IMG/VR virus record: IMGVR_UViG_3300005544_000020
Coordinates: 172,091-236,090 of that record
Length of the DNA: 64,000 bases
Direction: 5' to 3' (one strand)
Source of the DNA: a virus
Taxonomy: Duplodnaviria > Caudoviricetes
This document shows positions 1 to 64,000 of the stretch, in pieces. Below the pieces are notes generated by a model, which saw only the letters and a program-made list of their open reading frames with translations, was not told the origin of the DNA and did no database searches. Numbering within the stretch: position 1 is the stretch's first letter; each line of letters opens with the position of its first letter. The translations under genes were made by a program, and so were the position numbers.

Positions 1-627
1 GACGACGGTCTTTAGAAGCGCCTTTTCTTCTTCCTCGCTCAGATCAAGCAGGGCTCTAGGGATAAATTCGCCGCCTAAAGGGCCTTCCCTCCGGAATACC
101 ATGAGCTCGGACCTTTTATCTGCCAAAAGGAAGAAATTGAGGCCTCTGGCGATCGCGCTGATTGTCTGGAGAACGCTCCAGTAGAAATCGTTGAGATAGA
201 CGCCCTTTCCCCCATACGATGCTTTCGCATCCGCGATGACCTGGTCGAGATTCAGCCATTCAGGAACGTATTGAGGAAGTTCCTGGGCTGCCATCCGGAT
301 GACGACATCATCCTTCATCTCGCGCCGGCTATCGACGTCCTGGTACATCATGCTCAGGTTGTCGATTGCGGTTTGGATGCTCTTCGGAAAAGCTAAGTCC
401 TTGGCCGATAAATCACTCATATAGGCCCGCGTGATCGCAGCGCCGTAAACGAAGCCAAGGCCATTCATGAACTTATAGGCTTTGTAATGATCTTCCATGT
501 CCGGCGTGAAATTACGGAATTCCTGAAGGCCGAGTTTTTCAAGATCCTTGGCGTTGGCCTCAAGATAATCCAGGTATTCCTGATAGGCCTCCGTTGCCAC
601 CTTCCCTAGGACCGCTCTCTTGCTCAT
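1..627 (-). CDS. hypothetical protein, helical, runs off the left edge
   Basis: Translated by hand: ATG at 627 overlaps the TGA of 624..1373 (ATGA); frame is open to position 1 (MSKRAVLGKVATEAYQEYLD...). Confidence 0.75.
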   Translation of the reverse strand, partial: MSKRAVLGKVATEAYQEYLDYLEANAKDLEKLGLQEFRNFTPDMEDHYKAYKFMNGLGFVYGAAITRAYMSDLSAKDLAFPKSIQTAIDNLSMMYQDVDSRREMKDDVVIRMAAQELPQYVPEWLNLDQVIADAKASYGGKGVYLNDFYWSVLQTISAIARGLNFFLLADKRSELMVFRREGPLGGEFIPRALLDLSEEEEKALLKTVV

Positions 628-1373
628 ATGGTCGGCCAGGATTCCTGGATATAACGCAGGAGGTCTTCCCGGGTCTTTCCATAGGTCCGATGATCCGTGG
701 CGAAATAGCCCTGCTTCACGGCCTCCCGCACCTCGGTCCACATCTTTATCTCTGGAACCCAGACCTGAATGAAGATAGCGGGTATCGGCCTTTCGATGAA
801 CCAATCGTCCGTAAGAGTGTTAGCCCGCTCGACATCGCCGACGTGAGCACTGTGAACTCGAAGAAGAACAGGATCTCCTGCGCTGATGTAATTGAGCGAA
901 TCGAAGGCCCACTGGATGTGCCGTACCGCTTGACCGATGATTCCAGTGAGATAGAGCTTGGGGTGCTCCTCTCCCGGTTCTTCATCTGGGATCAACCCAT
1001 CTTGGGCAATATTGGGAAGGTCTACCGCGAATGTCGAGTGATATAGCCAGCGACCGGTTCCAGAGGTCAAGGATTCTGGATGCGTCGCTTCGAAATGCTG
1101 ACCGAAGAGCGTCACGCCGCCAGGAGCGAAGGCAAGGACAGCCACGCCCTTGGCGAGCTCGTTGAAAGCCTTTGCCGTGTCGCCCTTCTTGGCGCTCTTG
1201 AAAAGGATGTTGTCACCCTTTTCGGCGACGTATTGGGAAGCGTGGGTGGCGATCTGCTGGAGTTCCGACCAGGGCCGCTTCTGGAACTCCATGATATTGA
1301 GAGAAACCGCCATCGGCAGCATGGTCTTGAGAAGGGCGCCGGAATCCATGCACTCGAGTATATCAGGCACCAT
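624..1373 (-). CDS. ADP-ribosyltransferase-fold protein (Tpt1/KptA C-lobe-like NAD-binding domain) with unknown N-terminal domain
   Basis: Motif order LYHST..LPNIAQDGLIP..KLYLT..A..PVLLRV..DDWFIERPIP..FI matches the ART/KptA-like strand pattern. Confidence 0.6.
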   Translation of the reverse strand: MVPDILECMDSGALLKTMLPMAVSLNIMEFQKRPWSELQQIATHASQYVAEKGDNILFKSAKKGDTAKAFNELAKGVAVLAFAPGGVTLFGQHFEATHPESLTSGTGRWLYHSTFAVDLPNIAQDGLIPDEEPGEEHPKLYLTGIIGQAVRHIQWAFDSLNYISAGDPVLLRVHSAHVGDVERANTLTDDWFIERPIPAIFIQVWVPEIKMWTEVREAVKQGYFATDHRTYGKTREDLLRYIQESWPTI

Positions 1374-1392
1374 CTAGCTTTGCAGCAGTAGA

Positions 1393-1466
1393 TGGTGCTC
1401 CCGACGGGATTCGAACCCGTATGCGGACTTTTAGAGAGTCCTAGCCCGCCTTTGGCCCACGGGAGC
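1393..1466 (-). tRNA. tRNA with CUA anticodon (amber suppressor), CCA end encoded
   Basis: 74-nt cloverleaf: acceptor GCTCCCG/CGGGAGC, D-stem GGCC/GGCT with GG in loop, anticodon stem GGACT/AGTCC with loop CT-CTA-AA, 4-nt variable loop, T-arm ACGGG-TTCGAAT-CCCGT, A73, CCA. Confidence 0.92.
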
Positions 1467-1474
1467 AGGATAAA

Positions 1475-1798
1475 TCAGCCGATCACCCGATAGCGATTCC
1501 CGTCAGGGAACTCGATGAAGACACGATCCTGGATTCCGCCGGAAGTCTGGCCGCCGGAGCTAGAGGCTGGCTGAGAGATCGCCAGTTCTTCCAGCCTCTT
1601 GATTCCCGCTTCCCTAGCCTTCTTTTCCGTGGAGAACTCCTCCAGGTTGTACCACTCATTGGAGAATGTATCGTACCCGAGAAGTTTGAAGACGGCTTTC
1701 TTCTTCTTAGACGGAGCCGGTTCTTTCTCCTTCTTCTTGGGAGCAAGGCGTCCGATTCCGTTCCGCTTCTTCCATTCGTTGATCGACATCCAGGGCAT
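1475..1798 (-). CDS. hypothetical protein
   Basis: ORF track; start moved to the ATG after the GAGGAGG RBS. Confidence 0.7.
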   Translation of the reverse strand: MPWMSINEWKKRNGIGRLAPKKKEKEPAPSKKKKAVFKLLGYDTFSNEWYNLEEFSTEKKAREAGIKRLEELAISQPASSSGGQTSGGIQDRVFIEFPDGNRYRVIG

Positions 1799-1809
1799 GT
1801 CCCCTCCTC

Positions 1810-2421
1810 TCAATTGTCCCGGGCGAGTTCCTTGACCGCGATCTCCTTCAGAACAGGTTTCATGAAGACTTCGAATGCCGCGCTGGCCGTGGATAGCTGT
1901 TCTAGACTCACCGGACGCAGCGGTTCGATCTTGAGCACGGAGCAGCAGTCCCCGCAGATCGACAAGATCCCGCCGCCCATATCCACCAGCATCCGGAAAT
2001 CTTCCCGGATATAGGGTAGCGCATTCTTGCAGGTCTCCGCGCTCAGGACGAAGATGCAGCGCTCTTTGAGCCTGATCCTGTGCTCAGGAGCAAACGGATT
2101 GACCGGACCTCCGTGGATCTTCTCCTGTTTCTGCATTTCGATCAGGATCCGCATGAAGAACTCCTGCTGGCGCAGGCCGGTATTCATGCAGACCCAGCAT
2201 TTCGGCTGCATCGGATCGGAGGACCACTTGGGCTCCATCCGTCGCTCAAGCTTCTGGACGCTCTTCGCCTGGTCGACCGCCTTCTTCACGTCGAGCGCCG
2301 CCTTCTTCTCCATGACGCCTTCATGAACCTTGCAGGCTCGGTCTTCGCCACCGACGTGGTAGGTTGCGGCCTTGTTGACCGTCTGCTTGCAGATCGAGCA
2401 GACGACTTGCTTGATTGGCAT
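1810..2421 (-). CDS. hypothetical Zn-binding protein
   Basis: Several CxxC pairs; in operon context. Confidence 0.7.
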   Translation of the reverse strand: MPIKQVVCSICKQTVNKAATYHVGGEDRACKVHEGVMEKKAALDVKKAVDQAKSVQKLERRMEPKWSSDPMQPKCWVCMNTGLRQQEFFMRILIEMQKQEKIHGGPVNPFAPEHRIRLKERCIFVLSAETCKNALPYIREDFRMLVDMGGGILSICGDCCSVLKIEPLRPVSLEQLSTASAAFEVFMKPVLKEIAVKELARDN

Positions 2422-2422
2422 C

Positions 2423-3892
2423 TCAGCCTCTCAGTTCCTTCATCTTCTCAGGCGAATGGAGCGCCACGTTCACGAGCGCCGCGCCCAATCGGCAGCACTC
2501 GTCATGGAATGACGAGCTCAGGTGGTCGGATACCCGATAATGGCTGAACTCATGGATGAAGAGTTCATCCACCGCCGTCCAGTAGGGCGCGTCGAACCAG
2601 GAATGTCCTAGGCGCCCAAGGTTCAACGTCAGTTCCCCGGAAGGCCCGAAGGTCGCTGCGAAGGGCCAGGAGATATCCGTCACGATCTTGACCCGGATCT
2701 CGGTCGAGAGGATGTTCTTGGCCACGTACTTGGCATAGGCCACGATCTTCTTGACCCCCGGCGTCCACTTCTCCTCCGGAAGGATCTTCTGGGCTTCGCC
2801 ATTCGGAGAGTACGGCCGCGGCGACGGCGTCACCTGTCCCGCCGGCAGCGCCACAGCGAAGCGCTTGACGTTCGTCCACTCGTCTTTCGAAAGCGATCCC
2901 GGGGTGATCACTTCATAGCCCTGGGAGACGGCGATCTTGGTCCCTTCCTGGTCGGAAGGATCCATGATCACGCGCTTCTCGCTGAAGCGCTGGGTGATGA
3001 TGTGTTCCATAGCAGGCTTCGAGATGCTCTCGTCGGAGGCCGCATCGCGGGCCCAGGGCTCGACCGCTTCTTCAGCCGTGATCTCCTTGTACATCTCGTT
3101 CATCACGAGAGTCCGGATTTCGCGGAGATAGGCTGGGGTCACGTTGTCCCGGTCGGCATTCAGCGGGACCTTCTGGAGGACGTTGTAATGCCACTTGTCG
3201 CCGCCTTCCAAAAGGGCGACGACCGGGATGCCCATCTCATAGACCGAGGCCACTTCACCGACCTTGGCCTCGAAGATCTCGATCTGAGTCTTCCTGGCCG
3301 AACGCCGCAGGATGCCCTCGGCGTCCGCTACTTCCGTCGCGAGCGTCGCCTCGATCGTCCGGATGGGGGTCCGGGAAGAGATCAGGGCGCCGTTCACGAA
3401 GGTCTTGACCCCGCGCGGAGGGAGGAGCTTCATGACGGCCTGAAGCGCATCCTCGCGTTCCATCTGGTTCATGCGGATGCAGGCCCAAAAGCGAGAACCC
3501 GCGGCCCGCTTCGTCCTGAGCGTATGACGCCCGTCGACGTCGAACATGACGCCGCCGGTCGTCGTCTCGATCCGAGCCTGCTTGCAGAGCGCCAGAACCA
3601 GCTTCTCGCCCAGGTTGAAGCGGCCGCGCTTCTCCGCATTGCCCTTCTTTTCGCTCTCAGCATAGAGCGTCCAGGCATGGGTAAGATCCTTCCAGCCGTC
3701 CGGGTGATCGTCGATGACCTCGATCTCGGAGTATCCCTTGAGGTCCTCCGAGGCCTTGACCGTCACCATGATCTCCTTCGCATCCGTATCCCAGGCGTTC
3801 TGGATGAGCTCGTAGAGGACGAATTCCTTGCCTTTCCTCTCGAGAAGCTTGGCGAGGCCCTCCTTGTCGACGTCGAACCAGGTCTTGCTCAC
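2423..3892 (-). CDS. GHKL (HSP90/MutL-like) ATPase with C-terminal HExxH metallopeptidase-like motif
   Basis: ELIQNAWD (N box), DDHPDG (G1), RGRFNLGEK (G2), GSRF; C-terminal FIHEFSH. Confidence 0.75.
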   Translation of the reverse strand: MSKTWFDVDKEGLAKLLERKGKEFVLYELIQNAWDTDAKEIMVTVKASEDLKGYSEIEVIDDHPDGWKDLTHAWTLYAESEKKGNAEKRGRFNLGEKLVLALCKQARIETTTGGVMFDVDGRHTLRTKRAAGSRFWACIRMNQMEREDALQAVMKLLPPRGVKTFVNGALISSRTPIRTIEATLATEVADAEGILRRSARKTQIEIFEAKVGEVASVYEMGIPVVALLEGGDKWHYNVLQKVPLNADRDNVTPAYLREIRTLVMNEMYKEITAEEAVEPWARDAASDESISKPAMEHIITQRFSEKRVIMDPSDQEGTKIAVSQGYEVITPGSLSKDEWTNVKRFAVALPAGQVTPSPRPYSPNGEAQKILPEEKWTPGVKKIVAYAKYVAKNILSTEIRVKIVTDISWPFAATFGPSGELTLNLGRLGHSWFDAPYWTAVDELFIHEFSHYRVSDHLSSSFHDECCRLGAALVNVALHSPEKMKELRG

Positions 3893-4026
3893 TTGTTCTC
3901 CTTCCCTTTTCCCCAGAAAAACTTGGTCAGGCCAGCCTTGATGTTTTTGCGCTGTTCAACGGGCGCATCCGGTCGCGCCTTGTCGAATCCACGCATGATG
4001 ACCTTGAGAGTGGCGCGTTTCCTCAC
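3889..4026 (-). CDS. small basic hypothetical protein (45 aa), missed by the ORF track
   Basis: GTGA overlaps at both ends; MRKRATLKVIMRGFDK... Confidence 0.55.
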   Translation of the reverse strand: MRKRATLKVIMRGFDKARPDAPVEQRKNIKAGLTKFFWGKGKENK

Positions 4027-4397
4027 TCCTCGTCTCCCTTCTTGTTCGGATTATCGGGATGACGATCAATGCGGATCGCATACATGTTCGTCCGGCTGGC
4101 GACCTCGAGCAGATTATTTATGCTCTCGGCGACCGTCAGAGAATGCTTCTGCTCGAGTTCCTGGACTGCGGTGAAGATCTCCAGGCCGGGAGCGTCGAGA
4201 TCCGTCAGAGGCTTCCGGTCTTTCAGGTCTTCGACTTTGTTCGTCTCGAGCGCGATCTGGAGGAGAATTTCCACGATACGGTTAATCGTGAGGTCATATT
4301 TCTCCTCGACGCGAATCACGCTCATGTCGAGACTGCACTTCGCCTCGACCACGATGAAATAGCGCGGGTGGATTCGCATTCTTGCGGCTCCGATCAT
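4023..4397 (-). CDS. hypothetical protein
   Basis: ORF track; operon context. Confidence 0.65.
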   Translation of the reverse strand: MIGAARMRIHPRYFIVVEAKCSLDMSVIRVEEKYDLTINRIVEILLQIALETNKVEDLKDRKPLTDLDAPGLEIFTAVQELEQKHSLTVAESINNLLEVASRTNMYAIRIDRHPDNPNKKGDEE

Positions 4398-4443
4398 TTG
4401 TCCACTATCTTTTATCAGTTAAGGATGTCAGGACAGGTCACAA

Positions 4444-4599
4444 CTATTTCGGCTTCCAGTCTTTCCCGAAGAACTTCTTTCCGGCAGCTTCGATCCGCTT
4501 TCTGGTCTTGGCGGAGAAGTCGGAGATCTCGCGCACTTGGTACGGGCCTCCCGTGATAATGACGTCGACCGATCCCAGACGGATCTTCTGCTTCTTCAT
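4444..4599 (-). CDS. small basic hypothetical protein
   Basis: ATGA overlap with the Mom-like gene; ends in TAG. Confidence 0.6.
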   Translation of the reverse strand: MKKQKIRLGSVDVIITGGPYQVREISDFSAKTRKRIEAAGKKFFGKDWKPK

Positions 4600-5432
4600 G
4601 AGGCCACCTTGTCCGTGCTCTTGGGATACGCGGGGGACTTGGATTCCTCGCGAGCAGCGGCGAGAGCCGGACGCATGTGCTTGTCGAGCGCCCACGCGTA
4701 CTTGTGATTCCCCCCATGCTTGAGGGGACGGGTAACGAGCGGGAGCCAGTGGGAGAGCCACACAGCCGGAACCTCGTCCAGCGGGCCCGCGCCGTAGGAC
4801 TGGAGTTCCTGGACGGCGCCCTTCCAGCCCTGCTCCATCTTCCGGATCTTCTGCTCCGTGCGATGATTGAAGACGCGCCCATCCGGCAGCAGATGAAGGC
4901 GGCGTCCATCCGCGCGGCCGAGGTACGTGCCGGACAGCGCCTGATAGATCGTCCCGACGTGACCCGGAAGGACGATCTCGCCGGCGGCGGTCGCCCGGGG
5001 CATCGGATCGCTGAAGCTGACGACGCCCAGAACGCCGCGGAGTTCGCGGCCGGTGTCATCGACGATGACCTTTTTCTTGAGGGCGTCGAAGCAGCGCGCC
5101 AGGAACCACGTCTCGCCGTTCCCAGGAACCTCGTCGAGCAGGACGAAGCGGCCGAGTTCCGTGGCTTCCTTCCGATGGACCGGAAACACGTTCGTCAGGG
5201 TCCGGTCGTTCACCGGATGACTGAAGACCGCGACGCCCACCAGGATTCCATGACGGTAGAGGCCGTAGCGGAAGCGCGCGGCGGGGTAGTCGCCCGAGTA
5301 GTGGTGTTCCTGGACGAAGGCCTTGGGAATCTCGTCCGTGAGGATCTCCGCCACCTCGTACTCCGAGGGGCGGATCACTTCGCCGGACGGGCGCCAGCGG
5401 GCCCGGCCTTCCTCCCAGCGCTGGTTGAGCAT
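4596..5432 (-). CDS. Mom-like GNAT-fold DNA modification protein
   Basis: FVQEHHYS..YGLY...LVGVAVFS..ELGRFVL..NGETWFLARCF..VVSFSDP..GHVGTIYQA are typical Mom-family motifs. Confidence 0.75.
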   Translation of the reverse strand: MLNQRWEEGRARWRPSGEVIRPSEYEVAEILTDEIPKAFVQEHHYSGDYPAARFRYGLYRHGILVGVAVFSHPVNDRTLTNVFPVHRKEATELGRFVLLDEVPGNGETWFLARCFDALKKKVIVDDTGRELRGVLGVVSFSDPMPRATAAGEIVLPGHVGTIYQALSGTYLGRADGRRLHLLPDGRVFNHRTEQKIRKMEQGWKGAVQELQSYGAGPLDEVPAVWLSHWLPLVTRPLKHGGNHKYAWALDKHMRPALAAAREESKSPAYPKSTDKVAS

Positions 5433-5435
5433 GGC

Positions 5436-5801
5436 CTACGCCCCCATCCTGCGCTCGGCCTCGTAGATCGCGTCGACCTCGCGCAGGTCGCGGCGATGCT
5501 GGTAGTAGGCCTTCAGTTCCTTCTCGAGGCCTTGGCGCTTGCACTCTGCGGCGTCGACGACCAGTTCCACGCGCTTGCCCTCGCAGCGCTCGCACGTGAT
5601 GTCGTAGCGGCCCGAGAAGTAGCCTTCCTCGAAGTCCGGGTCGTCATCGAACTCTTCCTGGCCGATGCCGTTTCCGTCGATCGCGGGGTTGACGTGCTTG
5701 CCCTCGCCGTCGCAGCGGCTGCAGACCTCATACTTGGCCGGCAGCTCCACTTCGATCTCGCAGGTTTCCTCATCCAGGGTCGTGAACGTGATCGTCGCCA
5801 T
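5436..5801 (-). CDS. hypothetical Zn-finger protein (CxxCxGxG ... CxxCxG)
   Basis: CSRCDGEG and CERCEG; first gene after a strong promoter; ends in TAG. Confidence 0.8.
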   Translation of the reverse strand: MATITFTTLDEETCEIEVELPAKYEVCSRCDGEGKHVNPAIDGNGIGQEEFDDDPDFEEGYFSGRYDITCERCEGKRVELVVDAAECKRQGLEKELKAYYQHRRDLREVDAIYEAERRMGA

Positions 5802-5831
5802 ACCGCCTCTCCTTCCTATCGAACTGTTGAG

Positions 5832-5860
5832 AGTATATACTCAAGCATATACTCAGTCAA
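5832..5860 (-). promoter_or_regulatory. sigma70-type promoter, class A, with GAGTATA-N10-TATACTC operator
   Basis: TTGACT-N17-TATACT with an A/T-rich UP-like tract upstream. Confidence 0.8.
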
Positions 5861-5895
5861 TAGGTGAAAGCGGAATTCGAAAAAATAAATTCGGC

Positions 5896-6669
5896 CTACA
5901 TTTTCCAGTCAGCGACCTGTCCGGAATCCTGCCCTGCTTCCACGGCCTCGAGGACCTCGGCGATCTTGAAGTCCTTACGAAACGAATGGCCGATCTCCTT
6001 CTCGACGGCGACGTACTCCTTGAGCAGTTCCTTGTTCTCTTCCTGCTTTCCGGCCAGGACAAGCGCCGCCTTCGGCGCGAAGATGCAGAAGACGCAGGAG
6101 AGCCGCGGCATCCCGAGCGAGTAGGCGACGTGCTGTGGGATCGCATTCGCCTTGATCGTCTCCCAGACCTCTTCGATCTTCATGTCCAGGATCGGAAGCC
6201 AGTCGTCAACATGGCGGCGGCCGTTGGTCCGCCGTTCGTTGACCTTGAAAGGGACCTTTTTCGCCCTGGCCGGCGACTCCTGGGCCCTGAGACCCATCAC
6301 GTTCAGGACCTTGAGGCGGCGCTCGAGGCCGGGCGCCAATTGCGTGATCAGCTTGTCTATCGGCGCGCGTTTGAAGTCGCTCGTGCAATACCGGGCCATG
6401 GACGATGGCCACATCTTCCGCCGGCGGACGTAGTCCAGAAGGCCTTCGCCGCGGGTCACGATGTGGAAAGGAATTCCGAGCTGCTCGGCCTGCTTCTTCA
6501 CGACCGTATCCGCTCCCTTCCATTCTTCGCGGAAGGTGGCATGGCCTAGGACCAAGCGATCCTTGACGCCCTGGGCCTCCGCCATCTTGGTCACGTTCCA
6601 GGCCATCACGGAGGAGTCTTTCCCGCCGCTGGTGTTGAGCAGGACCAGGTCGTAGGCCGTGAGATCCAC
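5896..6669 (-). CDS. PAPS reductase-like (adenine nucleotide alpha-hydrolase) protein
   Basis: SGGKDS PP-loop, RYCTSDFK, GLRAQESPARA, RLSCVFC. Confidence 0.85.
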   Translation of the reverse strand: MDLTAYDLVLLNTSGGKDSSVMAWNVTKMAEAQGVKDRLVLGHATFREEWKGADTVVKKQAEQLGIPFHIVTRGEGLLDYVRRRKMWPSSMARYCTSDFKRAPIDKLITQLAPGLERRLKVLNVMGLRAQESPARAKKVPFKVNERRTNGRRHVDDWLPILDMKIEEVWETIKANAIPQHVAYSLGMPRLSCVFCIFAPKAALVLAGKQEENKELLKEYVAVEKEIGHSFRKDFKIAEVLEAVEAGQDSGQVADWKM

Positions 6670-6876
6670 TTAGCCTACTTCTTTCATGGCGACCACATAG
6701 CGAACGTAGGAGTCCAGAGCCTCCTTGAGTTGAAGCTTGGCCTCTTCCTTCGCCTGGCTTTCCCGAGCGCAGAAATACCCTCGGTCATACTCGCACTTTT
6801 CTGCTGCGGCCTTGTACTCGGCATTCGCCGTCGCATACTTCTCGATCGCTGCCAGCAGATTCTCGAATGCACCCAT
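6670..6876 (-). CDS. hypothetical protein
   Basis: ORF track; RBS. Confidence 0.65.
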   Translation of the reverse strand: MGAFENLLAAIEKYATANAEYKAAAEKCEYDRGYFCARESQAKEEAKLQLKEALDSYVRYVVAMKEVG

Positions 6877-6877
6877 A

Positions 6878-7171
6878 TCACCTTCCTTTCATGCGCTTTT
6901 CCAGCGCGCGTTCGCAGACTCCGTTCCCGCAGGACTCCCCGAACTGCTTCGCCGCTTTCTGGGAAAGGGCTTTCATGTTCCGATAGATCTCGCGGGTAAT
7001 CACTCGGGCGTCTTCGAGACCGAGCTCCTTGTTGTAGTATCCCAGGCAGTATTGGCGACCCATGACCTCCACGAAGTATCCACTATCTCCACAATGGATG
7101 TCCATGTGCGCCGGCGACAGGTACACCCGCTTGCGGCCCTCGGGATAGAACCTATGGTCCATCTTCTTCAT
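6878..7171 (-). CDS. hypothetical protein
   Basis: ORF track. Confidence 0.65.
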   Translation of the reverse strand: MKKMDHRFYPEGRKRVYLSPAHMDIHCGDSGYFVEVMGRQYCLGYYNKELGLEDARVITREIYRNMKALSQKAAKQFGESCGNGVCERALEKRMKGR

Positions 7172-7174
7172 GGC

Positions 7175-7909
7175 TCAGTCCCAGTACGCCATAGGATCTT
7201 CGTACGCCGGGAAGTTGGCCTCGATCCACATCTCCATCTCGAGTTGGATCATCTTCTGGACCCGATCGATGTCGAAGACGTTCTTCGGAACGAAGAACGG
7301 CTCGCGGCTGCGATAGACGATCTTCGGCTTGACGCCGCCGTGGTATTCCTCCTTCCGATCGAATTCCACGCCGTTGTCGTGAACCTCTCCCCAGAGCGGC
7401 TTCTCTCCGGGTCCCTTGAACTTATAGTCGCACTGGACCCGGACCGTATACCGACGGCTGAGCGCCCACCCGAAGGCCTCATAGTCGTAGAAAGCCCCCT
7501 TGAAGAAGATCGTCCAGCGGGCCCGCTTCTTCTGGTCGAGGACGTAGCTGTACATCGAATGGAAAGGCGACGCGATCTTCGTCCACCCTTCGGGAAGCGT
7601 GCCCTCCTGGAGCATCTTGTCGATCGGACGGCCGAACTTGAAGCCCAGCTTGTCGAAGAACTCCTTCGGCGAGCCGAGCTTGATCGGAAGCTGCTCGTTC
7701 CGAACGAGTTCCTGCTGCTTCTGTCGTTCCTGGCGCTCGATGCCTCCGGGGGTCGCGGCCGCGATGAAGTTCTCCGTGAACTCCGGACCCTTCTGCATTG
7801 CCCTCGACAGGAGCTCAATCGGGATGTCCGAAGGTTCCACGATCCTGCAATCCTCCTCCTCGATCCAGACTCGTCCATCGAAATCCTGATAGATGCGCTT
7901 GGGTGCCAT
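7175..7909 (-). CDS. hypothetical phage protein
   Basis: ORF track; AAGGAG RBS. Confidence 0.8.
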   Translation of the reverse strand: MAPKRIYQDFDGRVWIEEEDCRIVEPSDIPIELLSRAMQKGPEFTENFIAAATPGGIERQERQKQQELVRNEQLPIKLGSPKEFFDKLGFKFGRPIDKMLQEGTLPEGWTKIASPFHSMYSYVLDQKKRARWTIFFKGAFYDYEAFGWALSRRYTVRVQCDYKFKGPGEKPLWGEVHDNGVEFDRKEEYHGGVKPKIVYRSREPFFVPKNVFDIDRVQKMIQLEMEMWIEANFPAYEDPMAYWD

Positions 7910-7949
7910 CGTCTTCTCCTTCCTTTAGAGGCTGTCCTCACACAGGCGT

Positions 7950-8201
7950 TTAGGCGCGCCCGTCCGCGCCGCAGAGCGAACAGCGATCGTCGTCATTCCA
8001 GACGTGCTGGTGCAGGCGGAGCACCCGAACCTCCTGGAGCGCCTTCTCGAGCATCTCCTCGAGGATCTTGTACGGATCGTGGGGCTCCCCCTCACTGTCC
8101 TCATAGATGCCGGTCAGATCCTGCATCTCCTTATCCCGGTTCGCCTTCTCCTTGGCGCCCTCGATCGCCATGAACAGCGTGTCCATCGTGACTGGAGTCA
8201 T
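7950..8201 (-). CDS. hypothetical protein with C-terminal HxW..CxxC
   Basis: ORF track. Confidence 0.65.
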   Translation of the reverse strand: MTPVTMDTLFMAIEGAKEKANRDKEMQDLTGIYEDSEGEPHDPYKILEEMLEKALQEVRVLRLHQHVWNDDDRCSLCGADGRA

Positions 8202-8232
8202 AACCCTCTCCTATAAAGATTCCGCTTCTCGG

Positions 8233-8430
8233 TTAGCTGTTGAACTCGGAGTCCTTCATCTGGTCCTTCCAGGCATCCCAGTCGAAACCGGAATCATCGT
8301 TCTCCGCCATGATGCGGGCGACATCGGCCCAGCTTCCGGGAGGAGGTCCCTGGATCACAGTATCCTTCTCAGGAATCTGACCGCTCCCGTCACACTCCGC
8401 GCAGGCTCCGATGAATCCATGGTCGCACAT
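8233..8430 (-). CDS. small acidic hypothetical protein
   Basis: ORF track; AAGGAGG RBS. Confidence 0.65.
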   Translation of the reverse strand: MCDHGFIGACAECDGSGQIPEKDTVIQGPPPGSWADVARIMAENDDSGFDWDAWKDQMKDSEFNS

Positions 8431-8450
8431 GATGGCCTCCTTTATCTTTC

Positions 8451-8514
8451 TTTCCGCCCCGGGCTCACCGGGGCGGGAAGGAAGTCCCGGGGCCCCATAC
8501 TGGCGGCCCCAGGG
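8451..8514. other. twin GC-rich intergenic hairpins
   Basis: TTTCCGCCCCGG/CCGGGGCGGGAA and GGGGCC/GGCCCC stems; no U-tract on either strand. Confidence 0.5.
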
Positions 8515-8526
8515 GAGAGGGGTCTT

Positions 8527-9270
8527 TTAGTTCCGAGCTACCCCGCAGGCCGTGTCCATCAGGCCGTGCAGGGCCTGCGTGGCGCGCGGGCGCTCGAAGA
8601 GGTTCGACTCCTTCAGGATCTCGGTGAAGGCGTTGAAGAGACGCCAGCCGTTCCGGGCCGTCGTGAACTCGGCGTGCCGGGGCTCGCGCCACTCCTTCAG
8701 GATCTTGGGGATGTACGTCACGGGCGCGATCCGGTTGTCGAGGGCCTGGATGACGATGTCGTGGGCCTGCGTGTCGGACATCTCGAAGCGCTTGTAGGTG
8801 TCGATCCGGTCGTCCTGCCGCTTGCGGAGGTCGCCGATCCGGCCGACGGCGGACTGGATCAGGTTGGGGAGATCGCGCTCGATGAAGACGGTGTGCTTGC
8901 GGCCGATCTTGACCTCGCCGCTGAAGGCGAGGTTGTCGCAGACGAAGACGCCCGAGCCGACCACGAGACCCGCGGGGAAGCTCTTGTCGTGCGAATTGCG
9001 GAGGCCGACGACCAGCGAGTAGTCGACCGGGTTGTTGCCGTTCTTGAGCTGGAACATGCCGAAGTAGCGCTGGCCTTCGTGCGCGAGCGCATGGGCCTCC
9101 GTCACGACGTGGAGGCCGCTGCGGTCGAGCGATTCGATCACGCCGTTGATGAACCGCTTGTGGGGAATCGGGTGCCACGTCTCCGTCTTCCGAGGGGTCT
9201 TGACCACGTCCACCTGGGCGCGCTCGACACTCATCGCTCCCGCGTGCAACATCAAGTTCAGAGCCTTCAT
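8527..9270 (-). CDS. DUF932-family protein
   Basis: TETWHPIPH, RYFGMFQL, GLRNSHDKS, VFVCDNLAF, WRLFNAFTE. Confidence 0.8.
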   Translation of the reverse strand: MKALNLMLHAGAMSVERAQVDVVKTPRKTETWHPIPHKRFINGVIESLDRSGLHVVTEAHALAHEGQRYFGMFQLKNGNNPVDYSLVVGLRNSHDKSFPAGLVVGSGVFVCDNLAFSGEVKIGRKHTVFIERDLPNLIQSAVGRIGDLRKRQDDRIDTYKRFEMSDTQAHDIVIQALDNRIAPVTYIPKILKEWREPRHAEFTTARNGWRLFNAFTEILKESNLFERPRATQALHGLMDTACGVARN

Positions 9271-9310
9271 CGTTGTCTCCTTCCAATCGCTCCCCTATTG
9301 GAGCTACTGG

Positions 9311-9339
9311 AGTATAGACCCGAGTATATAGCAGGTCAA
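9311..9339 (-). promoter_or_regulatory. sigma70-type promoter, class A
   Basis: TTGACC-N17-TATACT; shares the upstream GATTTCTGAAAAATA tract. Confidence 0.8.
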
Positions 9340-9369
9340 GACCTTAATCGCGATTTCTGAAAAATACTT

Positions 9370-9588
9370 TTAGTCGGGCCCGACGCTTGAGAAGAGAGGG
9401 TCGATCCGGATCTCGAAGCGCCGGCGCGCGACCTCGAGATCATTGAAAGGCCCAAAGATGGCATCAGTCTCCATGCAGGCGACGTAGTTCTCTTCCATCC
9501 CACCAGGGCCTTGCAGCCAACCCCAGAAAGGACCGTAGTCCGACTGCTTCAGGATCCGGACTTCGAAGCCGGTCTTGGGGTCGATCAT
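9370..9588 (-). CDS. hypothetical protein
   Basis: ATGA-coupled start MIDPKTGF. Confidence 0.6.
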   Translation of the reverse strand: MIDPKTGFEVRILKQSDYGPFWGWLQGPGGMEENYVACMETDAIFGPFNDLEVARRRFEIRIDPLFSSVGPD

Positions 9589-10028
9589 GTCTTCTCCTTT
9601 TCGGCCCAATGATCCGTCCCCGGCTTCAGATTCCGATCCGTCTTGCATTCGTTGGCGCCATGCTCTCCACAGCAGCCCCATTCGCCGCACTGATCGGGCC
9701 AGACCATCTGCTGGAGCTTGAACTCGGCGCTCTCCAAGGCCTTCCTGGCCGCGTGGTGAAGACCGGGATTCGTGTCGAGTTCATGCAGGATCAGGTAGAA
9801 CAGATTCCGAGCCTCGCTCGTCGTGAGCGGGCCGTCCTTGGAGCTTTCCGGAACGTACTTCTCCATGACGTGCCCCTGCTTCAAGCACCAAAGGCATCCT
9901 TGCCTTTCAAGGCTCTCGACCTTCTCCTCGGCATGGAAGTCGTTTGAATAGACTCCCATCCTCACTCCGTCCTCGTAGATGGCGCCGCCAGGGCAGAAGA
10001 CGATGTGCAGGGGCTTGAAGTCGTTCAT
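9585..10028 (-). CDS. hypothetical protein
   Basis: ORF track; ATGA overlaps. Confidence 0.7.
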   Translation of the reverse strand: MNDFKPLHIVFCPGGAIYEDGVRMGVYSNDFHAEEKVESLERQGCLWCLKQGHVMEKYVPESSKDGPLTTSEARNLFYLILHELDTNPGLHHAARKALESAEFKLQQMVWPDQCGEWGCCGEHGANECKTDRNLKPGTDHWAEKEKT

Positions 10029-10315
10029 AGGATGTTCTCCAGGATCTCTCGGACCCCCTTCGCCTGGTCCTTCAGGATCTTGTTCTGTTCCTTGGTCGAA
10101 AGCCCGTTCCAGAATTGCGCAAATTTCGTGTGCTTGAGCAGCTTCTCCATGACCCGGTCGATGAGGCGCTTTACATTGTCTTCGATCCGGTGCCGGATCA
10201 TGACCAGCTTGAGGTCGGCCCTCCCCGCGGTCTTCTTGTAAAACTGCCTGGCCGCTTTCTCGCTCGTGAAGAATTTCTTGAGCTCGTACTCGACTTCCCA
10301 GACCTGGCCCTTCAT
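10025..10315 (-). CDS. hypothetical protein
   Basis: ORF track; ATGA overlaps. Confidence 0.7.
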   Translation of the reverse strand: MKGQVWEVEYELKKFFTSEKAARQFYKKTAGRADLKLVMIRHRIEDNVKRLIDRVMEKLLKHTKFAQFWNGLSTKEQNKILKDQAKGVREILENIL

Positions 10316-10518
10316 GCTTGCCTCACGATTTCCATGGCGACGTCGAGCGTCGACTTACGGAGCCGGTCGACGAAATCGTCGCCGACCATCCTCTTCTTCA
10401 GATCCGCGAGCTTCCTGATGATGTCCATCTTCTGCTCATGGAGCTGCTGCTGCCAGCAGGCCCGGTCATGATCGCCCTGCTCCATCCCGCAGGTTGTGCA
10501 ACGAGTCGCGTTCATCAC
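10312..10518 (-). CDS. hypothetical protein
   Basis: ORF track. Confidence 0.65.
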   Translation of the reverse strand: MMNATRCTTCGMEQGDHDRACWQQQLHEQKMDIIRKLADLKKRMVGDDFVDRLRKSTLDVAMEIVRQA

Positions 10519-10739
10519 AGCTTCTTCCCCGTCAACAGATAGACCATGTTGGCCTTCTTGCGGTCCGTATCGAAGCCGCCGTTCAGGATGGATCCCAACA
10601 TCATCCTGTCCCGAAGAGCTTCGCCCTTCATCATGAGATCGGTGACCGTGGCCGCTTGCTGCCGGGCCTCATCGCGTTCCTGGAGCGCCTGGTAAAGTGC
10701 GTTCTCCAGGTCGGCGCAACGGTCGCATTTGTGGATCAT
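10515..10739 (-). CDS. hypothetical protein
   Basis: Start MIHKCDRC after GGAG RBS. Confidence 0.65.
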   Translation of the reverse strand: MIHKCDRCADLENALYQALQERDEARQQAATVTDLMMKGEALRDRMMLGSILNGGFDTDRKKANMVYLLTGKKL

Positions 10740-10750
10740 GGCTCTTCTCC

Positions 10751-11206
10751 TCAGCGATTCGGATTCTTGGCTTCGGTCGACTTCTTGAGCGCATCCCAGC
10801 ATCGAGAGAGGATCACGCCGGCCTCGGTGCCCATGAGGGCGTCCCACTTCTCTCGCTCGAAGTCGCGGACGTAGCGGAGAGCTCCGAGAGCCTGGATCGC
10901 CGCGGCCTCCACGGAAGGAGTTGGATCATCCTTCGCGAAGACCTCTCCCACGATCTTGGGAGACGGCATCGGGACCGCCGCCGCTTTGCTGGACGGAGGA
11001 TCGAACGGATGCATCTCCATGAGATCGCTCAGGCAGCGAAGGGTATCTCCTTCTGGATGATGTCCCATCTTCAGGAAGTCTGCCTTGTTGTTCCGGACAG
11101 CCCGGAAGAGTTGCTCGAGGGTCATCACCCATCGGCAGTTCTTGCTATGGGTGGATTCGAGCCCGCAGAATGGGCACGGCTGCTGGGTCGTTGTCCAGGC
11201 CTTCAC
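10751..11206 (-). CDS. hypothetical protein with N-terminal CxxC
   Basis: ORF track; GTGA overlap. Confidence 0.7.
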   Translation of the reverse strand: MKAWTTTQQPCPFCGLESTHSKNCRWVMTLEQLFRAVRNNKADFLKMGHHPEGDTLRCLSDLMEMHPFDPPSSKAAAVPMPSPKIVGEVFAKDDPTPSVEAAAIQALGALRYVRDFEREKWDALMGTEAGVILSRCWDALKKSTEAKNPNR

Positions 11207-11388
11207 TTGGTTGCCTCCCTATTCCAGTCCTTCTTGTATTCGCCCATCTGGTCGAAGAGTTCCTTGGCCTCTTCCTCTGAAATCTTCATAGTCATTTCGC
11301 CCGAACCCTGACCAACCCTGATGAGGAAGATGCGCGGCTCGCCAGGCGCCTGACCGGACGTCCAGAGGAACTTGATGTCGCGTTTCAT
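11203..11388 (-). CDS. hypothetical protein
   Basis: Start MKRDIKF. Confidence 0.6.
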   Translation of the reverse strand: MKRDIKFLWTSGQAPGEPRIFLIRVGQGSGEMTMKISEEEAKELFDQMGEYKKDWNREATK

Positions 11389-11392
11389 CGCA

Positions 11393-11647
11393 TCACATCG
11401 TGTTGAACACGATCTCCATCGCCTGTTCCTTCGTGAGCCCGATCGACTGGTTCTGCTCGTCGGCGAATTTCTTGGCGTCGTCCCAGGTCTTGAAGTCGAA
11501 GCCGCCCACGCGGATCGGCGTGTAGCCGCGGATCCCGTAGTCCGCGCGGCCGATGATGAAGCCTTCCGGCACCACGATGGCGGTGAAGGCATGCTTCCCG
11601 ATCAGTTCTTTCTTCAGCAGTCCAGTCTTCATCGTTTTCCTCGGCAT
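11393..11647 (-). CDS. hypothetical protein
   Basis: ORF track. Confidence 0.7.
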   Translation of the reverse strand: MPRKTMKTGLLKKELIGKHAFTAIVVPEGFIIGRADYGIRGYTPIRVGGFDFKTWDDAKKFADEQNQSIGLTKEQAMEIVFNTM

Positions 11648-11754
11648 TTCAGGCTATCTGGGCGGCGCACGACGGGTGCGCCAATGCAGATGGCCTTGTC
11701 ATGCGGCACCTCGCGGTACCGGCCGGGCTGCATCCTTCCCAGCCTCGTCTACTT

Positions 11755-12012
11755 CTACCAGCCGAATTCCCGGCCGGTCCTGTTGATCATGGCCTGCACT
11801 TCAGGCGGATTCTTGTTGTACTTGTAGCCGCAGGCCGGCCCGAGGCACATTCCCATCGTACGGCCGCCATTGTGGAGCATCCGATGGAAGCCAAGCGCAC
11901 ACCGGAGCGGCTGCTGCGAGCCGGACGCCCGGAGCTTGTGCCGGAAGATAGCCACCCCCACAACGGCCAGCATGATCACGATTCCAACCGTCATACCGAT
12001 CATGAATTCCAT
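11755..12012 (-). CDS. small membrane-anchored protein with C/H Zn motif
   Basis: N-terminal hydrophobic helix; CALGFH...CLGPACG. Confidence 0.7.
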   Translation of the reverse strand: MEFMIGMTVGIVIMLAVVGVAIFRHKLRASGSQQPLRCALGFHRMLHNGGRTMGMCLGPACGYKYNKNPPEVQAMINRTGREFGW

Positions 12013-12023
12013 GGTGCTCTCCT

Positions 12024-12233
12024 TCAGTGGATCCGGACCTTGACCCGATTCCCGGTCCTGGTGTCCACCAGGATGAAGTACTTCAGATCTTCCGTGGGAT
12101 GGTTCGGGAACATCACGTAGTGATCCTTCCCGAGCTGCTGGCCCATGTGGTAGAGATCGTGGTTGAAAGGGTTGCCGGGGCCGGTGGGCGCCATCGGCTC
12201 CAGATGGCAGATCAGGTTTTCCGTGTCGGTCAT
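12024..12233 (-). CDS. hypothetical protein
   Basis: Start MTDTENL after GAGAGG RBS. Confidence 0.65.
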   Translation of the reverse strand: MTDTENLICHLEPMAPTGPGNPFNHDLYHMGQQLGKDHYVMFPNHPTEDLKYFILVDTRTGNRVKVRIH

Positions 12234-12246
12234 GGTTCCTCTCTTT

Positions 12247-12369
12247 CTAGTCGCAATCCGGCTCGCCCATGCACGGAGGGCACATGGGCTTGTCGGAACT
12301 CTTGGGCTTGCCGCAGTCGCAATGGAACGGGTCGCGATCATCTTCCGGGTCCATCAAATCCTCCGCCAT
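12247..12369 (-). CDS. tiny Cys-rich peptide (40 aa)
   Basis: MAEDLMDPEDDRDPFHCDCGKPKSSDKPMCPPC..., translated by hand. Confidence 0.45.
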   Translation of the reverse strand: MAEDLMDPEDDRDPFHCDCGKPKSSDKPMCPPCMGEPDCD

Positions 12370-12448
12370 GAAAAAGAACCGGGGGAGCTGCTCACTTAAG
12401 CGCGGCCCCGATAGCAGCCATGCCGTACCGCGCGCCCGATTCGTTTCT

Positions 12449-12634
12449 TCAACTGCTCTGTTCGGTCTCCTTGGATTCCTTGGGTTGCGCCGCTTCCCAT
12501 CCGGAGAGGAAGGCGTCCCTGATCCAGTCGCGCACGATCCCCTGGTTGAACTCCCTCGTGTTGCGCTGAACGCCGGGTAGATGCTCCTGCGCGTACTGGT
12601 TTGCCTGGGCTCTGACGTTCCGGGGGATGCTCAC
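12449..12634 (-). CDS. hypothetical protein
   Basis: GTGA-coupled start VSIPRNVR. Confidence 0.6.
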   Translation of the reverse strand: MSIPRNVRAQANQYAQEHLPGVQRNTREFNQGIVRDWIRDAFLSGWEAAQPKESKETEQSS

Positions 12635-12963
12635 GCCTTCACCAATCCCCGATTGGGCTGCTCGGCCCTGGCGATCGCCCGCTGGAGGATCCCCATGGCC
12701 TTGTCGACCCAGCTCTTGCCCGGGGCGCTCTTCGTCTTGTGGGCTTCGAGCCAATCGGCCAGCCGGAAGACCGGGAACTGGCGAAGCTGCCAGTCATGCA
12801 TCCCGGCCTCGAGCATGGTCTCGACGTGGGTGTGGATCCAGGGCTCCTGGATCTCCTTGCCCTTGGCCTCGAGCCAGCAGTCGAAGTGCGCCCAGTGCCG
12901 GGCCGCGTACTTGAACATGTTCTGGCGCTTGTGGTCCTGTTTGCAGAAGCGGCACGTGTGCAT
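12631..12963 (-). CDS. hypothetical protein with CxxC..H..C
   Basis: ORF track. Confidence 0.7.
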   Translation of the reverse strand: MHTCRFCKQDHKRQNMFKYAARHWAHFDCWLEAKGKEIQEPWIHTHVETMLEAGMHDWQLRQFPVFRLADWLEAHKTKSAPGKSWVDKAMGILQRAIARAEQPNRGLVKA

Positions 12964-12964
12964 G

Positions 12965-13324
12965 TTACCCTCTCGAAATCATCTGGTCCGCGGTCGTCAC
13001 CTTCTCCCAGCCGATGGGGACGCAGACGTAGGCATCGTTCCCCATCACGAGGACGTCGCCGATATGCGTCGAACGGAACCGGTTGCGGTCGGCCATCTTC
13101 ACCTCGACCTCGCGATTGAGAGGCCAAGAGTGATTGATGTTCTGGGTCAGCCGGTAGGCCTCGTCCAGAGCGCGCAGATCGATGCTCTTCGTCTCGACGG
13201 AGGCGACGAGCTCGTGATTCTCGGGGAAGTTGATCGGCGTCATGCCGTCGCCGATCTCGGACAGCAGGCTCCGTTCACTCAGGGACCGCGCGTCCTTGAC
13301 GTGGTACACCAGGATCTTGGTCAT
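12965..13324 (-). CDS. YodL-like (RSxSVGDV-type) phage protein
   Basis: RSTHIGDVLV..Y.C..IGW motif; first gene after a class A promoter. Confidence 0.55.
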   Translation of the reverse strand: MTKILVYHVKDARSLSERSLLSEIGDGMTPINFPENHELVASVETKSIDLRALDEAYRLTQNINHSWPLNREVEVKMADRNRFRSTHIGDVLVMGNDAYVCVPIGWEKVTTADQMISRG

Positions 13325-13350
13325 CGCGTCTCCTTCCTTTGACTGGGTTG

Positions 13351-13380
13351 AGTATAGACTCCAGTGTATACTCATGTCAA
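13351..13380 (-). promoter_or_regulatory. sigma70-type promoter, class A, with GAGTATA-N10-TATACTC operator
   Basis: TTGACA-N18-TATACT plus conserved upstream A/T tract. Confidence 0.8.
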
Positions 13381-13422
13381 GCGTTGAAAACGGATTTCTG
13401 AAAAATAAATTCCGGGTGGGAG

Positions 13423-13582
13423 CGTGAGCCTTATGCTACGGCGTGGGCTTGAGAGGAAGTACCTGAGTTACTCACGCCGGCGAAGGCGCCGGCGGTTGTG
13501 ACGAGTCCTCAAGACACTCTTTCAAGAACAGTGGAAATGCAATCCATCGTTGATGACCGCACGCCGTAGCATAAGGCTCACG
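13423..13582. ncRNA. candidate structured ncRNA (160 nt, perfect 23-bp closing stem, multibranch interior)
   Basis: CGTGAGCCTTATGCTACGGCGTG at 13423-13445 and its exact reverse complement at 13560-13582; inner CTTGAG/CTCAAG and GCCGGCG/CGCCGGC stems; no plausible CDS. Confidence 0.55.
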
Positions 13583-13675
13583 ATGACTTCTCTTCCTGCA
13601 TCGGAACAGGGCAAAACACGACTTCTTCTCAACTTCACGCGATTGAACCCAGTTTACCGGATCTAGGAAGGCTGA

Positions 13676-14119
13676 TCAAGGAGTCCTGATGGTGGGATGA
13701 CCAGGATGGGTATCGGTCCAGTGCGCATGATCCTGCGTTAGTTCGGCCTTCTGATAGTCGGAGAGATTCGGGGCGCCGCATTCCACAAATCCCGACTGGA
13801 CCGCCTTCCGGAAGTTTTCTCTAACCTCGCGCAACTCGGTTCTGACGCTGGTCATGGCTTCGCGAGTCGGAGTTCCTTTCAGCAGTTTGGAGATCTTCTG
13901 GACTCCCTCGCCGATCCTTTTCACTTCTTCGGGAGACGTCTTCAGATTCTTCTTGAGCGCCCCAAGACTATCTTTGATTTCGCCGAGCGCGCCGCGGCTC
14001 TTGAATAGATCGATGTCCTCGGTGATATCCACCTCGATATGGAGCTCGTTGAGCGCCTGGCCGATCCGGCCGATGGCGATTCCCTTCCTGAGACAGCTCA
14101 CCTTCATGTTCACCATCAT
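13676..14119 (-). CDS. hypothetical helical protein
   Basis: ORF track; ATGA overlap. Confidence 0.7.
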   Translation of the reverse strand: MMVNMKVSCLRKGIAIGRIGQALNELHIEVDITEDIDLFKSRGALGEIKDSLGALKKNLKTSPEEVKRIGEGVQKISKLLKGTPTREAMTSVRTELREVRENFRKAVQSGFVECGAPNLSDYQKAELTQDHAHWTDTHPGHPTIRTP

Positions 14120-14667
14120 GCCACCAGGAAAGTAGCTCCGACGATCGCAAGAACGCCCAGGACCATGGGCAGCACGGGAGAGCTTTCTTCGGTCTTCTCT
14201 TCAACGAAGGCTGGAAGCTCCATTGGAACGTCCTTCGGCGGCCGCGGCGTCGACGCGCGCTTGATTCTCTTCATTTCCAGAAGAGCTTGGCCTTCACCTT
14301 CCTCCGGCCGACGCTTGCCGCAGGTCTTGACCACGACCTGGGCGACGGACTTGAGCTCCGATCTGGCCGCCGCTAAGTTTTCTGCCGCCTTCTCCTTGTT
14401 GAAGCCGAAGCCGCTTTCGACTTCCTTGTATTCCTGCAGTTTCGCAAGAATGATCTTCAGTTGGGGACGGACGGTTGTCTGAAGTTTCTCGAGCTGCCGG
14501 GCGGCATCGTAAGCGGCTTCTGCGCCTGGACGCACAGCGTAGGCGGGAGACCATTTCTTTTCGTTTCCAAGGCCTCGCTCAAAGGATGCAAGGCCCGCCG
14601 CCATCCGACCTAAGAGGATGCCGCTCGCCATACAGCGGGCAGGCGTGTAGACATCCTTCTTAGCCAT
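14116..14667 (-). CDS. hypothetical protein with C-terminal transmembrane anchor
   Basis: Ends VLPMVLGVLAIVGATFLVA. Confidence 0.75.
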   Translation of the reverse strand: MAKKDVYTPARCMASGILLGRMAAGLASFERGLGNEKKWSPAYAVRPGAEAAYDAARQLEKLQTTVRPQLKIILAKLQEYKEVESGFGFNKEKAAENLAAARSELKSVAQVVVKTCGKRRPEEGEGQALLEMKRIKRASTPRPPKDVPMELPAFVEEKTEESSPVLPMVLGVLAIVGATFLVA

Positions 14668-15131
14668 CAGGCAGCCGGAACGGCCTCGTAACCAGGGACC
14701 TTGCCCTTCACGGCCTGGATCGCCTTCACCATGGCCATGAAACGCTCAGGGTCGAACTCCATGGACTGGAGCGCAACCGCCGTCGGGAGATCGAAGAGGA
14801 TCGTGCCGCGCTCCGTTAGGAAGGCCCGGTTCTCTCCGTCCTCGTAGATCATCTCGGCGCCTTGCCGGAGGCGGTCCAGGCGGATCTTCTTGGCCTCGTC
14901 CGCGATGAACTCGATGGTGTCGGCGTCCGCCAGATGTTCAGGATGCTCGTTGTAGTAGAGCGTCCAGCAGTCCCCGCACCAATAGCGCCCCTGATAGGGG
15001 CCAGCCTGGAATGGATCGCCGGCTGGGATGCCCGACTGAGGCACCTTCACCGGCGCCTCGCAGATGCCGCACCCGCGTTTTGCAGCGTTGATTTTGATCA
15101 GCGGAGTCTTGGGATCATCCAAAGGAAGCAT
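14667..15131 (-). CDS. hypothetical Zn-binding protein
   Basis: CGIC and CGDC; TGATG coupling. Confidence 0.75.
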   Translation of the reverse strand: MLPLDDPKTPLIKINAAKRGCGICEAPVKVPQSGIPAGDPFQAGPYQGRYWCGDCWTLYYNEHPEHLADADTIEFIADEAKKIRLDRLRQGAEMIYEDGENRAFLTERGTILFDLPTAVALQSMEFDPERFMAMVKAIQAVKGKVPGYEAVPAA

Positions 15132-15766
15132 CAGAGGCCTTCACGCAGGAAGTACTTGGTTTCTTGCTCATGTTCGGTATCGCTCGGACAGGAACGACGC
15201 CGGCGCTGGATCTCGATGAAGACGTCTGCGGCCGCCCGGGCATCGACGATCGCCCGATGGGAAGTTTCCGACTTGAGTCCGAAGAAGGCGATGGCTTCAG
15301 AAAGCTTGGGATATTTAGGGGAACCGTTATAGCGTGTTTCCAGGGCTCCCTCGGCTTCCATGATCTCCATGGCCATCAGCATGATGCAATCACCCCAGCG
15401 ATTGATCGGGGTGTTCCAGGGATCCTGTCTCAGGAATTGGCTGTCAAAAATGTTGTTGAAAGAGTGAAGCGTCGCTCCCCGGTGCCTCTCCACAAGCGCC
15501 TGGAAGCCCTCTGCCGCCTCCTGCGACCTCGGGGCGTCCTTGAGGTCCTCCGCGGTCAGTTTATTCACTGCCATGGCCTCTGGATGCGCTTTAGCCAGGG
15601 CCTCCCTGCCGGGATTGACGAGGGTGCCCCAACGCTCGATCTCAACGAGGTCTTGATCTAAGACGATGGCAGCTACCTCCACGATCTTGGAATTATAGGG
15701 ATTGCGCCCTGTCGTTTCAACGTCTGGAATAATGAATTTTAGCACGCTGGTCCCCGCTCTACCCAT
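15131..15766 (-). CDS. DEDDh 3'-5' exonuclease (DnaQ/epsilon-like)
   Basis: DVETTG (ExoI), HSFNNIFD (ExoII), HRAIVDA (ExoIII). Confidence 0.9.
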   Translation of the reverse strand: MGRAGTSVLKFIIPDVETTGRNPYNSKIVEVAAIVLDQDLVEIERWGTLVNPGREALAKAHPEAMAVNKLTAEDLKDAPRSQEAAEGFQALVERHRGATLHSFNNIFDSQFLRQDPWNTPINRWGDCIMLMAMEIMEAEGALETRYNGSPKYPKLSEAIAFFGLKSETSHRAIVDARAAADVFIEIQRRRRSCPSDTEHEQETKYFLREGL

Positions 15767-15786
15767 TGTAACCCATATATTTCGGA

Positions 15787-15814
15787 TTGACTAAGGAATC
15801 TTCGGCGTTATACT
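15787..15814 (+). promoter_or_regulatory. sigma70-type promoter antisense to the surrounding genes
   Basis: TTGACT-N16-TATACT. Confidence 0.65.
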
Positions 15815-15820
15815 TATAGT

Positions 15821-15930
15821 GCGATCGGGAGGCAGAACTCGGCGCCCTTGCGGGGTACCGAATTCTGTTTCCCCCTCTCTCCAGGGCCAGGCCGTCGAGA
15901 AGTAAAACTCGGTGGCCTGGCTCCTTTTAT
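15821..15930 (+). ncRNA. candidate two-hairpin small RNA
   Basis: 15/16-bp stem (15827-42/15858-73), 13-bp stem (15887-99/15908-20), then CTCCTTTTATTT; G-U wobbles fall on the plus strand. Confidence 0.55.
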
Positions 15931-15932
15931 TT

Positions 15933-16727
15933 CTAGACCGCTAGAGCCTGCGGAAACTCCTGAACCTGTAGATCCAGAGGCCATTCCGTCGAGTCCTTCC
16001 CTGCTATGTCCTTGCAATGCATCTCACGCGCCAAGACCGTGCCTTTCTGCTTGAAGTGGAAGGAAGCACCGGTCTCGCGACACTGTTTGAGGATGTCCCG
16101 GGCCCAGCCCGCATCCATCCGGCGCGCACCATGACCGCTTTCGCCGCCGACGACGGCCCAGCGCAGTCGATCAGGAGCCAGCCAGCGGCGGAGATCCAGA
16201 GGCCCCATGAGCGGCTCAGCCGAAAGCCAGTGGCAGACGGCTGGCACCTCGAGCAGCTCCGGGATCCGCTCATCGGCCCAGACCTGATTCGCCGCCGTCA
16301 CACCGAGCCAGACGTTCGGCCGCGGATTCTTGATCCATTCCGGCGGCAGCATGGTCTTGTAGTTCTTATGCCGTTTCGTGAGCAGGAGCCAGATCAGATT
16401 CTCCGTCTGCTCGATCAGAGGCCATAGCCGGGCCCGGCCTCCGTCGAGATCCCGGCGGTCTTCCAGGATGTCCGACATCGAAGCACAGAAGACGTAGGCT
16501 TTCGTGCCTGCCTTCGCCGCCGCCCGGTTCCAGCGCAGCGGATCATTCCAGTAATGATCGCCGTTCATCTTGCGGGGAGCCTTCTCACCCCACAGCTCAT
16601 GCCCGAGCCGCTTGCTGAAGTCCCTCGCATAGCAATGGGAACAGGCGGGATCCTCCGGGACTTCATCGCACCCCCACCAAGGAGAGAAGGTATGATCGGT
16701 CCACGAAATCTTGCTGTCCTTACCCAT
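15933..16727 (-). CDS. DUF5131 (phage Gp37/Gp68) family protein
   Basis: SKISWTDHTFSPWWGC..CSHCYA, VFCASMSD, WLLLTKR, SAEPLMG, VVGGESG, FHFKQKG. Confidence 0.9.
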   Translation of the reverse strand: MGKDSKISWTDHTFSPWWGCDEVPEDPACSHCYARDFSKRLGHELWGEKAPRKMNGDHYWNDPLRWNRAAAKAGTKAYVFCASMSDILEDRRDLDGGRARLWPLIEQTENLIWLLLTKRHKNYKTMLPPEWIKNPRPNVWLGVTAANQVWADERIPELLEVPAVCHWLSAEPLMGPLDLRRWLAPDRLRWAVVGGESGHGARRMDAGWARDILKQCRETGASFHFKQKGTVLAREMHCKDIAGKDSTEWPLDLQVQEFPQALAV

Positions 16728-16729
16728 GG

Positions 16730-16969
16730 CTACTCTTCCTCATCGTCATCTTCGGGGAATGGATCGTCCACGATCAGCGTGCTTGAGGCCCGGTTTACCT
16801 GTAGAAGATACCCGCCCTTCTTCAGATAGGCAACGAGCTGATCGCATTCCTCTTTGGAATGGACTTTCGCAGTCACCTGATCGAGGCACTTGTCATGTGG
16901 CGAATTCTTCCGAGCCTCGATGACGTACATCAGATGGCTCTTGGTCTCGTCGGGCTTATATTCGCTCAT
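16730..16969 (-). CDS. hypothetical protein with acidic tail
   Basis: ATGA-coupled start MSEYKPD; ends in TAG. Confidence 0.65.
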   Translation of the reverse strand: MSEYKPDETKSHLMYVIEARKNSPHDKCLDQVTAKVHSKEECDQLVAYLKKGGYLLQVNRASSTLIVDDPFPEDDDEEE

Positions 16970-18777
16970 GCAAGTACCGGGCTCGCAAGGATCGTCCAGG
17001 CCGACAGCTTCACATGCTGCTTCCACTCGTTGGTACCGTACTCGATCATCTCCGAGGTATGGAGGCGGCTGAGATCGTTCAGGAACGTCCCGCTGACGGT
17101 CTTCTGCAGCTTCTCCGCGAGCTCCTCTCGACCGATCCACTTCGGGAATACCGTCCGGCAGGCCTTGAGGATCGCCTGCTGCGGCCCGGTGACGGCGCTC
17201 AGGACCTGACTGAAGACGCCGTCCGGCGTCACCTGCCACTGAACCTTGGGAGCGTTTCTCAGCCCATCGTTCGTGAGGATGACGGCCTTCTCATTCGAGG
17301 GCGTCGTGTAGTACTCGACCAGATGCAACGTCTTCAGCCGCGAGAGGTCGTTCAGGAAGCTGCCCGTCACCTTCTTCCCCAGCCATCCGGCAAGCTGTGG
17401 CCGCGAGACATGATCAATGTCGATCGCGTTGAACTCTCGGAGAGCCCGCAGCATTGCGATCTGAGGTCTGGAAAGAGGCTCTCCATCAGATTGAAGTTCC
17501 CCTTCCGGCTGATCATCATCAGAAGCGTCCGGCGCCGGCATCCGTGCGATCCGTCCTTCATCCGCGATCACGGGGGTGCGGCGGGCATTTTCCTGAGCTT
17601 CGACTGCATCATTCAAATCCTTGCTCAGCTTCCCGCACCAGTTGTCGATCTCTGCCTTCATCTCGAGAAGCTTGTCGAACCTGCCGGCAGCCCGTTCGAT
17701 GTTCCAGACGACCTGGTGGACCGCCTTGATGGTCTTCGCGTCGACGGCGGGGATCTCTACGACCTTTTCTACCGCCTTCTCGACGGTCACGGTCACCGTC
17801 TTCTCGGTCAGCTTCCGCTCCGCGACGGTCAGGCGGCCCTTCAGATTCGCGATCTCCTGCCGGAGCTCCTCCTCGGTCCGAGCCTTGTTCTCGGCATGAA
17901 CCGGGATATCGGCAAGTTGAGGAAGCAGGTGCTTGATGGACTCCGGCGTCGGCGGGATCATCGCCGCGGCCGGCGTCCCGGGCTCCGGATGGGTCGTCAA
18001 GACCGGTCCTACGTGCAGCAGCTTTCGGTCGGTGGCGACAGCCTGGCCGAAGGCCCAGAAATGGCCGGGCTTCATTTGCTTGAGACCAAGTTCGAACTCC
18101 GCGCGGTCGGCCCGGCGCACGGACATGAGATCCACGGCCCGGTCGACGTCCAGGTCCTCGATCGTCCGGCCGATGAACCGGTTGAGGAGCTCGGCGCTCG
18201 CGTTCTTCGACAGTTTCCCCAGGCGCTGAGTGGCGTAGACGGCACAGAAGCCGCGCTTCCGGCCGTCCGTAGCCAGGTCGATCATCGAGCTGTAGGCTTC
18301 GCTTTCGCCCATGCCGCGCTCGGGGCAGAGACGATGAGCTTCGTCCACCATGACCACGACGGGGTGCCAGAGCGTCTTCGGCGCGTTCATCAGCGCATCG
18401 AGGAAGTTCTTGGCCCAGGTATGGCGATCAGGCTCCTTCAGATCGTACAGATCGAAGATGGCGGAGGCCCCATTCTCGAGGAGCGTATAGCACAGCATCT
18501 CGGCCGTCCGCGGATCGGTGGGTGTTTCGCCATTCTTGCCGGCCTGGACGTATCCGAAGCGTTCGCGGAGGGTCCCGAATTCGCCTTCGCGGTCGATGAT
18601 GAAGGTCTGGACCTTGTCGAAGAGCTGTTCCGCTAGGCGCCGGAGGGTTCGGCTCTTGCCGCCGCCGGAGGAAGCTTGAACGAGGCAGCGGGTAGTGAGG
18701 AAGGTCTTGAGGTCGATTTCGACGGGAGCGCTATCGGTCCCGTTCCCGATGATGATATTTCCAAGAGCCTTGCCCAA
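16966..18777 (-). CDS. HerA/DUF87-like P-loop ATPase with coiled coil and C-terminal winged-helix-like repeats
   Basis: ASSGGGKS (Walker A), VMVDEAH (Walker B), GRKRG, ATQR; two GxFLNDLSRL repeats at the C-terminus. Confidence 0.85.
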   Translation of the reverse strand: MGKALGNIIIGNGTDSAPVEIDLKTFLTTRCLVQASSGGGKSRTLRRLAEQLFDKVQTFIIDREGEFGTLRERFGYVQAGKNGETPTDPRTAEMLCYTLLENGASAIFDLYDLKEPDRHTWAKNFLDALMNAPKTLWHPVVVMVDEAHRLCPERGMGESEAYSSMIDLATDGRKRGFCAVYATQRLGKLSKNASAELLNRFIGRTIEDLDVDRAVDLMSVRRADRAEFELGLKQMKPGHFWAFGQAVATDRKLLHVGPVLTTHPEPGTPAAAMIPPTPESIKHLLPQLADIPVHAENKARTEEELRQEIANLKGRLTVAERKLTEKTVTVTVEKAVEKVVEIPAVDAKTIKAVHQVVWNIERAAGRFDKLLEMKAEIDNWCGKLSKDLNDAVEAQENARRTPVIADEGRIARMPAPDASDDDQPEGELQSDGEPLSRPQIAMLRALREFNAIDIDHVSRPQLAGWLGKKVTGSFLNDLSRLKTLHLVEYYTTPSNEKAVILTNDGLRNAPKVQWQVTPDGVFSQVLSAVTGPQQAILKACRTVFPKWIGREELAEKLQKTVSGTFLNDLSRLHTSEMIEYGTNEWKQHVKLSAWTILASPVLA

Positions 18778-18795
18778 TAATCCTCCTCAACTAAC

Positions 18796-19239
18796 TCAGC
18801 CGGTCACGAGACTGTCCATGGACCAGAAGTTTCTCAGGCCATAGCAGGTATAGCGGGCCGTCGCACGCCGCTGCTTCCCGGAGATTTCCGCGATCTGGAA
18901 TACATAGCCGAAACCATGCTTGGGGAAGTTCTCCCGATCTGGACCGTCTACTCGTACTAGACCGAGACCGCATTCCTGTGCCCAGGTTTGGGCATCCTTC
19001 CTGAGAGTATCAAGATCAACCGGAGGGATTTCTTCAGGAACCCGATGAATGATGGTATCCACAACGGCTGCAGCGGCAGCAATCACCGGTTTCTCCTTCC
19101 TCTTCCTGGGTTTCCTGGGCTTCTTATCCGGCGCGATGCAATTTTGACAGCGAAGCTGTGAAGAATCAACAGCATCCCGAATGAGCGTCCCCTTCTCGAC
19201 TTCCAGTCCGCATCCTTCGCATTTTTCGACTTCAGCCAC
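18796..19239 (-). CDS. hypothetical Zn-ribbon protein
   Basis: CEGC and CQNC; basic linker. Confidence 0.65.
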   Translation of the reverse strand: MAEVEKCEGCGLEVEKGTLIRDAVDSSQLRCQNCIAPDKKPRKPRKRKEKPVIAAAAAVVDTIIHRVPEEIPPVDLDTLRKDAQTWAQECGLGLVRVDGPDRENFPKHGFGYVFQIAEISGKQRRATARYTCYGLRNFWSMDSLVTG

Positions 19240-19241
19240 GG

Positions 19242-19547
19242 CTATCCTTCGATCACATAGAGCATCGGAGGGCCTTGGAGTCCCAGCTTCAAACTGGCGG
19301 CGAGCTCCTTGAGAGCCTGCTGCTCCTGGGCATCCGGGATCTGGATGCCGGCGTATTCCTGGCCGTTTCGGATATCAACCGTTCCCAGATGTCGTCCGAC
19401 GAAGGAGGTCTTGCCGTTCATCGTCATCGTGAGCGTGATGCCGGCATTCAGGGCATCCTCGCCCTTCTCCATCATCATGCTGTTCCGGATCTCGTCGGAG
19501 ACCTGCCAGCCGTGAACCAGGTACAGATTCTTCGGGATCGGCATCAT
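19242..19547 (-). CDS. hypothetical protein
   Basis: ATG at 19547 overlaps the TGA of the upstream read-through gene. Confidence 0.65.
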   Translation of the reverse strand: MMPIPKNLYLVHGWQVSDEIRNSMMMEKGEDALNAGITLTMTMNGKTSFVGRHLGTVDIRNGQEYAGIQIPDAQEQQALKELAASLKLGLQGPPMLYVIEG

Positions 19548-19819
19548 AGGCACACGTATTCCTGATCTGGATCTCCACCTGGCCGGCGACGGCCTGATTT
19601 AGGTTCGCGCATCCAGCCCTTAGGCTCTTTTTCCTTCGTAGGATCCCACCGATAGAGTTCGCGCACGGCGACCTCAGGATCGTCGTATCACCAGCCTTGG
19701 TCGTAGGTCATGAGATCGCCCGGCCCCAGGCAGAGCCGCGCCCGGCCGAACGTCAGGGGCACGACCGCGAGAGCCCGACCATCAGGCAGCATCCGTACCG
19801 CCAGGAATTCGTCGCTCAT
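19544..19819 (-). CDS. 91-codon phage-type protein with in-frame TGA at 19688-19690 (selenocysteine candidate or nonsense pseudogene)
   Basis: MSDEFLAVRMLPDGR...YDQGW*YDDPEVAVRELYRWDPTKEKEPKGWMREPKSGRRRPGGDPDQEYVCL; ATGA coupling at both outer ends. Confidence 0.7.
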
Positions 19820-20118
19820 AGAAGCTGTCCCTGGGCTACTTCGAAGTGCTTTGGCCTGCTCCAGCAGCCGCATTCGGAACCATGGCTCTGCAGGCAGGCC
19901 TCGAACTCCTTCTTCTGGACTGAATCCTGGGCCTTCTTCGCCACCTCGAGGTATTCGGCGCTCGGGCTCTTGTCGACTTCCTGCCCGTTCCGGTAATGGC
20001 GCCAGATGAGCCTTCGAAGATCTGCAGGTACCATCGTCCAGTGCTTGTAGCACATGAAAAGGTCCGGCCTTACCGGAATACCGCAGTATCGGGCATGACA
20101 GAAGTGTGGAGTATCCAT
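19816..20118 (-). CDS. hypothetical Zn-binding phage protein
   Basis: HFCHARYC..FMCYKHW motif. Confidence 0.75.
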   Translation of the reverse strand: MDTPHFCHARYCGIPVRPDLFMCYKHWTMVPADLRRLIWRHYRNGQEVDKSPSAEYLEVAKKAQDSVQKKEFEACLQSHGSECGCWSRPKHFEVAQGQLL

Positions 20119-20124
20119 TATTGG

Positions 20125-20379
20125 TTAAACGAAGTCGTCCTCATCGATTGCCTCGTCCTCGGTGTCATCCGACCCCTTGTCTTCCTCTTCATGCTCTCCA
20201 AAATGTTTATCGTAGAGTTCCGCGAGCCTCGTCTTGTCCCTGGGCTTGAGCTTGCTGCCGGCCCGCAGCGCCTTCAGCACCCTTTCCAGGAGATCCGCAT
20301 TGTCGCTCGACAAGGTCTTCTCCATCTCATCGAGTTCCTCCGCCTTCTCCAGGTCGCTTTTCCCCTTCTCTTCCGTCAT
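20125..20379 (-). CDS. acidic hypothetical protein
   Basis: ORF track; GGAGAGG RBS. Confidence 0.7.
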   Translation of the reverse strand: MTEEKGKSDLEKAEELDEMEKTLSSDNADLLERVLKALRAGSKLKPRDKTRLAELYDKHFGEHEEEDKGSDDTEDEAIDEDDFV

Positions 20380-20399
20380 GATCCTCTCCCCTCAACCCG

Positions 20400-20831
20400 T
20401 CACTTCCACTTCCCGAACCCCTTTTCGAGTCGAGCCCTCAGATTGCTCGGGATCCAGGCAAACATTCCCGTCTGGACGAAGCTCACACCCTCATGAGCCT
20501 GCGGGATCGGCCCGACCACCTTCTCCAGCTCCTTGATCGCGAGATCGACGCCCTTTAGGCCCGACATCACGTCGGCCATGATGTACGCCGCCTTCTGGAG
20601 ATCGTTCATCCGTTTCCAGAGCGAAGGAACATGCTTGCGCAACACCGACAGGCTCTTGGAGAACCGGACCTCTCCAAATTCCTTGAGTTGGCGGACGTCC
20701 AGGCCCAGATCGACCACGTCCTCACGCCGGAAGAACTCGTGGTCGACTGTGTACGACAGCCGATACAGCCGTTCGACTTCTTCCTTGCTCGGGTGCTTCG
20801 TCCCCGGCCAGGCTTCCTTGATCTCATTCAT
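20400..20831 (-). CDS. hypothetical protein
   Basis: ORF track. Confidence 0.7.
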   Translation of the reverse strand: MNEIKEAWPGTKHPSKEEVERLYRLSYTVDHEFFRREDVVDLGLDVRQLKEFGEVRFSKSLSVLRKHVPSLWKRMNDLQKAAYIMADVMSGLKGVDLAIKELEKVVGPIPQAHEGVSFVQTGMFAWIPSNLRARLEKGFGKWK

Positions 20832-21649
20832 GATGGAAGTTTACCTAGAGAAGCGAAAGAAGTACCAACCTGTTTTAGCTGGATGGCGTCGGCCTTCAGT
20901 CTGGAGGCCTTGAATTCGATGTCGGCGGCCAGACGCTCGATCTCGCTGATATCCCTGGAATCCTTGAAGTTCGCCACCATCTTGACCGCCTCACCCATGC
21001 GCTCGCCATTCCACATGGTGATCTTGATGCCGCTCGCTTCCTCGAAGGCCTCGACCTCCCGCTTCAGGCTCTGATGTTCGCGGGTTGAGATCTCGAAGTC
21101 TTCCTTGAAACGTCGTTCCGCTTCCTTCTCGGCCTGGGCCTTGGCCTTCTTGACGAATTCGTCCTTGTTGATCGCCTCGACGGCCCTTTGCCGTTCGCGC
21201 TCGGCCATTTCGTTCGCCCGGCGCAGCATGGCACCCATGAACGTCCGATCGGGCATCATCGCCTTCAGCTTCTTCGGACGTTTTACGACTTCCAGGTTAT
21301 CCCCGGTGTGCACGTAGAGTCCCCAGCCAGCCGGCACTTCTTCCGGCTTGGCGACCGCTTCATTTCCGATCACGAGCCACCAATAGTCGCAGTACTTGGC
21401 GACATGCTCGGCCTTGGCTGGATCCTTCAACTCCTTGAGCCAGTCCTGGCGGTTCAGCTTGAACTCGAATCCTTGAATATCGAGACCGCGGCTCGGAAAG
21501 AGCCCCATCGCAATCGCATCCGCGTATCCGTTCATGGTCTTGCCCATGCCGCTCGCTACTTCGAAGAGGAGAGCATACTGCGGAAGCGGATACTGCTTGC
21601 GAAGAGCCCTGCTCAGAGTAGACCCAGACTCGTGATCGATTCGCGCCAT
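20828..21649 (-). CDS. PD-(D/E)XK nuclease-fold protein (MmcB-like) with coiled-coil tail
   Basis: EV..YADAIAM..GFEFKLNRQDWLKEL..YCDYWWLV..GWGL. Confidence 0.6.
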   Translation of the reverse strand: MARIDHESGSTLSRALRKQYPLPQYALLFEVASGMGKTMNGYADAIAMGLFPSRGLDIQGFEFKLNRQDWLKELKDPAKAEHVAKYCDYWWLVIGNEAVAKPEEVPAGWGLYVHTGDNLEVVKRPKKLKAMMPDRTFMGAMLRRANEMAERERQRAVEAINKDEFVKKAKAQAEKEAERRFKEDFEISTREHQSLKREVEAFEEASGIKITMWNGERMGEAVKMVANFKDSRDISEIERLAADIEFKASRLKADAIQLKQVGTSFASLGKLPS

Positions 21650-21664
21650 GCCCTCTCCCTGGAC

Positions 21665-22027
21665 TTAGATGGCCGCCCCGATGACGACCGCTTCGCCCGC
21701 GCGACGCATGATGGCGAGGGCCTCATCCCGATCCTCGGCCTTGTCGTACGAGATGCTTTCCGCCACGACCTGGTGATTCGCCGCCCGGAGCCGGAAGCCG
21801 AACTTGCCGTCCGTCGGAGTCGTCTTCTCGTAGCGCTGCTCGATGTTGGCGTTTTCCTTCACGTTCCGGATGCCCTCGTAGGCCGTCTCCTTGATCGTGG
21901 TGCCCTTGGAGATCACGATCTCCTTTCCGTCGGCGCCCACGTACTTCCAGTGGATCAGGCTGTTGGGACCGAGGTACATCTCGAACTTGGGTGCGCCCTT
22001 CTTGGCGGTAGTCTGGGGGGTCGACAT
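21665..22027 (-). CDS. YegP/DUF1508 family protein (tandem repeat)
   Basis: FEMY..WKYVGADGKEI ... FGFRLRAANHQVVAESISY. Confidence 0.75.
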   Translation of the reverse strand: MSTPQTTAKKGAPKFEMYLGPNSLIHWKYVGADGKEIVISKGTTIKETAYEGIRNVKENANIEQRYEKTTPTDGKFGFRLRAANHQVVAESISYDKAEDRDEALAIMRRAGEAVVIGAAI

Positions 22028-22046
22028 GCAGCTTCTCCTTGAAAAA

Positions 22047-23168
22047 TCAGATCGTAACAGGAACCTGCTTCTTGTTGTTGGCTTTGATCTGGTAGAGCTC
22101 TGCGAGCGAAACAGGCTCCAAGGTCTCCGACCCGGCCGGAGAAATGTCCGGAAGGCCGTTTCGAGTAAGCCAATCCTGAGCCTCTTCCGTGGTGAACTTC
22201 TGGAATTCCAGACGGGAAATGCAGCGTCCGGGCCTGATGACGGCCGGATCGATTTCCTCGATTTTCTCGTTGAAGGTCGGAAGGAAGATGTCCTCGCGGC
22301 CCTGCCCGATCAAGCCGTCCGTGATGTTGAGCAGCTTGCCGAACTTATCCCAATGACGCTTCCGGCTTTCCACCGAAAGGAGATCCGCAGAATCCTCGAT
22401 GATGAATAGAAGTCGCTTCTTCTTGCTCTGGCTGGAATCATCGTCGTCGTCGTCCGACTGAGCTCCTGGCACGGAGTTCATGTTGGGCGCGCTGGCGATC
22501 TCATAGTAATACGAAGGATTGGCCAGCATCTTTTCGGGATCGGTCACGATCACGAAATTGAAGCGATCACGCCAAGCCATGAGGAGAGCCCGGATGGCGA
22601 AGGTCTTCCCCGTCCCCGGCTCGCCGTGCCAGATCATGAGCCGGCCGTGGTTCCACGGCTTCTTCATGTCAATAAGGCGATCGAGCTCGCCAAGGCAGGA
22701 TGACGCATAGTTCTGGCGTATCTCCGCCCAGGTCGGGCAGCGGAGGAACTGGGTGTTCCGCTCGACCCCTCCCATGCCCCCGGCATATGAGAAGTTCACC
22801 CAGACGCCGTTCTCTTCTTTGTTCTCGAACTTGAACTTCTGGAAGGGCTCGATGATCTTCTCAGCCATCACCTCGGCGCCATGATCGCCGGAGTAGACAT
22901 GCACATCGATCCGGCCGGGCATGAAAGTGGCCGACATGACCATCTTCTTGGCCTTGAAGTAGATCGTGGAATCGAGGACCACGATTGGCTTCCAGCCTTT
23001 GATCAGAGGCAGCAGCTTGTCGGCCGTGAGGTTCGGATCAATCATGAGGCTCTTCTGGGCGCTCGATTGCATGACGAAATCCGACGGGAGTGCCTTCAGA
23101 ACCGCATGGCTCTTCAACATATCCGCCATGGAATGCGAATAGTTGGTAGAGACGATCGCATGATTCAT
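22047..23168 (-). CDS. AAA+ ATPase (DUF5925-like N-terminus)
   Basis: PTWAEIRQNY, GEPGTGKT, LFIIEDSAD, IDPAVIRPGRC. Confidence 0.85.
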   Translation of the reverse strand: MNHAIVSTNYSHSMADMLKSHAVLKALPSDFVMQSSAQKSLMIDPNLTADKLLPLIKGWKPIVVLDSTIYFKAKKMVMSATFMPGRIDVHVYSGDHGAEVMAEKIIEPFQKFKFENKEENGVWVNFSYAGGMGGVERNTQFLRCPTWAEIRQNYASSCLGELDRLIDMKKPWNHGRLMIWHGEPGTGKTFAIRALLMAWRDRFNFVIVTDPEKMLANPSYYYEIASAPNMNSVPGAQSDDDDDDSSQSKKKRLLFIIEDSADLLSVESRKRHWDKFGKLLNITDGLIGQGREDIFLPTFNEKIEEIDPAVIRPGRCISRLEFQKFTTEEAQDWLTRNGLPDISPAGSETLEPVSLAELYQIKANNKKQVPVTI

Positions 23169-23198
23169 TTAAAGTTTCTCTTTGTACTAGTCGGGGTC

Positions 23199-23226
23199 AG
23201 TATATACGAGGTTTACGAGTTGTCAA
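23199..23226 (-). promoter_or_regulatory. sigma70-type promoter, class B (GTAAAC in spacer)
   Basis: TTGACA-N16-TATACT. Confidence 0.75.
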
Positions 23227-23420
23227 GACACTGGTTTACGCTTCATTTGCTTTCGGGCTTTCCGGGCCGTCTCGGAATCGCAGGGCTTGCAGCCTGCATT
23301 CGCATGGATCACCCGGAAGACCGCCACGATCTGCTCGCCCTTCTTTTCGTCGGTGCTCTTTACCTTCCCTTTGAGGGCGCCGCCACACGCGCAATAGGCT
23401 TTGAATTTCATGGAGCTCAT
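23223..23420 (-). CDS. small Cys-rich hypothetical protein
   Basis: ORF track. Confidence 0.6.
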   Translation of the reverse strand: MSSMKFKAYCACGGALKGKVKSTDEKKGEQIVAVFRVIHANAGCKPCDSETARKARKQMKRKPVS

Positions 23421-23426
23421 TTCTTT

Positions 23427-23642
23427 CTACTCGGTTGCGATTTTGACGTTGGCGACGAAAAGGTTACAGGTGGCGCAGGTCAGCATCATGTTGTCGCCTT
23501 CATAGGCCCGCGTCGTCTTCATCCCGGCCTCGGGGTGACACTTCTGCGCCAGATGAATATCCAGCGAAAGGTTTTCCAGCCCTTTGGCTCTCACAGCTTC
23601 ACGAGCCATCGCGTCGAGATCCGCGACGATCAGCGGTTTCAT
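23427..23642 (-). CDS. small Zn-ribbon-like hypothetical protein
   Basis: CH..C..C; ends in TAG in frame with the next gene. Confidence 0.65.
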   Translation of the reverse strand: MKPLIVADLDAMAREAVRAKGLENLSLDIHLAQKCHPEAGMKTTRAYEGDNMMLTCATCNLFVANVKIATE

Positions 23643-23643
23643 A

Positions 23644-23799
23644 TCAGTTCTCCCTACTTGCCTTTTCCTTCTGGAGGTATTCGATCAGCTTATTGTTCTC
23701 GGCAATGACCCTGTTGTTTTCCTCGATCATCATCTTATTGTGGAGAACGAGCCGCTCGTTCCTATCGATGATCATCTTGATGAGTTCGAACTTGGTCAT
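23644..23799 (-). CDS. small coiled-coil hypothetical protein (51 aa), missed by the ORF track
   Basis: AGGAG RBS; MTKFELIKMIIDRNERL... Confidence 0.6.
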   Translation of the reverse strand: MTKFELIKMIIDRNERLVLHNKMMIEENNRVIAENNKLIEYLQKEKASREN

Positions 23800-23805
23800 A
23801 GACTC

Positions 23806-24117
23806 CTACTTGGGCGTCTCCGCCGGCTTCACCTGTTCATAGAACTCGAACATCCGCTTCGACTCGGCCTCGGTCAGACAGTGGCAGGAGAAGAAGATCG
23901 GGCGGCCGTTCACGCTCCGCGGCGCCGCCTTGTCGTAGTACTCGTAGATAAAGTTGATCTTGTCCTCTTCCATCTTCTTCATGGCTTCCGGCTCCATGAG
24001 TGCAATGACCAGGAACGAAGACCTCAGTTCGTACAGATCCTTGCAGTGCCGATCCGTGAAGATCCGGCCGTCCAGCAAGTCCTGGGCGACCTGTTTCAGC
24101 TCTTCGTCGGTCTTCAT
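23806..24117 (-). CDS. hypothetical protein
   Basis: TGATG-coupled start MKTDEEL; ends in TAG. Confidence 0.7.
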   Translation of the reverse strand: MKTDEELKQVAQDLLDGRIFTDRHCKDLYELRSSFLVIALMEPEAMKKMEEDKINFIYEYYDKAAPRSVNGRPIFFSCHCLTEAESKRMFEFYEQVKPAETPK

Positions 24118-24572
24118 CAGTCGATTTCCCCTTTGAAGTCCGCGACGTCGATTGCTCCGGGCACCATCGCCATGGTGCCGCCCTTCACCACATCGACGTA
24201 GGTCTTGTTGATTCGCGGAGACCAGGTCCGGACGAAGAGATAGCCGTCCTTCTCCTGGGCCCAGACCGGCACGTTCAGCTTGTCCCAGTCCGGCTTGGTG
24301 CCCTTTCCCCACAGCCGGATATAGGGTTCCTTGGTGAACTTTTCCCTGGCATCGCCCACCTTGTCGAAGCCCTTCGGCAGGCCCAGGCAGAAGCTGCCAG
24401 TGCCCATCTTCATCGTGCCGGCGACGTGGCCCAGGCAGGTGAATCCGTATTCCGCATGGAGCCTGAAGGCTCCGCACTTGATGTCCATTCCGGCGACGCA
24501 GCCTGGACACTGGAATTCCTCGATCATCTCCTTCTGTTCCTTGGTCGGGGCGGATCCTACTTGGGTTCTCAT
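24117..24572 (-). CDS. hypothetical Cys-containing phage protein
   Basis: ORF track. Confidence 0.75.
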   Translation of the reverse strand: MRTQVGSAPTKEQKEMIEEFQCPGCVAGMDIKCGAFRLHAEYGFTCLGHVAGTMKMGTGSFCLGLPKGFDKVGDAREKFTKEPYIRLWGKGTKPDWDKLNVPVWAQEKDGYLFVRTWSPRINKTYVDVVKGGTMAMVPGAIDVADFKGEID

Positions 24573-24588
24573 GAAGCTCTCTCCTTCT

Positions 24589-24912
24589 TTATTTCGTCTT
24601 GCCTCTCGCGATGGGGCTGTGAATATTCACAGCGGCGCGCATCGTACGGCGCTTCCCTTCGCGTTCGAAAAGACAGCCGTAGATAATCGCTCCCGGCAAG
24701 GTCTTGGACCCGACTACGAAAGTGCCTCCCACATGGAAGTTCACGAGGAGCGGACGCCCGTCCGAAAGTCCGTCCATGAGGGTCATCCACCACTGGTGGA
24801 AGAAATCGTATTTCGGGCTCTCGCGATGGGTCTTCAAGACTCGGCGGGGACGAATACTTCCGAGCGAATCGAGCCATACCCAAGCGTCCGAAATGGATAG
24901 GTTTTCACTCAT
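24589..24912 (-). CDS. hypothetical protein
   Basis: GTGA overlap. Confidence 0.55.
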   Translation of the reverse strand: MSENLSISDAWVWLDSLGSIRPRRVLKTHRESPKYDFFHQWWMTLMDGLSDGRPLLVNFHVGGTFVVGSKTLPGAIIYGCLFEREGKRRTMRAAVNIHSPIARGKTK

Positions 24913-25070
24913 GGCTTGCCGCCTCCAAACGTCGCGAAGTAAGGCTCTCCCGTGTCTCCAGAGTCATAACAGGGTTTGCAGACTTTTCCGTGCTGGGTGT
25001 CCACGACCAACTCCCCCACAAGCTGTAGAGGAATGCCGCACTCGACGCACTTTTGATCTTCGATACTCAT
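24909..25070 (-). CDS. small Zn-ribbon protein
   Basis: CVEC..CKPC; ATGA overlap. Confidence 0.6.
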   Translation of the reverse strand: MSIEDQKCVECGIPLQLVGELVVDTQHGKVCKPCYDSGDTGEPYFATFGGGKP

Positions 25071-25354
25071 GACTTTGCCTTCGACCCGTACTTCCGCCGA
25101 AGCCACGTCGGAAGATGGCTGTAGAGCGCAGCGGCATACTCCCGCTGGCCGCGGCTCCAGCATTTGCTGTCGCCGTCATCTCCCTCGAAGGGGAACTTCA
25201 GCATCTCGAGGATATCGGCCTCCACGTCGGAGTTCCCGAAGGGCCTCTTGCAGTCCACTCCGATGGCGCCGTACTCGCAGTTGTCGCGCTGGAGATTGTC
25301 GAAAAAGGCCTTCTCCAGGATCTCCATGTGCGCCGGTTCCAAGATCAGTCCCAT
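25067..25354 (-). CDS. hypothetical phage protein
   Basis: CEYGAIGVDCKRPFGNSDV..DILE motif. Confidence 0.7.
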   Translation of the reverse strand: MGLILEPAHMEILEKAFFDNLQRDNCEYGAIGVDCKRPFGNSDVEADILEMLKFPFEGDDGDSKCWSRGQREYAAALYSHLPTWLRRKYGSKAKS

Positions 25355-25361
25355 AAGACCC

Positions 25362-26159
25362 TCACCTACGATCATGCTCCTGCTTGTTCATTTGCTTGTC
25401 CCACCATGGGCGTAGAACAGGTTCAGAAGCCGAAAGCACTTTCTCGATGTCTTTCGCCAGCGAATCCAGGTTGCGGGGAAGATGCCGATGGAGAACGAGA
25501 GACAGCAGGCTGTGGAGATCGTTCATGATGCTTAGCTGCTTCTCGCCCTGCTCGCGGAGCACATCTTCCACGGATTTGTAGCAGATCTTCCCCTTGTGGA
25601 TAGGCACGTCGGCCTTTTCCCGGACCCGGGCGATCACCGCATTCTCGATGTTGATCGGACCGTAGGGATGCTTCGAAGCCATCCGGATCGCGCAGATCAC
25701 GAGATCCGCCAGGTAGTTTGCCGTCCGCTGGGCCGGAAAAGACTCGCCGCCATGATCGGCTTCTTCAACCATCGAAACCAGCTTTCCGGTGGCCTTCATG
25801 ACATGCTTGAGCGCATGGTCGAAATCCCGATAGGGCAGCTTCCCGGCTTTGAACTCCTCGCTGTAGGATTCCAAGGTCCAGGTCTGCTGAAGTTCTTCCT
25901 GCAGTTCCGAAAGAGTCACCTGATTGACGTCTCCGGGTACCGGCAGAATGACAGCATCTCCCTCGGGATGAGTTTCTCTGTTCAGCAGCCGCAGCGTTTC
26001 AGCCGCTTTCTCTTTGGATTGGAAATATTGAGGGGGGCAGTTCCAAGGCGACGGCTCCAGAGTAGGATCTTCCTTAGAAGCTGCCTGCCATTCTCCCTTG
26101 GCATTCAGCGTATAGCAGAAGCCCACCTCCGGCGGATTGATCGTGATGATGTAGCGCAT
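25362..26159 (-). CDS. hypothetical protein, central region possibly MazG-like all-alpha NTP pyrophosphatase fold
   Basis: HALKHVMKATGKLVSMVEEADH...LADLVICA helical pattern. Confidence 0.45.
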   Translation of the reverse strand: MRYIITINPPEVGFCYTLNAKGEWQAASKEDPTLEPSPWNCPPQYFQSKEKAAETLRLLNRETHPEGDAVILPVPGDVNQVTLSELQEELQQTWTLESYSEEFKAGKLPYRDFDHALKHVMKATGKLVSMVEEADHGGESFPAQRTANYLADLVICAIRMASKHPYGPINIENAVIARVREKADVPIHKGKICYKSVEDVLREQGEKQLSIMNDLHSLLSLVLHRHLPRNLDSLAKDIEKVLSASEPVLRPWWDKQMNKQEHDRR

Positions 26160-26162
26160 GTA

Positions 26163-26960
26163 TTACCCCTTCAGATCTTCGGTGAAGCCGGCTGCGTCAC
26201 GATGGCCGCCGCCGCCGAACTTCTTGGCGATCGTGGAGACATCGAAGCGGCCCGGTGACCGGAGACCCCAGCACCGTTTGCCGTTCCGTTCGAAGTAATA
26301 GGCCGCGAACGGCGCCGTCGGATGATCCATGCAGAGCTTGTCGCCCGTCTCGCTCCGGAGCACGATCGTATTCACGCAGGGAACGAGATGGCCGTCGATT
26401 TCCTTCATCGAGGCCCCGGCGCAGATCTCAGCCAGCACCTGGGACTGATAGCGCAGAATCACGCCGCCGTCCAGCTTCAGCTTTTCCATCCCCATCGTCA
26501 TGAGCTGCTCCCAGACCTCGAACTTCTGAGGATAGGAAGGAAGCGCGGCACCGACTTCGCGCGAGTAAGGCATGTCGAAGCGCCACAGATCGCGGTCCTC
26601 GAGGTAAAGAATGAACTCCGGTACCTTCCCCTTATGGAAATGGACCCAGGAAAGGTACGCGCCGGAATGGTTGATGTCGAAATAGGTTCCCGGGAGATCA
26701 CCGATCTCCTCCTGGTTGGTGATGTGGTGATCGAGAACAACGACGTCCTTCACCGACTCCCGGAAGGCCAGGAATTTGGCCTTGGGGAAGGCAACGTCGA
26801 CCATGACGACATTCGCCGTCTTGGGTAGGGATGGAGGCGGATCCGAGGGCTGGAGGCCAATATATTCCGCCTTCTTGCCCAGATGCTTCCAGGCCGCGAA
26901 GGCCGCGCCGAAGCCGTCGGGGCAGCCGCCGTGGTAGAGAACGTGCGTATAACTGCGCAT
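26163..26960 (-). CDS. DHH/DHHA1 phosphoesterase
   Basis: YHGGCPDG, VDVAF, LDHH, DRDLW, GLRS, GGGGHRDAAGF. Confidence 0.9.
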   Translation of the reverse strand: MRSYTHVLYHGGCPDGFGAAFAAWKHLGKKAEYIGLQPSDPPPSLPKTANVVMVDVAFPKAKFLAFRESVKDVVVLDHHITNQEEIGDLPGTYFDINHSGAYLSWVHFHKGKVPEFILYLEDRDLWRFDMPYSREVGAALPSYPQKFEVWEQLMTMGMEKLKLDGGVILRYQSQVLAEICAGASMKEIDGHLVPCVNTIVLRSETGDKLCMDHPTAPFAAYYFERNGKRCWGLRSPGRFDVSTIAKKFGGGGHRDAAGFTEDLKG

Positions 26961-26974
26961 ATCTCCTGCCTTTC

Positions 26975-27193
26975 CTAGACCGCGTAGCGCCAAGTCGCCA
27001 GATCAAGGCTCACGACCAGGCTGCTCAACTTCTGATCTTTCATCGTGACCGGATCTTCCAGGTGATGGACAACCTTGATTGCCGCGCTGAACATTTCGTC
27101 CGCAATCTTCTTCTTATGGACGAGCTCTTTGAAGCAGTCCGTGAGATTGTGCGGCGCCGGCAGCCCGCAACTATCGCAGATCTCCTGGTTCAT
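26975..27193 (-). CDS. hypothetical protein
   Basis: ORF track; CxxC..H..C. Confidence 0.65.
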   Translation of the reverse strand: MNQEICDSCGLPAPHNLTDCFKELVHKKKIADEMFSAAIKVVHHLEDPVTMKDQKLSSLVVSLDLATWRYAV

Positions 27194-27465
27194 TGCGGCA
27201 ACTCCCCGATCAGCTTCCGGCAGTCCGGACAGAGCGGCAGCTTGGCAATCTTCTCGACCTCGTCGAGCTGGGCGACGGTCTTTTCGCCCTCATTCAAGCC
27301 GTCCTTCAGCTCCATCCCCTTCAGCATCCAGTCGAGATCCTTGGCAGCGCTCTTTGTCTGGTCCATCAGGCGCTGATTGAAGTCCTCAAGATCGACTTCT
27401 TCGCCCATCCAATAAAGGACAGTTACATGGTCGTTGCTGTCCCAGTAGGCGCCGTGCTTCTTCAT
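27190..27465 (-). CDS. hypothetical protein
   Basis: ATGA overlaps. Confidence 0.7.
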   Translation of the reverse strand: MKKHGAYWDSNDHVTVLYWMGEEVDLEDFNQRLMDQTKSAAKDLDWMLKGMELKDGLNEGEKTVAQLDEVEKIAKLPLCPDCRKLIGELPQ

Positions 27466-27668
27466 GGCTTCGTCTCCATCAACGGCACGGCATACTGGAC
27501 ACCCATCATGTGGGTGAGATCGATGCAGCCCATTTCGCCCAAGTCGGGAATGGGCTTGGGCAGGCTGCAGATCCTAAGCAGCGTTCGACCCGTCTTCTTG
27601 CAATGGACGTAGATCACGCCGCGGTCACCGTCGATCTCGAGCTGGGCATCATGAATGGTCGTCGCCAT
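27462..27668 (-). CDS. hypothetical protein
   Basis: RBS; ATGA overlap. Confidence 0.65.
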   Translation of the reverse strand: MATTIHDAQLEIDGDRGVIYVHCKKTGRTLLRICSLPKPIPDLGEMGCIDLTHMMGVQYAVPLMETKP

Positions 27669-27787
27669 TGCCGCTCTCCTTGATCTCCCTCTTCGACATC
27701 GTGCACATCACGTTGGCGACGAGATAATGAGTCCGGTACTCGCCGTCCACGCAGTCGACGATCTGCTCGCACTTCGGACACTTCACC

Positions 27788-28369
27788 TTACCGGCTTCCA
27801 CGCTCTCCCCCTTTTCGGTCGAAGGCCTCTTCCAGAACCGGCCGGATCTTCTCCAGTTCCTCCCGGCTCGACACCGGATAGAGATTTAGGCGCCGGGAGG
27901 TGTCTTTGTTCCATGCCTGGGTAGGCATGACCACGATCCCGCGCGGACGATGATCCATCCAACGTAGGAAATGGTTCGGGTAATCGTCGACCAGGACGCG
28001 GCCGTAGTAGAGCCCTTTGTCCTGAGTCACCGTCATCTCTACATCCGGCGGCAGATGCTCCGCGATCCAAGCCGCCTTCTCCGACCAGGCATTCTTCGAC
28101 TGCTTGGACGACTTGGTCAGGATCATGATGCGGAAGCCGATCTCCTGGAGCATCTTGACGATCTCGAATCCGAGCGGCAGCGGCTTCAGGTTGTAGTACC
28201 AGCCGGCCTGCCCGCGGATCAGCCATTCGATCTCCTGGATGACGCAGGGAGGCACCTTGACCTCTTCGCCGCGGCCGTTGAGAACTCTCGCCACATCGCG
28301 GTCCAGGGCCCCGCGGAAATCGCAGAGTGTCCCATCCATGTCCACCAGGGCTACTTTTTCATCGTCCAT
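27788..28369 (-). CDS. 5'(3')-deoxyribonucleotidase (HAD, NT5C-like)
   Basis: VDMDGTL, ILTKS, AWSEKAAWI, DK..YGRVLVDD. Confidence 0.85.
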   Translation of the reverse strand: MDDEKVALVDMDGTLCDFRGALDRDVARVLNGRGEEVKVPPCVIQEIEWLIRGQAGWYYNLKPLPLGFEIVKMLQEIGFRIMILTKSSKQSKNAWSEKAAWIAEHLPPDVEMTVTQDKGLYYGRVLVDDYPNHFLRWMDHRPRGIVVMPTQAWNKDTSRRLNLYPVSSREELEKIRPVLEEAFDRKGGERGSR

Positions 28370-28628
28370 AGGGTCTCAGCTTCTCCAGAACATGCGCTTT
28401 ACACGGGACCGTGATTCGGATGTCCTCGTCAACAATCCGGTGGATCCCATTCTCTACCGGGACACCATCACGACAGTCTTCGCATAGCAGCTTTCCGATC
28501 TTCTCTCGTTCGTCTTGACGGGCCAGCCGCTCGACCTCCATGGCCAAGCACCGACAATACGCCTCTGCATGCGGCGGATCGCCGATATTGTTCGTGGCCC
28601 GGTTGTAGATCGGTAGCTCGTCTTCCAT
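28359..28628 (-). CDS. hypothetical protein
   Basis: TGATG-coupled start MEDELPIY. Confidence 0.6.
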   Translation of the reverse strand: MEDELPIYNRATNNIGDPPHAEAYCRCLAMEVERLARQDEREKIGKLLCEDCRDGVPVENGIHRIVDEDIRITVPCKAHVLEKLRPYGR

Positions 28629-29611
28629 CAGTCCTTTTCCTTCCTGGTCAGATATCCCTCGCCGTGGTACTTCAAGATCACGCGGCAGATCCGCTCGTCG
28701 AACCGCTCCTGAGGTACCTTTGCGACGAAGCCTTCGCGAACGTGGTCGATCGACTCGCTGGGTCCCAGAAGGACGGACGTTCCTTCTGCCATCGCCTTCA
28801 GGCTCTCCTTCCATGGACCGCGGTATAGGACCGGGACGGTCGGGACCTCAAGCGTCCTGGCGAGCGACTCGAACGCGTCGTAATCCAGATACCGGTTCGT
28901 GGTGAGATCCATGGCATCGAAGAGAGCCAGGCTCGAATCCCCAGGCTTATGGCCGTAACGCAGATTCTGGATCCAGCCGTAGACCTCGCCGTAGATCGCA
29001 ATCCCCGGCATCGACTGCAGGCGCCTCGCCAAATCATGCTTTTTGGCTGCGCCCCAGTAGACGGAGCCCGGGATCTCCTTCTTCACCTCGTTGTGGGACC
29101 CGACCCAGAGGCGCTCTTCCTTCCAAACATAGCGCGCGGAGGTCCCGTGGATCTTCTCCGTGAGGATGACTTCCTCGCCCTCCTTCAGCACGTCCGGCCA
29201 GCGCCGGATGCTCTCGATGTCCGTGTACTTCGGCCAGTCGAAGGGGCATTTCTCGGCCTCGCCGCCGGTCACGGCGCCGATCGGCGGCTCGTACTTCGTG
29301 ATGCGGAGCTGCTCGGCGACGATCTCGCCTTCCTTCATGCCATCCACGACCTTGATGAGCAGGCCCATGCTGAAGATGCCCCGAAGGCGCTTCGCCTTGA
29401 TGCGGAGATGGCCCTGGAGGAAGGCCCATCTGGGATCGTCCGCCGGCACGACACTCTCGACCGGGACGTAGACCGCGAGATCGCCTTCCTGGAGTTCGCC
29501 GACCGCCGTGATCACCGGATAGTCGAAGACCTTAGTGATCAGAAGACGATCCGCGTTTGGATGCTTCGAGAGTGCGCCGACTTTGACGACCTGGACCTTC
29601 CACTCGCTCAT
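28628..29611 (-). CDS. RNA ligase (Rnl2 / DRB0094-like, N-terminal OB-like domain)
   Basis: HPNADRL N-terminus, TEKIHGT (motif I), YGEVYG, FDAMD, EGFV, VILK. Confidence 0.85.
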   Translation of the reverse strand: MSEWKVQVVKVGALSKHPNADRLLITKVFDYPVITAVGELQEGDLAVYVPVESVVPADDPRWAFLQGHLRIKAKRLRGIFSMGLLIKVVDGMKEGEIVAEQLRITKYEPPIGAVTGGEAEKCPFDWPKYTDIESIRRWPDVLKEGEEVILTEKIHGTSARYVWKEERLWVGSHNEVKKEIPGSVYWGAAKKHDLARRLQSMPGIAIYGEVYGWIQNLRYGHKPGDSSLALFDAMDLTTNRYLDYDAFESLARTLEVPTVPVLYRGPWKESLKAMAEGTSVLLGPSESIDHVREGFVAKVPQERFDERICRVILKYHGEGYLTRKEKD

Positions 29612-30009
29612 CAGGCTGCTCCTAGCTGCTCCCGCAGCTTTTCCTTCACCAGTTCCCCCTTCAAGATTCCCGCCGACATCGTGACCAGGAGGGGAACGCC
29701 ATTCGTCACTTCAAAGACCTTCTTGTACCACGCTTCAAAGGAGACTTCCTTCTCCGCTCTGAGCCAGAAATAGAGAGCCGTGAGCAGATCCTTCATCTCC
29801 TCCTTCGGACCCTTGAAAACCGTCCGGTCCTTGCAGTGGAGGACATGCGTCATGGTCTCGAGCCGGTCTTCCGTCAAGACTGTGACGCTGCCGCCATAGC
29901 CCATCTCGTACTTGCAGAGGGATTCCACTGCATCACCGAGTTCCGCGTATCGGCTCGAGAGCAGGATCTCAGGACCGCCATTCTCACGATAGCTCCAGAT
30001 CTCGATCAT
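29611..30009 (-). CDS. hypothetical protein
   Basis: ATGA-coupled start MIEIWSY. Confidence 0.65.
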   Translation of the reverse strand: MIEIWSYRENGGPEILLSSRYAELGDAVESLCKYEMGYGGSVTVLTEDRLETMTHVLHCKDRTVFKGPKEEMKDLLTALYFWLRAEKEVSFEAWYKKVFEVTNGVPLLVTMSAGILKGELVKEKLREQLGAA

Positions 30010-30320
30010 CGAATGTCCTCCGGAACCGGCGACATGCCCATCTGGTCCGAATAGAAATATCGGAGGTCTTTCTGGCCGCGGAAACCCCATCCAAGCTGCA
30101 GGCTTAGTTGCTGCTGCAGGCCATAGCGTTTGAAGCGGCCGCGCAGCGTCACTTGGGATGGGTTCTTTGCCACCTCATCCACGACCTTCTGGGCGAAGTT
30201 ATACAGCCAGATCTCCGACAGGGGGCCGACCTGGTCGGTCACCTTGAGCTCGATCCGATCCTTGGCGATGGTGAGCTTGTTGGTCGTCGTGCCCTTGCGG
30301 ACAACGGTGATTTCGGCCAC
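30006..30320 (-). CDS. hypothetical protein
   Basis: GTG start after GAAGGAG; first gene after a promoter. Confidence 0.65.
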   Translation of the reverse strand: MAEITVVRKGTTTNKLTIAKDRIELKVTDQVGPLSEIWLYNFAQKVVDEVAKNPSQVTLRGRFKRYGLQQQLSLQLGWGFRGQKDLRYFYSDQMGMSPVPEDIR

Positions 30321-30348
30321 CCGACTATCTCCTTCCCTACAGCCCGGA

Positions 30349-30377
30349 AGTATATCGGGTAAACCGGGTTTAGGCAA
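30349..30377 (-). promoter_or_regulatory. sigma70-type promoter, class B (GTAAAC inverted in spacer)
   Basis: TTGCCT-N17-TATACT. Confidence 0.65.
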
Positions 30378-31293
30378 GCGTTCTTGCGATGTAACCTTGC
30401 TGTCCGAGACCGGGATATGGCGGGAAGACGACAGGCACCGTCATCGCAGTCGAGGCGTTCGTAAAAGACAGGGTCGTGCTGTTGGTACCGGTAAAGACTC
30501 CCGTTCCACTGTCTCCAAGCCCGTATCCGATGGAGATGTTGTTCATCAAGCGTTGCGCTCGCTCGGCCTGCTCTTCGAACTGCGTCGGCGGAAGTTTATA
30601 GCGCTCCTTGGGCGGGATCCGAACCCAGTCCTTCGCTCTTTCGAGGAGCGCACTCCTCATAAGCCAAGGTCTGAAGGCGGCCGAATCGCGGACGGCATTG
30701 CGCCGTGATTGGGCCATCATTGCTTCCGTGGGAAGCTCTGCCTTCAGTTGGAGGGTCCTCACCCAATTCTCCCGCTCGCGGAACTCGAGCGCGGAATCCT
30801 CATTCCAGTCCGACTCATTGGATTGGGTGTACCAGGGGTCGGGAGCTTTCTTCGGAGGTCCGATCTCGTTGTGATATGGATTGGGGAAAGAGGTCTGTGG
30901 GTCAACCCTTCCTCGGAAGGGATCGTTGCTGTAGTGGAACGCGTTCCCGATGGCCCGGAAATGCATCTCCGAGCCTTCGAGGAGATTCTTCATCGCGACC
31001 ACATGGTCCGTCTCCGGCGCGAACGACCGATCCTGCGTGAGGATGCACCAGGACGCCCGAGGCCTTCCGTCCTCGAGCTCCAGAACCGTGGTCCAGCGAC
31101 GCACCATGTACGTCCGCTTCGTCACATTCCCGAGCGCCGGGAACATGCCTGAAAGGCAGTAGAACGAAAACCGCTTCTCGTCGGACATCGACGCAAGAAG
31201 TCCCATTGCCCGACGCTCAGGATCCGGGACCTGACCGGCCTGGAGCGCCGCCCAGTAGTCGAGCTGCTTGTCTTTGCCCCAGAGAATGCTCAT
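30370..31293 (-). CDS. hypothetical protein
   Basis: ATGA-coupled start MSILWGK; 307 aa. Confidence 0.75.
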   Translation of the reverse strand: MSILWGKDKQLDYWAALQAGQVPDPERRAMGLLASMSDEKRFSFYCLSGMFPALGNVTKRTYMVRRWTTVLELEDGRPRASWCILTQDRSFAPETDHVVAMKNLLEGSEMHFRAIGNAFHYSNDPFRGRVDPQTSFPNPYHNEIGPPKKAPDPWYTQSNESDWNEDSALEFRERENWVRTLQLKAELPTEAMMAQSRRNAVRDSAAFRPWLMRSALLERAKDWVRIPPKERYKLPPTQFEEQAERAQRLMNNISIGYGLGDSGTGVFTGTNSTTLSFTNASTAMTVPVVFPPYPGLGQQGYIARTLA

Positions 31294-31472
31294 TTGAAGT
31301 TGATGTCGATCTTTCGAGGTACTCCCATCAGGACGCCCTTGCACTTCTCGCAGTACCAGGCTTCGCCCATCCGATTGCCATTTTCATCCCGAGGGCGAGG
31401 ATCGGGAGTCGCGTCTCCAGGACGCCATTCCCGCATCTCCTGAGGGAACTTGCAGCCCCAGCAGTATTGCAT
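31290..31472 (-). CDS. small Zn-ribbon protein
   Basis: CWGC..CEKC. Confidence 0.6.
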   Translation of the reverse strand: MQYCWGCKFPQEMREWRPGDATPDPRPRDENGNRMGEAWYCEKCKGVLMGVPRKIDINFK

Positions 31473-31474
31473 CT

Positions 31475-31795
31475 CTAGAATTTCCAGTTCTTGTTTCGCC
31501 AATCCTGGGCGATGGCGCCCACGATGTTTTGCAACTCCGGATGAAGAGGATTCATCCAGCGATCATCACCGACGTCGACGAGAAGCAGCTTCTCTCTAGA
31601 CTTGATGAACTTGTCGGCAAACTTGGGTTGCATCACGACGATGTAATCCGCCCACGCTGAGAAGTAGTCCAGGCTTTCCTGAGAGCATTTGGAATAGGAA
31701 ACCGGAACGGCTTCCTGCCCGAAATTGTATTTGAGCGTGAAGGCCATTCCGACGCTGCGGACGTTGCCGCCTTCGCACACCGTCAGGAATTTCAT
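31475..31795 (-). CDS. low-molecular-weight protein tyrosine phosphatase-like protein
   Basis: N-terminal VCEGGNVRS (CX5RS) P-loop, WADYIVVM, DD near the C-terminus. Confidence 0.75.
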   Translation of the reverse strand: MKFLTVCEGGNVRSVGMAFTLKYNFGQEAVPVSYSKCSQESLDYFSAWADYIVVMQPKFADKFIKSREKLLLVDVGDDRWMNPLHPELQNIVGAIAQDWRNKNWKF

Positions 31796-32157
31796 GGATG
31801 GTTTTCCACGTTTGCAATGAGCATTTCATCCACGGTCTCGAAGACCAAGTCTACGACCGCCTGGTTGGCCATCAGCTTCTTCGGGTCGTACATATGGAGA
31901 CGTTCCGCAATCCGCATCATCTGAGTGCAGTTGCCGTGCTTCTCGCTGAAGATGAGCGCGCCGGCGCAATGCCTGGAGGACATCGCCTCCACCAGTTCCC
32001 CATCCCGATCCACCGTCGTCTTGTGGCAGGCGAAGGTCTTGCCCTGGTCGGAGAGGATGTCCCGGCAGATCTGCTTTACCCGGGCCTTCTTGAGCCGGAT
32101 CCCGCCCTTCTTCAGGAAGGGGCAGTTCGAGCACGGGACGTGCAGATCGTAATGCAC
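31792..32157 (-). CDS. hypothetical Cys-rich phage protein
   Basis: PCSNCPF..FACHKT..HCAGALI. Confidence 0.75.
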   Translation of the reverse strand: MHYDLHVPCSNCPFLKKGGIRLKKARVKQICRDILSDQGKTFACHKTTVDRDGELVEAMSSRHCAGALIFSEKHGNCTQMMRIAERLHMYDPKKLMANQAVVDLVFETVDEMLIANVENHP

Positions 32158-32158
32158 T

Positions 32159-32440
32159 TTAAGCAGGAGGCAGATCGACGGATTTCTCGGTCAGATGCTT
32201 CCTCATCATCTTAGCCGCTTCCTTCGCGCCTTCCGGATCCGCGATCGCCGCCTCCAGATGCTGGAGGGCGACGGTGCCGATCTGCAGGTCGATCATCTTG
32301 CCAAGCTTGACCGACCGCTCGCCCATTTTATGGGCAATCGGCGTCATGAACTGGGGAAAGAGGCCCAGCAAAGGCCGAAGGGGATCGTCCTCCTTCATGC
32401 CTTTTGCCAGGAACTTGTCGTAGGAGAAGAAAAGGTTCAT
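32159..32440 (-). CDS. hypothetical protein
   Basis: ORF track. Confidence 0.7.
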   Translation of the reverse strand: MNLFFSYDKFLAKGMKEDDPLRPLLGLFPQFMTPIAHKMGERSVKLGKMIDLQIGTVALQHLEAAIADPEGAKEAAKMMRKHLTEKSVDLPPA

Positions 32441-32443
32441 GGT

Positions 32444-32953
32444 TTAACCGCCGCCCACTTTGGCATGCGAGTTGACAGCCTGCTTCTTGTCCTCTTCCTT
32501 GGCCTTGAATTCGCCGATGGTGATGACCTTCCAGGTGCCGTCCTCCTGGGCCTCGGAGACGACGCGGTTCTTATTCTTGACCTCTTCCTCGACGGTCTCG
32601 AGGGCGAGAGACTCGACCATCTGATGGCTGCCCTTGAGGACGACCTTGCCCTTCTTCTCCATCAGGATGTCCATGAGATCGCTGACGGGCTTCGTTTCCT
32701 TCTCCTTGTCCTTGTCCTTGTCCTCTTTCTCGACGCCGATCACTTCCTTCGCCTTCTCGACGAGAGCCTTCAGGGCTCCGTCTTCCTCCACCGTGTGGAG
32801 CGTCATCCCCTTCTTCTTCGCCTTCTCCACGAGCTGGGCGATCATGCCGCGTTCCTCGGGCGTCGTCTTCTTGTAGGTGATCGTGATCCGCTCTCCCGCG
32901 AACTCGGCTTCCGCGTGACCGAATACTCCGGCTTCCGTCAGCGTCAGATTCAT
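32444..32953 (-). CDS. K/E-rich hypothetical protein
   Basis: ORF track; GGAGAGG RBS. Confidence 0.75.
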   Translation of the reverse strand: MNLTLTEAGVFGHAEAEFAGERITITYKKTTPEERGMIAQLVEKAKKKGMTLHTVEEDGALKALVEKAKEVIGVEKEDKDKDKEKETKPVSDLMDILMEKKGKVVLKGSHQMVESLALETVEEEVKNKNRVVSEAQEDGTWKVITIGEFKAKEEDKKQAVNSHAKVGGG

Positions 32954-32962
32954 AGCCCTCTC

Positions 32963-33016
32963 CTATGGTTGTTCGATCCAGAACGGTTCCCTTGGTTCAT
33001 CACTGCTTTCCCACAT
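32963..33016 (-). CDS. 17-codon minigene in frame with the downstream gene across a TAG
   Basis: TAA-TT-ATG start; MWESSDEPREPFWIEQP*; TAG-GAG-AGG-GCT-ATG junction. Confidence 0.35.
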   Translation of the reverse strand: MWESSDEPREPFWIEQP

Positions 33017-33018
33017 AA

Positions 33019-33342
33019 TTACCCCAGGATCTCGGTATTGTCGACGCGCGGGGCGCCGGGAATCGGTTCCGCGGCCGCCACCGGGTAGACGTTGTTTTGA
33101 TACATTCCCTGTCCACCGGCAATGTGGGGAACGGCAGCGAAAGCGGCGTCTCGCGCCGGCGTCTTCGTCTCATCCTTCTTGAGAAGAGGGTTCGGCGGAA
33201 ACTCCGTGTCCGTCGACAGATAGTCGAGCACCGCCTTCATGCGAAGGCGGATCGCCACCCGGTCGTTGACGTTCTTCTTTTCGATGAACTGCTTCGTAAG
33301 ATGCGCCATTTCATCAGGCGCGATCCCCGTGATGTCCGCCAT
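33019..33342 (-). CDS. hypothetical protein
   Basis: ORF track; RBS. Confidence 0.7.
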   Translation of the reverse strand: MADITGIAPDEMAHLTKQFIEKKNVNDRVAIRLRMKAVLDYLSTDTEFPPNPLLKKDETKTPARDAAFAAVPHIAGGQGMYQNNVYPVAAAEPIPGAPRVDNTEILG

Positions 33343-33344
33343 GG

Positions 33345-33689
33345 TTATCTCCTTCCCTCGAGTACCTGAGTCATCCCGTCGATCATGGCCTTGGCCTGGA
33401 TCTGGCCTGCCTTCATGGCCGTCTGGTCGTTGTAGAAGCGGTCAAAGATCGCGGCAGCGATCGTGACCTGCAGATTTTTGCTTTGTTCCGTCGGATCGCT
33501 ACCGTGACGATGCGTAATGATTCGCGCAGCAGCGCCCATGCACTTTAAGAAGACCTTCTCGTAGACTTCGATGTTCAGGTCTTCCTGGGTCTTCTTGGGT
33601 GATGGAGTTACTACCGGAGCCAGGAGAACTTCTACGCGAGCTGCGGGAAGAGCAAGTGAAGCTTCGGGGCCTGCAGGCGTCTCTGGCAT
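33345..33689 (-). CDS. hypothetical protein
   Basis: First gene after a class B promoter. Confidence 0.7.
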   Translation of the reverse strand: MPETPAGPEASLALPAARVEVLLAPVVTPSPKKTQEDLNIEVYEKVFLKCMGAAARIITHRHGSDPTEQSKNLQVTIAAAIFDRFYNDQTAMKAGQIQAKAMIDGMTQVLEGRR

Positions 33690-33710
33690 TCTTACCTCGT
33701 TACGGGCTGA

Positions 33711-33740
33711 AGTATACCGTGGTTTACCTTACGATGTCAA
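33711..33740 (-). promoter_or_regulatory. sigma70-type promoter, class B
   Basis: TTGACA-N18-TATACT with GGTAAAC in spacer. Confidence 0.75.
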
Positions 33741-33741
33741 C

Positions 33742-34521
33742 TCAAGCAATCAACAGAGACTTTACGGCCTTCATGCAGGAATCCGTGTAGCCTGGATCCA
33801 TTTCGATGAAGCCCTTCGACTCCCGATGGGCCAACGCGAACGGGCAATGTGTCGCCGCGATGACCTGGAAGCGCTTGGCGATGTTCGGAACCGCGATCGT
33901 CCAGAAGTCTTTCTGGAGCGGGATCGACATCGACTGATCCACTTCATCAAGCAGGAGCGTCGAAGGGCCGTCCAGAGTCCGCGACTTCACATACTTCACG
34001 AACTTGTCCATCGCCCTTTGCCAAAGGTCGTTGACGCTGGAATGATTCTTCGGCTTTTTGGTGAGATCCGGAATGTTCTTCAGGACGTCTGCCAGTCGAT
34101 TGAGGCGGATGATCCGCTCCTGTCCACTCGACACCTTGGCCATCATCTCGCCAACGATCATGCCGAAGTCCATGAGTCCGTCCTGGGAATCATCGAGCGT
34201 CGCGCCGCCAGGCGATCCCGTCTTGGGCGACATCAGGAAGGAGGCTGTCCCGTCCCAGCCCACTTGGGCCTTGACCTGGGCCGGCGCATTCTTCGAGAAG
34301 GCCTCCGGATATTCGTGATCCGTGGAATAGAGCGGATCGACGAAAGTAGACCAGCCAGCCCTGGTACCGGAATAGGCGCCCAGGATATTGATCAACGTGG
34401 TCTTCCCGCAGCCGTTTGGCCCGAAGAGGATGTTGATGCCCTTCTGGAACTCAAAGGTCTTCCGGCCTATCCCCGGCAATTGGACTGGGAACCCATTCAT
34501 GACGGTTACGCTGTGGATCAT
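33742..34521 (-). CDS. ABC/SMC-type ATPase
   Basis: GPNGCGKTT, SSGQ signature, LLLDEVD, ATH. Confidence 0.85.
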   Translation of the reverse strand: MIHSVTVMNGFPVQLPGIGRKTFEFQKGINILFGPNGCGKTTLINILGAYSGTRAGWSTFVDPLYSTDHEYPEAFSKNAPAQVKAQVGWDGTASFLMSPKTGSPGGATLDDSQDGLMDFGMIVGEMMAKVSSGQERIIRLNRLADVLKNIPDLTKKPKNHSSVNDLWQRAMDKFVKYVKSRTLDGPSTLLLDEVDQSMSIPLQKDFWTIAVPNIAKRFQVIAATHCPFALAHRESKGFIEMDPGYTDSCMKAVKSLLIA

Positions 34522-34529
34522 GAGACTTC

Positions 34530-34961
34530 CTAACAGATTCGAGCGTGAGGATTCGTTTTGAAGCTCTCCATGTTCCACGCGACGATGACGCTGTCGATCA
34601 TATTGACGACTTCATGCGCAGTCGCCGCGAGCGACTGAATGCCGCAGCCACGATCCGGTTCGTCCTCAGCGCCGATCAGGGTTACCTGGGCGGTGCCGTT
34701 GTGGACGTCTTGTGAGAAGGTGACCAGGATACGGCCGGCGATGCTTCCGGCGATTACTTTGACTCCGGCGATCTGGGCCTGATGATAACGATCCTCCGAA
34801 GCCCGGAGATAGGCCTTCAACTCCTTCCATCTCGAAGGCCATTCTTCGCCTCTGATCCAGCCGCCTTGGGAGAAACGCGAAGCGGCATCCTTGACCGTAG
34901 ACACGATCATCGCCATGTCTATGAAGGAGAGTGTCGTGAGCTCGGTATCATAGGGATTCAT
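34530..34961 (-). CDS. hypothetical protein
   Basis: ATGA-coupled start MNPYDTEL. Confidence 0.65.
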   Translation of the reverse strand: MNPYDTELTTLSFIDMAMIVSTVKDAASRFSQGGWIRGEEWPSRWKELKAYLRASEDRYHQAQIAGVKVIAGSIAGRILVTFSQDVHNGTAQVTLIGAEDEPDRGCGIQSLAATAHEVVNMIDSVIVAWNMESFKTNPHARIC

Positions 34962-35311
34962 TTCTTCTTCTTTCTCACGATCCGGCAGACGCCGCCGGAG
35001 CATTCGATCTCTGGGCCTTTCTTCGGCACAATGCTGACTGCGGCCTTCTTCTTGGCCATATCATTGATCTTCGGATCGTTGCCTGTCTTCGCGGCATCGA
35101 AGAGATCGTTGCGCTGCCGGAAGACCTGGTTCCCGAGCTTCGCGACTTCGTCGATATGCGCGAGCGTCTTCGCCGTGCCGCGGCTGAGATCCTGGGCATC
35201 ACGCCTGACCCGTTCCTCCTTCAGATCCCGGAGGACATTGGTCTTGATGACCGGCTTTACGACGGGCCTTGGCTGCTTCCCCGGGACTGGCTTGCCTCTT
35301 CCTTCACCCAT
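34958..35311 (-). CDS. basic hypothetical protein
   Basis: ORF track; RBS. Confidence 0.7.
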   Translation of the reverse strand: MGEGRGKPVPGKQPRPVVKPVIKTNVLRDLKEERVRRDAQDLSRGTAKTLAHIDEVAKLGNQVFRQRNDLFDAAKTGNDPKINDMAKKKAAVSIVPKKGPEIECSGGVCRIVRKKKK

Positions 35312-35337
35312 TCCAGTAACTCCTTTATCAATAAAGT

Positions 35338-35835
35338 TCAGGGTATTGCTTTCAAGCAGCAGAGGACTTCTCCCCAGGAAAAGACCGGCATTACCGGCCC
35401 AACCAGAGGTCCTGCACGCCTCATTTCCTCAAGGCTCGGATTGAAAAGAATTCGGTGCGGCACGATGTCATACATGTATCCCAGAACCTCGAGCTTGTCG
35501 TCGATGAAGTGGGTCAGGCCCAGTTTTTGAGCGATCGGCGCCTTGTCCGCGCGCTGCCGGCAGAAGTGAACCTTGTCCTCGGACATCCCAGTCTGCTCGT
35601 AGAAGCCGTTGTGCTTCAGCCATTCACGGCTCTTCCGTTCGATGTTCGCGCCGCACTTCGAGATGATGTAAGTTTCATTCGGGAACAATTCCTTGTTGAT
35701 CTTGGAGATTACTTGCATGGCGCCGTCGACCGCGTGGGCATTCAGATAGTTCGCCCCGAACAAGGAGGTATCCGAATTGTCGTTCCGGGCCCGGTCGATG
35801 ATGACGCCGCCGATGTCGATGCCGATCTTGTTCAC
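35338..35835 (-). CDS. HAD-superfamily hydrolase-like protein
   Basis: IGIDIGGVI, ISKC, DKAPI..LGLTHFIDDKLEVL. Confidence 0.75.
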   Translation of the reverse strand: MNKIGIDIGGVIIDRARNDNSDTSLFGANYLNAHAVDGAMQVISKINKELFPNETYIISKCGANIERKSREWLKHNGFYEQTGMSEDKVHFCRQRADKAPIAQKLGLTHFIDDKLEVLGYMYDIVPHRILFNPSLEEMRRAGPLVGPVMPVFSWGEVLCCLKAIP

Positions 35836-36077
35836 TTCACGTCCCTTTTCTTGGTAGCTTCCACCGAAATCACGAACACATCCCCCTTGTCGTTAAGCTC
35901 GAGGCCTAACATGTCGCCGGGATAGAGCATGTAACGGTAAGGACTGCCCTTCTTGGCAAATCGCCCGACATCCCATCTCCGATCCGGCTTCCTGCCCGTC
36001 ATCTCGACGAACGTCTCTTTCGTGACGAGAAGGCAGAAGCACTCCAGATCGCCGGACGGGATTCCTTCGAAGATCAT
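35832..36077 (-). CDS. hypothetical protein
   Basis: Overlapping start/stop at both ends. Confidence 0.65.
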   Translation of the reverse strand: MIFEGIPSGDLECFCLLVTKETFVEMTGRKPDRRWDVGRFAKKGSPYRYMLYPGDMLGLELNDKGDVFVISVEATKKRDVK

Positions 36078-36556
36078 TCCGCAGCCTCTTCCACGATCTC
36101 TTTAGCGTCCACGTTGACGGTCGGCTCCACGATCCCCTGGATCGAAGCATTCGGGAAATGCTTGAGCACAATCAGCGTGTTCTCCAACACCTCGGGGGTG
36201 TTCATCATCTTGCCCATCTCGGACATCTTGGTCACACAGCCCGGCCCGGTTCCCACGACGATCACGTCGAGCTCAGGATGCTGGACCTTGGTCGAGAGGC
36301 CCGTGGCATCCCACTCCGAAGCCCTCATCGCCGTCCACATGCCGAAAGGGCCCTCATCCAAGGGGCGGTCGTCTTCGATCGCCAGAATGATCCAGTGCAA
36401 TCTGGCGATGCAGAATTTCTTCTGAGGCTGGCAGTCGCATTCATTGAGCGACCAGCCGGCGGGACACCGGTTCTCCGGATTCTTCCAGAGCTGGCCCAGA
36501 ATTGCTGCGCCTTTTTTCAGGCGCTCAGCATGCGGAAGCTGCGGTTTTGTCGTCAT
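36074..36556 (-). CDS. hypothetical protein
   Basis: ORF track. Confidence 0.7.
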   Translation of the reverse strand: MTTKPQLPHAERLKKGAAILGQLWKNPENRCPAGWSLNECDCQPQKKFCIARLHWIILAIEDDRPLDEGPFGMWTAMRASEWDATGLSTKVQHPELDVIVVGTGPGCVTKMSEMGKMMNTPEVLENTLIVLKHFPNASIQGIVEPTVNVDAKEIVEEAAE

Positions 36557-37400
36557 TGCTTACCTTTACAAGTTCGCCCATGCACCCGGCATAGAACGGA
36601 CACCATCCTGGCTTGCAGAGCCAAGTGCTTGGATTCGCGATATAGATCCCGTGATGAATCGTCTCCCAGACCTGGGCCGCCACCTTCACGAAATACTCCC
36701 GATGCTTCTGACCCATAGTGAAGGGAATGCGCTCTACATGAGGGTCATTGTTCTCTCCTCGGACGAGGAAAATCTTCTCGCACTTGAGCTCTTGCTCGCC
36801 GACCACGGGCCATGCCCAAAGGCTGTAGGCGGCGAACTGGAGCCAGGTGCTTTTCGCCCGGTTCGAGACCTTCTTGCCCGTCGACTTCCAGTCCATCAGG
36901 ACGCCCGAGGCGTCCAGCATGTCCACGTATCCGATGATCGGGCACAGACCGACCTTCGTACGGACCTCGAGATCAATCCGCTGCTCGACGACCGGAGCAT
37001 TGCCGATCATCCAGGGCCTGACCGTAGGAAGCACCTGTTCCCTGGCGATTCTGATCAAGGGCCGATAGGTCCGACGCAATTCTTCGATAGGATCGTCGGC
37101 CTCTTCCTTCCAGCCGACAAACCAGGGCTTTTCTTCCTGCTCCTTCTGCTCTTTTTCCCAAGCCGGCTCGAAGCGATCGTCCATGGTCTTCCAGTCGGGA
37201 TAGACGCCTCTCTTGGCATACTCCCGGAGTGCATCTTCGATGACGTGGTGGACGACGACGCCGGCGTGAGCCTTCCAGCTCCTGGGCTCGGGAATCTTGT
37301 GGATGTATTGGAGCTCGAAGTTCTTCGGACAAAGGAGAATCTTCTCGATCTTCGAGACCGAGAGATTCTTCATGGGACTAGGAGCGGCGATATCGAACAT
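36525..37400 (-). CDS. PD-(D/E)XK exonuclease, AddB/Cas4-like, with four-Cys cluster
   Basis: LSVSKI..LCP, GVVVH, GYVD, MDWKS, QFAAY, C-terminal CKPGWCPFYAGC. Confidence 0.85.
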   Translation of the reverse strand: MFDIAAPSPMKNLSVSKIEKILLCPKNFELQYIHKIPEPRSWKAHAGVVVHHVIEDALREYAKRGVYPDWKTMDDRFEPAWEKEQKEQEEKPWFVGWKEEADDPIEELRRTYRPLIRIAREQVLPTVRPWMIGNAPVVEQRIDLEVRTKVGLCPIIGYVDMLDASGVLMDWKSTGKKVSNRAKSTWLQFAAYSLWAWPVVGEQELKCEKIFLVRGENNDPHVERIPFTMGQKHREYFVKVAAQVWETIHHGIYIANPSTWLCKPGWCPFYAGCMGELVKVSNDDKTAASAC

Positions 37401-37679
37401 TTAGTCGATGCTTTTTTCCATCACGATCGGCAGACGGCCGCGCTTTTCCGATTCGCTTTCCGCCAGGTCAATAGCCCTGCTTTCTGTGAACTCGAACTGC
37501 CCGAGCTGCTCTTCCTTCCCATCGGGATGAATCAAGTAGATGATCCATCCCGCGCACCCTGTGTCGCAGCCGAAATACGCAGCCGCTCCCTGGATCCGCG
37601 GAGCAGGAGGTTCTCCGGATAGGAGTCTCCATTCCTGCTGGATCTTGATCCAAGATCCGTCATACAGATCCGGCTTCAC
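37401..37679 (-). CDS. hypothetical protein
   Basis: GTGA-coupled start VKPDLYDG. Confidence 0.6.
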   Translation of the reverse strand: MKPDLYDGSWIKIQQEWRLLSGEPPAPRIQGAAAYFGCDTGCAGWIIYLIHPDGKEEQLGQFEFTESRAIDLAESESEKRGRLPIVMEKSID

Positions 37680-38110
37680 GGTTCGAATACCTCGATCGAC
37701 ATCTCCATGTCGCCCAGACTCGCCTGGATCATCGGCTTCACCTTGGCCCATTCCAGACTCCCAAGGCCGCAGCCAAGCGCCGGAAGGGCGAGCGAAAGAA
37801 CCGCCCATTCGTCGAGCTTCGTCCGAAGTGCGGCCAATCCCTTCTCGATGTACTCGTACTGAGAAGGCTTCCGCCAGTCGTCCTTCGTCGGGAAGTTCAC
37901 CACCCACTTCTCCTTCCCTTTCCAGATCGTGGGTGCGCCGATCGCCAGCCGCTTGTCCAAAAGATCGTTCGTATAGGCTTCAAAGAGCCCCGGAAACCTG
38001 TTCTTGAATTCCAAGGCCAAGCCCTTTCCCATCGCCCCTCTCAGATTGACCGTGTTGACGATGGTCTGGGCATTCGCCTGGAAGATATTTCCCTTCAGAT
38101 ATCTGATCAT
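37676..38110 (-). CDS. macrodomain protein (DarG/Poa1p-like)
   Basis: GNIF, IVNTVN..GAMGKGLALEFK, VNFPTK..WRKPS, LALPALGCGLG. Confidence 0.9.
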   Translation of the reverse strand: MIRYLKGNIFQANAQTIVNTVNLRGAMGKGLALEFKNRFPGLFEAYTNDLLDKRLAIGAPTIWKGKEKWVVNFPTKDDWRKPSQYEYIEKGLAALRTKLDEWAVLSLALPALGCGLGSLEWAKVKPMIQASLGDMEMSIEVFEP

Positions 38111-38130
38111 GGCGTCTGAAGATACTCGTT

Positions 38131-38337
38131 CTACTTTGCATCTGCAAGGTCAGGCTCTTTCTTCCATTCCTTGGTGCGCCACCGGATCCCCGGGATCTTT
38201 CCCGTCTTGTCCTTGATCTTGTGGTAGCAGCTCCCGCAAAGCCGGTATCCCCAATCCAGAAACCGATACTTGCGGCAGCGGCCGCAGACGATCATCCGGT
38301 CCCAGGCCATGGCCGTCAGGAGCCGAAGAAGGCTCAT
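38131..38337 (-). CDS. small Zn-binding hypothetical protein
   Basis: CGRC..CGSC. Confidence 0.6.
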   Translation of the reverse strand: MSLLRLLTAMAWDRMIVCGRCRKYRFLDWGYRLCGSCYHKIKDKTGKIPGIRWRTKEWKKEPDLADAK

Positions 38338-38687
38338 TTCGCACCGATCCTATAGGCATCCCCGGATAAGTGCCGCGCGTATTCCGCAGCCGTCTTCCAC
38401 TGGCGCTTGCACTTCCGGCATTGGACAAGATAGGGCTTCTTGCCTTCGATTTTCTCCACGAAGATGACGTCGGACGACGTCCCCCAAGTCGTCACCCGCT
38501 GCATCGAGATCGAATCACAGTGCGGACATCTTCCTGGACCGCCGATCACGAGCTTGCTGTTCCGGCTCCGCTTCTCGAGCGGATCCAGGACCAACCGGAT
38601 GTAGCAATGCCCGCATTTATCGCCGTACACGGCCTGATGACCGCATTTGCAATTCCTAGGTTTCGGAGGATCTGGGATCCTGCACAT
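38334..38687 (-). CDS. multi-CxxC Zn-ribbon protein
   Basis: CKC, CGHC, CPHC, CRKC. Confidence 0.6.
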   Translation of the reverse strand: MCRIPDPPKPRNCKCGHQAVYGDKCGHCYIRLVLDPLEKRSRNSKLVIGGPGRCPHCDSISMQRVTTWGTSSDVIFVEKIEGKKPYLVQCRKCKRQWKTAAEYARHLSGDAYRIGAK

Positions 38688-38689
38688 AG

Positions 38690-39205
38690 CTAAAACAGAA
38701 TATCCCCGGAAGACGCCATCAATTCGTCGTACTTGAAGTGGTTTCCGTGCTCGAGGCAATCCTTGATATTCACCATCGGGCCCGAGAAGCCCAGGTGGCT
38801 GCTCTTCCATTTCAAGATCACGTACTGAGGCACGTTCTCTCGAAGGCTGACGAAATCGACGCCGAACGGGGTGATCGACCACATGCCGCTGGTCTTCTTG
38901 AAGCGGTCGTTGTTCGGCGCTTCTTCGACAAGGCCCCAGGAGGACAGGACGCCGAATTCGCCGCGGGCCTTTTCCTTGTCGAACTGTTTCACATGGAAGA
39001 ATTTCTGCTGATTCATGGATGCGCTGGTCAGGCGATAGAGTCGAACGAGACTGCGCGCCATCGACCGGGACAGTCGACGATGGTAGACCTTCAGAAAACG
39101 TCCGCAGGTCGGGCAATCCTGGCCTTCATCGCGGATCGGATCCTGCCACCAGGGATAATCCCGAAAGACCCCGGTCGGGACGCCCATCGACGCTGTGAGG
39201 TCCAT
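38690..39205 (-). CDS. hypothetical phage protein (CxxC plus winged-helix-like region)
   Basis: CPTCG..KVYHRRL...WGLVEE..GMWSITPFG. Confidence 0.75.
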   Translation of the reverse strand: MDLTASMGVPTGVFRDYPWWQDPIRDEGQDCPTCGRFLKVYHRRLSRSMARSLVRLYRLTSASMNQQKFFHVKQFDKEKARGEFGVLSSWGLVEEAPNNDRFKKTSGMWSITPFGVDFVSLRENVPQYVILKWKSSHLGFSGPMVNIKDCLEHGNHFKYDELMASSGDILF

Positions 39206-39411
39206 CAGCGCCTCATCTTCCTGTAAATCAGAGCCTCGGCAACGATAGCGCCCGTCGCGAAGACTAGGCCATAAAACACCACGAGGTCGATCGCGAAGTG
39301 TCTCCAGTTCTGCTCTCGTGCCTTCGCGAAGATCTCGAATACCGTAGTAACTTGCAGCACGATTAGCAGGATTGCTCCCATGACCACCATCGGACGATTC
39401 GGCTTGATCAC
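39205..39411 (-). CDS. two-TM membrane protein
   Basis: Two hydrophobic helices. Confidence 0.65.
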   Translation of the reverse strand: MIKPNRPMVVMGAILLIVLQVTTVFEIFAKAREQNWRHFAIDLVVFYGLVFATGAIVAEALIYRKMRR

Positions 39412-39983
39412 CACACCACCAGCTTTCCATCGTCGCGCAGCGTGAACGTCGTTTCCTTCACGTCGAAGTGGACCATGATGTCGTAGATCTCGTCGAACTT
39501 CAGATCCGAGGTATATTCCGGCCTGACGGATCTATAAGCAATCCCGTCCTCCCGAAAGACCAGGTTGTTCGGCCCGACCACGATCCGACGGAGATTCTCC
39601 AAGTTCTTGTACATGGCCCGCTGGCTGATCTCCGGTTCCTTGTCGTTCCATTCGAAGAAGACGTGCTCCGGATCCATCTTGACCGCGACCGCCGAATAGC
39701 GCCGGCGAAGGACATTCCCGCACACGATGTACACGCACTTGTCCTGGAACTCATCCCAGACCTTCTGGGCGGCTTCCCGGGTTCCGTGATGGATGAAGGG
39801 AAGGCTGATCGCCTGCGTGGAACCTTCCCTCGTGTCAGCCCTCATGCCCCACGTCTTCCCTGCGCTTTGAAATCCCGCGATCGCCTTCATGATCTCCGCC
39901 TGGTTGAAGCAGACGACATACGGCAGCACGTAGTCCTTGCCGAAGGTCTCTTCAATCCACTTCAAGCGGGCGACTTTCTTCAA
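39408..39983 (-). CDS. hypothetical protein
   Basis: TTGA-coupled start MKKVARL. Confidence 0.7.
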   Translation of the reverse strand: MKKVARLKWIEETFGKDYVLPYVVCFNQAEIMKAIAGFQSAGKTWGMRADTREGSTQAISLPFIHHGTREAAQKVWDEFQDKCVYIVCGNVLRRRYSAVAVKMDPEHVFFEWNDKEPEISQRAMYKNLENLRRIVVGPNNLVFREDGIAYRSVRPEYTSDLKFDEIYDIMVHFDVKETTFTLRDDGKLVVW

Positions 39984-40255
39984 GCGGCTCCCTCTACGGG
40001 GCTCACCTCGATGATGTCGTTCTCGGTGATGCAGTCGGTTTTGAAATAAACCTCGAGCGCGGCGACCGCTGGTTCTTCTCCCTTCACGCCCGTAGCCTTT
40101 GCTACGTCGCACTCGCGATTGAACCATTCGATGGCATTCCGGAGTTTCCGGACCGCCTCTTTCGCACTCTTCGCCCGCATCGTGGCGCAGAAGCCGATAG
40201 GGCCGTTCTGCGAGTCGCCCAGGCTGAACAGATACTCCTTCTCCATCGACATCAA
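39980..40255 (-). CDS. hypothetical protein
   Basis: ORF track. Confidence 0.7.
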   Translation of the reverse strand: MMSMEKEYLFSLGDSQNGPIGFCATMRAKSAKEAVRKLRNAIEWFNRECDVAKATGVKGEEPAVAALEVYFKTDCITENDIIEVSPVEGAA

Positions 40256-40671
40256 CTAAATTCTCCAACGATCAGATCCCAGGTCCCCTCGCCGTGACCG
40301 ATGCAGCGGCGGTTGTCGACACTCGCGCGCACGAGCCCATTGGGGCCCTTTTCCGAATAATTCTTCTCGTGGAAGTCATCCCACGAAGCGTACATGGAAG
40401 GAACCTTGTTCCAGTCTCTTCCGATGCCCTGGCGGTCACGGATGACTTCCAGCATCATCTGTGAGGAGATCTCTCGACCGTATTCGTCTTCGACATGATT
40501 CTTCTTGTCGTGGAAGAGTGGGATCCAGTCGGCAAGATCTTTGATGCCGTCCTCGGGATAGACGTGGAGCGCGAAGGCCCAGCCCGCGCTCGACTTTCCG
40601 ATGTGCTTCTTCTCGTCACTGCGGCCACAGTGAGAGCAGCGGTTCGGACAGAGGTAGTAGTTCGTTCCCAT
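40252..40671 (-). CDS. hypothetical phage protein
   Basis: MGTNYY..HIGKSSAGWAF..DEYG pattern. Confidence 0.75.
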   Translation of the reverse strand: MGTNYYLCPNRCSHCGRSDEKKHIGKSSAGWAFALHVYPEDGIKDLADWIPLFHDKKNHVEDEYGREISSQMMLEVIRDRQGIGRDWNKVPSMYASWDDFHEKNYSEKGPNGLVRASVDNRRCIGHGEGTWDLIVGEFS

Positions 40672-40674
40672 GGC

Positions 40675-40905
40675 TTATAGTTTCAGACGTTTAAATACGA
40701 AAATCACTCCCGGCTCATAGATGCTGCAGGCCACTTGGCCTGCCGCCGGCGAGAGCTGGACGAGTTCCCAGCCCTCTTCGCCGCGGGCGTTGAGAAACGC
40801 CTGGACATGATCGATAGGACTCATCGCATTCGTTTTGACGATCCCGATGCCTTGGCCTTGATAGTACCTCGACACGCCTTCGACCAAGTACTCCCACTTA
40901 GGCAT
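40675..40905 (-). CDS. DUF4177-like protein
   Basis: KWEY..LNARGEEGWELV..FKR. Confidence 0.7.
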   Translation of the reverse strand: MPKWEYLVEGVSRYYQGQGIGIVKTNAMSPIDHVQAFLNARGEEGWELVQLSPAAGQVACSIYEPGVIFVFKRLKL

Positions 40906-41483
40906 CAGATTCCCCTCTCAGCCAGTCGGCCTTCGATCTGGCCGAGGCGATTCTGAAGATCCTGCTGAGTCTTCTGGGTATGGTCCGCGAAGGGACGAAT
41001 GCCCATGGTCGATTCAAACATCGTCTGCATGCTGCTCGCCATCCACTGCACCATTGCCTCGTGGACCGTCTTGGGGAAGGTCTCCTTGATGATCGCGATG
41101 ACCTCATCCTTCATGGCTTGGATCTTCGGATCGCTCTCAATGGTCTTCTTGACTTCGGCCTTGTAGGTCTCCATCACCCCTTCGGTGATCGTCTTGATCA
41201 TGATCTCCTTAGTGGACTTGAAGTCGCGCATCTTGTCGCGGAAATCGTACCCGCCACGGATCTGCTGTTCCGTCTCCTTCTCCCGGTAGGACGGAGTGGT
41301 GGCCTGGATATGAGCGATCACTTCGCGCTCCTTCGTCAGGCGCTCGAAGTCATAGGGCTCCTTGAGCCATTTCTCCATGGTCTGCCGAGCGACATCCACC
41401 TTCTGCTCGGGCGTCAGGTTGTTGAGGATCTCGACCACGGACTTCGAGAGTTCACCGGGATTCACGTCCAGTTCGATCTTCAT
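40905..41483 (-). CDS. helical hypothetical protein
   Basis: ORF track. Confidence 0.75.
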   Translation of the reverse strand: MKIELDVNPGELSKSVVEILNNLTPEQKVDVARQTMEKWLKEPYDFERLTKEREVIAHIQATTPSYREKETEQQIRGGYDFRDKMRDFKSTKEIMIKTITEGVMETYKAEVKKTIESDPKIQAMKDEVIAIIKETFPKTVHEAMVQWMASSMQTMFESTMGIRPFADHTQKTQQDLQNRLGQIEGRLAERGI

Positions 41484-41493
41484 AAGTCCCCTT

Positions 41494-42234
41494 TTACTTG
41501 CTGCTGATGGTAAAGGCCGGTTCTGAGGGCATCTTGCTCTTGTCTTCCGGTTCCGTCGTATATTCCATGACCGTGAAGCCGCAAATGATCTGGAAGGGAG
41601 GATGCTTGAGATCCGCCGGGGCCTGGATCTCCATCCTCACGATCATCTTGTTCTGAACGAAGATGCCCAAGCGCTTCGCCGGATCCGCAGTCATCTCCTT
41701 CTGATTCAGCGCGACCGCCAGGCAGATGTGCTTATGGCCCATGGGATTGATGACCGGAGACCAGCCACGAACGCCGCCTCCGTCCTTGGCGATCAGATAA
41801 TCGTCAATCGGCGATTTGTTGATGACGGGAGAGTCGTCGAACTTGCACTGGATCGTGCAACGTCGGAGCTGCTCGAAGACTTCATCGGTGGTATTCGCGT
41901 GGACCCTGATCCACGGCCGAACGACCATGAAGGCGTTGTTCTGACCGCAGGATGCGCGCAGGAAGAACGTTTCGACGCCTTCCGCCAAGCTATTTTCAGG
42001 AACGTCGTACGAAGATTTCCAATCCGGTTTGAGGAATCGCCTGACGCCGTATGCGACATCCTTGACCTGATCGATCAGCCCGGCATAGTCCGGGAAATCG
42101 AACTCGTCGGGATGCGACAGGTTCGTGCGAAGGCGGTCGAGAAGCCAGCGGACTTCCTCTCTCGAGATGTCCTTGCCCTGCTCCACGACATGAGCCAGGA
42201 ACGCCAGCTTCTTCCGATCTTCGTCTGTCAGCAT
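41494..42234 (-). CDS. hypothetical protein
   Basis: ORF track. Confidence 0.75.
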   Translation of the reverse strand: MLTDEDRKKLAFLAHVVEQGKDISREEVRWLLDRLRTNLSHPDEFDFPDYAGLIDQVKDVAYGVRRFLKPDWKSSYDVPENSLAEGVETFFLRASCGQNNAFMVVRPWIRVHANTTDEVFEQLRRCTIQCKFDDSPVINKSPIDDYLIAKDGGGVRGWSPVINPMGHKHICLAVALNQKEMTADPAKRLGIFVQNKMIVRMEIQAPADLKHPPFQIICGFTVMEYTTEPEDKSKMPSEPAFTISSK

Positions 42235-42235
42235 G

Positions 42236-42649
42236 CTACCGCCGCGGTAAATATCCTAGTGCAGCTCCGAGAATAATGCCGAGAGAAATCAGAGATGCTA
42301 CGAGCACGTAGAAAACCATGCTTGTCAGCCGGAAGGCGTATTTTGTGGGCGGCTCTTCCGGCTTGGCATTCTTGATCGCCTGAAGGCCATAGACCGAACA
42401 GGCCGGGCAAGCCACCGCGAGACTGATTTCCCTGTCGGAACTAAGACAGTATCGAACGCGTTCCGAAGGAAAATACTCCGGCTTGGGCATCATTCCGGTC
42501 TCGGGATTCTGGTCCGCGGGCACGATCGTCAGCACGCTCCAGCCCTTGGGAAGCCCCCTCTGCGAGTCTTCTGCAATCAAGACCTCGTTGTGCTTGCAGA
42601 AATCGCAGACGTAGGTCGTCCGGACTTCCCTGCTCTGCTTAACACCCAA
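42236..42649 (-). CDS. Zn-binding protein with C-terminal TM helix
   Basis: CDFC..CPAC; hydrophobic C-terminus. Confidence 0.6.
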   Translation of the reverse strand: MGVKQSREVRTTYVCDFCKHNEVLIAEDSQRGLPKGWSVLTIVPADQNPETGMMPKPEYFPSERVRYCLSSDREISLAVACPACSVYGLQAIKNAKPEEPPTKYAFRLTSMVFYVLVASLISLGIILGAALGYLPRR

Positions 42650-43769
42650 GGACGACCTCCTTCTCGACGGCGATTTCGCCCAAGCCGTCCGAGGCCGGTT
42701 CGACGCTGAAGGTTGCGAAGTCGGCCGCGTAGCGGCTCTTCTTGAGTTCCGCGAGTGCCTGGACGAAGACCGCCCGGATCTCGGCATCCGCCGGCGCGCA
42801 GGCGCGCATCCGGAGCATGCGCTTCCACTGGCCTACCGAAGCGCTGAAGACCAGCTCCGTCAGGAGCGCATTCCCGAGATAGCCTCTGGCGGCGCCGCGG
42901 GCCTGCTTCCGCGCCGTGAACTTGTCCACGCCCTTTTCGATAAGCCAGGGCTGGAGAGTTTCGACCACCTCAGCATAGACCTTCCGGGCCAGATTTTTTA
43001 CCGACCACAGGCGATCGATCCAGTTTGCCGCATCGCGAACGGAGAGGGTCTTCGCCAGATGCTGGTCGTATTCCTGGACGAGCGGATGGTCGATCCACTC
43101 GGATTCATTCTCCTGGACGAAGCGGGTGCTACGCTGGCTGATCCCGGTGCGATCGCCGTGCCGGACGAGCTCATGGCTGAAGCCGCGGCTGCCGACCATG
43201 AACATCGAGACCCACTTCTCCTCGTCGGTCTCGGGCTCCACGGTCGCGCTCACGGACTTGTAGAACCGGATGTTTTGATCGCTGCGACCGCGAGGAGGAA
43301 CCATCATGGGATAGGCTTGCTCGGCATGGAACGAGAGCAGATCCCCAACGCAGAAGGTGGTAACTTCTCCGACCTTGTCGTCGACTCTGATTTCGTCGCT
43401 CCAGGTGTTCCAGTCGAGGATATTCCGGGGATTGAAGGTCACCCGGAAGCCGTCTTCGAAGCGGTTCTCCACCCAGAGGCCGGGACGATTAAGGAAGACC
43501 AGAGGTTCGATCGGCTGCTTGACTTCGACGGTCATGTGCGCGTGCTCATAGACCGAGAGATGACCGACTTCCTTGATATGCTTGTGGTAGTCCGCCGACG
43601 AGCGGCCCGTGCCGACGCTGTCGTAGCAGACCCGGCCCGCGAGTTCGCTGAGTTGTTCTCGGACCAAGCCCTGGAGTTGATCCGCCCGAGGTGTTCCCAT
43701 CTCGGATGGGATGACGATGTTGGTGCTGCCATCCCAGACGAGTTTCGAAGTGACTCCGTACTTACCCAT
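42639..43769 (-). CDS. thyX: FAD-dependent thymidylate synthase
   Basis: GRVCYDS, GHLSVYEH, SHELVRH..SQRSTRF, ARGYLGNA, MRACAPADAEIR. Confidence 0.88.
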   Translation of the reverse strand: MGKYGVTSKLVWDGSTNIVIPSEMGTPRADQLQGLVREQLSELAGRVCYDSVGTGRSSADYHKHIKEVGHLSVYEHAHMTVEVKQPIEPLVFLNRPGLWVENRFEDGFRVTFNPRNILDWNTWSDEIRVDDKVGEVTTFCVGDLLSFHAEQAYPMMVPPRGRSDQNIRFYKSVSATVEPETDEEKWVSMFMVGSRGFSHELVRHGDRTGISQRSTRFVQENESEWIDHPLVQEYDQHLAKTLSVRDAANWIDRLWSVKNLARKVYAEVVETLQPWLIEKGVDKFTARKQARGAARGYLGNALLTELVFSASVGQWKRMLRMRACAPADAEIRAVFVQALAELKKSRYAADFATFSVEPASDGLGEIAVEKEVVLGC

Positions 43770-43808
43770 GCTCTCCTTCCTTACGTTACGGGACCCTCTT
43801 ACTCGGAC

Positions 43809-44924
43809 TTAGAACATCTCCTCGCCGGTTTCGCCCTCAGGGGCCGACTCGGCCGGGGCTGCCTGGACTTCCGGCCCCTTCCAGAGGATGCTCTTGTCCG
43901 ACAGTTTCACGATGTCGTTTCCCACGATCTCAGCCGTCTTCTTCGCGACGGCGTTGATCGCGTTGCCGACCTTCTTGATGTCGTCGTCCGACAGATCCCC
44001 GGGCGAGGGCTTCCCGGTGATGACCGCGAGCTTCTGCCGCGCGATCGCGCCGTCCTGGGTGTTGAAGACCATCTTGCAGACGGCATCCAGCTTCTGGACC
44101 ATCACTTCCTTGCTCATCTTCGGCTTGGAGTCGGCGGGCGGGGCCGGAGGAGCCGCAGCCTTTTTCGGCTCTTCGGTCTTCTTGGGCTCCTCGACCTTCT
44201 TGGCCTCTTCCGGCTTCTTGACTTCTTCGGTTTTCTTGGGCTCCTCGGGCTTCTTCGCTTCCTCCTTCGGAGGCGTCGAAGGCGTTCCCCCCGAAGCGCC
44301 GGCAGGCGGCGTGACCGGCTTCGCAGTGTCCTTGGGCGGAGCCGTGTTTCCTTTCGGCGGAGCGGTGTTTCCCTTCGGCGGCGGCGGGGTGGTCACCTGA
44401 CCGGTCGCCTTCGCGATCATGTTGGTGACCGCATCCTTGGGCATCAGCTTCAGCTTGCCGTTGCGCTCGGCCTTGGTGATGGCTTTCGTCGTGAACTCGG
44501 GATCCTCCACCATGTCGAAGTCGGTGCCGGAATCATCCTTGTACCGCTTGGTCTTCCGGCTCATGCGCTTGTGGCCGAAGGTCGAGTCGAGCGCGATCTC
44601 CTGACCCGTCGCCGGATTCACGAAGAAGCGCTGGACCTTGACCCAGACGTTGATGCATTCCGGATCGAGCGGGCAGATCTCGATCTTCGGTTCGCCTTGG
44701 ACGCGGTAGACTTCGCCCTGTTTGGCGAACTCCCGGGCCGCCCAAAGGGCGCCTGCCGAGCTCAGGCCGTGCTTGCCGTTCACCTTGTAGGTGAACCCCG
44801 CAGTCACACGCTTCGCCATGGCCTCGATGATCTTCTTGTCGTCCGCCAGGTCGAATCTCTCGAGGAGTCCGCCGTTCGACGGGGCATCAGGCACGCTCAG
44901 CTCCTTGCTCGGATTTTCCGACAT
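43809..44924 (-). CDS. putative single-strand annealing protein (Rad52/Sak-like N-domain) with P/K/E-rich linker
   Basis: TKAITKAERN motif; PEEAKK-type repeats; next to RusA-like and SSB genes. Confidence 0.45.
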   Translation of the reverse strand: MSENPSKELSVPDAPSNGGLLERFDLADDKKIIEAMAKRVTAGFTYKVNGKHGLSSAGALWAAREFAKQGEVYRVQGEPKIEICPLDPECINVWVKVQRFFVNPATGQEIALDSTFGHKRMSRKTKRYKDDSGTDFDMVEDPEFTTKAITKAERNGKLKLMPKDAVTNMIAKATGQVTTPPPPKGNTAPPKGNTAPPKDTAKPVTPPAGASGGTPSTPPKEEAKKPEEPKKTEEVKKPEEAKKVEEPKKTEEPKKAAAPPAPPADSKPKMSKEVMVQKLDAVCKMVFNTQDGAIARQKLAVITGKPSPGDLSDDDIKKVGNAINAVAKKTAEIVGNDIVKLSDKSILWKGPEVQAAPAESAPEGETGEEMF

Positions 44925-44958
44925 GTTCGTTTCCTCGTTTACCTTTTCGAGCTTCCGA

Positions 44959-44988
44959 AGAATACCCGTTTACCTATCATTACGTCAA
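44959..44988 (-). promoter_or_regulatory. sigma70-type promoter, class B
   Basis: TTGACG-N18-TATTCT with GGTAAAC in spacer. Confidence 0.65.
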
Positions 44989-45395
44989 GTTACTTTGCTT
45001 CCCCTCACGCCAGAGCCAGTCTTTTTCTTCGCGTTGATTTCGATGATGACCTTCACTTCTTCGCGACCCGTGTTGCACTGCACTCCGGATTCTTTCCCGG
45101 GAGCTACGTAGCGGTCGTCTTCATACCAGATTCCGTCTTCGATCGCACCGTATACGTTCTTCCAGTCGATGCGGGGTTCGTCCTTCCAGAAAACCTCGAC
45201 GGATAGCTTCGGATTCATTTCCTTAAGGGCAGTGCCCATGTTCGGAGCTCCGGCTTCCATCGAGAGCAAGAGGACGTTCTTCTTGAACTGCCCGTAGGCC
45301 TTCGACCGGGCCCGCTCGTTGGGATGGAACATCGTTTTCCATGTGGTCTGTTTGTACCCCATGAGCGGGCCCGGGACGACGAACTCGATCTTCAT
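44985..45395 (-). CDS. RusA-like Holliday junction resolvase
   Basis: IEFVVPG, RIDWKNVY..IEDG..YEDDRYV. Confidence 0.7.
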   Translation of the reverse strand: MKIEFVVPGPLMGYKQTTWKTMFHPNERARSKAYGQFKKNVLLLSMEAGAPNMGTALKEMNPKLSVEVFWKDEPRIDWKNVYGAIEDGIWYEDDRYVAPGKESGVQCNTGREEVKVIIEINAKKKTGSGVRGSKVT

Positions 45396-45396
45396 G

Positions 45397-45792
45397 CTAG
45401 AACGGAGCGTCCGGATCTCCGATGCCGGCACTCGCGGATTCGCCGGCGCCGCCGTCGCTTTCGGGCTTCGCGCCGAGGAACTGAATGTTGTCGGCGACGA
45501 CCTTGACCTTGCTCCGTTTCTGTCCTTCCTGGCTCTCCCAGCGATCCTGCTGGAGCCGGCCGCAGACGAGGACCTGGCGGCCCTTCTTGCAATACTGCAT
45601 CACGAGCTCGCCCGTCTTGTTCCACGCTTCGCAGTCGAAGAATGACACCTCTTCCTTCGCCTGGCCGTCCGAGCCCTTCGACTTCCGGTTCACCGCGATC
45701 GAGAAACCCACGATCGTGTGGCTCCCGGCCGCCCGGCTCTCGGGATCCTTCGTCAGGTTCCCGATCAACCGCACTTCATTCAGAGTCGCCAT
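45397..45792 (-). CDS. ssb: single-stranded DNA-binding protein
   Basis: LNEVRLIGNLTKDPE, FSIAVNR, FFDCEAW, KKGRQVLVCGRL; C-terminal DAPF. Confidence 0.95.
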   Translation of the reverse strand: MATLNEVRLIGNLTKDPESRAAGSHTIVGFSIAVNRKSKGSDGQAKEEVSFFDCEAWNKTGELVMQYCKKGRQVLVCGRLQQDRWESQEGQKRSKVKVVADNIQFLGAKPESDGGAGESASAGIGDPDAPF

Positions 45793-45809
45793 GCTGATCC
45801 TCCTTCCTT

Positions 45810-47468
45810 TCACTCGTTGGTTCGTACAAGAACTGTATTATCCGTCTCAGGATATCGGTACTCTCGAGTCCAGTCGCCTATGAGTCGTTCACGCACGATC
45901 ATCAGCTCATGCTGCATCCTGGTGGCGCCGACGAAGGCAACACGATGCTCATCATCGCCCGCTTTAGCGAGAGCCTTTGGAAAGGTTTCTGCCCAAAGCC
46001 AGACGCGCTTTGCCTGCCGACCTTTTGAAGCGTGAATCGTTCCGATCCGGGTCTTCGGGAGTTTCTCAAAATCGTATCGGGCCTGGTTCAACTTGTCGTA
46101 GTAGTCTCCAAAATTCAGGTCCACATCCCGACGATTCTTTTCCCGAATGGCTTTCATGAACCCTTCGGTAAAAAATGAGGACAGATCCCCGAAAGAAACT
46201 GTCTCATTTCCTTTTAAGGCCTCTGCCTTCTTTTTTACCCCGTGGAATACCAGCCTTCGTTTATCCACGGTCAAACTCGGAACTTTCTTCAGGAGATATT
46301 GAAGGCCGGTGGCCGTGATGGATTTGCCTTCTGAAAGATCTCGGAAGGCAAGATAAGCATTCAGTTCCGAGGCATTCTTGAAAGGATTCGACCCTCTTCT
46401 CTCGTTGTAAAACGGCACTCCTTCGTCCACGAGGCGATCCGCAATCTCGGAGCATCCCGCCACATGACGATGAAGAAGAAGATCTCCGTCCATCACTTCC
46501 GCAGGATCGAAGGAGAGTTTATTTCTGATGGGATTCTCGCGCCCTGCCAGGCCGATCACGTTTTTCGGCTGCCTTTCCTTGATCCGATCCGTGATCAACC
46601 CTGCATAGCGAACTCCATTGGGGCCGAAGCGATGCGTCTGCTCCAGAATTTTCACCTGAGTATCTGGATAGTTCCGATACTTGAGAAACTCGTGGGCGTT
46701 CGCTCCTTGAAAACTGAAAATCGCCTGATCATCATCCCCGCTGAAAAGGATGGTCTCGCAGCGGCCGAACCACAGTTTTTCAATAACTGCAAACTGAAGC
46801 GGACTCATGTCCTGGATTTCATCGATCACCGCCCTCTTCCATTTCGGCAGGACGATGAATCGCCTTCTCAGGACTTCCGCCAACATATCCGTAAAATCGA
46901 ACTTCTGATCTTCTGCCTTGCCCTTTTCGTAAAGTGCCACGAAATGGGCATAGACTCCGGCAGAAAACCCAGGCCATTGATAATCCGTCGTCCCGGGATG
47001 AGGCTGTTTCTTGACGTAGTCCAGTTCTTCCACCGACCTTGAAAGAAGCCGCGACAGATCATACAGACTCTTGATCCTGGACCCTTCGGTTTGCGCATCG
47101 GGCTTCTCGAGCGTGGCCATGATGTGAGTCACGGCTTCACTAAAATCCTCAAGATCTCCGCCCTCTTCCTCATCCGCTACTTGGAACCCAACTTTCTTCG
47201 CCCATTCCTTCATCCACTTCGGATCGACGACGCTATCGCGGGTCAGTTCGAGGACGCGGAAACAAAGCGAATGGAGCGTCCTGAACCACCGATTATCCTG
47301 CTCGGTGAGGCCGAATCGTTTTGCCCCATCCTTGACTGCTGTTTTCATGAAACTTACGTAGGCAATCTCATCTAGAGAAATTCCTTCGTTCCTCCAAGCT
47401 TCCATCTGCCGGAGGTCGTACTCCGTCTTGCCGGTGCCTGGAGGACCAAAGACTAGAATGAGACCCAT
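45810..47468 (-). CDS. UvrD/Rep-like SF1 helicase, paralog 1
   Basis: GPPGTGKT, RTLHS, IDEIQD, GDDDQAIFSFQGA, THRF, TIHASKG, VGATR. Confidence 0.9.
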   Translation of the reverse strand: MGLILVFGPPGTGKTEYDLRQMEAWRNEGISLDEIAYVSFMKTAVKDGAKRFGLTEQDNRWFRTLHSLCFRVLELTRDSVVDPKWMKEWAKKVGFQVADEEEGGDLEDFSEAVTHIMATLEKPDAQTEGSRIKSLYDLSRLLSRSVEELDYVKKQPHPGTTDYQWPGFSAGVYAHFVALYEKGKAEDQKFDFTDMLAEVLRRRFIVLPKWKRAVIDEIQDMSPLQFAVIEKLWFGRCETILFSGDDDQAIFSFQGANAHEFLKYRNYPDTQVKILEQTHRFGPNGVRYAGLITDRIKERQPKNVIGLAGRENPIRNKLSFDPAEVMDGDLLLHRHVAGCSEIADRLVDEGVPFYNERRGSNPFKNASELNAYLAFRDLSEGKSITATGLQYLLKKVPSLTVDKRRLVFHGVKKKAEALKGNETVSFGDLSSFFTEGFMKAIREKNRRDVDLNFGDYYDKLNQARYDFEKLPKTRIGTIHASKGRQAKRVWLWAETFPKALAKAGDDEHRVAFVGATRMQHELMIVRERLIGDWTREYRYPETDNTVLVRTNE

Positions 47469-47472
47469 ATCT

Positions 47473-47697
47473 TTAGTTCGCCACCTTTCCAGCCTTCTTC
47501 GCCTGGTCGCTGTTGACCAGGACATCCAGACTCACCCGTACTTCCTTGAACTGATGTCCGAGAAGAATATCATCCACGCCGTGCCGCTCCAGGATGTAGC
47601 GGTCCAGGCCGTTTCCCTCGGCAGGCTCGAACCAGACGACGGCCGTGGGCCACTGGCCCTGGGCGGTCCGGCTGAGAAAAGCATCCACCTTCCTCAT
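47473..47697 (-). CDS. hypothetical protein
   Basis: ATGA-coupled start MRKVDAF. Confidence 0.6.
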   Translation of the reverse strand: MRKVDAFLSRTAQGQWPTAVVWFEPAEGNGLDRYILERHGVDDILLGHQFKEVRVSLDVLVNSDQAKKAGKVAN

Positions 47698-48365
47698 GCG
47701 ACCGTCACCTCGCGATGGGCTTCCTTCGAGATGACGCGGAGCTTCGCGTTCATCTTGTGGAAGTACCGCCACCGCTCCTCGAGCCCCTTGTCTTCGAGCT
47801 GCCGGCCACATGTCAGGTCGTTTCCTTCCGTTACTGGAGGGTTCGCTTCGTGGATCCACTCCTCGTCGTTGAAGCGGTCCGCGAGCGCCAGGAAAGTATC
47901 GGGTTCAGTATGGTCAATATAGGACACACTACGAGTCATCATTACTTTCCTCACCGGACAAAGAATCTCCTCGGCTGCGCCGAAGGCCTTCTCGCGCTCC
48001 GCGACGAGATGATCCATCACCGTCGAGCGAAGCGCATCAAGATACTCCTCCCAGTGCGTCGGCGTGCTCACGCATTTCTGGTAGCTGAAGTCCGTTTGCG
48101 TTCCGTCCTTCCTGAAAAGATAGAAGCAGCGGTTCTTGCCTCCATAATTCGTGTTCGTGAGGACCTTGAAATATTTGATTCCCGTTCCGATCTTATCGGC
48201 CGCTTCCTTGTGCCGGCGGATGAGCTGGCAGAGGAAGGAATGATGAGGCTCCTCGATCACGACGCCCTGCGGGATATCCGCGAGCAGTTTCTGGATGTGG
48301 GCCTTGAACTCCGCGCTGGTCGCGAAGAATTGCCCGTTGATCGAGACTGCTTTCCCCCTGCCCAT
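47694..48365 (-). CDS. DUF3223 (DCL-like) protein with HNH-like C-terminus
   Basis: LIRRH..A..KIGTGI..F.V..CFY..RKDGTQTDFSYQKC; C-terminal IDH...W..FH..N. Confidence 0.7.
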   Translation of the reverse strand: MGRGKAVSINGQFFATSAEFKAHIQKLLADIPQGVVIEEPHHSFLCQLIRRHKEAADKIGTGIKYFKVLTNTNYGGKNRCFYLFRKDGTQTDFSYQKCVSTPTHWEEYLDALRSTVMDHLVAEREKAFGAAEEILCPVRKVMMTRSVSYIDHTEPDTFLALADRFNDEEWIHEANPPVTEGNDLTCGRQLEDKGLEERWRYFHKMNAKLRVISKEAHREVTVA

Positions 48366-50014
48366 CAGTCTCCATCCTCGATCGGAAAAGGGAACCTCTC
48401 CATCCTCCAGCTCGTGACGGGAGAGGACACGATGTAGAGCGGACCTTTCGACCTGGTCGCGCCGACGTAGGCTACGCGAAGTTCGGCGGGATCCTTCATG
48501 CATCTAGGAAGGACCTCATCCCAGAGAAAGACCGAGTCTGCATCGCGGCCCTTCGATCCATGAATCGTCGTGATCGTAATCTGCGGTTCGAGGTCGCCGC
48601 CCAGTTCCCAACCAGACTCCTCGAGGGCTTGGTAGTATGACGCGAACCGGACATCGGTGACGCTCCAGTCTCCAGCTCGTAGGGCATCCCAGAAGAATTC
48701 GGTGAAATGCTGGGATAGTTCCAACGGCGTGATGGTCTGATCGGGTTCCATATCCTCAAGCTTGGTCATCGAGCCGTGCTTCAGGAACTTGACCCGTTCG
48801 CCGTTGATCTCTTTCGACGACCGAATCACCTTCGTCATGGATTTGATGTCGCCGCCGTCCAGGATCTCCCCGCGGACAGCTTTCGAAATCGCCTTGAAGC
48901 CGGCGATCTCGATGCCTTTGCCGAGAGGATTCGCGCCGCGTTCTGCCCAGAAGGGAATGCCGTTCATGATGCAGTGCGCGGAGAGGGCGTTGCAGCCTTC
49001 TCGATGCCGATGGAGCCAGAACTTGCTGCCGTAGGCCTCGGTCGCCTCCTCCACGTCCCAGATCCTTTTGATCGTGTTGTTGATGGCCTTTGCCGGAACG
49101 ATGTGTTTGGGTTCGCTGTCCGGAAGACCCTGCACGATCCGCTGGCCCAGGTCGATGATCTTCTGACCGAATCGATGGGTGGTCGGAAGATGGATCCGGC
49201 GGCTTCGATTCCGATACGACAGGAATGATGCGGCCGAGGATCCCTGGAAGGACATGATCGCCTGAAAGTCGTCTCCCGCGTAGTAGGCGACGCGGGCCCG
49301 ATCGGACAGTTTGTCGACCACGAGCCACTGGAGCGGGGAGAGGTCCTGGGCCTCATCGATGAAGACCACCTTCCAGTCCGGAAGGTCGATCGGCCGGAGG
49401 AGGACCTGTTCGAGCATATCCACGAAGTCGAGAAGCTCGCCGCCCTTCCAGGCTTCGTAGCTTTCGACCACGTCGGCGTACCGGCTCCAGTCCATGTGGC
49501 CGAAGTACTGGAGGGCGGAGGGGGAAGGCTCCTTCCGGGCCCGGTCGAGATCGGCCACGCTTTCGGCCGTCAGGCGCGCGTGCTGATACATCCCGAGCAG
49601 CTTCGAAATCGCGCTCCCGGACTCCTCGCTCGAGCTCCGGACCCGTTCGATGGCCAGGATGATCTTGGCGATGTCCGCGGCCTCGTCCTCCTCCATCGCC
49701 AGTTCGTCGTTGATCTCGACGCCCATCCGTCCGCCGAACTCCCGGAGCTTGGCGCCGCTGACCACCTGACCCCGTCCGACCCGGAGGAGCTTGAAGCAGA
49801 CCGAGTGGAGCGTCCGGAACCAGAGATGCCGGCGCTCATCCCCCGTCACCCCGGCCCGGACGGCGGCGTCGTTGGCGGCTTCCCGGGCAAACGTCGAGTA
49901 AAGGACCTGCTCCTTGGAACAGTAGCCGCTCTTGATGTACGTCGCGGCCATGTCCGTGCAGAACCTGGTCTTCCCGCACCCCGCCGAGGCCCAGACCGTG
50001 AAGATGTCTACCAC
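48365..50014 (-). CDS. UvrD/Rep-like SF1 helicase, paralog 2
   Basis: ASAGCGKT, RTLHS, IDEAQD, GDDFQAIMSFQG, THRF, TIHGSKG, VGATR. Confidence 0.9.
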   Translation of the reverse strand: MVDIFTVWASAGCGKTRFCTDMAATYIKSGYCSKEQVLYSTFAREAANDAAVRAGVTGDERRHLWFRTLHSVCFKLLRVGRGQVVSGAKLREFGGRMGVEINDELAMEEDEAADIAKIILAIERVRSSSEESGSAISKLLGMYQHARLTAESVADLDRARKEPSPSALQYFGHMDWSRYADVVESYEAWKGGELLDFVDMLEQVLLRPIDLPDWKVVFIDEAQDLSPLQWLVVDKLSDRARVAYYAGDDFQAIMSFQGSSAASFLSYRNRSRRIHLPTTHRFGQKIIDLGQRIVQGLPDSEPKHIVPAKAINNTIKRIWDVEEATEAYGSKFWLHRHREGCNALSAHCIMNGIPFWAERGANPLGKGIEIAGFKAISKAVRGEILDGGDIKSMTKVIRSSKEINGERVKFLKHGSMTKLEDMEPDQTITPLELSQHFTEFFWDALRAGDWSVTDVRFASYYQALEESGWELGGDLEPQITITTIHGSKGRDADSVFLWDEVLPRCMKDPAELRVAYVGATRSKGPLYIVSSPVTSWRMERFPFPIEDGD

Positions 50015-50059
50015 TTCATCGTCCCGTATACACGTTACTCTTCCGTTTAAATTCAGTAA

Positions 50060-50365
50060 CCAACCTAACGTCCAAAGCGATTAGAGGGTTAAAAAGGCGT
50101 TAGGTGGTGTTAGAGTTTGGGTCGTTTTCAGCGATCCAACCTCACAAGAACCTGTATATTTGATCATATTTTGAAGAATGTTAGAATGTTAGGCTGTTAG
50201 GTGGGTGGTGAACCATTACAGTAATCATTTTCCTATAAACTGTGTATAGGGGAGCGAAAATCACCGCCACAATCGACAGCCTGGACGAGAAGACCGGGAG
50301 TTCGGACGTCCCGTCGGTCGCCATCCGTGTTAGATTGTGTGTTAGGTTTCTCATAGACCTAACTG
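50060..50365. repeat. AT-rich GTTAG-iterated region, candidate replication origin
   Basis: Seven GTTAG (50099, 50109, 50180, 50188, 50196, 50329, 50341) and two CTAAC (50065, 50359) in the primase-helicase intergenic gap. Confidence 0.55.
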
Positions 50366-52641
50366 CCAAAATCCTCTGTTTCTGCGGTTCCTGGGCCCAT
50401 TTCGAACAGCATGTCGCTTCCGGTGTGATCCTCCGGCTTGCTCGGCTCTACAGAGACGATGGAAGCAGGGGTAGGTCCGGAAACGGGCCCTTCAGGAAGG
50501 GCCTTAGGAGGCCCGCCAGCGGGTTCTACGGGCGCTGGATGACCGTTACCACCTCCGTGACCGTTTCCGTTCGTTAAATCCTTGCTCCAGACGTGATCCG
50601 TCCGTTTCCCTAGGCGTTTGGTGCCGCTAACCCACCCGGAACTCTTCAGGTAATGGATGACGTCCTGCTTTTTGGCATCACTCCACCGGTCCTTGAGGAT
50701 CCTCATGACGATCGGCGTCTTGAAGACCACTTGGCCATCCTTGGTCCGGACCGCGCTGTGGTTGATCGAGATATCCGCGCTCTTGGAGTCGACGGCCGTC
50801 TCCTCGAGGAGGTTGATGATGATATCCATCTGGCCTTCGAAGGTACCCTCGGACGATTCAACCTCGACATCCTCGCGCTCGGCGGCCTGGTACATCTTGG
50901 CCCAGGTCGAGTCCTTCTGGAAGGGCAAATGACGGTCAAATTTAGCGAAAAAGGCCTTCGAGAAGTACTCGAACTTCCAGACCTGATCGAGCGAACACTT
51001 CAGGGTGTATTCGATGCCTTCCAGGATGATCGTCACCTCGTAGGTCGGCGGCTCCTGGTGGTACCGGCGAGATTTCTTGACCCGGAAATGCTCGTCCTCG
51101 AAGTTACGATCGACCTTAGCCGCGGCCGCGCGGGCGATCGAGGCAGGCTGCCACTTCGGCTGGGACCGGATGGCCGTCTGGCATTCCCGGATGACGCTTC
51201 CCAGATATTCTTCGGTCTTGTCCTCTTTTTCGTGGGCCTTTTTGGAGATCTTGTTGTTCCGATCCTTGAAGATCGCCGAGACGGCGTGCTCCGTGATGCC
51301 GGCCTGCAGGAGCAGGGTCGTGACCCAGCAGTCGGCTTCCGTTCGGGTCAATTTTCCTTCGGCTTTGAGCTGGCGGAATTTGCCCGGAGTCTCGATGCTC
51401 TTGACCATCTCGACATAGGCGTCATGGCCTTCCAGGATGATCTTCTTCCCGTAATCTGAAATTTGTAATTTGGAGATATCTGGGGCAGCCTCCTCCGGGC
51501 CAGCCGGAGAGGCAAGTTCCCTCTTCTCCGCGGGCACCCGGGCGAGGATCTTGGCGAAGGCCTCGAGGAAGAACGCGGCGTCTTGCTGCGCAGGGTACGC
51601 CAAGGCCTTAGACATCTCATCGAAATGGCGTCGTCCAGTTATCGGCTTGCCCTGCAAGTAGTTACGATAGGTACTTTCGACGTCCTTGAGACGATTTGCC
51701 GTCTCTCCGCCGACGGAATTCGAGGCGGCTTCGATGATCGCCTTGGCTTTGGCTTCGAGAACGCCGGCCCAGGCGAACATGCCCGAAATGTGAAGGGCAG
51801 ATTCGTGCTTAAATCCGTGCCGCCAGATATTCGTAAGAGCCATCGCGAGCTCGGCGACGGAATCTTCCGAAAGATCAATCCAGGGAGCCCTTCTCCCCGG
51901 AGCGGGGCCGGTGGCAAGTTGGGTTTGGGCCGGAAGTTGATGCTCCTGGCCGCCCGGGAAGATTTTCTCGATGGGGAGAAGGTCCTCGAAGTCGTCCAGA
52001 AGATACCGGGAATCGGGCTTCCACCAAGTGATCTCGACCTTCCGCGGCGGATTGTACTTGATGTTCATGGACCCAGGAACCCGGAGGATCCGGGCGAGGT
52101 CCACGGACTGAGGATCGGCGCCGAAGAACTTGGCGAGGGCCTTGTTGATGGCCTTCACCCGCCAGAGATCGTCGCCTTCAGCAACCTCCTTCAGCAGCCA
52201 GTAGACCTGGATGCCACCGCCACTCTTGAGGATGACGGAGGGTTTGTGCGGGAAATCCTTCAAGGCCTTCCGGATGGTCGCTTCCGGGACGGTTTTCCCC
52301 TTGTGGCCCATCTCGGCGAAGTCGGCTTCCAGCCAGACGACCCAGGAGGATTGGGCATTGAGCTCCGTTCCCCGGTGCTCCATGACCGGCTTGCCCTGAT
52401 GGTCCATTTTTCCGGTCGCGCGGGGCCATTTTTCCTTCCGGAGCAGGACGCCCATGTAGACGTTCGCGCTGCGGTTATGGGAAATCGCCGCAGCGGGGAT
52501 CGCCTCGATGGAGTCGGGAACGCGGAAGGGGAAGGCCTTGACTCCGGTCTTCGAAATGGCTGTAAGTTCGGCCCACCCAGGAGTATCTCCCCAGATCAAC
52601 CTGAAGAAATCAAGGGCGGACACGTTGTCCAGCGGGGGCAT
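50359..52641 (-). CDS. RepB-type (AEP-related) DNA primase with helical and low-complexity C-terminal domains
   Basis: NVYMGV, WLEADF, PSVILKSGGGIQVYWLL, DPQSVDLARILRVPGS; no Walker A in the rest of the protein. Confidence 0.8.
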   Translation of the reverse strand: MPPLDNVSALDFFRLIWGDTPGWAELTAISKTGVKAFPFRVPDSIEAIPAAAISHNRSANVYMGVLLRKEKWPRATGKMDHQGKPVMEHRGTELNAQSSWVVWLEADFAEMGHKGKTVPEATIRKALKDFPHKPSVILKSGGGIQVYWLLKEVAEGDDLWRVKAINKALAKFFGADPQSVDLARILRVPGSMNIKYNPPRKVEITWWKPDSRYLLDDFEDLLPIEKIFPGGQEHQLPAQTQLATGPAPGRRAPWIDLSEDSVAELAMALTNIWRHGFKHESALHISGMFAWAGVLEAKAKAIIEAASNSVGGETANRLKDVESTYRNYLQGKPITGRRHFDEMSKALAYPAQQDAAFFLEAFAKILARVPAEKRELASPAGPEEAAPDISKLQISDYGKKIILEGHDAYVEMVKSIETPGKFRQLKAEGKLTRTEADCWVTTLLLQAGITEHAVSAIFKDRNNKISKKAHEKEDKTEEYLGSVIRECQTAIRSQPKWQPASIARAAAAKVDRNFEDEHFRVKKSRRYHQEPPTYEVTIILEGIEYTLKCSLDQVWKFEYFSKAFFAKFDRHLPFQKDSTWAKMYQAAEREDVEVESSEGTFEGQMDIIINLLEETAVDSKSADISINHSAVRTKDGQVVFKTPIVMRILKDRWSDAKKQDVIHYLKSSGWVSGTKRLGKRTDHVWSKDLTNGNGHGGGNGHPAPVEPAGGPPKALPEGPVSGPTPASIVSVEPSKPEDHTGSDMLFEMGPGTAETEDFGS

Positions 52642-52691
52642 TCCGGCCTCTCTCAGGACGCGTTACATTACGTTACAGTGACACTGAACCC

Positions 52692-52773
52692 CAGGATCCG
52701 TGCCGCCGCGCCGCCGTCTTGCTGCGCGCTCGTAACCCGCAGGGAGCGTGGGCAAACGGCGACACGGGTCCTG
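52692..52773. promoter_or_regulatory. 82-nt imperfect hairpin in the primase 5' leader
   Basis: CAGGATCCGTG/CACGGGTCCTG, CGCCGT/ACGGCG, TTGC/GCAA, CGCGCTC/GAGCGTG. Confidence 0.5.
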
Positions 52774-52835
52774 AAGATCATCGAAGACATTTTCTCTTAC
52801 TGTCTCCCCTGCGTTGCGTTGCGAGCGCGAAGCAA

Positions 52836-52863
52836 AGTCTAGCCGCGACATGCCGAAGATCAA
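52836..52863 (-). promoter_or_regulatory. putative sigma70 promoter for the primase gene
   Basis: TTGATC-N16-TAGACT with A/T-rich upstream tract. Confidence 0.45.
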
Positions 52864-52917
52864 GAACAAAGCAAGTTTTTATGATGAAAAAAATGGAATT
52901 CCTTTTAGTCGATACCA

Positions 52918-54630
52918 TTACTTGGGACCCTTGTCGACGGCAGCCACAAACCACTTCGGAAGCAGCCATCCGCAGGTCTGCATGAACCGATCGAAGCCGG
53001 AATCCAGCACGAACGTATCGCAGAAATCGGCGTCGTGCCGGACGGTCCGGCCGTAGGACTGGCAGAGTTTCAGCGCCGCCTGCATCGGGAGATACGAGCC
53101 GTCGATCTTCATCCTGGCTTTCACGAATTTGTCTTCGGTGCCGGGCCACGGGACCTTCGCGATCATCTGGAAACGCGCCAGGTCGTCATGGAGATCGATC
53201 CCCTCATGGAAGCCGGATGCCAGGAGGATGCTGTCTGGCTTGGCCTCGTGGACGCGAAGCATGGCGTCCTTGTCCCGGTTCGTGAACATGTCGAGCGTGA
53301 TGATCCGCGGGCTGTTCACGTTCTCCCGGATCAGCCGGCAGAGACGTTCGCTGTGACCGTGGATGATCCCTCGCTGCCCCGGGTAACGGTCCATGATCTC
53401 GGAGATTTTCCCATAGAGGCTGGGCAGCGTCGCCTCGAGGTTCTGCCAGCCCATGTTGCCGGCGTACTCCCGGAAAATGGGCCTGTTTTCCACTGGGAAA
53501 GTGGAGGGAATATCCACGAACTGCAGGTTCGCCTGGGGGATTCCGAGGTTTCTCGCCCAGGTCTTCGCGTCCAGGATCGTGGCCGAGAGAGCGAGCACCG
53601 TATCGGCCTTCGACCAGAGCATTTCCTTCGTGAAAGGCCGGATGAAAACGGGGCGGATCCGGAGCTTCCGGGTGCGCTCGCCGGGCTTCTCCCCTTCGAT
53701 GAAATCCTCGGTGACGTCGATCACCCATTCGGTGAGGTCGAGATACCGCAGGAGGTCCTCGATCCTGGACAGGAGCTCCTTGAACTGGTCCGTTTCGCTG
53801 GCGCTGAGGCCTTGGGGGACGTCCTCGCTGACGCCGACGGAGTCCTTGTCCCCGACCGCCTTCTTGATGCGCGCGACGACGCGCTCTTTTTCCAGCCAGG
53901 CGAGGACTTCTTTGGTGTCTTTCAGGCCCAGATCTAGCTTGATATCGAGCAATCGGAGGAGCTTGTCTGAGAAAATGATTTGAACAAACCCTAGGAGAAC
54001 GCTCTCGGTATTATGGGCTTCGTCGATGATGAGCAGTTCTCGTTTTCCGAAGCGGCCCAGCCTCTGCTGGAAGAGAAACGAGTGGAAATTGTAGAGCGTG
54101 ATGGGGTTCTCCACGGCCTTGGCGAGCTGCCTCCAGTAGTCGCATTTATGGGCGTCGGGTGGCAGGTCGAAGGAGTTCGCGGCTTCAACGGATCCGTACT
54201 TCAGACACTCCTGGATCAGGCCCTTTTTCTTCGAGTTTCGGCAGTAGCCCCGGGAGGCGTCTTTATACTTGATGGGGTCGTAGCTGCAGGGGTAGTTTGC
54301 GCGGCCCTTGATGGGTTCGACCATGGGAGACGCGAACTCGTTCGCGTACTGGGACATCAGGATCTTCTGGGCCGTGATCAGGTGAGTTTTCCCGCCGCGG
54401 GCTTCCATCTCCCGGGCGTGCGCGATCGCCACATAGCTCTTCCCGCTTCCGACGGGCGCCTGGATCGCGATGAAATTCTTGCCCTCGTGGAGAGCCTTTT
54501 CGGTGGCCTCAATGGCGTGGATCTGCTCGGGCCTGGGACTCTTCCCCTCAGGGAAGAAATCAAGCGCGGACCTCTCTCCAAAAGCTTCAGACACGGCCGG
54601 AGTATAACGCGGAGAATTGGGGAGCGCCAT
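52918..54630 (-). CDS. DinG/Rad3-like SF2 helicase (Fe-S type)
   Basis: QAPVGSGKS, RANYPC plus three more Cys, IIDEAH, LSAT, EGIDL, KVPWP, QSYGRTVRH..D. Confidence 0.9.
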   Translation of the reverse strand: MALPNSPRYTPAVSEAFGERSALDFFPEGKSPRPEQIHAIEATEKALHEGKNFIAIQAPVGSGKSYVAIAHAREMEARGGKTHLITAQKILMSQYANEFASPMVEPIKGRANYPCSYDPIKYKDASRGYCRNSKKKGLIQECLKYGSVEAANSFDLPPDAHKCDYWRQLAKAVENPITLYNFHSFLFQQRLGRFGKRELLIIDEAHNTESVLLGFVQIIFSDKLLRLLDIKLDLGLKDTKEVLAWLEKERVVARIKKAVGDKDSVGVSEDVPQGLSASETDQFKELLSRIEDLLRYLDLTEWVIDVTEDFIEGEKPGERTRKLRIRPVFIRPFTKEMLWSKADTVLALSATILDAKTWARNLGIPQANLQFVDIPSTFPVENRPIFREYAGNMGWQNLEATLPSLYGKISEIMDRYPGQRGIIHGHSERLCRLIRENVNSPRIITLDMFTNRDKDAMLRVHEAKPDSILLASGFHEGIDLHDDLARFQMIAKVPWPGTEDKFVKARMKIDGSYLPMQAALKLCQSYGRTVRHDADFCDTFVLDSGFDRFMQTCGWLLPKWFVAAVDKGPK

Positions 54631-54636
54631 CAAATC

Positions 54637-54664
54637 TTGACGCGACTGGTAAACGCGCTATACT
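54637..54664 (+). promoter_or_regulatory. sigma70-type promoter, class B, at the strand switch
   Basis: TTGACG-N16-TATACT with GGTAAAC in spacer. Confidence 0.75.
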
Positions 54665-54718
54665 CTTGCGCGTGGAGAACAAGCTGACGTTGGCTGAAGC
54701 CTGGTCACGGTAGGGGGA

Positions 54719-54973
54719 ATGATGGCGCCTCAGTGGGGATCTGCAGAGACCTACGAATGCCTGCGCTGTGACACCACCCAAAAAGAACCCAAGAGATCCA
54801 AGAGATCCCAGGGAGCGATCGTCCGCTGCCGTGGCTGCGGTCAGGCGGTTTATCTTGTGACCGAAAAAGCGCCTCCGGCGGAGCCCAAAGCCAAGGTCTG
54901 CAAGACCTGCGGGACCAAGCTCCGAGCGTCCAACAATCGGGAGCAGTGCAGCGTGTGTTGGGGGACCCGATGA
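54719..54973 (+). CDS. multi-CxxC Zn-ribbon protein
   Basis: Four CxxC pairs; GGGGA RBS. Confidence 0.75.
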   Translation: MMAPQWGSAETYECLRCDTTQKEPKRSKRSQGAIVRCRGCGQAVYLVTEKAPPAEPKAKVCKTCGTKLRASNNREQCSVCWGTR

Positions 54974-55182
54974 TCACCTTTCTGAACAGCCCGGAAGACA
55001 TGAAATGGCTCAGAGACGTGCACATTCCAGACCTGCCCTCGGAATATGAAGCCGCCGTAGTCCACGGTAATGAGGACTCTCCGTCCAAAATAGAAGCGTA
55101 CAGATCACCAAATCCAGCTATTCAGGAAACACCCCAAATCTTCGTCGCTGATCAGGATGGTGTCCTCAAACTCCAAACTTGA
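54970..55182 (+). CDS. hypothetical protein
   Basis: ATGA-coupled start MITFLNSPED. Confidence 0.7.
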   Translation: MITFLNSPEDMKWLRDVHIPDLPSEYEAAVVHGNEDSPSKIEAYRSPNPAIQETPQIFVADQDGVLKLQT

Positions 55183-55185
55183 AGT

Positions 55186-55653
55186 TTGGGTATCTGGAAT
55201 AAGATGGACAACTCCGCCGCCTTCCGCAGATCAAGATGGGGTTGTCCCACAAAAAAACGCCAAAAATCAAGAGTCCATCCCATCCGGATAGATTGGCCTC
55301 TGCAAATCAACTCCTTCCGATCTGGCGATTTGGTCGTAGCCAGATCTTTCAAGGCCAAGGCCGTGGCGTCTTTTGACAGATTGGATGGCCATAGCCCAGG
55401 CGAGGAGCCGTCCTTGATGGATTCGATCGATCCTAGGGCCTATTCCGGCCTTCAGGCGGCCCGAGATCTGGATGCGGACCGGCTCGGGCAAGTCCAGATT
55501 GGAAGCTCAGAGTTCCTCGTCAGATCGAGGAGATCTATCAGGCCAGCGAAGGGTGTCTCCAGCGCCTGGTCAATCTGGCCCTCCCCTAGGGAGGAAGCAA
55601 ATTTAAAGCCTCTACAGGCAGATTCCTATCTGCCCTATCTGGATACCATTTAA
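55186..55653 (+). CDS. hypothetical protein (uncertain)
   Basis: Fills the plus-strand operon gap; TTG start; atypical composition. Confidence 0.4.
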   Translation: MGIWNKMDNSAAFRRSRWGCPTKKRQKSRVHPIRIDWPLQINSFRSGDLVVARSFKAKAVASFDRLDGHSPGEEPSLMDSIDPRAYSGLQAARDLDADRLGQVQIGSSEFLVRSRRSIRPAKGVSSAWSIWPSPREEANLKPLQADSYLPYLDTI

Positions 55654-55666
55654 AGAGGGGTGAATT

Positions 55667-56104
55667 GTGGCGGCCGAAGCCAAAAAAGAGCCCTTTAAAA
55701 GAGTCCTTTCTGAGAACGTCGAGATCTATTACGGGTGGAAGGACGCGCACGTCGTGGTCAAGGCCAGATTGCCGATCCCGCTCAAACCTTGGTTCTCGAA
55801 GAAGGTCCCGGCAGATTTGGTCAAGGTCTTCAAGCAGACCTTCCGCGGCGCCGCAGATTACGGCGAAGGCAAATCCAGCCTGGCTCTTGTCGATCCGATC
55901 CAGATCGAGATCCAAGAGGACTGCAAGGTCAGATTTGGCTTCCAGGATAGGCACCTCGAGCTGTCGATGAAGCAATACGGAATCTGGATGAAGCTCAGCT
56001 TTACCTTCGAAGAGATCAAATTGGGGTTGCTGGCGTTGAATGAAGCGTCAGGCTGGGCAGAGCTCTCGAAGGACGTTCGGGATCTGCAGGGAGTCCCAGA
56101 TTAA
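55667..56104 (+). CDS. hypothetical protein
   Basis: GAGGGG RBS; GTG start. Confidence 0.7.
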   Translation: MAAEAKKEPFKRVLSENVEIYYGWKDAHVVVKARLPIPLKPWFSKKVPADLVKVFKQTFRGAADYGEGKSSLALVDPIQIEIQEDCKVRFGFQDRHLELSMKQYGIWMKLSFTFEEIKLGLLALNEASGWAELSKDVRDLQGVPD

Positions 56105-56229
56105 GGACGATCAGCCGGCAGCCAAAATCGTGGTCGATGATCGTGCTCGGCGCCATGACCAAGGGGAGAGAGTCTTGAGTCGGTTTTGAAGATCTGGTAG
56201 ATTGAGACCATTACTGGAGAGGATTGAAG

Positions 56230-56550
56230 ATGAAGATCACCAAGGAGTACCGGGAATTCGCGAATAAGACTCTCGAAGGATTCAAGGAACAGCTCCGGCA
56301 ATCTGTGGCCTTTTCCTGCGCCTGCTGCCAGCAGCAGAAGCAGAAAGGCGAGGCTGCAGGAGCGCATCTCTTTAAGCCCGAGGATCCTGCGCTCTGGAAG
56401 GCGATGGAGGTCCCGGGTGGCCTGCACCGCGTCGGGGTCTATGCTATTTGCCTCGAATGCATGGATGCGTTCTCCGAGGACGTTATTCAGAAGAAGGTAA
56501 TCGCCTATCTGGGCAGTCAGGGTCTATTTGGTGGTGGGCCGAAAACCTGA
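56230..56550 (+). CDS. hypothetical Zn-binding protein
   Basis: CACC..CLEC; GGAGAGG RBS. Confidence 0.7.
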   Translation: MKITKEYREFANKTLEGFKEQLRQSVAFSCACCQQQKQKGEAAGAHLFKPEDPALWKAMEVPGGLHRVGVYAICLECMDAFSEDVIQKKVIAYLGSQGLFGGGPKT

Positions 56551-57002
56551 TGGATCCGTACTCGGTATTAGGGCTTCCTCAATCTGCAAGTGCAGAAGAA
56601 ATTCGGCGCTCATTTAGGAAGCTGGCTGCAAAATACCATCCAGATAGGAACCCTGGAGACCCAAATGCGGAAAAAGTCTTCAGGGAGGCTTCGAAGGCCT
56701 ACGAACTTCTCACGAACCCGAGAAAGCATGCCTCGGATCATACTCAAAGGCCTCAACCGACGCCGGCACCGACTGTCGTGCCGGTCGTCATCCGCGGAGG
56801 CCGGAAAAAGCGCGGCGCGCGCCGCGGATACATGCCGCCAGGCCATCAACCGCGCCCCCATCCGCCGATAAACCCGGGCTCATCGGTTCCACTGAAGTCG
56901 GACGTCAAGCTCGGAGGCGTCCCACTCAAAGATCTCCCGCCTTGGATGCCGCGAGCTCCTCTTTTCGGGAATGATCCGCTGGACAGAGGCGGCCCGTCCT
57001 GA
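56550..57002 (+). CDS. J-domain (DnaJ-like) protein with P/R-rich tail
   Basis: DPYSVLGL..EIRRSFRKLAAKYHPDRNPGD..F.E..KAYELL. Confidence 0.9.
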   Translation: MDPYSVLGLPQSASAEEIRRSFRKLAAKYHPDRNPGDPNAEKVFREASKAYELLTNPRKHASDHTQRPQPTPAPTVVPVVIRGGRKKRGARRGYMPPGHQPRPHPPINPGSSVPLKSDVKLGGVPLKDLPPWMPRAPLFGNDPLDRGGPS

Positions 57003-57008
57003 TACAAT
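56980..57008 (+). promoter_or_regulatory. sigma70-type promoter followed by a 5' hairpin (57015-57037)
   Basis: TGGACA-N17-TACAAT with extended -10 TG. Confidence 0.65.
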
Positions 57009-57074
57009 AGGGCTGCGATCGGTTCCCCACCGATCGCGGAGTCAACCAGGTTTCCGCCCGGCGCCGGAGATGCC

Positions 57075-57824
57075 GTGGAGTTCTATCCTCGCGGGAACTG
57101 GATCGTAGGAACCCCCATCTGGGTCCTCGAAGATCAGGACGAGCAAGAACGCATCAGCATGATGCTCTGTCCGCACCCGCAATGGAAGGAGATCGCGCGG
57201 GCCCAGGAGACGAATCCTGAGGACGGGAAAACGTATCTCGTGGTCTCGGAGGAGTGCACCGTCTGCGGAGCCAAGCGCCTTAGACTGCTGCCGGCTGGAT
57301 TCCCAGAGAACGAGCCGTTCGATTATTCGATCCCTGAAAAAGGACCGTGGTACGAACGGCTCTACAACCTGGGCAACTTCGTGATCCTGGTGAGGAGGTA
57401 CAATAACAATCCCGAGGTTCCTCCTTCCTACATGACCAGGACCGAGACGCAAGCCGGAAATGTTCACACCGGAGTCGTCCAACTTGAGACTCTTCTTTTT
57501 TCGCCGGCCGCGCTCGAACAGATCGTCGACATGGAACGCATGATGAAGCTTGGGCCGAAGCGCTACGCGGGCTACCGCATCCTGAAGGAAGGCCGCAAGA
57601 CGAAAGAAGACAAGGCGGATATCCAAGCGCACGCCGACGCGCTTGCAAAAGTCGTTCAGGACATTGGTCCGGAGTCGATCGCGGCCGCGCGGGCAATCTT
57701 CGAAGCCGAGATCGATCAGGAAGCTGCAGATCTTGAAGAGTACCAAATTCAAATGATGGAAAAGGAAGTCGCTGAGCGCAAGGCTCAGATTGAGAAGCGC
57801 CGGGCCGGCAAGAAGCCCAAATAA
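57075..57824 (+). CDS. hypothetical protein with C-terminal coiled coil
   Basis: GGAG RBS; GTG start. Confidence 0.75.
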   Translation: MEFYPRGNWIVGTPIWVLEDQDEQERISMMLCPHPQWKEIARAQETNPEDGKTYLVVSEECTVCGAKRLRLLPAGFPENEPFDYSIPEKGPWYERLYNLGNFVILVRRYNNNPEVPPSYMTRTETQAGNVHTGVVQLETLLFSPAALEQIVDMERMMKLGPKRYAGYRILKEGRKTKEDKADIQAHADALAKVVQDIGPESIAAARAIFEAEIDQEAADLEEYQIQMMEKEVAERKAQIEKRRAGKKPK

Positions 57825-57843
57825 AAAATTTTCCAAATTACTG

Positions 57844-57872
57844 TTGACATGGCACATCTGAAGTGATACTTT
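57844..57872 (+). promoter_or_regulatory. sigma70-type promoter for the putative structural operon
   Basis: TTGACA-N17-TACTTT, extended -10 TG, A/T UP tract. Confidence 0.65.
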
Positions 57873-57982
57873 CTGTGTGGCTTCCCCCCCCGGGGCGCCA
57901 AATGTTGTTGTAGGCGTTTTTCGAAGGCGTCGTAGGTTTTGGAAAAGTCGGGCCGCCCGCTCGACAAATCCGAGGGACCTCG

Positions 57983-60367
57983 ATGCCTGATTCTGCCGCC
58001 GACGCGGCCGTTCAGCAACCCGGACAGACTCCGTCTGCTCCGAAGGTTCTCTCTCGCAAATCTTCAAAACCAAAAGCAGCTCCCGAGCACGTCGAACAAA
58101 TCATCAGCCTGCATAAACAGGGCTACACAAATAAGCAGATCGCCGATCAATTTGGGATCAACGGTCAGAGTGTAAATGGCGTTATCGCGAGCGCGAAGCG
58201 TCAGGGTCTGCTTCCGCCGTCGGCTCCCGCCGCCAAGGGCGCCGTCGCGACCGCCTTGAACTCGGGCCTTCTCGGAAATCCAACCGTCGAGCCTACCCCC
58301 CAACTCGTGCCGGTCATGCCCCCCAGTCATAATGTGCAGGTGAATCCGCCCATGAACAACGGAATTCCGCAACATCATCAGCAGCCCGCGCCACTGTCGT
58401 CCTCATCGACCCAGGATGACTTCTCAGGCGGGAGGCCCGTTGTGGGCGCTTCCGGCGGATTTACGGGCGCAGGCCAGGTTGTGAAGTACACGGTCGAGCG
58501 CATCGCTCCTCCGGACGGGCTGCTCGGGACTCACTACGGGTCCTTCACAATCGAAGAGCTGGGTCAGAACTACGGCGAAGGCACCTATAAGGTGACCAAG
58601 CACGATCCTACCCAGAAATTCGCGGTCGAATTCATCCAGAAGATCGGGCCCAGCTACGGCCCGGCCCGCGCGACGCCGCATTCCTCGCAGCGCACGCAGG
58701 TTCCCGCCCGGCCCTTCTTCCAGCGCGCCTGGAACCCTCAGGCTCCACAGGCCGAGGGAGAGGAGACGGAACGTCCGGCCTTCCGGCCCATCTACCAGCG
58801 GCCTCCGGAGAACAACACCGCCTTCCTCGAGATCGCGCGGCAGCAGCAGGTCGGCAACACTTCGGCCATGGAAACGGCCCTCAACATGGTCCAGACGATG
58901 CATCAGACATCGCTGGCGAGCATCGAGAACGCCCGCAAGGGCGGCCCCGACAACGTGATGATCAATATCCTGCGCGAGCAGCAGGAGATCACCAACCGCC
59001 GCTGGGAAGAGGAGCGCAGAATCCAGGACCAGCGTCGGAAGGATGAAGAAGAAAAATTCCAGCGCCGGCAGGACGAAGAGCAGCGCCGCTGGGAGCGCGA
59101 TCAGCAGGCCGAGCGCGATCGCCATCAGCGCGAACTGGAGCGCATCAGCCGGGAGACCGAAGCCCGGGAGAAACAGCTCCGGGTCGAAGCTGAGGAGCGC
59201 GAGAAGCGGGCGAACGAAGAGCGCCGCTTCCTCCTCGATCTCGAAGAGAAGAAAATCCAGCTTGTCCGCCAGGAAGCCGAGGCTTCCCAGCGTCGACTGG
59301 AAGCTGAACTCCAGCGTCTCCGGGAAGAGACCAAGGAGCGGACCGAGCAGGCCAACCGGATCGTCGCCGAGAACCAGGAAGCGACGACCCGGCATATCGA
59401 AGAGTCCCAGAAGCAGATCCAGGAGCAGCTAGACCGCGAGCGCGAGCAGCTTGAGCGCGAACACAAGCTCAAGGAGAAGTCCCTCGACAAGCAGCACGAG
59501 CTCGAGGGTCGCATGCTGGAGATCCAGAAGGCCAACATGGAGAACTCCGGCGGCGACCAGATCTTCAACACCATCAACACGGTCATCAAGGAAGTCTCCA
59601 AGGGCCTCGAGAAGGTCGTCGACCTCAAGAAGCTCGAGTCGATGACGCCGGAAGCCCAGATCGCCCACGTCGCCCGCGGCGCCCAGGCGCCGGCCGACGT
59701 TGCGCCTCCTCCTCAGCAGAGAGCGCAGCCTCAGCCCCAGCCCCAGGCGCAGCCTCAGCCTCAACCTCAACCGCAACCTCAGCCCGTCCAGGAAGAGGTT
59801 CCGGTCCAGCAGGCCGAGACTCCCGCTCCTGCGGCTCAGCAGGCACCGCAGAGCCCCGGCGAAGCGATCGTGGAGAACCGCATGGAATCAATGATCCGCG
59901 AGAGCCTGAAGAAGCCCTTCTTCCAGGAGGTCCTGAAGGAGTGGGCGCTGCACGTCGAGGATGCCGCGGAGACCAAGACGATCGACGCGACGACCTTCGC
60001 CAATCTCTATCTGGAGATGATGCGCGATCCGCGCAACGACGAGGCGCGGCAGGGCTGTGCGGCGTTCGCCACGTTCATGAAGCCCCGGAGCTGGAAGAAG
60101 CTCCTCGGGGTGCTGGCCGACGCGCTCGACGCGGAAACCCTCGCTACCTTCCAGCGGAAGGAAGCCGAAGAGTTCTACAAGCAGTTCAAGGCCATGGTCC
60201 TCGAGCAGATCACGGAGTACTGGGAGCAGTTCCTTGCCTCGCGTCAGCAGAGAAACGCGGGCGCCCAGGCTCCAGGCACCAACGGAACCTCCGCCCCTGC
60301 CGCTCCCGTAGAGCAGTCAGGAGCCACCCCGGCGCAGAACACGGATCAAACCGGCCAGGCGCCGTAA
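57983..60367 (+). CDS. 794-aa protein: N-terminal HTH, long E/R/Q coiled coil, QP repeats, helical C-domain
   Basis: LHKQGYTNKQIADQFGINGQSV (HTH); roughly 200-aa charged helix; (QP)n tract. Confidence 0.85.
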   Translation: MPDSAADAAVQQPGQTPSAPKVLSRKSSKPKAAPEHVEQIISLHKQGYTNKQIADQFGINGQSVNGVIASAKRQGLLPPSAPAAKGAVATALNSGLLGNPTVEPTPQLVPVMPPSHNVQVNPPMNNGIPQHHQQPAPLSSSSTQDDFSGGRPVVGASGGFTGAGQVVKYTVERIAPPDGLLGTHYGSFTIEELGQNYGEGTYKVTKHDPTQKFAVEFIQKIGPSYGPARATPHSSQRTQVPARPFFQRAWNPQAPQAEGEETERPAFRPIYQRPPENNTAFLEIARQQQVGNTSAMETALNMVQTMHQTSLASIENARKGGPDNVMINILREQQEITNRRWEEERRIQDQRRKDEEEKFQRRQDEEQRRWERDQQAERDRHQRELERISRETEAREKQLRVEAEEREKRANEERRFLLDLEEKKIQLVRQEAEASQRRLEAELQRLREETKERTEQANRIVAENQEATTRHIEESQKQIQEQLDREREQLEREHKLKEKSLDKQHELEGRMLEIQKANMENSGGDQIFNTINTVIKEVSKGLEKVVDLKKLESMTPEAQIAHVARGAQAPADVAPPPQQRAQPQPQPQAQPQPQPQPQPQPVQEEVPVQQAETPAPAAQQAPQSPGEAIVENRMESMIRESLKKPFFQEVLKEWALHVEDAAETKTIDATTFANLYLEMMRDPRNDEARQGCAAFATFMKPRSWKKLLGVLADALDAETLATFQRKEAEEFYKQFKAMVLEQITEYWEQFLASRQQRNAGAQAPGTNGTSAPAAPVEQSGATPAQNTDQTGQAP
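59726..59785 (+). repeat. coding hexanucleotide repeat (CAG/CAA-CCN) encoding (QP)n
   Basis: cagcctcagccccagccc...caacctcaaccgcaacctcagccc. Confidence 0.8.
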
Positions 60368-60378
60368 TTCGGAGAGAG

Positions 60379-61179
60379 ATGGGCGAGAGGTACTTCCAGC
60401 TCGGACGAGCGGACCAGCCACAGTCTGCCATGGGAACTCGTCGGCAGTCCTCTGTGAAGAGGATGTCCCAGAGCGCCCTCATGTCTCCGCCTCCCGAGAC
60501 GGGTCAGGTCATCCGGACGGCTCTTCCCGATACCTTCGACGGCATCCGCTACGAGATCGGGAAGATGGTCAACTACGTCAAGCAGGCGGCCAAAGACCCC
60601 TTCATGATCGAGCACACCAACCGGATCGTGGACGGCTATTCCCAGGCCGCGGCTGCGATGAACGGGAACTCCCTCGCCGGCATCGACCCCCGGAGCCTCG
60701 CGATCGAGGCCCTCGAGGGCTGGTGCCGTCAGCATTACGCCTACGTCAACGATCCGCCGAACATCGAAGTGATCCAGACGCCCAAGCGGATGGTGAAGCA
60801 GACGATGATCCCGGCGGAAGTGACGCGGGACGTCATGGCACCGATCTTCGAAGCCCTGGTGGTCGCCATCGGGCCAAAAATCAACGAATACGAAGTCCCA
60901 GGCCTCACGGCGGGGGATTGCGATGAGGGCTCGACCCTCATGAACGCCCACTGTGCGGCCTGGGGGAACGGCACCAAGGAGATGTCCGCCGCGGCGCCGA
61001 CCGAAAAGATCCGGCCCATCCGGTTCCGCTTCGGTGGCAACGGCGGGACCCTCCATCACGTTTGGGCCCGGCCTTATTTGGGCGAAGAGGGCATCGACAG
61101 CGATCTGACGGAGCCTGGCTACAATTTGGGCGACTACTCCAAATTTGAGCAGTACGAGGAAGTCGAGGTGGAGCTGTGA
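60379..61179 (+). CDS. transglutaminase-like (papain-fold) protein, intact Cys-His-Asp
   Basis: YVNDP..E.IQTP, GDCDE, HHVW, DSD. Confidence 0.75.
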   Translation: MGERYFQLGRADQPQSAMGTRRQSSVKRMSQSALMSPPPETGQVIRTALPDTFDGIRYEIGKMVNYVKQAAKDPFMIEHTNRIVDGYSQAAAAMNGNSLAGIDPRSLAIEALEGWCRQHYAYVNDPPNIEVIQTPKRMVKQTMIPAEVTRDVMAPIFEALVVAIGPKINEYEVPGLTAGDCDEGSTLMNAHCAAWGNGTKEMSAAAPTEKIRPIRFRFGGNGGTLHHVWARPYLGEEGIDSDLTEPGYNLGDYSKFEQYEEVEVEL

Positions 61180-61808
61180 GTAGAACGCTCGGCCTCGTGA
61201 AGATCCCGGCTCAGACAGATTACGACCTGAACCGGATGACGGATCGGGTGCTCGATGCCCGGACCGACCATATCTACTTCGACTTCTCCCGGGTGATCGG
61301 GCCTCAGTACGCCAAGATCGTCGAGAAGATCTCGACGGACGAGGGCAGCCGGATCCCGGCGCACAACAACAAGACTCTCTTCCTCGAGGCGATCGATCTG
61401 TGGTGCCGCCGGCGTCTTGGCGCCGATCAGCCCCAGAATCCGAGCGCCAAGAAGATCGAGGAGCCGCGCGACGCCATCGTCCATGCCATGGATCAGTGGT
61501 ACAAGGCCCTCGAGCTCGACAACCCGGCTGAGTTCAAGCTGTCGCGGCAGGGTCCTCCGCCGGTCTATGTGGGGGACGACGTAGATGCCGTCGCCACCCT
61601 GATGGGACTGGCGGCGTGCCTCGATATCACCCCGATGCGCTTCGTCTTCGGCGGCCGGAAGGTCGACGGCAAGGAGGACTACCAGCGCGTTTGGGCAAAG
61701 ATCAAGGCGGATGGCAACTGGTACGACTCGGACATCATGACCCCAGGGGCCGTGCTGGGTGATCGCCCGGACTTCCCTCACTATAAGGAAGTGGAGGTGC
61801 CTCTATGA
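61176..61808 (+). CDS. transglutaminase-like paralog, catalytic Cys and His lost
   Basis: GDDVD in place of GDCDE and YQRVW in place of LHHVW; C-terminus aligns with 60379..61179. Confidence 0.7.
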   Translation: MSRTLGLVKIPAQTDYDLNRMTDRVLDARTDHIYFDFSRVIGPQYAKIVEKISTDEGSRIPAHNNKTLFLEAIDLWCRRRLGADQPQNPSAKKIEEPRDAIVHAMDQWYKALELDNPAEFKLSRQGPPPVYVGDDVDAVATLMGLAACLDITPMRFVFGGRKVDGKEDYQRVWAKIKADGNWYDSDIMTPGAVLGDRPDFPHYKEVEVPL

Positions 61809-62512
61809 GGACCATCCGCTACCAACTGGGCGCCGAGGAACTGATCGAGCTGGGCGGCGACAGCAAGGTCATCCTGAAGAACCGGAAGCCGTTTCTGGCT
61901 GGCCGGGTCGTGAAGCTCGGGATTCCGGAAGAGAACATCCTGGATACCTTGGCCATGGTCGGGAAGTTCGTGGCGGAGAGGCTCTCTTTGGCTCTCGACA
62001 CCCTTTCCCAGATCCTGAATGTGCCTCTGGGTGTCATTTCGCAGAGCGTGGACGTGGCGAGCCTGGTCATCTCGGATCTGCTCAAGAAGGTTCCCTCTAT
62101 CGGGAATCTTCTCGCGGAGATCCTTCTTCTGGGCGGAGCCTTGATGAAGTTCGGGCTTTCGATCCCAGGGCTCGTTCTTGGAGGCCTTGCCTGCCTGCTG
62201 GCCGGCATCGCCCAGGCCATGGACGGCCGTCCGGACACCCAGGCCCAGATCGACGCCGCCAAGGGGTCGATTCTGAACCAGGCTTCCGAGGATCTGAAGG
62301 ATCGGGTCGAAAAAATTATCGGAACCATCGGGATTTCAGAGGACAACCTGGCCCCCGACGTCACCGTCAGCGGCCAGCCTTTGACGACGCCCGCAGGCAC
62401 TTCTCTTTCGGGTGCGCCCCCTCCCCCCGTGCCCGGACTGAGCAATGCCTTGGCAGTCGGAGTCCCAGTCGTAGGCGCCGTGGCCTTGGTCACGGCGTTG
62501 GCCATGAAATGA
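61805..62512 (+). CDS. membrane protein, possible virion internal-membrane component
   Basis: Central hydrophobic helices and a C-terminal TM anchor. Confidence 0.65.
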   Translation: MRTIRYQLGAEELIELGGDSKVILKNRKPFLAGRVVKLGIPEENILDTLAMVGKFVAERLSLALDTLSQILNVPLGVISQSVDVASLVISDLLKKVPSIGNLLAEILLLGGALMKFGLSIPGLVLGGLACLLAGIAQAMDGRPDTQAQIDAAKGSILNQASEDLKDRVEKIIGTIGISEDNLAPDVTVSGQPLTTPAGTSLSGAPPPPVPGLSNALAVGVPVVGAVALVTALAMK

Positions 62513-62572
62513 TGGGGAGAAATTCGCCTAGGTCGGGCCTGTCGTCCGGCCGGCGTTTTTAAGGAGAACGAC

Positions 62573-63298
62573 ATGAAGAGCAAGAAGAAGAGCGCCGGCA
62601 AGGGCGACGGCAATGTCACCGTCGATCTGGGTGAGAAGCATCACCAGAAGATCGAGCGGATGATCGAGTCGAAGCTCGCCACCGCTGGCATGTCCGGCGC
62701 TCCGTCGAGCCTCGCGGCGAAGCTCGGCAGCAAGTCCGGCGCCTCGGGCCGTCCCGGGATGTTCGGCGGGGGCTACAAGCCCTGGTATTCGCGGTTCGGC
62801 AAGCCCTGGCTGGGTCAGGGTGAGGCCACGATGACGGCCTTCGCCGCCCCCGGGCGTCGGTTCAACATCATTCCGATCGAAGTCCAGACCGTGAAGACGG
62901 CGGACGTGCTGACCGGGATGGCGCTGGGCCTGATCGGTAACCGGGCCCTCGTCCGGTTGGTGCCGAAGCTCTGGGCCACGGCCGCGAGCAACGCGCTGAT
63001 CAATGAAGGCATCGCCTTCGCCGTGGGCCTCGTGCCCATGCTGTTCCAGCGCAAGGCGATGACGGTCGGTCTGGCGCTCCCCGGCGCGGTGTACTTCGCC
63101 GGAACGCTGGTCGACATGCTGTACAACGCGGTCGGCATGCCGGCGAAGCCCGCCAACATGTCCGGCGGCGCGTCGGCGACCCCGGCGGATCCGAATCAGG
63201 GCGCACGGGCGCGCCTGGCTCAGATTCAGCAGCGGATTAACACTCCGCAGGCGTCCCAGCAGCGCTCCCTTCCGCGGGTGATGGCGGTAGCGCAGTAG
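62573..63298 (+). CDS. G/A-rich multi-TM membrane protein, possible virion component
   Basis: Basic N-terminus, about three hydrophobic segments; ends TAG TAG. Confidence 0.7.
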   Translation: MKSKKKSAGKGDGNVTVDLGEKHHQKIERMIESKLATAGMSGAPSSLAAKLGSKSGASGRPGMFGGGYKPWYSRFGKPWLGQGEATMTAFAAPGRRFNIIPIEVQTVKTADVLTGMALGLIGNRALVRLVPKLWATAASNALINEGIAFAVGLVPMLFQRKAMTVGLALPGAVYFAGTLVDMLYNAVGMPAKPANMSGGASATPADPNQGARARLAQIQQRINTPQASQQRSLPRVMAVAQ

Positions 63299-63310
63299 TA
63301 GCTAGACCCC

Positions 63311-63490
63311 GCGCGGAGGGGGGTGCGTCCGTTGTCCTGCTTGGGGGGGGAAGCGTCGGGCGGACGCTTTCGAAGCAGGGTGGCGTGACGCCCCCCCTGG
63401 CGCGCACCGAAGTAGGGTAGTTGCAGTTGGTGTAAGAAGTACCGGCGGGACGATAAAACCTACCGGAGGCGACCCAGTCTCGAAAGGAGA
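63311..63490 (+). ncRNA. candidate structured RNA / 5' leader of the capsid-like gene
   Basis: Nested stems GCGCG..GGGGGG-T-GCGTC/GACGC-CCCCCC..CGCGC, CCTGCTT/AAGCAGG, AAGCGTC/GACGCTT, CCG-GTAGG/CCTAC-CGG, and GTCTC/GAGAC over the SD. Confidence 0.55.
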
Positions 63491-63495
63491 CAACC

Positions 63496-64000
63496 ATGTT
63501 CAGGCCCCCTGAGTATGCGGCGCTGATCAACCCGATTGCCTGCAACGCGTTCGCGATGCGGTGCGAGGGCCGGAATGACCTCGAGCAGACGCTCGTCGTC
63601 GATACCGGTCTGACCCCGGACGGCACGCCGATCAACGCGGTGGTTCTCGATGCCACCACGCAGTCGCAGGTCTGCGATGCGAAGCTGTTCGTGTGCCCGT
63701 TCATCAAGCTGCTGACCCCGGTCAGCCCGGACTACGCCGGAGCCTTCTTCCTGGCGCGGTTCACCTTCTCGATCGACGGTGAGAAGGTCGTGAACGATTC
63801 GGCGGTCGAGATGCACCTCGTGTGCCCGGCCTGCCAGATCGCGGTCCAGCCCTCGCCGGATTCGTCCGACGCCACGCTGGTCCGCCTCCTCCTCGGCCAG
63901 AGCGAGGACGAGGTCCTGGGCTGCTGCCAGATGTTCTTCCTCCCCAACGGCACGCGCATCGTCGCGACGCTGTCGGGGATCCCGACGGGCGCGGGGGCGA
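63496..64000 (+). CDS. beta-rich, Cys-rich protein, candidate vertical jelly-roll capsid protein (truncated by window edge)
   Basis: Translated by hand: MFRPPEY...FTFSIDGEKVVNDSAVEMHL...MFFLPNGTRIVATLSG; AAGGAG RBS; missed by the ORF track. Confidence 0.45.
   Translation, partial: MFRPPEYAALINPIACNAFAMRCEGRNDLEQTLVVDTGLTPDGTPINAVVLDATTQSQVCDAKLFVCPFIKLLTPVSPDYAGAFFLARFTFSIDGEKVVNDSAVEMHLVCPACQIAVQPSPDSSDATLVRLLLGQSEDEVLGCCQMFFLPNGTRIVATLSGIPTGAGA

What the first reader, a model, noticed from the sequence alone, without database searches (positions are those of the whole stretch)
1393..1466. Canonical-fold amber-suppressor tRNA (CUA) in a genome where TAG is still a stop
Seen: a complete cloverleaf with anticodon loop CT-CTA-AA, G1-C72, A73 and an encoded CCA. 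About 20 of the genes I called end in TAG, and none needs TAG as sense. Established: CUA tRNAs usually accompany TAG-recoded phages or pyrrolysine systems, and E. coli amber suppressors with A73 are often charged with Lys. Inference: this virus may use partial or timed amber read-through as a regulatory or host-disrupting device, or be at an early stage of recoding.
Basis: partly seen in the sequence, partly recalled or inferred. Interest (0 to 1): 0.85.

Follow-up and report, generated by a model that had tools for sequence, protein, structure and literature searches.

The report
Phage suppressor tRNA with private target
A giant phage that uses the normal genetic code carries a real stop-codon-reading tRNA, and its one identifiable target is a single tRNA-hydrolase-like gene 3 kb away whose fifth codon is that stop codon; dozens of other large phages keep the same pair, and I found no paper describing it.

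Summary
Window 1393-1466 (minus strand) encodes a canonical tRNA with anticodon CUA. Its family of 12 aligned relatives pairs at 100% of stem positions, has compensatory changes in 15 of 21 pairs, and has an invariant CUCUAAA loop.

The 236-kb phage genome uses TAG as an ordinary terminator (87 of 373 called genes). Code 15 lowers coding density.

About 3.2 kb downstream on the same strand, just outside the window, a PTH2-fold (peptidyl-tRNA-hydrolase-like) gene begins ATG-AAC-GAA-ACG-TAG. It has no other start codon before its conserved core.

Of 97 homologous loci, 95 carry an in-frame TAG at about codon 2-8. Where flanks allow, 37 of 47 also carry a CUA tRNA, always on the same strand. Cultured phages ME3 and GAP32 have the pair too.

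My best reading is a private read-through gate, not genome recoding: the hydrolase is made only in proportion to suppressor activity. Decoding, charging and the purpose of the gate are inferred, not shown.

This scan has reported the same cassette on other DNA before. I found no published description.

The phage also encodes an RF2 whose frameshift site carries UAG instead of UGA.

The parts
1393..1466 (-). tRNA gene with anticodon CUA (amber suppressor type) and encoded CCA
   Evidence: ARAGORN. Rfam tRNA, 54.2 bits. Family covariation: 100% paired, 15 of 21 pairs compensatory, anticodon loop invariant. Its inferred target lies outside the window. It is a PTH2-fold gene at genome 169979-170335 on the minus strand (window start = genome 172091), with TAG at genome 170321-170323, 3160 nt downstream of the tRNA on the same strand.
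1475..1813 (-). 112-aa ORF directly upstream of the tRNA; its stop lies 8 nt before the tRNA 5' end
   Evidence: ORF list and sequence. No Pfam family. It shows that the tRNA sits inside a long minus-strand gene string, so it is probably cut out of a polycistronic transcript (inference).
624..1373 (-). 249-aa ORF starting 19 nt after the tRNA 3' end; its C-terminal half resembles the NAD-binding ART domain of tRNA 2'-phosphotransferase Tpt1/KptA
   Evidence: No Pfam hit. Model pLDDT 84.7. The top 19 Foldseek PDB hits are all Tpt1/KptA, over about 100 residues, E 4e-3 to 8e-2. The Atlas leads are all ADP-ribosyltransferase families, with scores below 0.9. This is one of four genes lying between the tRNA and its target in this lineage.
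1..804 (-). Start of a 444-aa ORF that runs off the window edge (full ORF at L002 7560-8894, minus strand); second intervening gene
   Evidence: ORF lists. No Pfam or Atlas lead. Then, outside the window, come a GNAT acetyltransferase (118 aa), a 298-aa ORF, the promoter-like TTGACA-N17-TAGTCT, the amber-gated PTH2-like gene, and four tRNA-like RNAs.

Best explanation
The gene encodes a functional amber-suppressor-type tRNA that belongs to a conserved two-part phage module. The other part is a small PTH2-family (peptidyl-tRNA-hydrolase-fold) gene whose reading frame opens with a start codon, one to six sense codons and then UAG.

In this phage the gene reads M-N-E-T-UAG-V-A-A-P-K-K-Y-V-Y-I-G-I-R-T-D-L. 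It sits behind its own TTGACA-N17-TAGTCT promoter-like site, with the ATG 7 nt after the -10 element. It lies 3160 nt downstream of the tRNA on the same strand.

I infer the following. A ribosome that starts at this ATG meets UAG after four codons. If release factor 1 wins, only a tetrapeptide is made. If charged tRNA(CUA) wins, the full hydrolase-like protein is made. The amount of enzyme therefore tracks the ratio of active suppressor tRNA to UAG termination. The rest of the genome keeps TAG as a normal terminator, so the tRNA acts as a private gate, not as a change of code.

Shown here: the tRNA and its conservation; the gate and its conservation; the linkage of the two; the PTH2 fold; the standard code of the genome.

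Inferred: that the tRNA is expressed, charged and decodes this UAG, and why the gate exists.

My favoured purpose, held weakly at about 0.3, is dosage matching or feedback. The hydrolase would clear peptidyl- or aminoacyl-tRNA products in proportion to suppressor activity, or it would act on the suppressor itself to keep read-through low.
For: 1. The tRNA is real and under selection.
2. An unbiased genome scan looked for coding sequence that lacks any start codon after the upstream stop. It gives one outlier in 373 genes: this gene, with 41 startless codons after a TAG. A direct scan for start + 1-7 codons + stop + ORF finds no second amber-gated gene.
3. The read-through product folds confidently (pLDDT 89.3). 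It matches Pth2, Bit1 and PTRHD1 at TM 0.66-0.80, probability 1.0. Of 24 family members, 20 hit Pfam PTH2, best E 1.2e-5. The family profile hits a PDB peptidyl-tRNA hydrolase at E 0.0065.
4. Of 97 homologous loci from IMG/VR and metagenomes, 95 have TAG in frame just before the conserved core. Every one follows an in-frame start codon 1-7 codons upstream, mostly with AGGAGG-type ribosome sites. Most have no start codon between the TAG and the core. One locus has a plain ATG instead.
5. ARAGORN finds a CUA tRNA in 37 of 47 non-redundant loci with enough flank. It is on the same strand in 49 of 49 cases, usually 31-120 nt upstream of the TAG or about 700-820 nt downstream of it. In two more loci a search beyond ARAGORN finds it: 6.9 kb away, or with an 8-nt loop.
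6. The reverse test also links them. Of 71 IMG/VR loci picked only for a CUA tRNA, 21 hold a PTH2-like gene nearby.
7. A syntenic relative lacks both parts.
8. The base after the gate TAG is a purine in 69 of 70 non-redundant gates. For this genome's terminator TAGs it is 61 of 87 (Fisher p 7e-7).
9. The genome uses the standard code. Code 11 gives density 0.83 and code 15 gives 0.79. TAG-ended genes have the same spacing to the next gene as TAA-ended ones. The phage RF2 gene ends in TAG exactly at the end of the prfB profile.
Against: - Nothing here is experimental.
- A tRNA that reads UAG well should be costly in a genome where 23% of genes end in TAG. No adaptation to that is visible, such as extra back-up stops.
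- In this genome the tRNA and the gate are 3.2 kb apart, in separate transcription units.
- The phage's own PTH2-like protein does not reach any Pfam threshold, and the catalytic residues could not be judged.
- About 10 of 47 well-flanked loci show no CUA tRNA within 6 kb.
- Some PTH2-like genes next to CUA tRNAs have no gate (XacN1).
- About 70% of sampled CUA tRNAs have no PTH2-like gene in the fetched stretch.
Confidence: 0.68

Rival explanations
1. This is general or incipient recoding. The tRNA causes partial read-through of many TAG stops, to extend proteins, disturb the host, or as a first step towards code 15.
For: Suppressor tRNAs occur in a few standard-code phages close to recoded ones, where they are read as possibly preceding a code change (preprint 10.1101/2021.08.26.457843). 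The phage also encodes an RF2, as some TAG-recoded phages do. About 70% of sampled phage CUA tRNAs had no PTH2-like gene in the fetched stretch.
Against: TAG is not depleted (87 of 373 stops). Code 15 lowers coding density in most 10-kb bins. Read-through extensions after TAG look like those after TAA (24 of 87 against 25 of 87 with coding-like extensions, explained by next genes that lie in the same frame). Only one gene needs TAG as sense. GC content is 58%, unlike the low-GC relatives of recoded phages described in that preprint.
Confidence: 0.1
2. The short leader is a genuine mini-ORF that ends at UAG, a minigene or upstream ORF. The hydrolase-like gene would then be translated by re-initiation at a non-standard start, or hardly at all. 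The CUA tRNA would do something unrelated, for example act as a decoy for an anticodon nuclease.
For: A strong ribosome site followed by a 2-4 codon ORF is the architecture of lambda bar minigenes, whose effect depends on peptidyl-tRNA hydrolase (from memory, not tested here). The gene has its own promoter, separate from the tRNA. Several gene callers start the protein at an internal GTG.
Against: The leader is in frame with the core in every locus examined. Its stop is TAG in 95 of 96 informative loci, never TGA, with a single TAA case that has a normal ATG. Most loci have no ATG, GTG or TTG between the TAG and the conserved first strand. The matching tRNA sits on the same strand in 49 of 49 cases. 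The internal GTG is a Val position that is GTC in this phage.
Confidence: 0.1
3. The UAG encodes a special, non-standard residue, as in pyrrolysine systems, which the enzyme needs.
For: ARAGORN labels the tRNA 'Pyl', but that label only reflects the anticodon. The acceptor stem is strongly conserved (G1-C72, C2-G71, C4-G69 and C5-G68 invariant), which could mean a dedicated charging enzyme.
Against: The distance from the TAG to the conserved core varies from about 8 to more than 20 residues. The leader is otherwise unconserved and modelled at low confidence. The tRNA has an ordinary cloverleaf, not the tRNA-Pyl shape. No Gln/Glu, class II Lys or Arg tRNA synthetase is encoded in the genome. 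PylS itself was not searched for.
Confidence: 0.03
4. It is a decaying or accidental tRNA variant with no function, and the TAG marks a pseudogene.
For: Phage tRNA genes turn over quickly. The genome has only this one standard-shaped tRNA.
Against: Both the CUA loop and the TAG are conserved across loci as distant as 34-40% protein identity. The tRNA stems show compensatory changes, and the ORF stays intact after the TAG.
Confidence: 0.02

Closest known systems
Phage-encoded suppressor tRNAs of stop-codon-recoded phages (code 15 TAG to Gln; crAss-like, Lak and others; preprint 10.1101/2021.08.26.457843)
   Same: A phage-borne tRNA(CUA), presumably charged by a host enzyme. In-frame TAG is proposed there to regulate translation of particular genes. 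Some of those phages also carry RF2.
   Different: Here the genome stays on the standard code, with TAG ending 23% of genes. A single gene carries the in-frame TAG, always within the first few codons, and that gene is the same family in dozens of unrelated phages. That preprint reports suppressor tRNAs in standard-code phages only as possible precursors of recoding.
PTH2 peptidyl-tRNA hydrolase of jumbo phages (Iyer et al. 2021, PMC7824862)
   Same: The same protein family and the same kind of phage, set among tRNA and RNA-repair genes. That paper proposes ribosome rescue after tRNA cleavage.
   Different: That paper never uses the word 'suppressor' and does not mention an early amber codon. 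Database gene calls truncate the gene or miss it.
prfB (RF2) autoregulation through an in-frame stop codon
   Same: An early in-frame stop makes the output depend on how efficiently that stop is decoded.
   Different: prfB escapes its stop by a +1 frameshift and senses its own product. Here escape would be by a dedicated tRNA in frame, and the product is a hydrolase-fold protein. This phage's own prfB-like gene carries UAG at its frameshift site.
Laboratory amber suppressors (supE, supF, supD type)
   Same: A canonical tRNA body with a CUA anticodon in a 7-nt loop, competing with RF1. The purine after the UAG at the gate fits the context rule for good suppression (from memory).
   Different: Those are single-step mutants of host tRNAs. 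This is an old, diversified family whose body is nearest to phage tRNA-Arg (31 of 50 nearest neighbours, weak evidence). No Arg anticodon is one mutation away from CUA.

Membership tests
Amber-suppressor-type tRNA (tRNA-Sup-CUA) | Canonical cloverleaf scored as a tRNA | tested here: met
   Rfam RF00005, 54.2 bits, positions 1-71 of 71. ARAGORN drawing.
Amber-suppressor-type tRNA (tRNA-Sup-CUA) | 7-nt anticodon loop with U33, anticodon CUA and a purine at position 37 | tested here: met
   The loop is C-U-C-U-A-A-A, invariant in 12 aligned relatives.
Amber-suppressor-type tRNA (tRNA-Sup-CUA) | Maintained by selection (compensatory changes in the stems) | tested here: met
   100% of 252 stem cells pair, 15 of 21 pairs have changes on both sides, and 0 of 500 shuffles reach this.
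Amber-suppressor-type tRNA (tRNA-Sup-CUA) | Is aminoacylated and inserts an amino acid at UAG | not testable with these tools
The only indirect support is the conserved in-frame UAG target.
tRNA-Pyl (ARAGORN's label) | Atypical shape: 6-bp anticodon stem, 3-nt variable loop, small D loop | tested here: not met
   The tRNA has a 5-bp anticodon stem, a 4-nt variable region, a 7-nt D loop and a standard UUCGAAU T loop. Whether pylS is present was not tested.
Code-15 (TAG recoded) phage | Coding density rises when TAG is read as sense, and many genes carry in-frame TAG | tested here: not met
   Density is 0.828 under code 11 and 0.787 under code 15. Only one gene has a required in-frame TAG. The gene caller is my own crude one.
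Code-15 (TAG recoded) phage | TAG rare or absent as a terminator | tested here: not met
   87 of 373 genes end in TAG. The RF2 gene ends in TAG at the end of the prfB profile.
PTH2 peptidyl-tRNA hydrolase (PF01981), for the gated target gene | Pth2 fold | tested here: met
   Model pLDDT 89.3. PDB hits 1wn2, 1q7s, 2zv3, 3erj and 1xty at TM 0.66-0.73. PTRHD1 at TM 0.80.
PTH2 peptidyl-tRNA hydrolase (PF01981), for the gated target gene | Sequence match to the family profile | tested here: inconclusive
   The phage's own protein has no Pfam hit at E up to 1. Of 24 relatives, 20 hit PF01981, best E 1.2e-5. The family profile hits a PDB Pth chain at E 0.0065.
PTH2 peptidyl-tRNA hydrolase (PF01981), for the gated target gene | Catalytic residues and hydrolase activity | tested here: inconclusive
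   The invariant D82 aligns with the Asp of the Pth2 'DAG' segment. The Lys of the Pth2 'GK' segment aligns with Gln. Which residues are catalytic I know only from memory. Activity is not testable here.
prfB-type +1 frameshift site (side finding, phage RF2) | SD-like element, 3-nt spacer, CUU, stop codon, then C | tested here: met
   The site reads GAGGAG-UCG-CUU-UAG-C, and the +1 frame is continuous with the RF2 body. The canonical elements are as listed in PMC13245932.
prfB-type +1 frameshift site (side finding, phage RF2) | The internal stop is UGA, the codon that RF2 itself reads | tested here: not met
   The stop is UAG in this genome and in 2 of 4 relatives sampled, and UGA in the other 2.

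The most novel reading that the evidence does not exclude
The tRNA, the amber-gated hydrolase and, in this phage, an RF2 whose frameshift site carries UAG would together form a circuit that measures and sets how UAG is decoded in the infected cell. Hydrolase output would rise with suppression, and RF2 output would fall with it. The phage could then run a controlled low level of UAG read-through, or sense loss of host RF1 or tRNA function, without changing its genetic code. This would be a natural, portable suppression sensor, and it would give 'orphan' phage suppressor tRNAs a defined job.
Probability: 0.2. Interest if true: 0.85.

Novelty: new variant of a known kind. Interest (0 to 1): 0.72.

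Why it matters
- Suppressor tRNAs in standard-code phages have been read as noise or as forerunners of recoding. A conserved single-gene target gives them a concrete and testable role.
- It also shows a natural example of the orthogonal tRNA plus amber-gated gene design that synthetic biology builds by hand.
- It corrects annotation. The PTH2-like gene is truncated or missed in public records, including cultured phages ME3 and GAP32.
- Because those phages grow on laboratory hosts, the inserted residue, the read-through level and the enzyme's substrate can be measured directly.

Tried and rejected
- Whole-window Rfam scan at gathering thresholds found nothing. The local scan did find the tRNA.
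- The single-sequence minimum-free-energy fold is not a cloverleaf. This is uninformative for tRNAs.
- blastn of the tRNA against deposited phages gave only 3'-half matches to Klebsiella phage tRNA-Glu at 81% identity. That is not evidence of identity.
- Code 15, code 4 and TAA-as-sense were all rejected on coding density.
- I looked for long coding extensions after TAG stops. They are as common after TAA, and next genes lying in the same frame explain them.
- A second amber-gated gene in this genome: none found.
- Genome searches for GlnRS/GluRS, class II LysRS and ArgRS families found none.
- RF genes in five relatives that carry the cassette: none, including one 97% complete genome. RF2 is therefore not an obligatory partner.
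- A single-protein scan of viral contigs for the RF2 found nothing.
- Isotype assignment by nearest neighbour points to tRNA-Arg-like bodies. The reference set is small and my anticodon mask was off by one column, so I treat this as a lead only.
- The sigma-70 scan did not flag the TTGACA-N17-TAGTCT site, because the -10 element matches only 3 of 6 positions. Its conservation across loci is the only support.
- One literature query was badly framed and returned nothing useful.

Full report
**The observation**

ARAGORN finds exactly one tRNA in the 64-kb window, at 1393-1466 on the minus strand, with anticodon CTA. The Rfam tRNA model matches it end to end at 54.2 bits. The sequence gives these features:
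- a 7-bp acceptor stem with G1-C72;
- a 4-bp D stem;
- a 5-bp anticodon stem with loop CU-CUA-AA;
- a 4-nt variable region;
- a 5-bp T stem with UUCGAAU;
- A73 and an encoded CCA.

ARAGORN's 'Pyl' label reflects only the anticodon. The shape is an ordinary cloverleaf.

**Where it lies**

The window is the last 64 kb of a 236,090-bp IMG/VR virus record estimated 90% complete. The whole genome has only this standard-shaped tRNA, plus odd tRNA-like genes about 3.6 kb away.

**Is TAG a stop here?**

I wrote a simple codon-usage gene caller and ran it under four codes.
- Code 11 gives 373 genes and density 0.828.
- Reading TAG as sense gives 309 genes and density 0.787.
- Stops under code 11 are TGA 198, TAA 87 and TAG 87.

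In-frame extensions after TAG are no different from those after TAA: median 42 against 43 codons, and 24 against 25 of 87 with coding-like score. Next genes that happen to lie in the same frame explain these.

The distance from a TAG stop to the next gene start has a median of 18 nt, against 16 nt for TAA. The phage's RF2 gene ends in TAG exactly where the prfB profile ends, at position 353 of 353.

So TAG is a working terminator and the genome is not recoded. The caller is crude (first start codon, 50-aa minimum), so the absolute densities are approximate.

**One gene does need TAG read through**

For every called gene I measured the stretch between the upstream in-frame stop and the first ATG, GTG or TTG, and scored its coding potential. 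One gene stands out in the genome: genome 169979-170197 on the minus strand, with 41 startless codons of coding-like sequence after a TAG.

Read directly, the frame is ATG AAC GAA ACG TAG GTC GCC GCC CCC AAG AAG TAC GTC TAC ATC GGC ATC CGA ACC GAC CTC and onward. This gives 118 codons in all. A TTGACA-N17-TAGTCT site precedes it, and the ATG comes 7 nt after the -10-like hexamer.

The gene lies about 1.8 kb before the window start and 3160 nt downstream of the tRNA on the same strand. An earlier first-stage note on this genome had pointed at this gene. My scan found it independently of that note's reasoning. A direct scan for 'start, 1-7 codons, stop, long ORF' finds no second amber-gated gene.

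**What the gated gene is**

- The protein has no Pfam hit on its own.
- With an alignment of 24 relatives it folds at pLDDT 89.3.
- The model matches archaeal and eukaryotic Pth2 structures (1wn2, 1q7s, 2zv3, 3erj, 1xty) at TM 0.66-0.73, and PTRHD1 at TM 0.80, all at probability 1.0.
- Of the 24 relatives, 20 hit Pfam PTH2, best E 1.2e-5.
- The family profile hits a PDB peptidyl-tRNA hydrolase at E 0.0065.

It is therefore a divergent PTH2-fold protein. Whether it hydrolyses peptidyl-tRNA is not shown.

**The gate is a family trait**

I collected 97 loci: 14 from IMG/VR, 80 from metagenomes and three fetched through homologous proteins.
- 95 have TAG in frame just upstream of the conserved core.
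- The TAG follows an in-frame start codon 1-7 codons upstream, most often as M-T-TAG or M-x-x-T-TAG.
- Most have a strong AGGAGG-type ribosome site.
- Most have no start codon between the TAG and the core.
- One locus (L106) has a plain ATG and no TAG. One locus is cut at its edge.
- The 106-aa 'full-length' database proteins simply start at an internal GTG. That position is GTC (Val) in this phage.

Among 70 non-redundant gates, the base after TAG is G in 58 and A in 11. For this genome's terminator TAGs it is a purine in 61 of 87 (p 7e-7). The preceding codon is Thr in 49 of 70. Part of the purine bias may reflect the Glu and Val codons that usually follow.

**The tRNA travels with the gate**

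ARAGORN finds a CUA tRNA in 37 of 47 non-redundant loci that have at least about 1.2 kb on both sides. It is on the same strand as the gene in all 49 cases where it is seen. Its usual positions are 31-120 nt upstream of the TAG, or about 700-820 nt downstream of it.

In this phage and its 92%-identical relative L030, four genes are inserted between the two parts. In one 'negative' locus the tRNA lies 6.9 kb upstream. In another it has an 8-nt loop.

Twelve of these tRNAs align with every stem position paired and compensatory changes in 15 of 21 pairs. Controls with the pairing partner shifted along the alignment fall to 35-50% pairing.

The reverse test also links them. Of 71 IMG/VR loci chosen only for a CUA tRNA, 21 have a PTH2-like gene in the fetched stretch, most with the early stop. 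A relative syntenic with this window (PAPS reductase, Mom, ATPase and the ART-like gene in the same order) has neither the tRNA nor the PTH2-like gene.

**Cultured phages**

tblastn against deposited phages finds the gene in 24 records of jumbo phages of Acinetobacter, Cronobacter, Serratia, Yersinia, Erwinia, Pectobacterium, Xanthomonas and Ralstonia. It is often unannotated or truncated.
- vB_AbaM_ME3 reads M-T-TAG and has an annotated 'tRNA-OTHER, anticodon CTA' about 450 nt upstream.
- GAP32 reads M-A-Q-TAG, and its best match to my tRNA model (70.9 bits, CUA) lies 3.1 kb downstream.
- XacN1 has an ungated copy and two CUA tRNAs.
- The ME3 genome note does not discuss any of this.

**How it most likely works**

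Shown: a conserved CUA tRNA, a conserved very early in-frame UAG in one gene family, their linkage, and a standard-code genome.

Inferred: the tRNA is charged by a host enzyme, since no Gln/Glu, class II Lys or Arg synthetase is encoded. It competes with RF1 at the gate, so hydrolase output reports suppressor activity.

The inserted residue probably does not matter. The distance from the TAG to the core varies and the leader is unconserved.

Which amino acid is inserted remains unknown. The discriminator base varies between A and G. The tRNA bodies are nearest to phage tRNA-Arg in 31 of 50 cases, which is weak evidence.

Why a hydrolase is gated is open. I favour, weakly, dosage matching or negative feedback between the suppressor and an enzyme that clears or deacylates tRNA esters. 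Iyer et al. proposed ribosome rescue for jumbo-phage PTH2 without noting the amber codon or the tRNA (PMC7824862).

**Literature and earlier notes**

Full-text searches and the recoding preprint gave no description of an amber-gated PTH2 gene paired with a suppressor tRNA. This scan has reported the same cassette several times on other DNA. My results agree with those reports. What I add:
- this genome's split arrangement;
- the genome-wide negative scan for other gates;
- the reverse association test;
- the GAP32 and ME3 cases, though earlier reports may overlap on these;
- the RF2 observation.

**Side finding: the phage RF2**

The phage encodes an RF2 (prfB model 369.5 bits; genome 15054-16007, minus strand). 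Its N-terminal 23 codons lie in another frame and end at GAGGAG-UCG-CUU-UAG-C. This is a canonical prfB +1 frameshift window except that the stop is UAG rather than UGA.

Of four relatives sampled, two also have UAG and two have UGA. All five carry S-(R/D/E)-F where RF2 has SPF.

If the CUA tRNA read this UAG in frame, translation would stop 11 codons later. Suppression would therefore lower RF2 output while raising hydrolase output. RF genes are absent from five other cassette-bearing phages, so this is a lineage-specific addition.

Noticed in passing
outside the window: genome 15054-16122, minus strand (L110 1420-2488): The phage encodes an RF2 (prfB model 369.5 bits). Its +1 frameshift window reads GAGGAG-UCG-CUU-UAG-C, so it carries UAG where prfB has UGA. 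Two of four sampled relatives (L111, L114) also have UAG and two (L112, L113) have UGA. The stop-codon-reading tripeptide is S-R/D/E-F instead of SPF. The gene itself ends in TAG.
   Followed up: partly
outside the window: genome about 169652-169971, minus strand (L002 5652-5971): Four CCA-ended tRNA-like RNAs lie directly after the PTH2-like gene. Two score as tRNA in Rfam (55 and 49 bits), but a longer hairpin replaces the anticodon arm. Similar 'tRNA-???' calls follow the gene only in the closest PTH2 subfamily (L003, L007, L008, L030-L036, L043-L045). They could be substrates of the enzyme. Other first-stage notes on this genome have already flagged them.
   Followed up: partly
window 624-1373 (-): This 249-aa protein lies next to the tRNA. 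Its model (pLDDT 84.7) has a C-terminal domain whose top 19 PDB matches are all tRNA 2'-phosphotransferase Tpt1/KptA (E 4e-3 to 8e-2 over about 100 residues). It carries a YHST motif. It has no Pfam hit. It may be an RNA-end-modifying or ADP-ribosylating enzyme.
   Followed up: partly
window 2423-6669 (-): A string of probable DNA-modification genes: a GHKL/MORC-type ATPase (HATPase_c_3, 489 aa, 2423-3892), a Mom-family protein (4596-5432, E 9.5e-19) and a PAPS-reductase/PP-loop protein (5896-6669). A relative (L238) conserves them in the same order.
   Followed up: no
L002 6340-6375 (-) and loci L004, L007, L008, L030, L031, L033, L036: A conserved TTGACA-N17-TAGTCT promoter-like site lies between the tRNA and the gate. 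In this phage and in L030, L007 and L033 the start codon comes 7 nt after the -10-like element, which suggests a leaderless mRNA. Other lineages have TTGACA-N17-TATAAT plus a ribosome site.
   Followed up: partly
L019/L020 4916-4992: In one lineage the tRNA directly upstream of the M-S-TAG gate is a tRNA-Met(CAU) with a mismatched 1-72 pair, which looks initiator-like. No CUA tRNA was found in the 31%-complete contig.
   Followed up: partly
L003 8511-9750: An IS605 OrfB/TnpB-family gene ends about 60 nt before the CUA tRNA of that 175-kb contig. Another relative of the ART-like gene also has a Cas12f/TnpB-like neighbour. This may be relevant to how the module moves.
   Followed up: no
L015 4989-5303: In this relative the gated PTH2-like gene also ends in TAG, so the same codon would serve as both gate and terminator within one gene.
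   Followed up: no

What the first reader, a model, noticed from the sequence alone, without database searches (positions are those of the whole stretch)
19544..19819. In-frame TGA at a probable Cys position in an intact, translationally coupled gene: selenocysteine candidate
Seen: the frame reads ...YDQGW-TGA-YDDPEVAVRELYRWD...EPKGW...SGRRRPGGDPDQEY and continues 48 codons past the TGA. Its final stop overlaps the next ATG (ATGA at 19544-19547), so the 3' half looks like a real part of the gene. From memory, a phage protein family has WCY....A..W....EP.GW.R...GRRRP.GD...EY, which puts Cys at the TGA. A GATCC/GGATC plus CGCCG/CGGTG hairpin whose loop starts about 23 nt after the TGA (G second) loosely fits a bacterial SECIS. 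Inference: a viral selenoprotein. The alternative is a recent TGC>TGA nonsense mutation.
Basis: partly seen in the sequence, partly recalled or inferred. Interest (0 to 1): 0.78.

Follow-up and report, generated by a model that had tools for sequence, protein, structure and literature searches.

The report
Phage gene family encoding selenocysteine
A small gene of a 236-kb uncultured phage has an internal UGA "stop" that about 70 related phage sequences keep at the same codon where other relatives have cysteine. A co-evolving RNA hairpin of the bacterial selenocysteine-insertion type follows the UGA, so it is most likely a selenoprotein made by a virus of bacteria, which I found described in no paper I could search.

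Summary
The gene at window 19819..19544 (minus strand, 91 codons) has an in-frame TGA at codon 44 (19690..19688). ATGA overlaps couple it to both neighbouring genes.

It is not a nonsense mutation. Of 126 homologous loci that cover the site (plus 4 fragments that do not), 76 have TGA at that codon, 35 have TGC/TGT and 2 have TAG. None has TGG, CGA or GGA. Of 150 full-length representatives, 120 have Cys there (WCY).

The frame after the stop stays open in 73 of 74 distinct stop-bearing sequences (72 TGA, 2 TAG). It is under purifying selection (dN/dS 0.05-0.22, dS above 1) and holds the family's invariant residues.

Of 70 distinct TGA rows, 61 carry a hairpin with G and U fixed at +25/+26 in the loop, mostly GGUC. 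Only 1 of 25 Cys rows does. Paired synonymous third-codon positions covary: 49 of 49 are paired, using all four Watson-Crick types.

This meets the field's criteria for a SelB/SECIS-dependent selenoprotein. TGA is otherwise the phage's main stop codon. The phage has no Sec genes of its own, so it must use its unknown host's.

Protein function is unknown; AF2 predicts one compact domain (pLDDT 94).

The scan noted phage selenoprotein candidates before on other DNA, probably including this family (e1-5353710). Selenium incorporation is inferred, not shown.

The parts
19544..19819 (-). Candidate selenoprotein gene: 91 codons plus the terminal TGA. It belongs to a phage family with no Pfam model (phrog_24748, function unknown).
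   Evidence: The AF2 model is a single compact domain with pLDDT 94.2. A profile search finds 1841 clusters at 50% identity with E <= 1e-3.
19688..19690 (-). In-frame TGA, codon 44: the proposed selenocysteine codon. It sits between W43 and Y45, in predicted strand 41-45.
   Evidence: The same codon is TGA in 76 of the 126 loci that cover the site, TGC/TGT in 35 and TAG in 2. Cys is there in 120 of 150 full-length representatives.
19655..19675 (-). SECIS-like hairpin at +16..+36 from the U of UGA. It has 3 bp, a G/A mismatch, then 4 bp (U20-A32, C21-G31, G22-C30, C23-G29) and the loop CGUGC, with G25 and U26 in the loop. This is the 5-nt-loop class B form.
   Evidence: Single-sequence fold. 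Class B has 12 rows, and pair +20:+32 covaries (UA 5, GC 5, AU 2). G and U at +25/+26 occur in 63 of 70 TGA rows against 2 of 25 Cys rows.
19816..19819 (-). ATGA overlap: the stop of the upstream 100-aa Cys-rich gene (phrog_18063) overlaps this gene's ATG.
19544..19547 (-). ATGA overlap: this gene's terminal TGA overlaps an in-frame ATG of the downstream 103-aa gene. Here TGA acts as an ordinary stop with no hairpin.
   Evidence: The terminal stop of the family gene is TGA in 48 of 74 stop-form rows.

Best explanation
The gene encodes a 91-residue phage protein whose codon 44, UGA, is read as selenocysteine by the host's SelB/tRNA-Sec system. The directing signal is a bacterial-type SECIS hairpin inside the coding sequence, 16-36 nt after the UGA, with an apical-loop G and U at +25/+26. 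The window's gene is one member of a large family of small phage proteins in which this one position is either Cys or a recoded stop. The phage brings only the cis signals (UGA plus hairpin) and depends on the host for selA, selB, selC and selD.

Shown: the conserved UGA, the Cys alternation, selection on the downstream frame, hairpin covariation restricted to stop forms, normal use of TGA as a stop elsewhere, and no Sec genes in the phage.

Inferred: that SelB binds the hairpin, that selenium is incorporated, and that the host is Sec-competent.

The protein's biochemical role is unknown. A single conserved Cys/Sec, flanked by aromatic residues in a beta-strand and with no conserved partner Cys, suggests a lone nucleophile or ligand and not a CxxC-type redox pair.
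For: (1) Three 'truncated' homologs end exactly at W43. Their DNA reads TGG TGA TAY GAY and continues in frame with conserved protein sequence.
(2) Across 126 loci that cover the site (plus 4 fragments that do not), the codon is TGA in 76, TGC/TGT in 35 and TAG in 2, with scattered other codons in 13. None is TGG, CGA, GGA, TCA or TTA.
(3) 120 of 150 full-length representatives, none closer than 50% identity to another, have Cys at the site. C30 is not conserved.
(4) The downstream frame stays open for 44-52 codons in 73 of 74 distinct stop-bearing rows (72 TGA, 2 TAG). dN/dS downstream is 0.05-0.22 with dS around or above 1, the same as upstream. All invariant family columns (P66, W69, G76, R77, R79, G82, D83) lie after the stop.
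(5) A stem of at least 4 bp with G and U at +25/+26 occurs in 61 of 70 TGA rows, in 1 of 25 Cys rows (the window's nearest Cys relative), and in both TAG rows.
(6) The named 8-bp structure on the 72-row ungapped alignment is 72.9% paired, against 60.8% in shuffles. Its covariation score is 0.364 against 0.177, reached by 0 of 500 shuffles. It also exceeds all slid registers.
(7) In the 49 class A rows, pair +21:+30 (both third-codon positions) is paired 49 of 49 times (UA 12, GC 12, AU 12, CG 9). Pair +18:+33 is paired 46 of 49 times. In Cys rows the same pairs are paired 10 of 25 and 9 of 25 times. The loop is GGUC in 43 of 49 rows.
(8) The spacing from the site to W58 is identical in 74 of 74 stop rows, but varies in 6 of 12 rows with other residues and 2 of 25 Cys rows.
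(9) TGA is a normal stop in this phage. 172 of 309 open frames of at least 200 codons end in TGA, and the family gene itself ends in TGA in 48 of 74 stop rows.
(10) AF2 gives one compact domain spanning both halves, with residue 44 inside strand 41-45.
(11) The E. coli SECIS is described as a 17-nt stem-loop 11 nt after UGA in which only the bulged U17 and loop G23/U24 are fixed and the rest is variable (PMC8659212). The family shows the same pattern of variable stem and fixed loop GU.
(12) Cultured Caulobacter and Brevundimonas jumbo phages have Cys, and the Caulobacter control genome lacks SelA above cut-off.
(13) The one stop-form copy binned in a bacterial MAG (L131, Caldilineaceae) has TGA plus a GGUC hairpin. 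That MAG has SelB and tRNA-Sec(UCA).
Against: There is no direct evidence of selenium incorporation.
The host of this phage is unknown, so its Sec machinery cannot be checked. The phage has no tRNA-Sec, SelA, SelB or SelD.
The loop GU lies 2 nt further from UGA than in E. coli fdhF, and most family hairpins show no bulged U.
The window's own hairpin is the less common 5-nt-loop form, and its single-sequence folding energy is unremarkable (z -0.53).
No Rfam family matches, though bacterial SECIS is poorly covered there.
Two relatives have TAG instead of TGA with the same hairpin. That needs a host tRNA-Sec with a CUA anticodon. This is known in some bacteria (PMC8124441) but was not verified here.
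The hairpin is built largely from Ala codons (GCN GCG GUC GCN GCN), so part of its complementarity comes free with the peptide. The wobble-position covariation is the part that cannot.
Confidence: 0.85

Rival explanations
1. Sec-independent programmed read-through. The UGA is leaky and is decoded by a near-cognate or suppressor tRNA (Trp, Cys or Arg), and the downstream hairpin stimulates read-through. This would give a short 43-residue product and a minor full-length product, as with the UGA read-through of RNA phage Qbeta.
For: The stop can be TGA or TAG with the same hairpin. That fits 'a stop codon is what is conserved' at least as simply as a change of tRNA-Sec anticodon. This phage carries an amber-suppressor tRNA. 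No host Sec machinery could be shown.
Against: The non-stop alternative is overwhelmingly Cys (35 of 48 non-stop loci, 120 of 150 representatives). It is never TGG in the loci and is W in only 3 of 150 representatives. Read-through by tRNA-Trp would not predict that. The invariant loop GU with a freely covarying stem is the SelB recognition pattern. The stop lies mid-strand in a single-domain fold, so a 43-residue product is not a plausible stand-alone protein. The window phage's suppressor reads UAG, not UGA. No UCA-anticodon tRNA was seen in the parts I inspected of phage records with TGA forms: ARAGORN on the loci around sub-threshold tRNA-Sec matches in 4 of the 10 records searched. No hairpin-stimulated read-through system is known in bacteria, to my knowledge.
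Confidence: 0.09
2. The UGA is a true stop, and the two halves are separate products. The hairpin would serve termination, pausing or mRNA stability, and the downstream part would be made by re-initiation.
For: The genes here are chained by ATGA overlaps, so coupling and re-initiation are used locally.
Against: There is no in-frame start codon after the stop (TAC GAC ...). Relatives with Cys encode one continuous protein. AF2 folds the two halves as one domain. The fixed spacing and the loop GU would be left unexplained.
Confidence: 0.03
3. The gene is broken (a recent TGC/TGT>TGA nonsense mutation or a sequencing error), or TGA is a sense codon in an alternative genetic code.
For: A single base separates TGA from TGT/TGC. 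The nearest Cys relative (L004-L008) is 82-84% identical.
Against: 70 distinct TGA sequences come from many samples, with dS above 1 between them and dN/dS around 0.1 downstream. An independent contig with 93% protein identity also has TGA (L076). TGA ends 56% of the phage's long open frames and ends the same gene.
Confidence: 0.01

Closest known systems
Bacterial selenoprotein genes with an in-ORF SECIS bound by SelB (prototype E. coli fdhF; the review PMC8659212 describes the 17-nt stem-loop 11 nt after UGA with U17, G23 and U24 fixed)
   Same: Both have an in-frame UGA at a Cys-equivalent position and a hairpin immediately downstream inside the coding sequence. In both, the stem sequence varies but pairing is kept, the apical loop has invariant G and U (GGUC in 43 of 49 class A rows), and the spacing to the UGA is fixed.
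   Different: This gene is carried by phage genomes that have no Sec machinery of their own. The loop GU is at +25/+26 instead of +23/+24. Most members have no evident bulged U. The protein family is of unknown function and has a single Cys/Sec with no conserved partner.
Selenoproteins of eukaryotic viruses (glutathione peroxidase homologs of molluscum contagiosum virus and fowlpox virus; from my own knowledge and the review PMC6769590 listed)
   Same: A virus encodes a UGA-Sec protein and relies on the host's Sec insertion machinery.
   Different: Those are captured host GPx genes that use eukaryotic SECIS/SBP2 machinery. This is a phage-specific family that uses a bacterial-type in-ORF hairpin.
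Natural Sec recoding of UAG and of UGC/UGU by anticodon variants of tRNA-Sec (stated in PMC8124441, which cites Mukai et al. 2016)
   Same: Two family members (L080, L021) have TAG at the site with an intact 7-bp GGUC hairpin. That is what is expected if their hosts read UAG as Sec.
   Different: The hosts and their tRNA-Sec anticodons are unknown. The L021 record carries only a tRNA-Trp(CCA).
Programmed UGA read-through of RNA phage Qbeta coat/A1, and suppressor-tRNA-gated genes of stop-recoding phages (including the amber-gated Pth2-like gene noted in this same genome, e1-5361998)
   Same: A phage gene depends on decoding of an internal stop codon.
   Different: Here the stop alternates with Cys and lies mid-domain, and it comes with a SelB-type hairpin. 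The phage's own suppressor reads UAG, not UGA.

Membership tests
SelB/SECIS-dependent bacterial-type selenoprotein gene | In-frame UGA inside an ORF that is conserved at the protein level on both sides | tested here: met
   All invariant columns lie downstream. Downstream dN/dS is 0.05-0.22.
SelB/SECIS-dependent bacterial-type selenoprotein gene | Homologs with Cys aligned to the UGA (Sec/Cys pair) | tested here: met
   35 of 126 loci that cover the site have TGC/TGT. 120 of 150 representatives have Cys. Cultured Caulobacter and Brevundimonas phages have Cys.
SelB/SECIS-dependent bacterial-type selenoprotein gene | UGA-containing homologs in other genomes at the same position | tested here: met
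   70 distinct TGA sequences.
SelB/SECIS-dependent bacterial-type selenoprotein gene | Stem-loop just downstream of UGA at fixed spacing, supported by covariation and absent from Cys forms | tested here: met
   Wobble pair +21:+30 is paired 49 of 49 times with four Watson-Crick types. Cys rows are at chance level.
SelB/SECIS-dependent bacterial-type selenoprotein gene | Conserved G and U in the apical loop (E. coli G23/U24) | tested here: met
   GT at +25/+26 in 63 of 70 TGA rows against 2 of 25 Cys rows. Reference pattern from PMC8659212.
SelB/SECIS-dependent bacterial-type selenoprotein gene | Bulged U on the 5' side of the stem (E. coli U17) | tested here: not met
   Class A stems are continuous over 6-8 bp, and the window has a G/A mismatch instead. 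This feature is defined on E. coli fdhF. I do not know whether the unknown host's SelB requires it.
SelB/SECIS-dependent bacterial-type selenoprotein gene | Sec machinery (selA, selB, selC, selD) available in the cell | not testable with these tools
   The phage record lacks all four and its host is unknown. The only partial support is that the MAG holding stop-form L131 has SelB and tRNA-Sec(UCA).
SelB/SECIS-dependent bacterial-type selenoprotein gene | Selenium demonstrably in the protein | not testable with these tools
   This needs 75Se labelling or mass spectrometry.
phrog_24748 (phage proteins of unknown function) | Significant profile match over most of the protein | tested here: met
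   E 5.6e-5, residues 4-83 of 91, across the stop.
Stop-codon-reassigned phage (TGA as a sense codon genome-wide) | TGA rarely terminates genes and occurs in frame in many genes | tested here: not met
   172 of 309 long open frames end in TGA. This gene and its upstream neighbour both end in TGA.
Qbeta-type leaky-stop C-terminal extension | The stop follows a complete functional protein, and the read-through part is an added extension | tested here: not met
   The stop lies inside strand 41-45 of a single predicted domain.

The most novel reading that the evidence does not exclude
Beyond being a phage selenoprotein, the UGA/SECIS pair may work as a host-state gate. The gene is chained to its neighbours by ATGA overlaps, and Sec insertion competes with termination. 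So the yield of the full-length protein, and of the translationally coupled downstream genes, would depend on the host's SelB/tRNA-Sec activity and selenium supply. On this reading the family also tracks its hosts' recoding system: UGA in most members, UAG with the same hairpin in two lineages, and Cys where hosts lack Sec.
Probability: 0.15. Interest if true: 0.9.

Novelty: new variant of a known kind. Interest (0 to 1): 0.8.

Why it matters
Selenocysteine insertion is treated as a trait of cells and of a few animal viruses. In 8.1 million papers and 0.36 million preprints I found no phrase such as 'phage selenoprotein' and no description of one.

A large phage family in which most sampled members need the host's Sec machinery has several consequences. 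These genes are systematically mis-annotated as truncated or split. The presence of the UGA form constrains what hosts are possible. And phages exploit, and possibly sense, an expensive host recoding system.

The alignment is also an unusually clean natural data set on SECIS constraints: 70 diverged UGA/hairpin pairs with matched Cys controls. The UAG variants add a further test case.

The claim can be tested directly with standard phage-bacteria experiments.

Tried and rejected

RNAalifold on all 72 stop rows predicted nothing, because two registers are mixed. Split by register, it gives a 6-bp/4-nt-loop consensus and a 5-bp/5-nt-loop consensus.

Rfam gave no relevant match.

Single-sequence folding energies are not exceptional in this GC-rich context.

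Pfam and NCBIfam gave no hit for the protein.

Foldseek against PDB found nothing at E <= 0.001; the best matches were weak likenesses to OspA and AcrF1. AFDB clusters returned only uncharacterised homologs and a weak KTSC-domain row. The fold therefore gives no lead on function.

Synteny is shared only with the closest relatives (7 of 125 loci). Neighbours in distant loci have no common theme.

A crude scan of the whole phage for other TGA-plus-hairpin sites gave 33 hits. The three most SECIS-like showed no support as a read-through coding frame: two lie in frames covered by longer ORFs, and the third is the end of a 143-codon open frame with only 31 open codons after it. I did not inspect the rest.

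Phage-borne tRNA-Sec or opal suppressor: no record among 10 with TGA forms has a tRNA-Sec above the Rfam cut-off. ARAGORN, run only on the loci around the sub-threshold matches (4 of those records), showed no UCA anticodon.

I tried to test host association through prophage copies. Of 401 genomes from the phylum of G002, only G002 itself has the family, so no test was possible.

The ML tree needs at least 7 stop/Cys changes, but support is weak on 91 columns. I claim only that a Cys form (L008) groups with the window's closest TGA relatives, in a clade with 87% SH-aLRT support.

Full report
OBSERVATION. The gene lies on the minus strand at window 19819..19544. It has 91 codons, and codon 44 is TGA (19690..19688), flanked by W43 and Y45. 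47 sense codons follow before the terminal TGA. The ATG overlaps the stop of the upstream 100-aa Cys-rich gene (ATGA). The terminal TGA overlaps an in-frame ATG of the downstream 103-aa gene (ATGA). The window is part of a 236,090-bp virus record (57.7% G+C, estimated 90% complete).

IT IS A FAMILY TRAIT, NOT AN ACCIDENT. phrog_24748 matches residues 4-83 across the stop. A protein search found full-length relatives with Cys at the site, and three 'short' relatives that end exactly at W43. Their DNA reads TGG TGA TAY GAY and continues in frame with conserved sequence.

Back-translated searches of IMG/VR and JGI metagenomes gave 121 more loci. I aligned the in-frame translations to a family HMM. 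Of 130 loci, 126 cover the site and 4 are fragments that do not. The codon at the site is TGA in 76, TGC in 19, TGT in 16 and TAG in 2. The remaining 13 are CAT 3, GAC 3, ATC 2, GAT 1, CTC 1, GTA 1, GTG 1 and TCC 1. TGG, CGA, GGA, TCA and TTA are also one step from TGA, yet none of them occurs.

A profile search of 1.84 billion representatives found 1841 clusters (969 at E <= 1e-10). Among the best 150, all full-length, 120 have Cys at the site (WCY 89, YCY 13, WCF 12). Position 30, the only other Cys in the window's N-terminal half, is Cys in just 31.

THE PART AFTER THE STOP IS TRANSLATED. In 73 of 74 distinct stop-form rows (72 TGA, 2 TAG) the frame stays open for 44-52 more codons. All invariant columns of the 88-row alignment (P66, W69, G76, R77, R79, G82, D83) lie after the stop. 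Among the window and its closest relatives, dN/dS in the 45 downstream codons is 0.05-0.22 where it can be estimated, with synonymous divergence around or above 1. That is the same as upstream. AlphaFold2 with this alignment gives one compact domain (pLDDT 94.2, pTM 0.85): four strands, a helix and a structured C-terminal part. Residue 44 lies inside strand 41-45.

TGA IS OTHERWISE A STOP. 172 of 309 open frames of at least 200 codons in the phage end in TGA. The family gene itself ends in TGA in 48 of 74 stop-form rows.

THE HAIRPIN. Folding the 78 nt from the stop onwards in each TGA row showed a recurring hairpin centred about 25 nt after the U of UGA, mostly with the loop GGUC. I scored each row for a stem of at least 4 contiguous pairs around positions +25/+26 together with G,U at those positions. 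This is met by 61 of 70 TGA rows, by 1 of 25 Cys rows and by both TAG rows. The one Cys row is the L004-L008 group, the window's nearest Cys relative.

The 72 stop rows align without a single gap. On that alignment the named 8-bp structure is 72.9% paired against 60.8 +/- 1.2 in shuffles. Its covariation score is 0.364 against 0.177, reached by 0 of 500 shuffles. It also beats every slid register.

Two registers exist. Class A has 49 rows with a 4-nt loop at +24..+27, which is GGUC in 43. Class B has 12 rows, including the window, with a 5-nt loop at +24..+28 (CGUGC, CGUGA, GGUCA and others). 11 rows fit neither.

One caveat matters: the stem is built largely from Ala codons (GCN GCG GUC GCN GCN), so some complementarity comes free with the peptide. 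The decisive pairs are therefore those that join two third-codon positions. Pair +21:+30 is paired in 49 of 49 class A rows (UA 12, GC 12, AU 12, CG 9, GU 3, UG 1). Pair +18:+33 is paired in 46 of 49. In Cys rows the same pairs are paired 10 of 25 and 9 of 25 times. Spacing between the site and W58 is identical in all 74 stop rows, whereas it varies in 6 of 12 rows with other residues and 2 of 25 Cys rows.

In the window the hairpin is 19675..19655: G16-C36, A17-U35, G18-C34, a G19/A33 mismatch, then U20-A32, C21-G31, G22-C30, C23-G29, and the loop C24 G25 U26 G27 C28.

COMPARISON WITH THE KNOWN MECHANISM. The E. coli SECIS is described as a 17-nt stem-loop starting 11 nt after UGA. Only the bulged U17 and the loop bases G23/U24 are fixed, and all else is variable as long as it pairs. 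U17 and G23 are the SelB contacts (PMC8659212). The family shows the same logic: a freely covarying stem with an invariant loop GU. The differences are that the GU sits 2 nt further downstream and that there is no obvious bulged U.

From memory (not checked here), the Moorella thermoacetica SECIS used for the SelB co-crystal also has a GGUC-containing loop and no bulge. Also from memory, the bSECISearch model allows 16-37 nt between UGA and the loop and asks for a G in the first two loop positions. The family would fit both.

The field's criteria for calling a new selenoprotein are an in-frame TGA, Sec/Cys pairs with conserved flanks, TGA homologs elsewhere and a bSECIS (PMC12013277). All four are met.

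The two TAG forms with intact GGUC hairpins match the reported use of UAG for Sec by anticodon variants of tRNA-Sec in some bacteria (PMC8124441). Their hosts are unknown.

WHERE THE MACHINERY COMES FROM. The phage has three tRNAs: two Ala(CGC) and one CUA suppressor. It has no tRNA-Sec, SelA, SelB or SelD. Ten other phage records with TGA forms have no tRNA-Sec above cut-off. ARAGORN on the loci around the sub-threshold matches in four of them showed no UCA-anticodon tRNA. The machinery must therefore be the host's.

The host is unknown. There is no close cultured relative, and the nearest cultured family members, Caulobacter and Brevundimonas jumbo phages, have Cys. The Caulobacter control genome has no SelA above cut-off.

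The only stop-form copy inside a bacterial bin is L131, on a 3.4-kb contig of a Caldilineaceae MAG. It has TGA plus a GGUC hairpin, and that MAG has SelB and two tRNA-Sec(UCA) genes. This support is weak, because a short contig can be mis-binned.

FUNCTION OF THE PROTEIN. It is unknown. There is no Pfam or NCBIfam match and no significant solved-structure match. AFDB returns only uncharacterised relatives.

In the window the gene sits among early, DNA-metabolism-type genes: a HerA-like DUF87 ATPase, DUF5131, an RNase T-like exonuclease, DUF1508 and an AAA ATPase. This neighbourhood is shared only with the closest relatives, and distant loci have unrelated neighbours.

My inference is a lone reactive Cys/Sec, acting as a nucleophile or ligand, presented from a beta-strand between two aromatic residues. 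Next to it lies a strongly conserved basic loop (SGRRRPGGD) that could bind phosphate or nucleic acid.

RIVALS. Sec-independent read-through is the only serious one. It explains the TGA/TAG interchange simply, but not the Cys specificity or the SelB-type loop conservation. The other three are a true stop with re-initiation, a broken gene or sequencing error, and an alternative genetic code. Each is contradicted by the data above.

NOVELTY AND PRIOR NOTES. Literature searches found no phage-encoded selenoprotein. Viral selenoproteins in the library concern eukaryotic viruses.

Within this scan, 44 earlier notes in at least 38 genomes propose phage selenoproteins in several families, including PAAR, a nuclease, a thioredoxin-like protein and small genes. 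One of them (e1-5353710, a small gene of a soil phage) shares words with this gene and is probably the same family. This stretch itself was also read in another window (e1-5362010). I did not use their content as evidence.

VERDICT. This is a bacterial-type Sec-UGA/SECIS gene carried by phages, with confidence about 0.85. Selenium incorporation and host competence remain to be shown.

Noticed in passing
L080:2593-2633 and L021:3112-3152: Two diverged family members have TAG, not TGA, at the site, each with an intact 7-bp stem and GGUC loop. The 63-kb record holding L021 (77% complete) carries only a tRNA-Trp(CCA). Possibly their hosts read UAG as Sec.
   Followed up: partly
L004:2194-2234 (and the near-identical stretches in L005-L008): The window's nearest Cys form (TGT) still carries the class B hairpin (UCGC CGUGA GCGA). 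This is either a fossil SECIS after a recent Sec-to-Cys switch or, more speculatively, a UGU read as Sec.
   Followed up: partly
L160:1500-1585 (-), in the phage record that holds TGA-form L026: An 86-nt tRNA has a long variable arm like class II tRNAs but a GCA (Cys) anticodon. It scores 49 bits to the tRNA model and 38.5 bits to tRNA-Sec, which is below that model's cut-off. This is an odd tRNA in a phage whose family gene needs UGA decoding.
   Followed up: partly
L153:1501-1591: A 91-nt tRNA-like gene has an apparent duplicated insertion in the D-arm region and a CAU anticodon loop. ARAGORN could not name it.
   Followed up: no
L105:1590-1598: One family member has TGA followed immediately by TAA (TGATAAGAC). 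It is the only stop-form row whose downstream frame is closed, so it is probably a broken copy.
   Followed up: no
L123:640-960: This copy has only the C-terminal half of the family protein, behind an unrelated zinc-ribbon-like ORF. It still carries the GGUC hairpin at the usual distance from where the stop would be, so it looks like a rearranged remnant.
   Followed up: no
window 1393-1466 (-): A 74-nt tRNA has a CUA (amber suppressor) anticodon in a phage that otherwise uses TAG as a stop. Earlier notes of the scan link it to an amber-gated Pth2-like gene. It cannot read the UGA studied here.
   Followed up: partly
window 19816-20118 (-): The upstream ATGA-coupled gene encodes a 100-aa Cys/His-rich protein (HFCHARYCG...CYKHW, phrog_18063, E 1e-25) of unknown function. 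It is conserved next to the family gene only in the closest relatives.
   Followed up: partly
L151 and L154 (record G004, 191 kb with terminal repeats): A phage with a TGA-form family gene carries a cluster of about 30 tRNA genes within about 4 kb. None has a UCA or CUA anticodon.
   Followed up: no

Follow-up and report, generated by a model that had tools for sequence, protein, structure and literature searches.

Selenocysteine (Sec) use is known in bacteria, archaea, eukaryotes and a few animal poxviruses. The reference bacterial SelB-dependent recoding site is Sec140 of E. coli formate dehydrogenase H (fdhF), in which an in-frame UGA is followed, within the coding sequence, by a small stem-loop (SECIS) whose apical loop holds GGU. 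Among viruses, the selenoproteins listed in PMC8310308 are the glutathione peroxidases (GPx) of molluscum contagiosum virus and fowlpox virus, the latter with a SECIS that also lies inside the coding region. In the literature that we could search, including reviews of viral recoding (PMC8310308) and of prokaryotic selenoproteomes (PMC9312934 and PMC13188914) and the BSepDB database (PMC13326102), we found no mention of a selenoprotein of a phage or other bacterial virus. Here we describe a small gene of a 236-kb soil phage (IMG/VR record IMGVR_UViG_3300005544_000020) that has a conserved in-frame TGA followed by a candidate SECIS hairpin of the bacterial type. The analysed stretch, hereafter the window, comprises 64,000 nucleotides (positions 172,091 to 236,090 of the record), and its relevant features are as follows.

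19544..19819, minus strand: candidate selenoprotein gene, 91 residues (43 aa, Sec44, 47 aa) plus the terminal TGA at 19546-19544; ATG at 19819-19817.
19688..19690, minus strand: in-frame TGA (codon 44), the proposed Sec codon, between W43 and Y45 on predicted strand beta-4.
19676..19687, minus strand: 12-nt spacer (UACGACGAUCCU, codons Y-D-D-P) between the UGA and the base of the hairpin.
19655..19675, minus strand: candidate SECIS hairpin GAGGUCGC-CGUGC-GCGAACUC, with a 4-bp upper stem (19671-19668 with 19662-19659), a G.A mismatch, a 3-bp lower stem, and the apical loop CGUGC at 19667-19663, starting 20 nt after the UGA.
19816..20118, minus strand: upstream gene (100 aa, PHROG 18063, unknown function), whose TGA stop overlaps the ATG of the candidate gene (ATGA, 19819-19816).
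19242..19547, minus strand: downstream gene (101 aa from the ATG at 19547, no family hit), whose ATG overlaps the terminal TGA of the candidate gene (ATGA, 19547-19544).

Translation of the window confirmed that the TGA lies in the context ...YDQGW-TGA-YDDPEVAVRELYRWD...SGRRRPGGDPDQEY and is followed by 47 sense codons. Since the terminal stop overlaps the ATG of the next gene, we infer that any termination-reinitiation coupling would need ribosomes to pass codon 44. The protein belongs to an unnamed, mostly viral family of at least 1,500 clusters. Profile searches gave a weak match to PHROG 24748, a phage family of unknown function (E 5.6e-5, 24.3 bits, residues 4-83 on profile positions 24-101 of 115), and no Pfam, NCBIfam or PDB sequence match; there was no Pfam hit for the window protein at E <= 1 or for any of 80 members at E <= 0.1. 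The AF2 model of the read-through sequence is confident (mean pLDDT 96.3), but the predicted fold has no clear match to any family: Foldseek against the PDB gave no hit at E <= 0.001, and the best VIA-align score (Z 5.3) was in the noise range of that search, as were the matches to the WGR domains (PF05406) of PARP1 and PARP3 (Z 4.3-4.5). A search of the protein atlas returned only unnamed, mostly viral clusters, and megablast of 10 kb around the gene against GenBank phages found no near relative.

To determine whether the TGA is conserved, we collected relatives from metagenomes and from IMG/VR viral contigs. A first scan of IMG/VR with an N-terminal pattern found nothing, whereas a repeat with a second alignment found 67 loci. 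The TGA occupies the same column in 41 metagenome and 32 IMG/VR loci, which make 66 distinct sequences. Protein identity to the window runs from 38 to 93%, and the end branches on the tree have a median of 0.5 changes per column, although the loci were found through a C-terminal peptide pattern, which biases the sample towards close relatives. The same column holds Cys in 24 distinct sequences from the same loci, in plasmid copies, in cultured Caulobacter and Brevundimonas jumbo phages, and in 76 of the 156 best uninterrupted cluster representatives, against Asp in 26 and Glu in 18. A Cys form (locus L005) sits inside a well-supported (99/94) clade of TGA forms. The earlier note had given a family motif that places Cys at the TGA, and this is borne out: among the best uninterrupted members W43, Y45, W58 and the SGRRRPxGD..EY block are conserved, and Cys is the commonest residue at column 44. 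Downstream of the TGA the frame stays open for 43-51 codons in 65 of 66 forms and holds the most conserved residues of the family. Differences from the closest relatives of the window are mostly synonymous, with 17-18 synonymous against 8-11 non-synonymous for the three more diverged relatives and 5 against 3 for the closest (L011), indicating purifying selection downstream of the TGA.

Next, we examined the RNA downstream of the TGA. The earlier note had proposed a long GATCC/GGATC plus CGCCG/CGGTG hairpin. This structure exists in the window (19681-19642), but it is not conserved across the family: on the family alignment it pairs 53.6% of cells, against 50.8% in shuffles. The conserved element is instead the compact hairpin at 19675-19655, preceded by a spacer in which UAC GAC is nearly invariant in TGA forms. 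We compared it with the consensus bSECIS model of PMC13188914 (loop of 3-9 nt, upper stem of 4-16 bp, G in the first two loop positions, 16-37 nt between the UGA and the loop, MFE <= -7.5 kcal/mol). The window satisfies these constraints (spacing 20, loop CGUGC, stem 4 bp, MFE -14.2 kcal/mol for the 48-nt segment), as do 57 of 66 TGA forms, against 11 of 35 non-TGA forms (Fisher p = 5e-8). The criteria are permissive in GC-rich DNA, and 9 of 66 TGA forms fail them in their MFE fold. The loop starts exactly 20 nt after the UGA in 49 of the 66 TGA forms and in 0 of the 35 non-TGA forms. The loop is GGUC in 34 forms and of the CGUG type in the clade of the window.

Much of the stem is forced by the Ala-Ala-Val-Ala-Ala coding (GCN GCN GUN GCN GCN), and only the paired third positions and the synonymous sites of the loop are independent evidence. 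The codon third-position pair 27-36 shows CG 7, GC 7, UA 7, AU 2, GU 2 and UG 1, with a covariation score of 0.332 against 0.189 in shuffles (0 of 500 shuffles as high). A second set of IMG/VR sequences, none identical to the first, gave 0.380 against 0.151, again with 0 of 500. A covariance model, which carries family-specific sequence, recovered the window hairpin as its only significant hit in the window (a self-hit of 34.4 bits) and found a TGA form not used to build it (L069, 26.6 bits, E 8e-7). The signal that exceeds chance is comparative. Taken alone, the hairpin of the window is weak, with its 42-nt fold being no better than chance (z = -0.37, 70 of 200 shuffles folding as well), and the site ranks 254 of 883 in-frame TGAs with long open frames on both sides in this genome. 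These candidates are mostly non-coding frames of GC-rich DNA, and the scan is uninformative for finding further selenoprotein genes. An Rfam scan of the window at gathering thresholds gave nothing, and a permissive scan of 19400-19900 gave only chance hits (PhotoRC-I, an lncRNA) and no SECIS family, which says little since bacterial SECIS elements are poorly covered by Rfam.

We then searched for the Sec machinery. The ~90%-complete phage record has no tRNA-Sec, selA, selB or selD, and ten other phage records with TGA or TAG forms have no tRNA-Sec above the cut-off; a 91-nt candidate drawn by ARAGORN with an 8/5 fold is a tRNA(CAU) with a duplicated D-arm segment. The phage would therefore depend on its host, which is unknown, and availability of the machinery is assumed; tblastn with the neighbouring HerA-like ATPase found only two unannotated gut phage contigs. 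The one genome-binned TGA form, in a Caldilineaceae MAG, lies in a bin that has selB above the curated cut-off (299.9 bits against 242.25), although this is a single 3.4-kb contig whose binning may be wrong.

Collectively, these results support the core inference of the earlier note, a viral selenoprotein with Sec at a Cys position, and we consider it highly likely that the gene encodes a 91-residue phage selenoprotein, although selenium incorporation has not been shown experimentally. In the mechanism we propose, the SelB-GTP-Sec-tRNA(Sec) complex of the host binds the small hairpin that starts 12 nt after UGA44 and delivers Sec at the UGA, and the ribosome goes on to translate the strongly conserved C-terminal half (…EPxGWxR…SGRRRPGGD..EY). 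Where Sec-tRNA(Sec) is not delivered, translation should stop after 43 residues and would then also fail to reach the ATGA junction with the next gene. SelB binding, dependence on the selA/B/C/D of the host and the effect on the downstream gene are inferred. No redox motif such as CxxU is present; the column holds Sec, Cys, Asp or Glu across the family, which suggests a nucleophile or a metal or ligand contact next to an Arg-rich conserved motif, but this is speculation.

The alternative that survives best, while remaining unlikely, is programmed UGA readthrough or regulated termination without Sec, in which the hairpin would slow the ribosome or hinder release factor 2 so that a near-cognate tRNA (Trp, Cys or Arg) reads UGA in a fraction of ribosomes, yielding 43-aa and 91-aa products in a set ratio. 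A conserved stop with a conserved downstream hairpin would also fit a readthrough signal, as would the lack of phage-borne Sec machinery, the weakness of the hairpin in the window, and the two relatives (L015 and L092) that have TAG rather than TGA with the hairpin intact. However, the stop sits exactly where uninterrupted homologs most often have Cys, which is the standard signature of Sec; the hairpin meets the bSECIS constraints at a fixed 20-nt spacing and shares the GGUC loop of fdhF; and the loop nucleotides at synonymous sites (the G of GCG, the C of GUC) are conserved, which points to recognition of specific bases and not of a mere obstacle. Moreover, hairpin-stimulated stop-codon readthrough of this kind does not appear to be an established bacterial mechanism, and the TAG variants can be explained by hosts whose tRNA(Sec) reads UAG.

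Two separate genes, a 43-aa peptide gene ending at the TGA and a second small ORF starting at GTG 19666 (the 40-aa ORF 19544..19666), are very unlikely. Both pieces are listed as separate ORFs, and gene callers split relatives in this way (P0006, P0008 and P0010 all end at the W), but uninterrupted homologs are single proteins that align across the junction, AlphaFold folds the read-through sequence as one compact domain with pLDDT 96-98 across residues 11-80, which span the junction, and the residues between the TGA and the GTG (YDDPEVA) are conserved as coding sequence. A recent nonsense mutation, the alternative raised in the earlier note, a pseudogene or a base-call error (TGC/TGT to TGA) is excluded: although a single base separates the codons and a close relative (P0003/L005, 84% identical) has TGT, TGA occupies the column in 66 distinct sequences from many samples and assemblers, with purifying selection downstream and a covarying hairpin. 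Genome-wide reassignment of TGA (as in genetic codes 4 or 25), although stop-codon recoding is known in some phages, is refuted for this genome, in which ORFs of at least 120 aa cover 80% of the sequence under table 11, TGA is the commonest stop and ends 128 of 251 long ORFs and the upstream neighbour (as it ends 43 of the 66 TGA-form genes themselves across the relatives), no tRNA with a UCA anticodon is present in the record, and the suppressor tRNA that the phage carries has the anticodon CUA, which reads UAG and not UGA.

It is likely, though less certain than the assignment of this gene, that the family is the first to be described of selenoproteins encoded by bacteriophages, widespread in soil and groundwater phages, jumbo phages included, with lineages switching between Sec and Cys and with rare TAG variants that may track hosts reading UAG as Sec. 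Expression of the full-length protein, and possibly of the gene coupled to its stop codon, would then depend on the Sec capacity of the host and on selenium supply. A phage family with Sec in dozens of lineages would mean that phages exploit the recoding machinery of the host and not only its standard translation, would make selenium supply and the host Sec trait possible factors in phage gene expression and host range, and would offer a small, confidently folded protein for asking why Sec is preferred over Cys outside classical redox enzymes. Since gene callers split these genes at the TGA, the family, and probably others like it, is systematically mis-annotated in viral catalogues.

Compared with fdhF, the loop tetranucleotide GGUC is identical in most family members, starting at nt 22 from the U of the UGA in fdhF and at nt 24 here, and Cys-containing homologs exist. 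The protein, however, is unrelated, being a 91-aa single domain with no cofactor-binding or redox motif; the gene is carried by phages and not by a cellular chromosome; and we saw no counterpart of the bulged U of the fdhF element. As with the poxvirus GPx selenoproteins, a virus carries a gene with an in-frame UGA proposed to be read as Sec by the machinery of the host, but those are viruses of animals that captured cellular GPx genes and use eukaryotic SECIS elements and SBP2/eEFSec, whereas this is a virus of bacteria with a candidate bacterial-type SECIS directly after the UGA, and its mostly viral family has no known cellular enzyme relative. The TAG column of L015 and L092, with an intact GGUC hairpin, is what a phage would need in a host whose tRNA(Sec) reads UAG, as in the natural recoding of codons other than UGA to Sec by tRNA(Sec) with altered anticodons (Mukai et al. 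2016, PMC4833512, as summarised in PMC10778597); this is a lead and not a result, and the window itself uses TGA. Finally, the homologs in cultured jumbo phages (Caulobacter phage C2 gp253c and other Bertelyvirus; Brevundimonas phages Marchewka and Bambus) and on Pseudomonas and Skermanella plasmids, annotated as hypothetical proteins, share the family, the length, the W/Y-C-Y context and the C-terminal GW.RH…RRR..GD block at only 32-43% identity to the window protein. They have TGC or TGT in place of TGA, and in the wider samples of non-TGA forms none carries the hairpin at the 20-nt spacing.

The finding lies in the last 64 kb of a 236,090-bp IMG/VR virus record that is about 90% complete, in a run of short, tightly packed minus-strand genes of unknown function next to a HerA/DUF87-like ATPase. 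The candidate gene reads MSDEFLAVRMLPDGRALAVVPLTFGRARLCLGPGDLMTYDQGW, then TGA as codon 44, and then continues in frame for 47 codons (YDDPEVAVRELYRWDPTKEKEPKGWMREPKSGRRRPGGDPDQEYVCL). The sequence statements of the earlier note, which had described an in-frame TGA in an intact gene coupled to its neighbour and a hairpin downstream of it, all check out. The relevant features, on the minus strand, are as follows.

19819-19817, ATG start codon of the candidate gene, overlapping the TGA stop of the upstream gene (ATGA).
19690-19688, in-frame TGA, codon 44.
19675-19655, candidate hairpin, with its apical loop CGUGC at 19667-19663.
19546-19544, terminal TGA, overlapping the ATG of the next gene.
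19816-20118, upstream gene, translationally coupled to the candidate and encoding a 100-aa Cys/His-rich protein (PHROG 18063, unknown function); it is syntenic with the family gene in the loci L002 and L005-L009.

To determine whether the read-through protein belongs to a known family, we searched it against sequence, profile and structure databases. It has no Pfam, NCBIfam or PDB sequence match and only a weak hit to PHROG 24748. It does, however, belong to a large family: a profile search of 1.84 billion cluster representatives found 1,542 hits at E <= 1e-3 and 732 at E <= 1e-10, and the language-model neighbours are unnamed clusters that are 71-86% viral. Members occur in cultured jumbo phages of Caulobacter and Brevundimonas as well as on 121 plasmids, mostly Pseudomonas megaplasmids, and all are annotated as hypothetical proteins. 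In all, 117 Pseudomonas plasmid records carry a homolog; in one case (L164, P. aeruginosa plasmid NZ_CP052760.1, 61678-61923) a Cys-form homolog (…HKRYCYED…) with a shorter, diverged C-terminus that lacks the GRRRP block lies where the PLSDB gene table lists no CDS. Among the 156 best uninterrupted members, the column aligned with the TGA is Cys in 76, Asp in 26 and Glu in 18, and it is flanked by a near-invariant W/Y and Y/F. AlphaFold2 with an 80-sequence alignment predicts a confident single domain (mean pLDDT 96.3) with four strands, one helix and a structured C-terminal segment, in which residue 44 lies on strand 4. No solved structure matches convincingly: Foldseek found nothing at E <= 0.001, the best VIA-align Z was 5.3, and WGR domains score Z 4.3-4.5, which is in the noise range. 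The alternation of Sec, Cys, Asp and Glu at one exposed-strand position, next to an invariant Arg-rich block (S-G-R-R-R-P-x-G-D), suggests a nucleophile or a ligand contact, although this is speculation.

Next, we examined whether the in-frame TGA is conserved. Three database homologs (P0006, P0008 and P0010) end exactly after the W, and their DNA shows an in-frame TGA followed by the conserved frame. A pattern scan of JGI metagenome contigs returned 54 loci, of which 41 have TGA at this column, 1 has TAG, 10 have TGT or TGC, and the rest have other residues. The same scan of IMG/VR viral contigs returned 67 loci, of which 62 could be placed: 32 TGA, 1 TAG, 24 Cys codons, 3 Asp and 2 His. After removal of identical sequences there are 66 distinct TGA forms, which are 38-93% identical to the window protein, with end branches on the tree having a median of 0.5 changes per column. 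The frame stays open for 43-51 codons after the TGA in 65 of the 66. In one member (L040:1590-1595) the TGA is followed directly by TAA, the Y45 codon TAC having become TAA, while the hairpin and the rest of the frame are intact; this is probably a dead copy or an assembly or sequencing error. Against its closest relatives the window shows mostly synonymous codon differences downstream of the TGA, with 17-18 synonymous against 8-11 non-synonymous for the three more diverged relatives, much as upstream, and 5 against 3 for the closest, the locus L011. The downstream half is therefore translated and under purifying selection.

To test for a changed genetic code, we assessed stop-codon usage across the genome. 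Under table 11, ORFs of at least 120 aa cover 80% of the phage genome, and TGA is the commonest terminator, ending 128 of 251 such ORFs. The candidate gene and its upstream neighbour both end in TGA, and 43 of the 66 TGA-form genes end in a second TGA. The recoding must therefore be specific to one site in the mRNA.

In the TGA forms a compact hairpin follows at a fixed position. The stem has 6-10 bp and is built from the codons of A-A-V-A-A (GCN GCN GUC GCN GCN), and the apical loop begins 20 nt after the UGA. The loop is GGUC in 34 distinct sequences, AGUU in a few, and of the CGUG type in the window's clade. While much of the stem follows from the amino-acid sequence, the third codon positions that face each other do not, and these covary. 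On the metagenome set, pair 27-36 is CG 7, GC 7, UA 7, AU 2, GU 2, UG 1, and pair 24-39 shows six pair types; the covariation score is 0.332 against 0.189 in shuffles (0 of 500 as high), and all slid registers score lower. On a second set of 29 IMG/VR sequences, none identical to the first, the score is 0.380 against 0.151 (0 of 500), with 75% of cells paired against 61% in shuffles. The loop bases at synonymous sites (the G of GCG and the C of GUC) are also nearly fixed in TGA forms.

Cys and other forms lack the element: none of 35 has a qualifying loop at the 20-nt spacing, against 49 of 66 TGA forms. When we applied the generic bSECIS constraints of PMC13188914 (loop 3-9 nt, stem >= 4 bp, G in the first two loop positions, spacing 16-37 nt, MFE <= -7.5), 57 of 66 TGA forms passed against 11 of 35 others (Fisher p = 5e-8). 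A covariance model built from 35 sequences finds the TGA form L069, which was left out of the model, at 26.6 bits, and the divergent L004, whose hairpin is shifted by one codon, at 12.8 bits.

The window's own element has the sequence GAGGUCGC-CGUGC-GCGAACUC, with a 4-bp upper stem, a G.A mismatch and a 3-bp lower stem. The loop CGUGC keeps G and U at nt 25-26 from the U of UGA, the same nucleotides as the G and U of the GGUC loops, and the element passes the bSECIS constraints. It is weak, however: the 42-nt fold has z = -0.37 against shuffles, and the site ranks 254 of 883 among in-frame TGAs with open frames on both sides in this genome. On the window alone the hairpin claim could not be distinguished from chance, and it is the comparative data that carry the argument. 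The different hairpin proposed in the earlier note (GATCC/GGATC + CGCCG/CGGTG, 19681-19642) is not maintained in relatives, with 53.6% of cells paired against 50.8% in shuffles.

To establish whether the phage encodes its own selenocysteine machinery, we searched the 236-kb record for the corresponding tRNA and protein genes. ARAGORN finds three tRNAs: two tandem tRNA-Ala(CGC) genes (G000:C1:169649-169898, in the full phage record about 2.2 kb upstream of the window start) and one tRNA with anticodon CUA (window 1396-1466, minus strand). None has a UCA anticodon. The tRNA(CUA), an amber suppressor that ARAGORN labels 'Pyl', scores 54.2 bits on Rfam tRNA in a local scan, although the whole-window scan at gathering thresholds listed nothing; it has an ordinary 7/5 cloverleaf, so it is not a tRNA-Sec, and TAG still ends 75 of 251 long ORFs in the genome, so what it suppresses is unclear. 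A similar tRNA(CUA) lies in the locus L047 at 5628-5704, beside a Cys-form family member. The tRNA-Sec model, selB, selD and selA all score below threshold or not at all. Ten further phage records that carry TGA or TAG forms also lack a tRNA-Sec above the cut-off. In one IMG/VR record, which holds the locus L097 and belongs to a phage carrying a TGA-form gene, an 86-nt tRNA with anticodon GCA (Cys) and a long variable arm, unusual for tRNA-Cys, scores 38.5 bits on the tRNA-Sec model, below the cut-off of 47 (L160:1500-1585, minus strand). One odd 91-nt candidate (L150:1501-1591), drawn by ARAGORN with an 8-bp acceptor stem that mimics a tRNA-Sec, turned out to be a tRNA(CAU) with an internal duplication in the D-arm region (GCGCAGTGGCAGCGCAGCAGTGGCAGCGCAGTGGG). 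The phages would therefore rely on host SelA, SelB, SelC and SelD, although the host of this phage is unknown. The only TGA form found in a binned genome is a 3.4-kb contig of a Caldilineaceae MAG, and that bin encodes SelB above the curated cut-off (299.9 bits against 242.25), which is consistent with this dependence but thin.

TGA forms dominate the part of the family nearest the window. The Cys form L005 (TGT) is nested in a well-supported (99/94) clade of TGA forms and keeps the CGUG loop sequence, but its lower stem no longer pairs, a pattern that fits a recent switch from Sec to Cys. Two unrelated members, L015 (TAG at 2593-2595) and L092 (an IMG/VR record of 63 kb), with 65% and 73% G+C, have TAG at the column, each with an intact GGUC hairpin at the usual spacing. 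Since natural Sec recoding of UAG by tRNA(Sec) with a matching anticodon has been reported (PMC10778597, citing Mukai et al. 2016), these may be phages of such hosts. This is a lead only, and no tRNA(CUA) or tRNA-Sec was found in the L092 record.

Taken together, the best-supported reading, which we hold with high though not complete confidence, is SelB-dependent insertion of Sec at UGA44, directed by the hairpin and using host factors; SelB binding, selenium insertion and the dependence on the host are inferred. The main surviving alternative is hairpin-stimulated readthrough without Sec, which we consider unlikely: it does not explain why the stop sits at the Cys column, why specific loop bases are fixed, or why the geometry matches the SelB-binding element. 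A nonsense mutation, pseudogene or base-call error cannot explain the conserved TGA and the selection downstream of it, stop-codon usage rules out a changed genetic code in this genome, and a two-gene reading is rejected on the predicted single-domain fold.

A review of viral recoding names only poxvirus GPx genes as viral selenoproteins (PMC8310308), two reviews of the prokaryotic selenoproteome and the BSepDB paper contain no mention of phages or viruses, and full-text searches, including one aimed at prophages, found no phage selenoprotein, which is absence from the literature that we could search and not proof of absence. The mechanism itself is the known bacterial one; what is new is the protein family and its carrier, and the interest lies in where it is found and how widespread it is. 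E. coli fdhF, as read from the MG1655 record, has UGA at codon 140 and the same GGUC apical loop, starting at nt 22 from the U of UGA, against nt 24 here.
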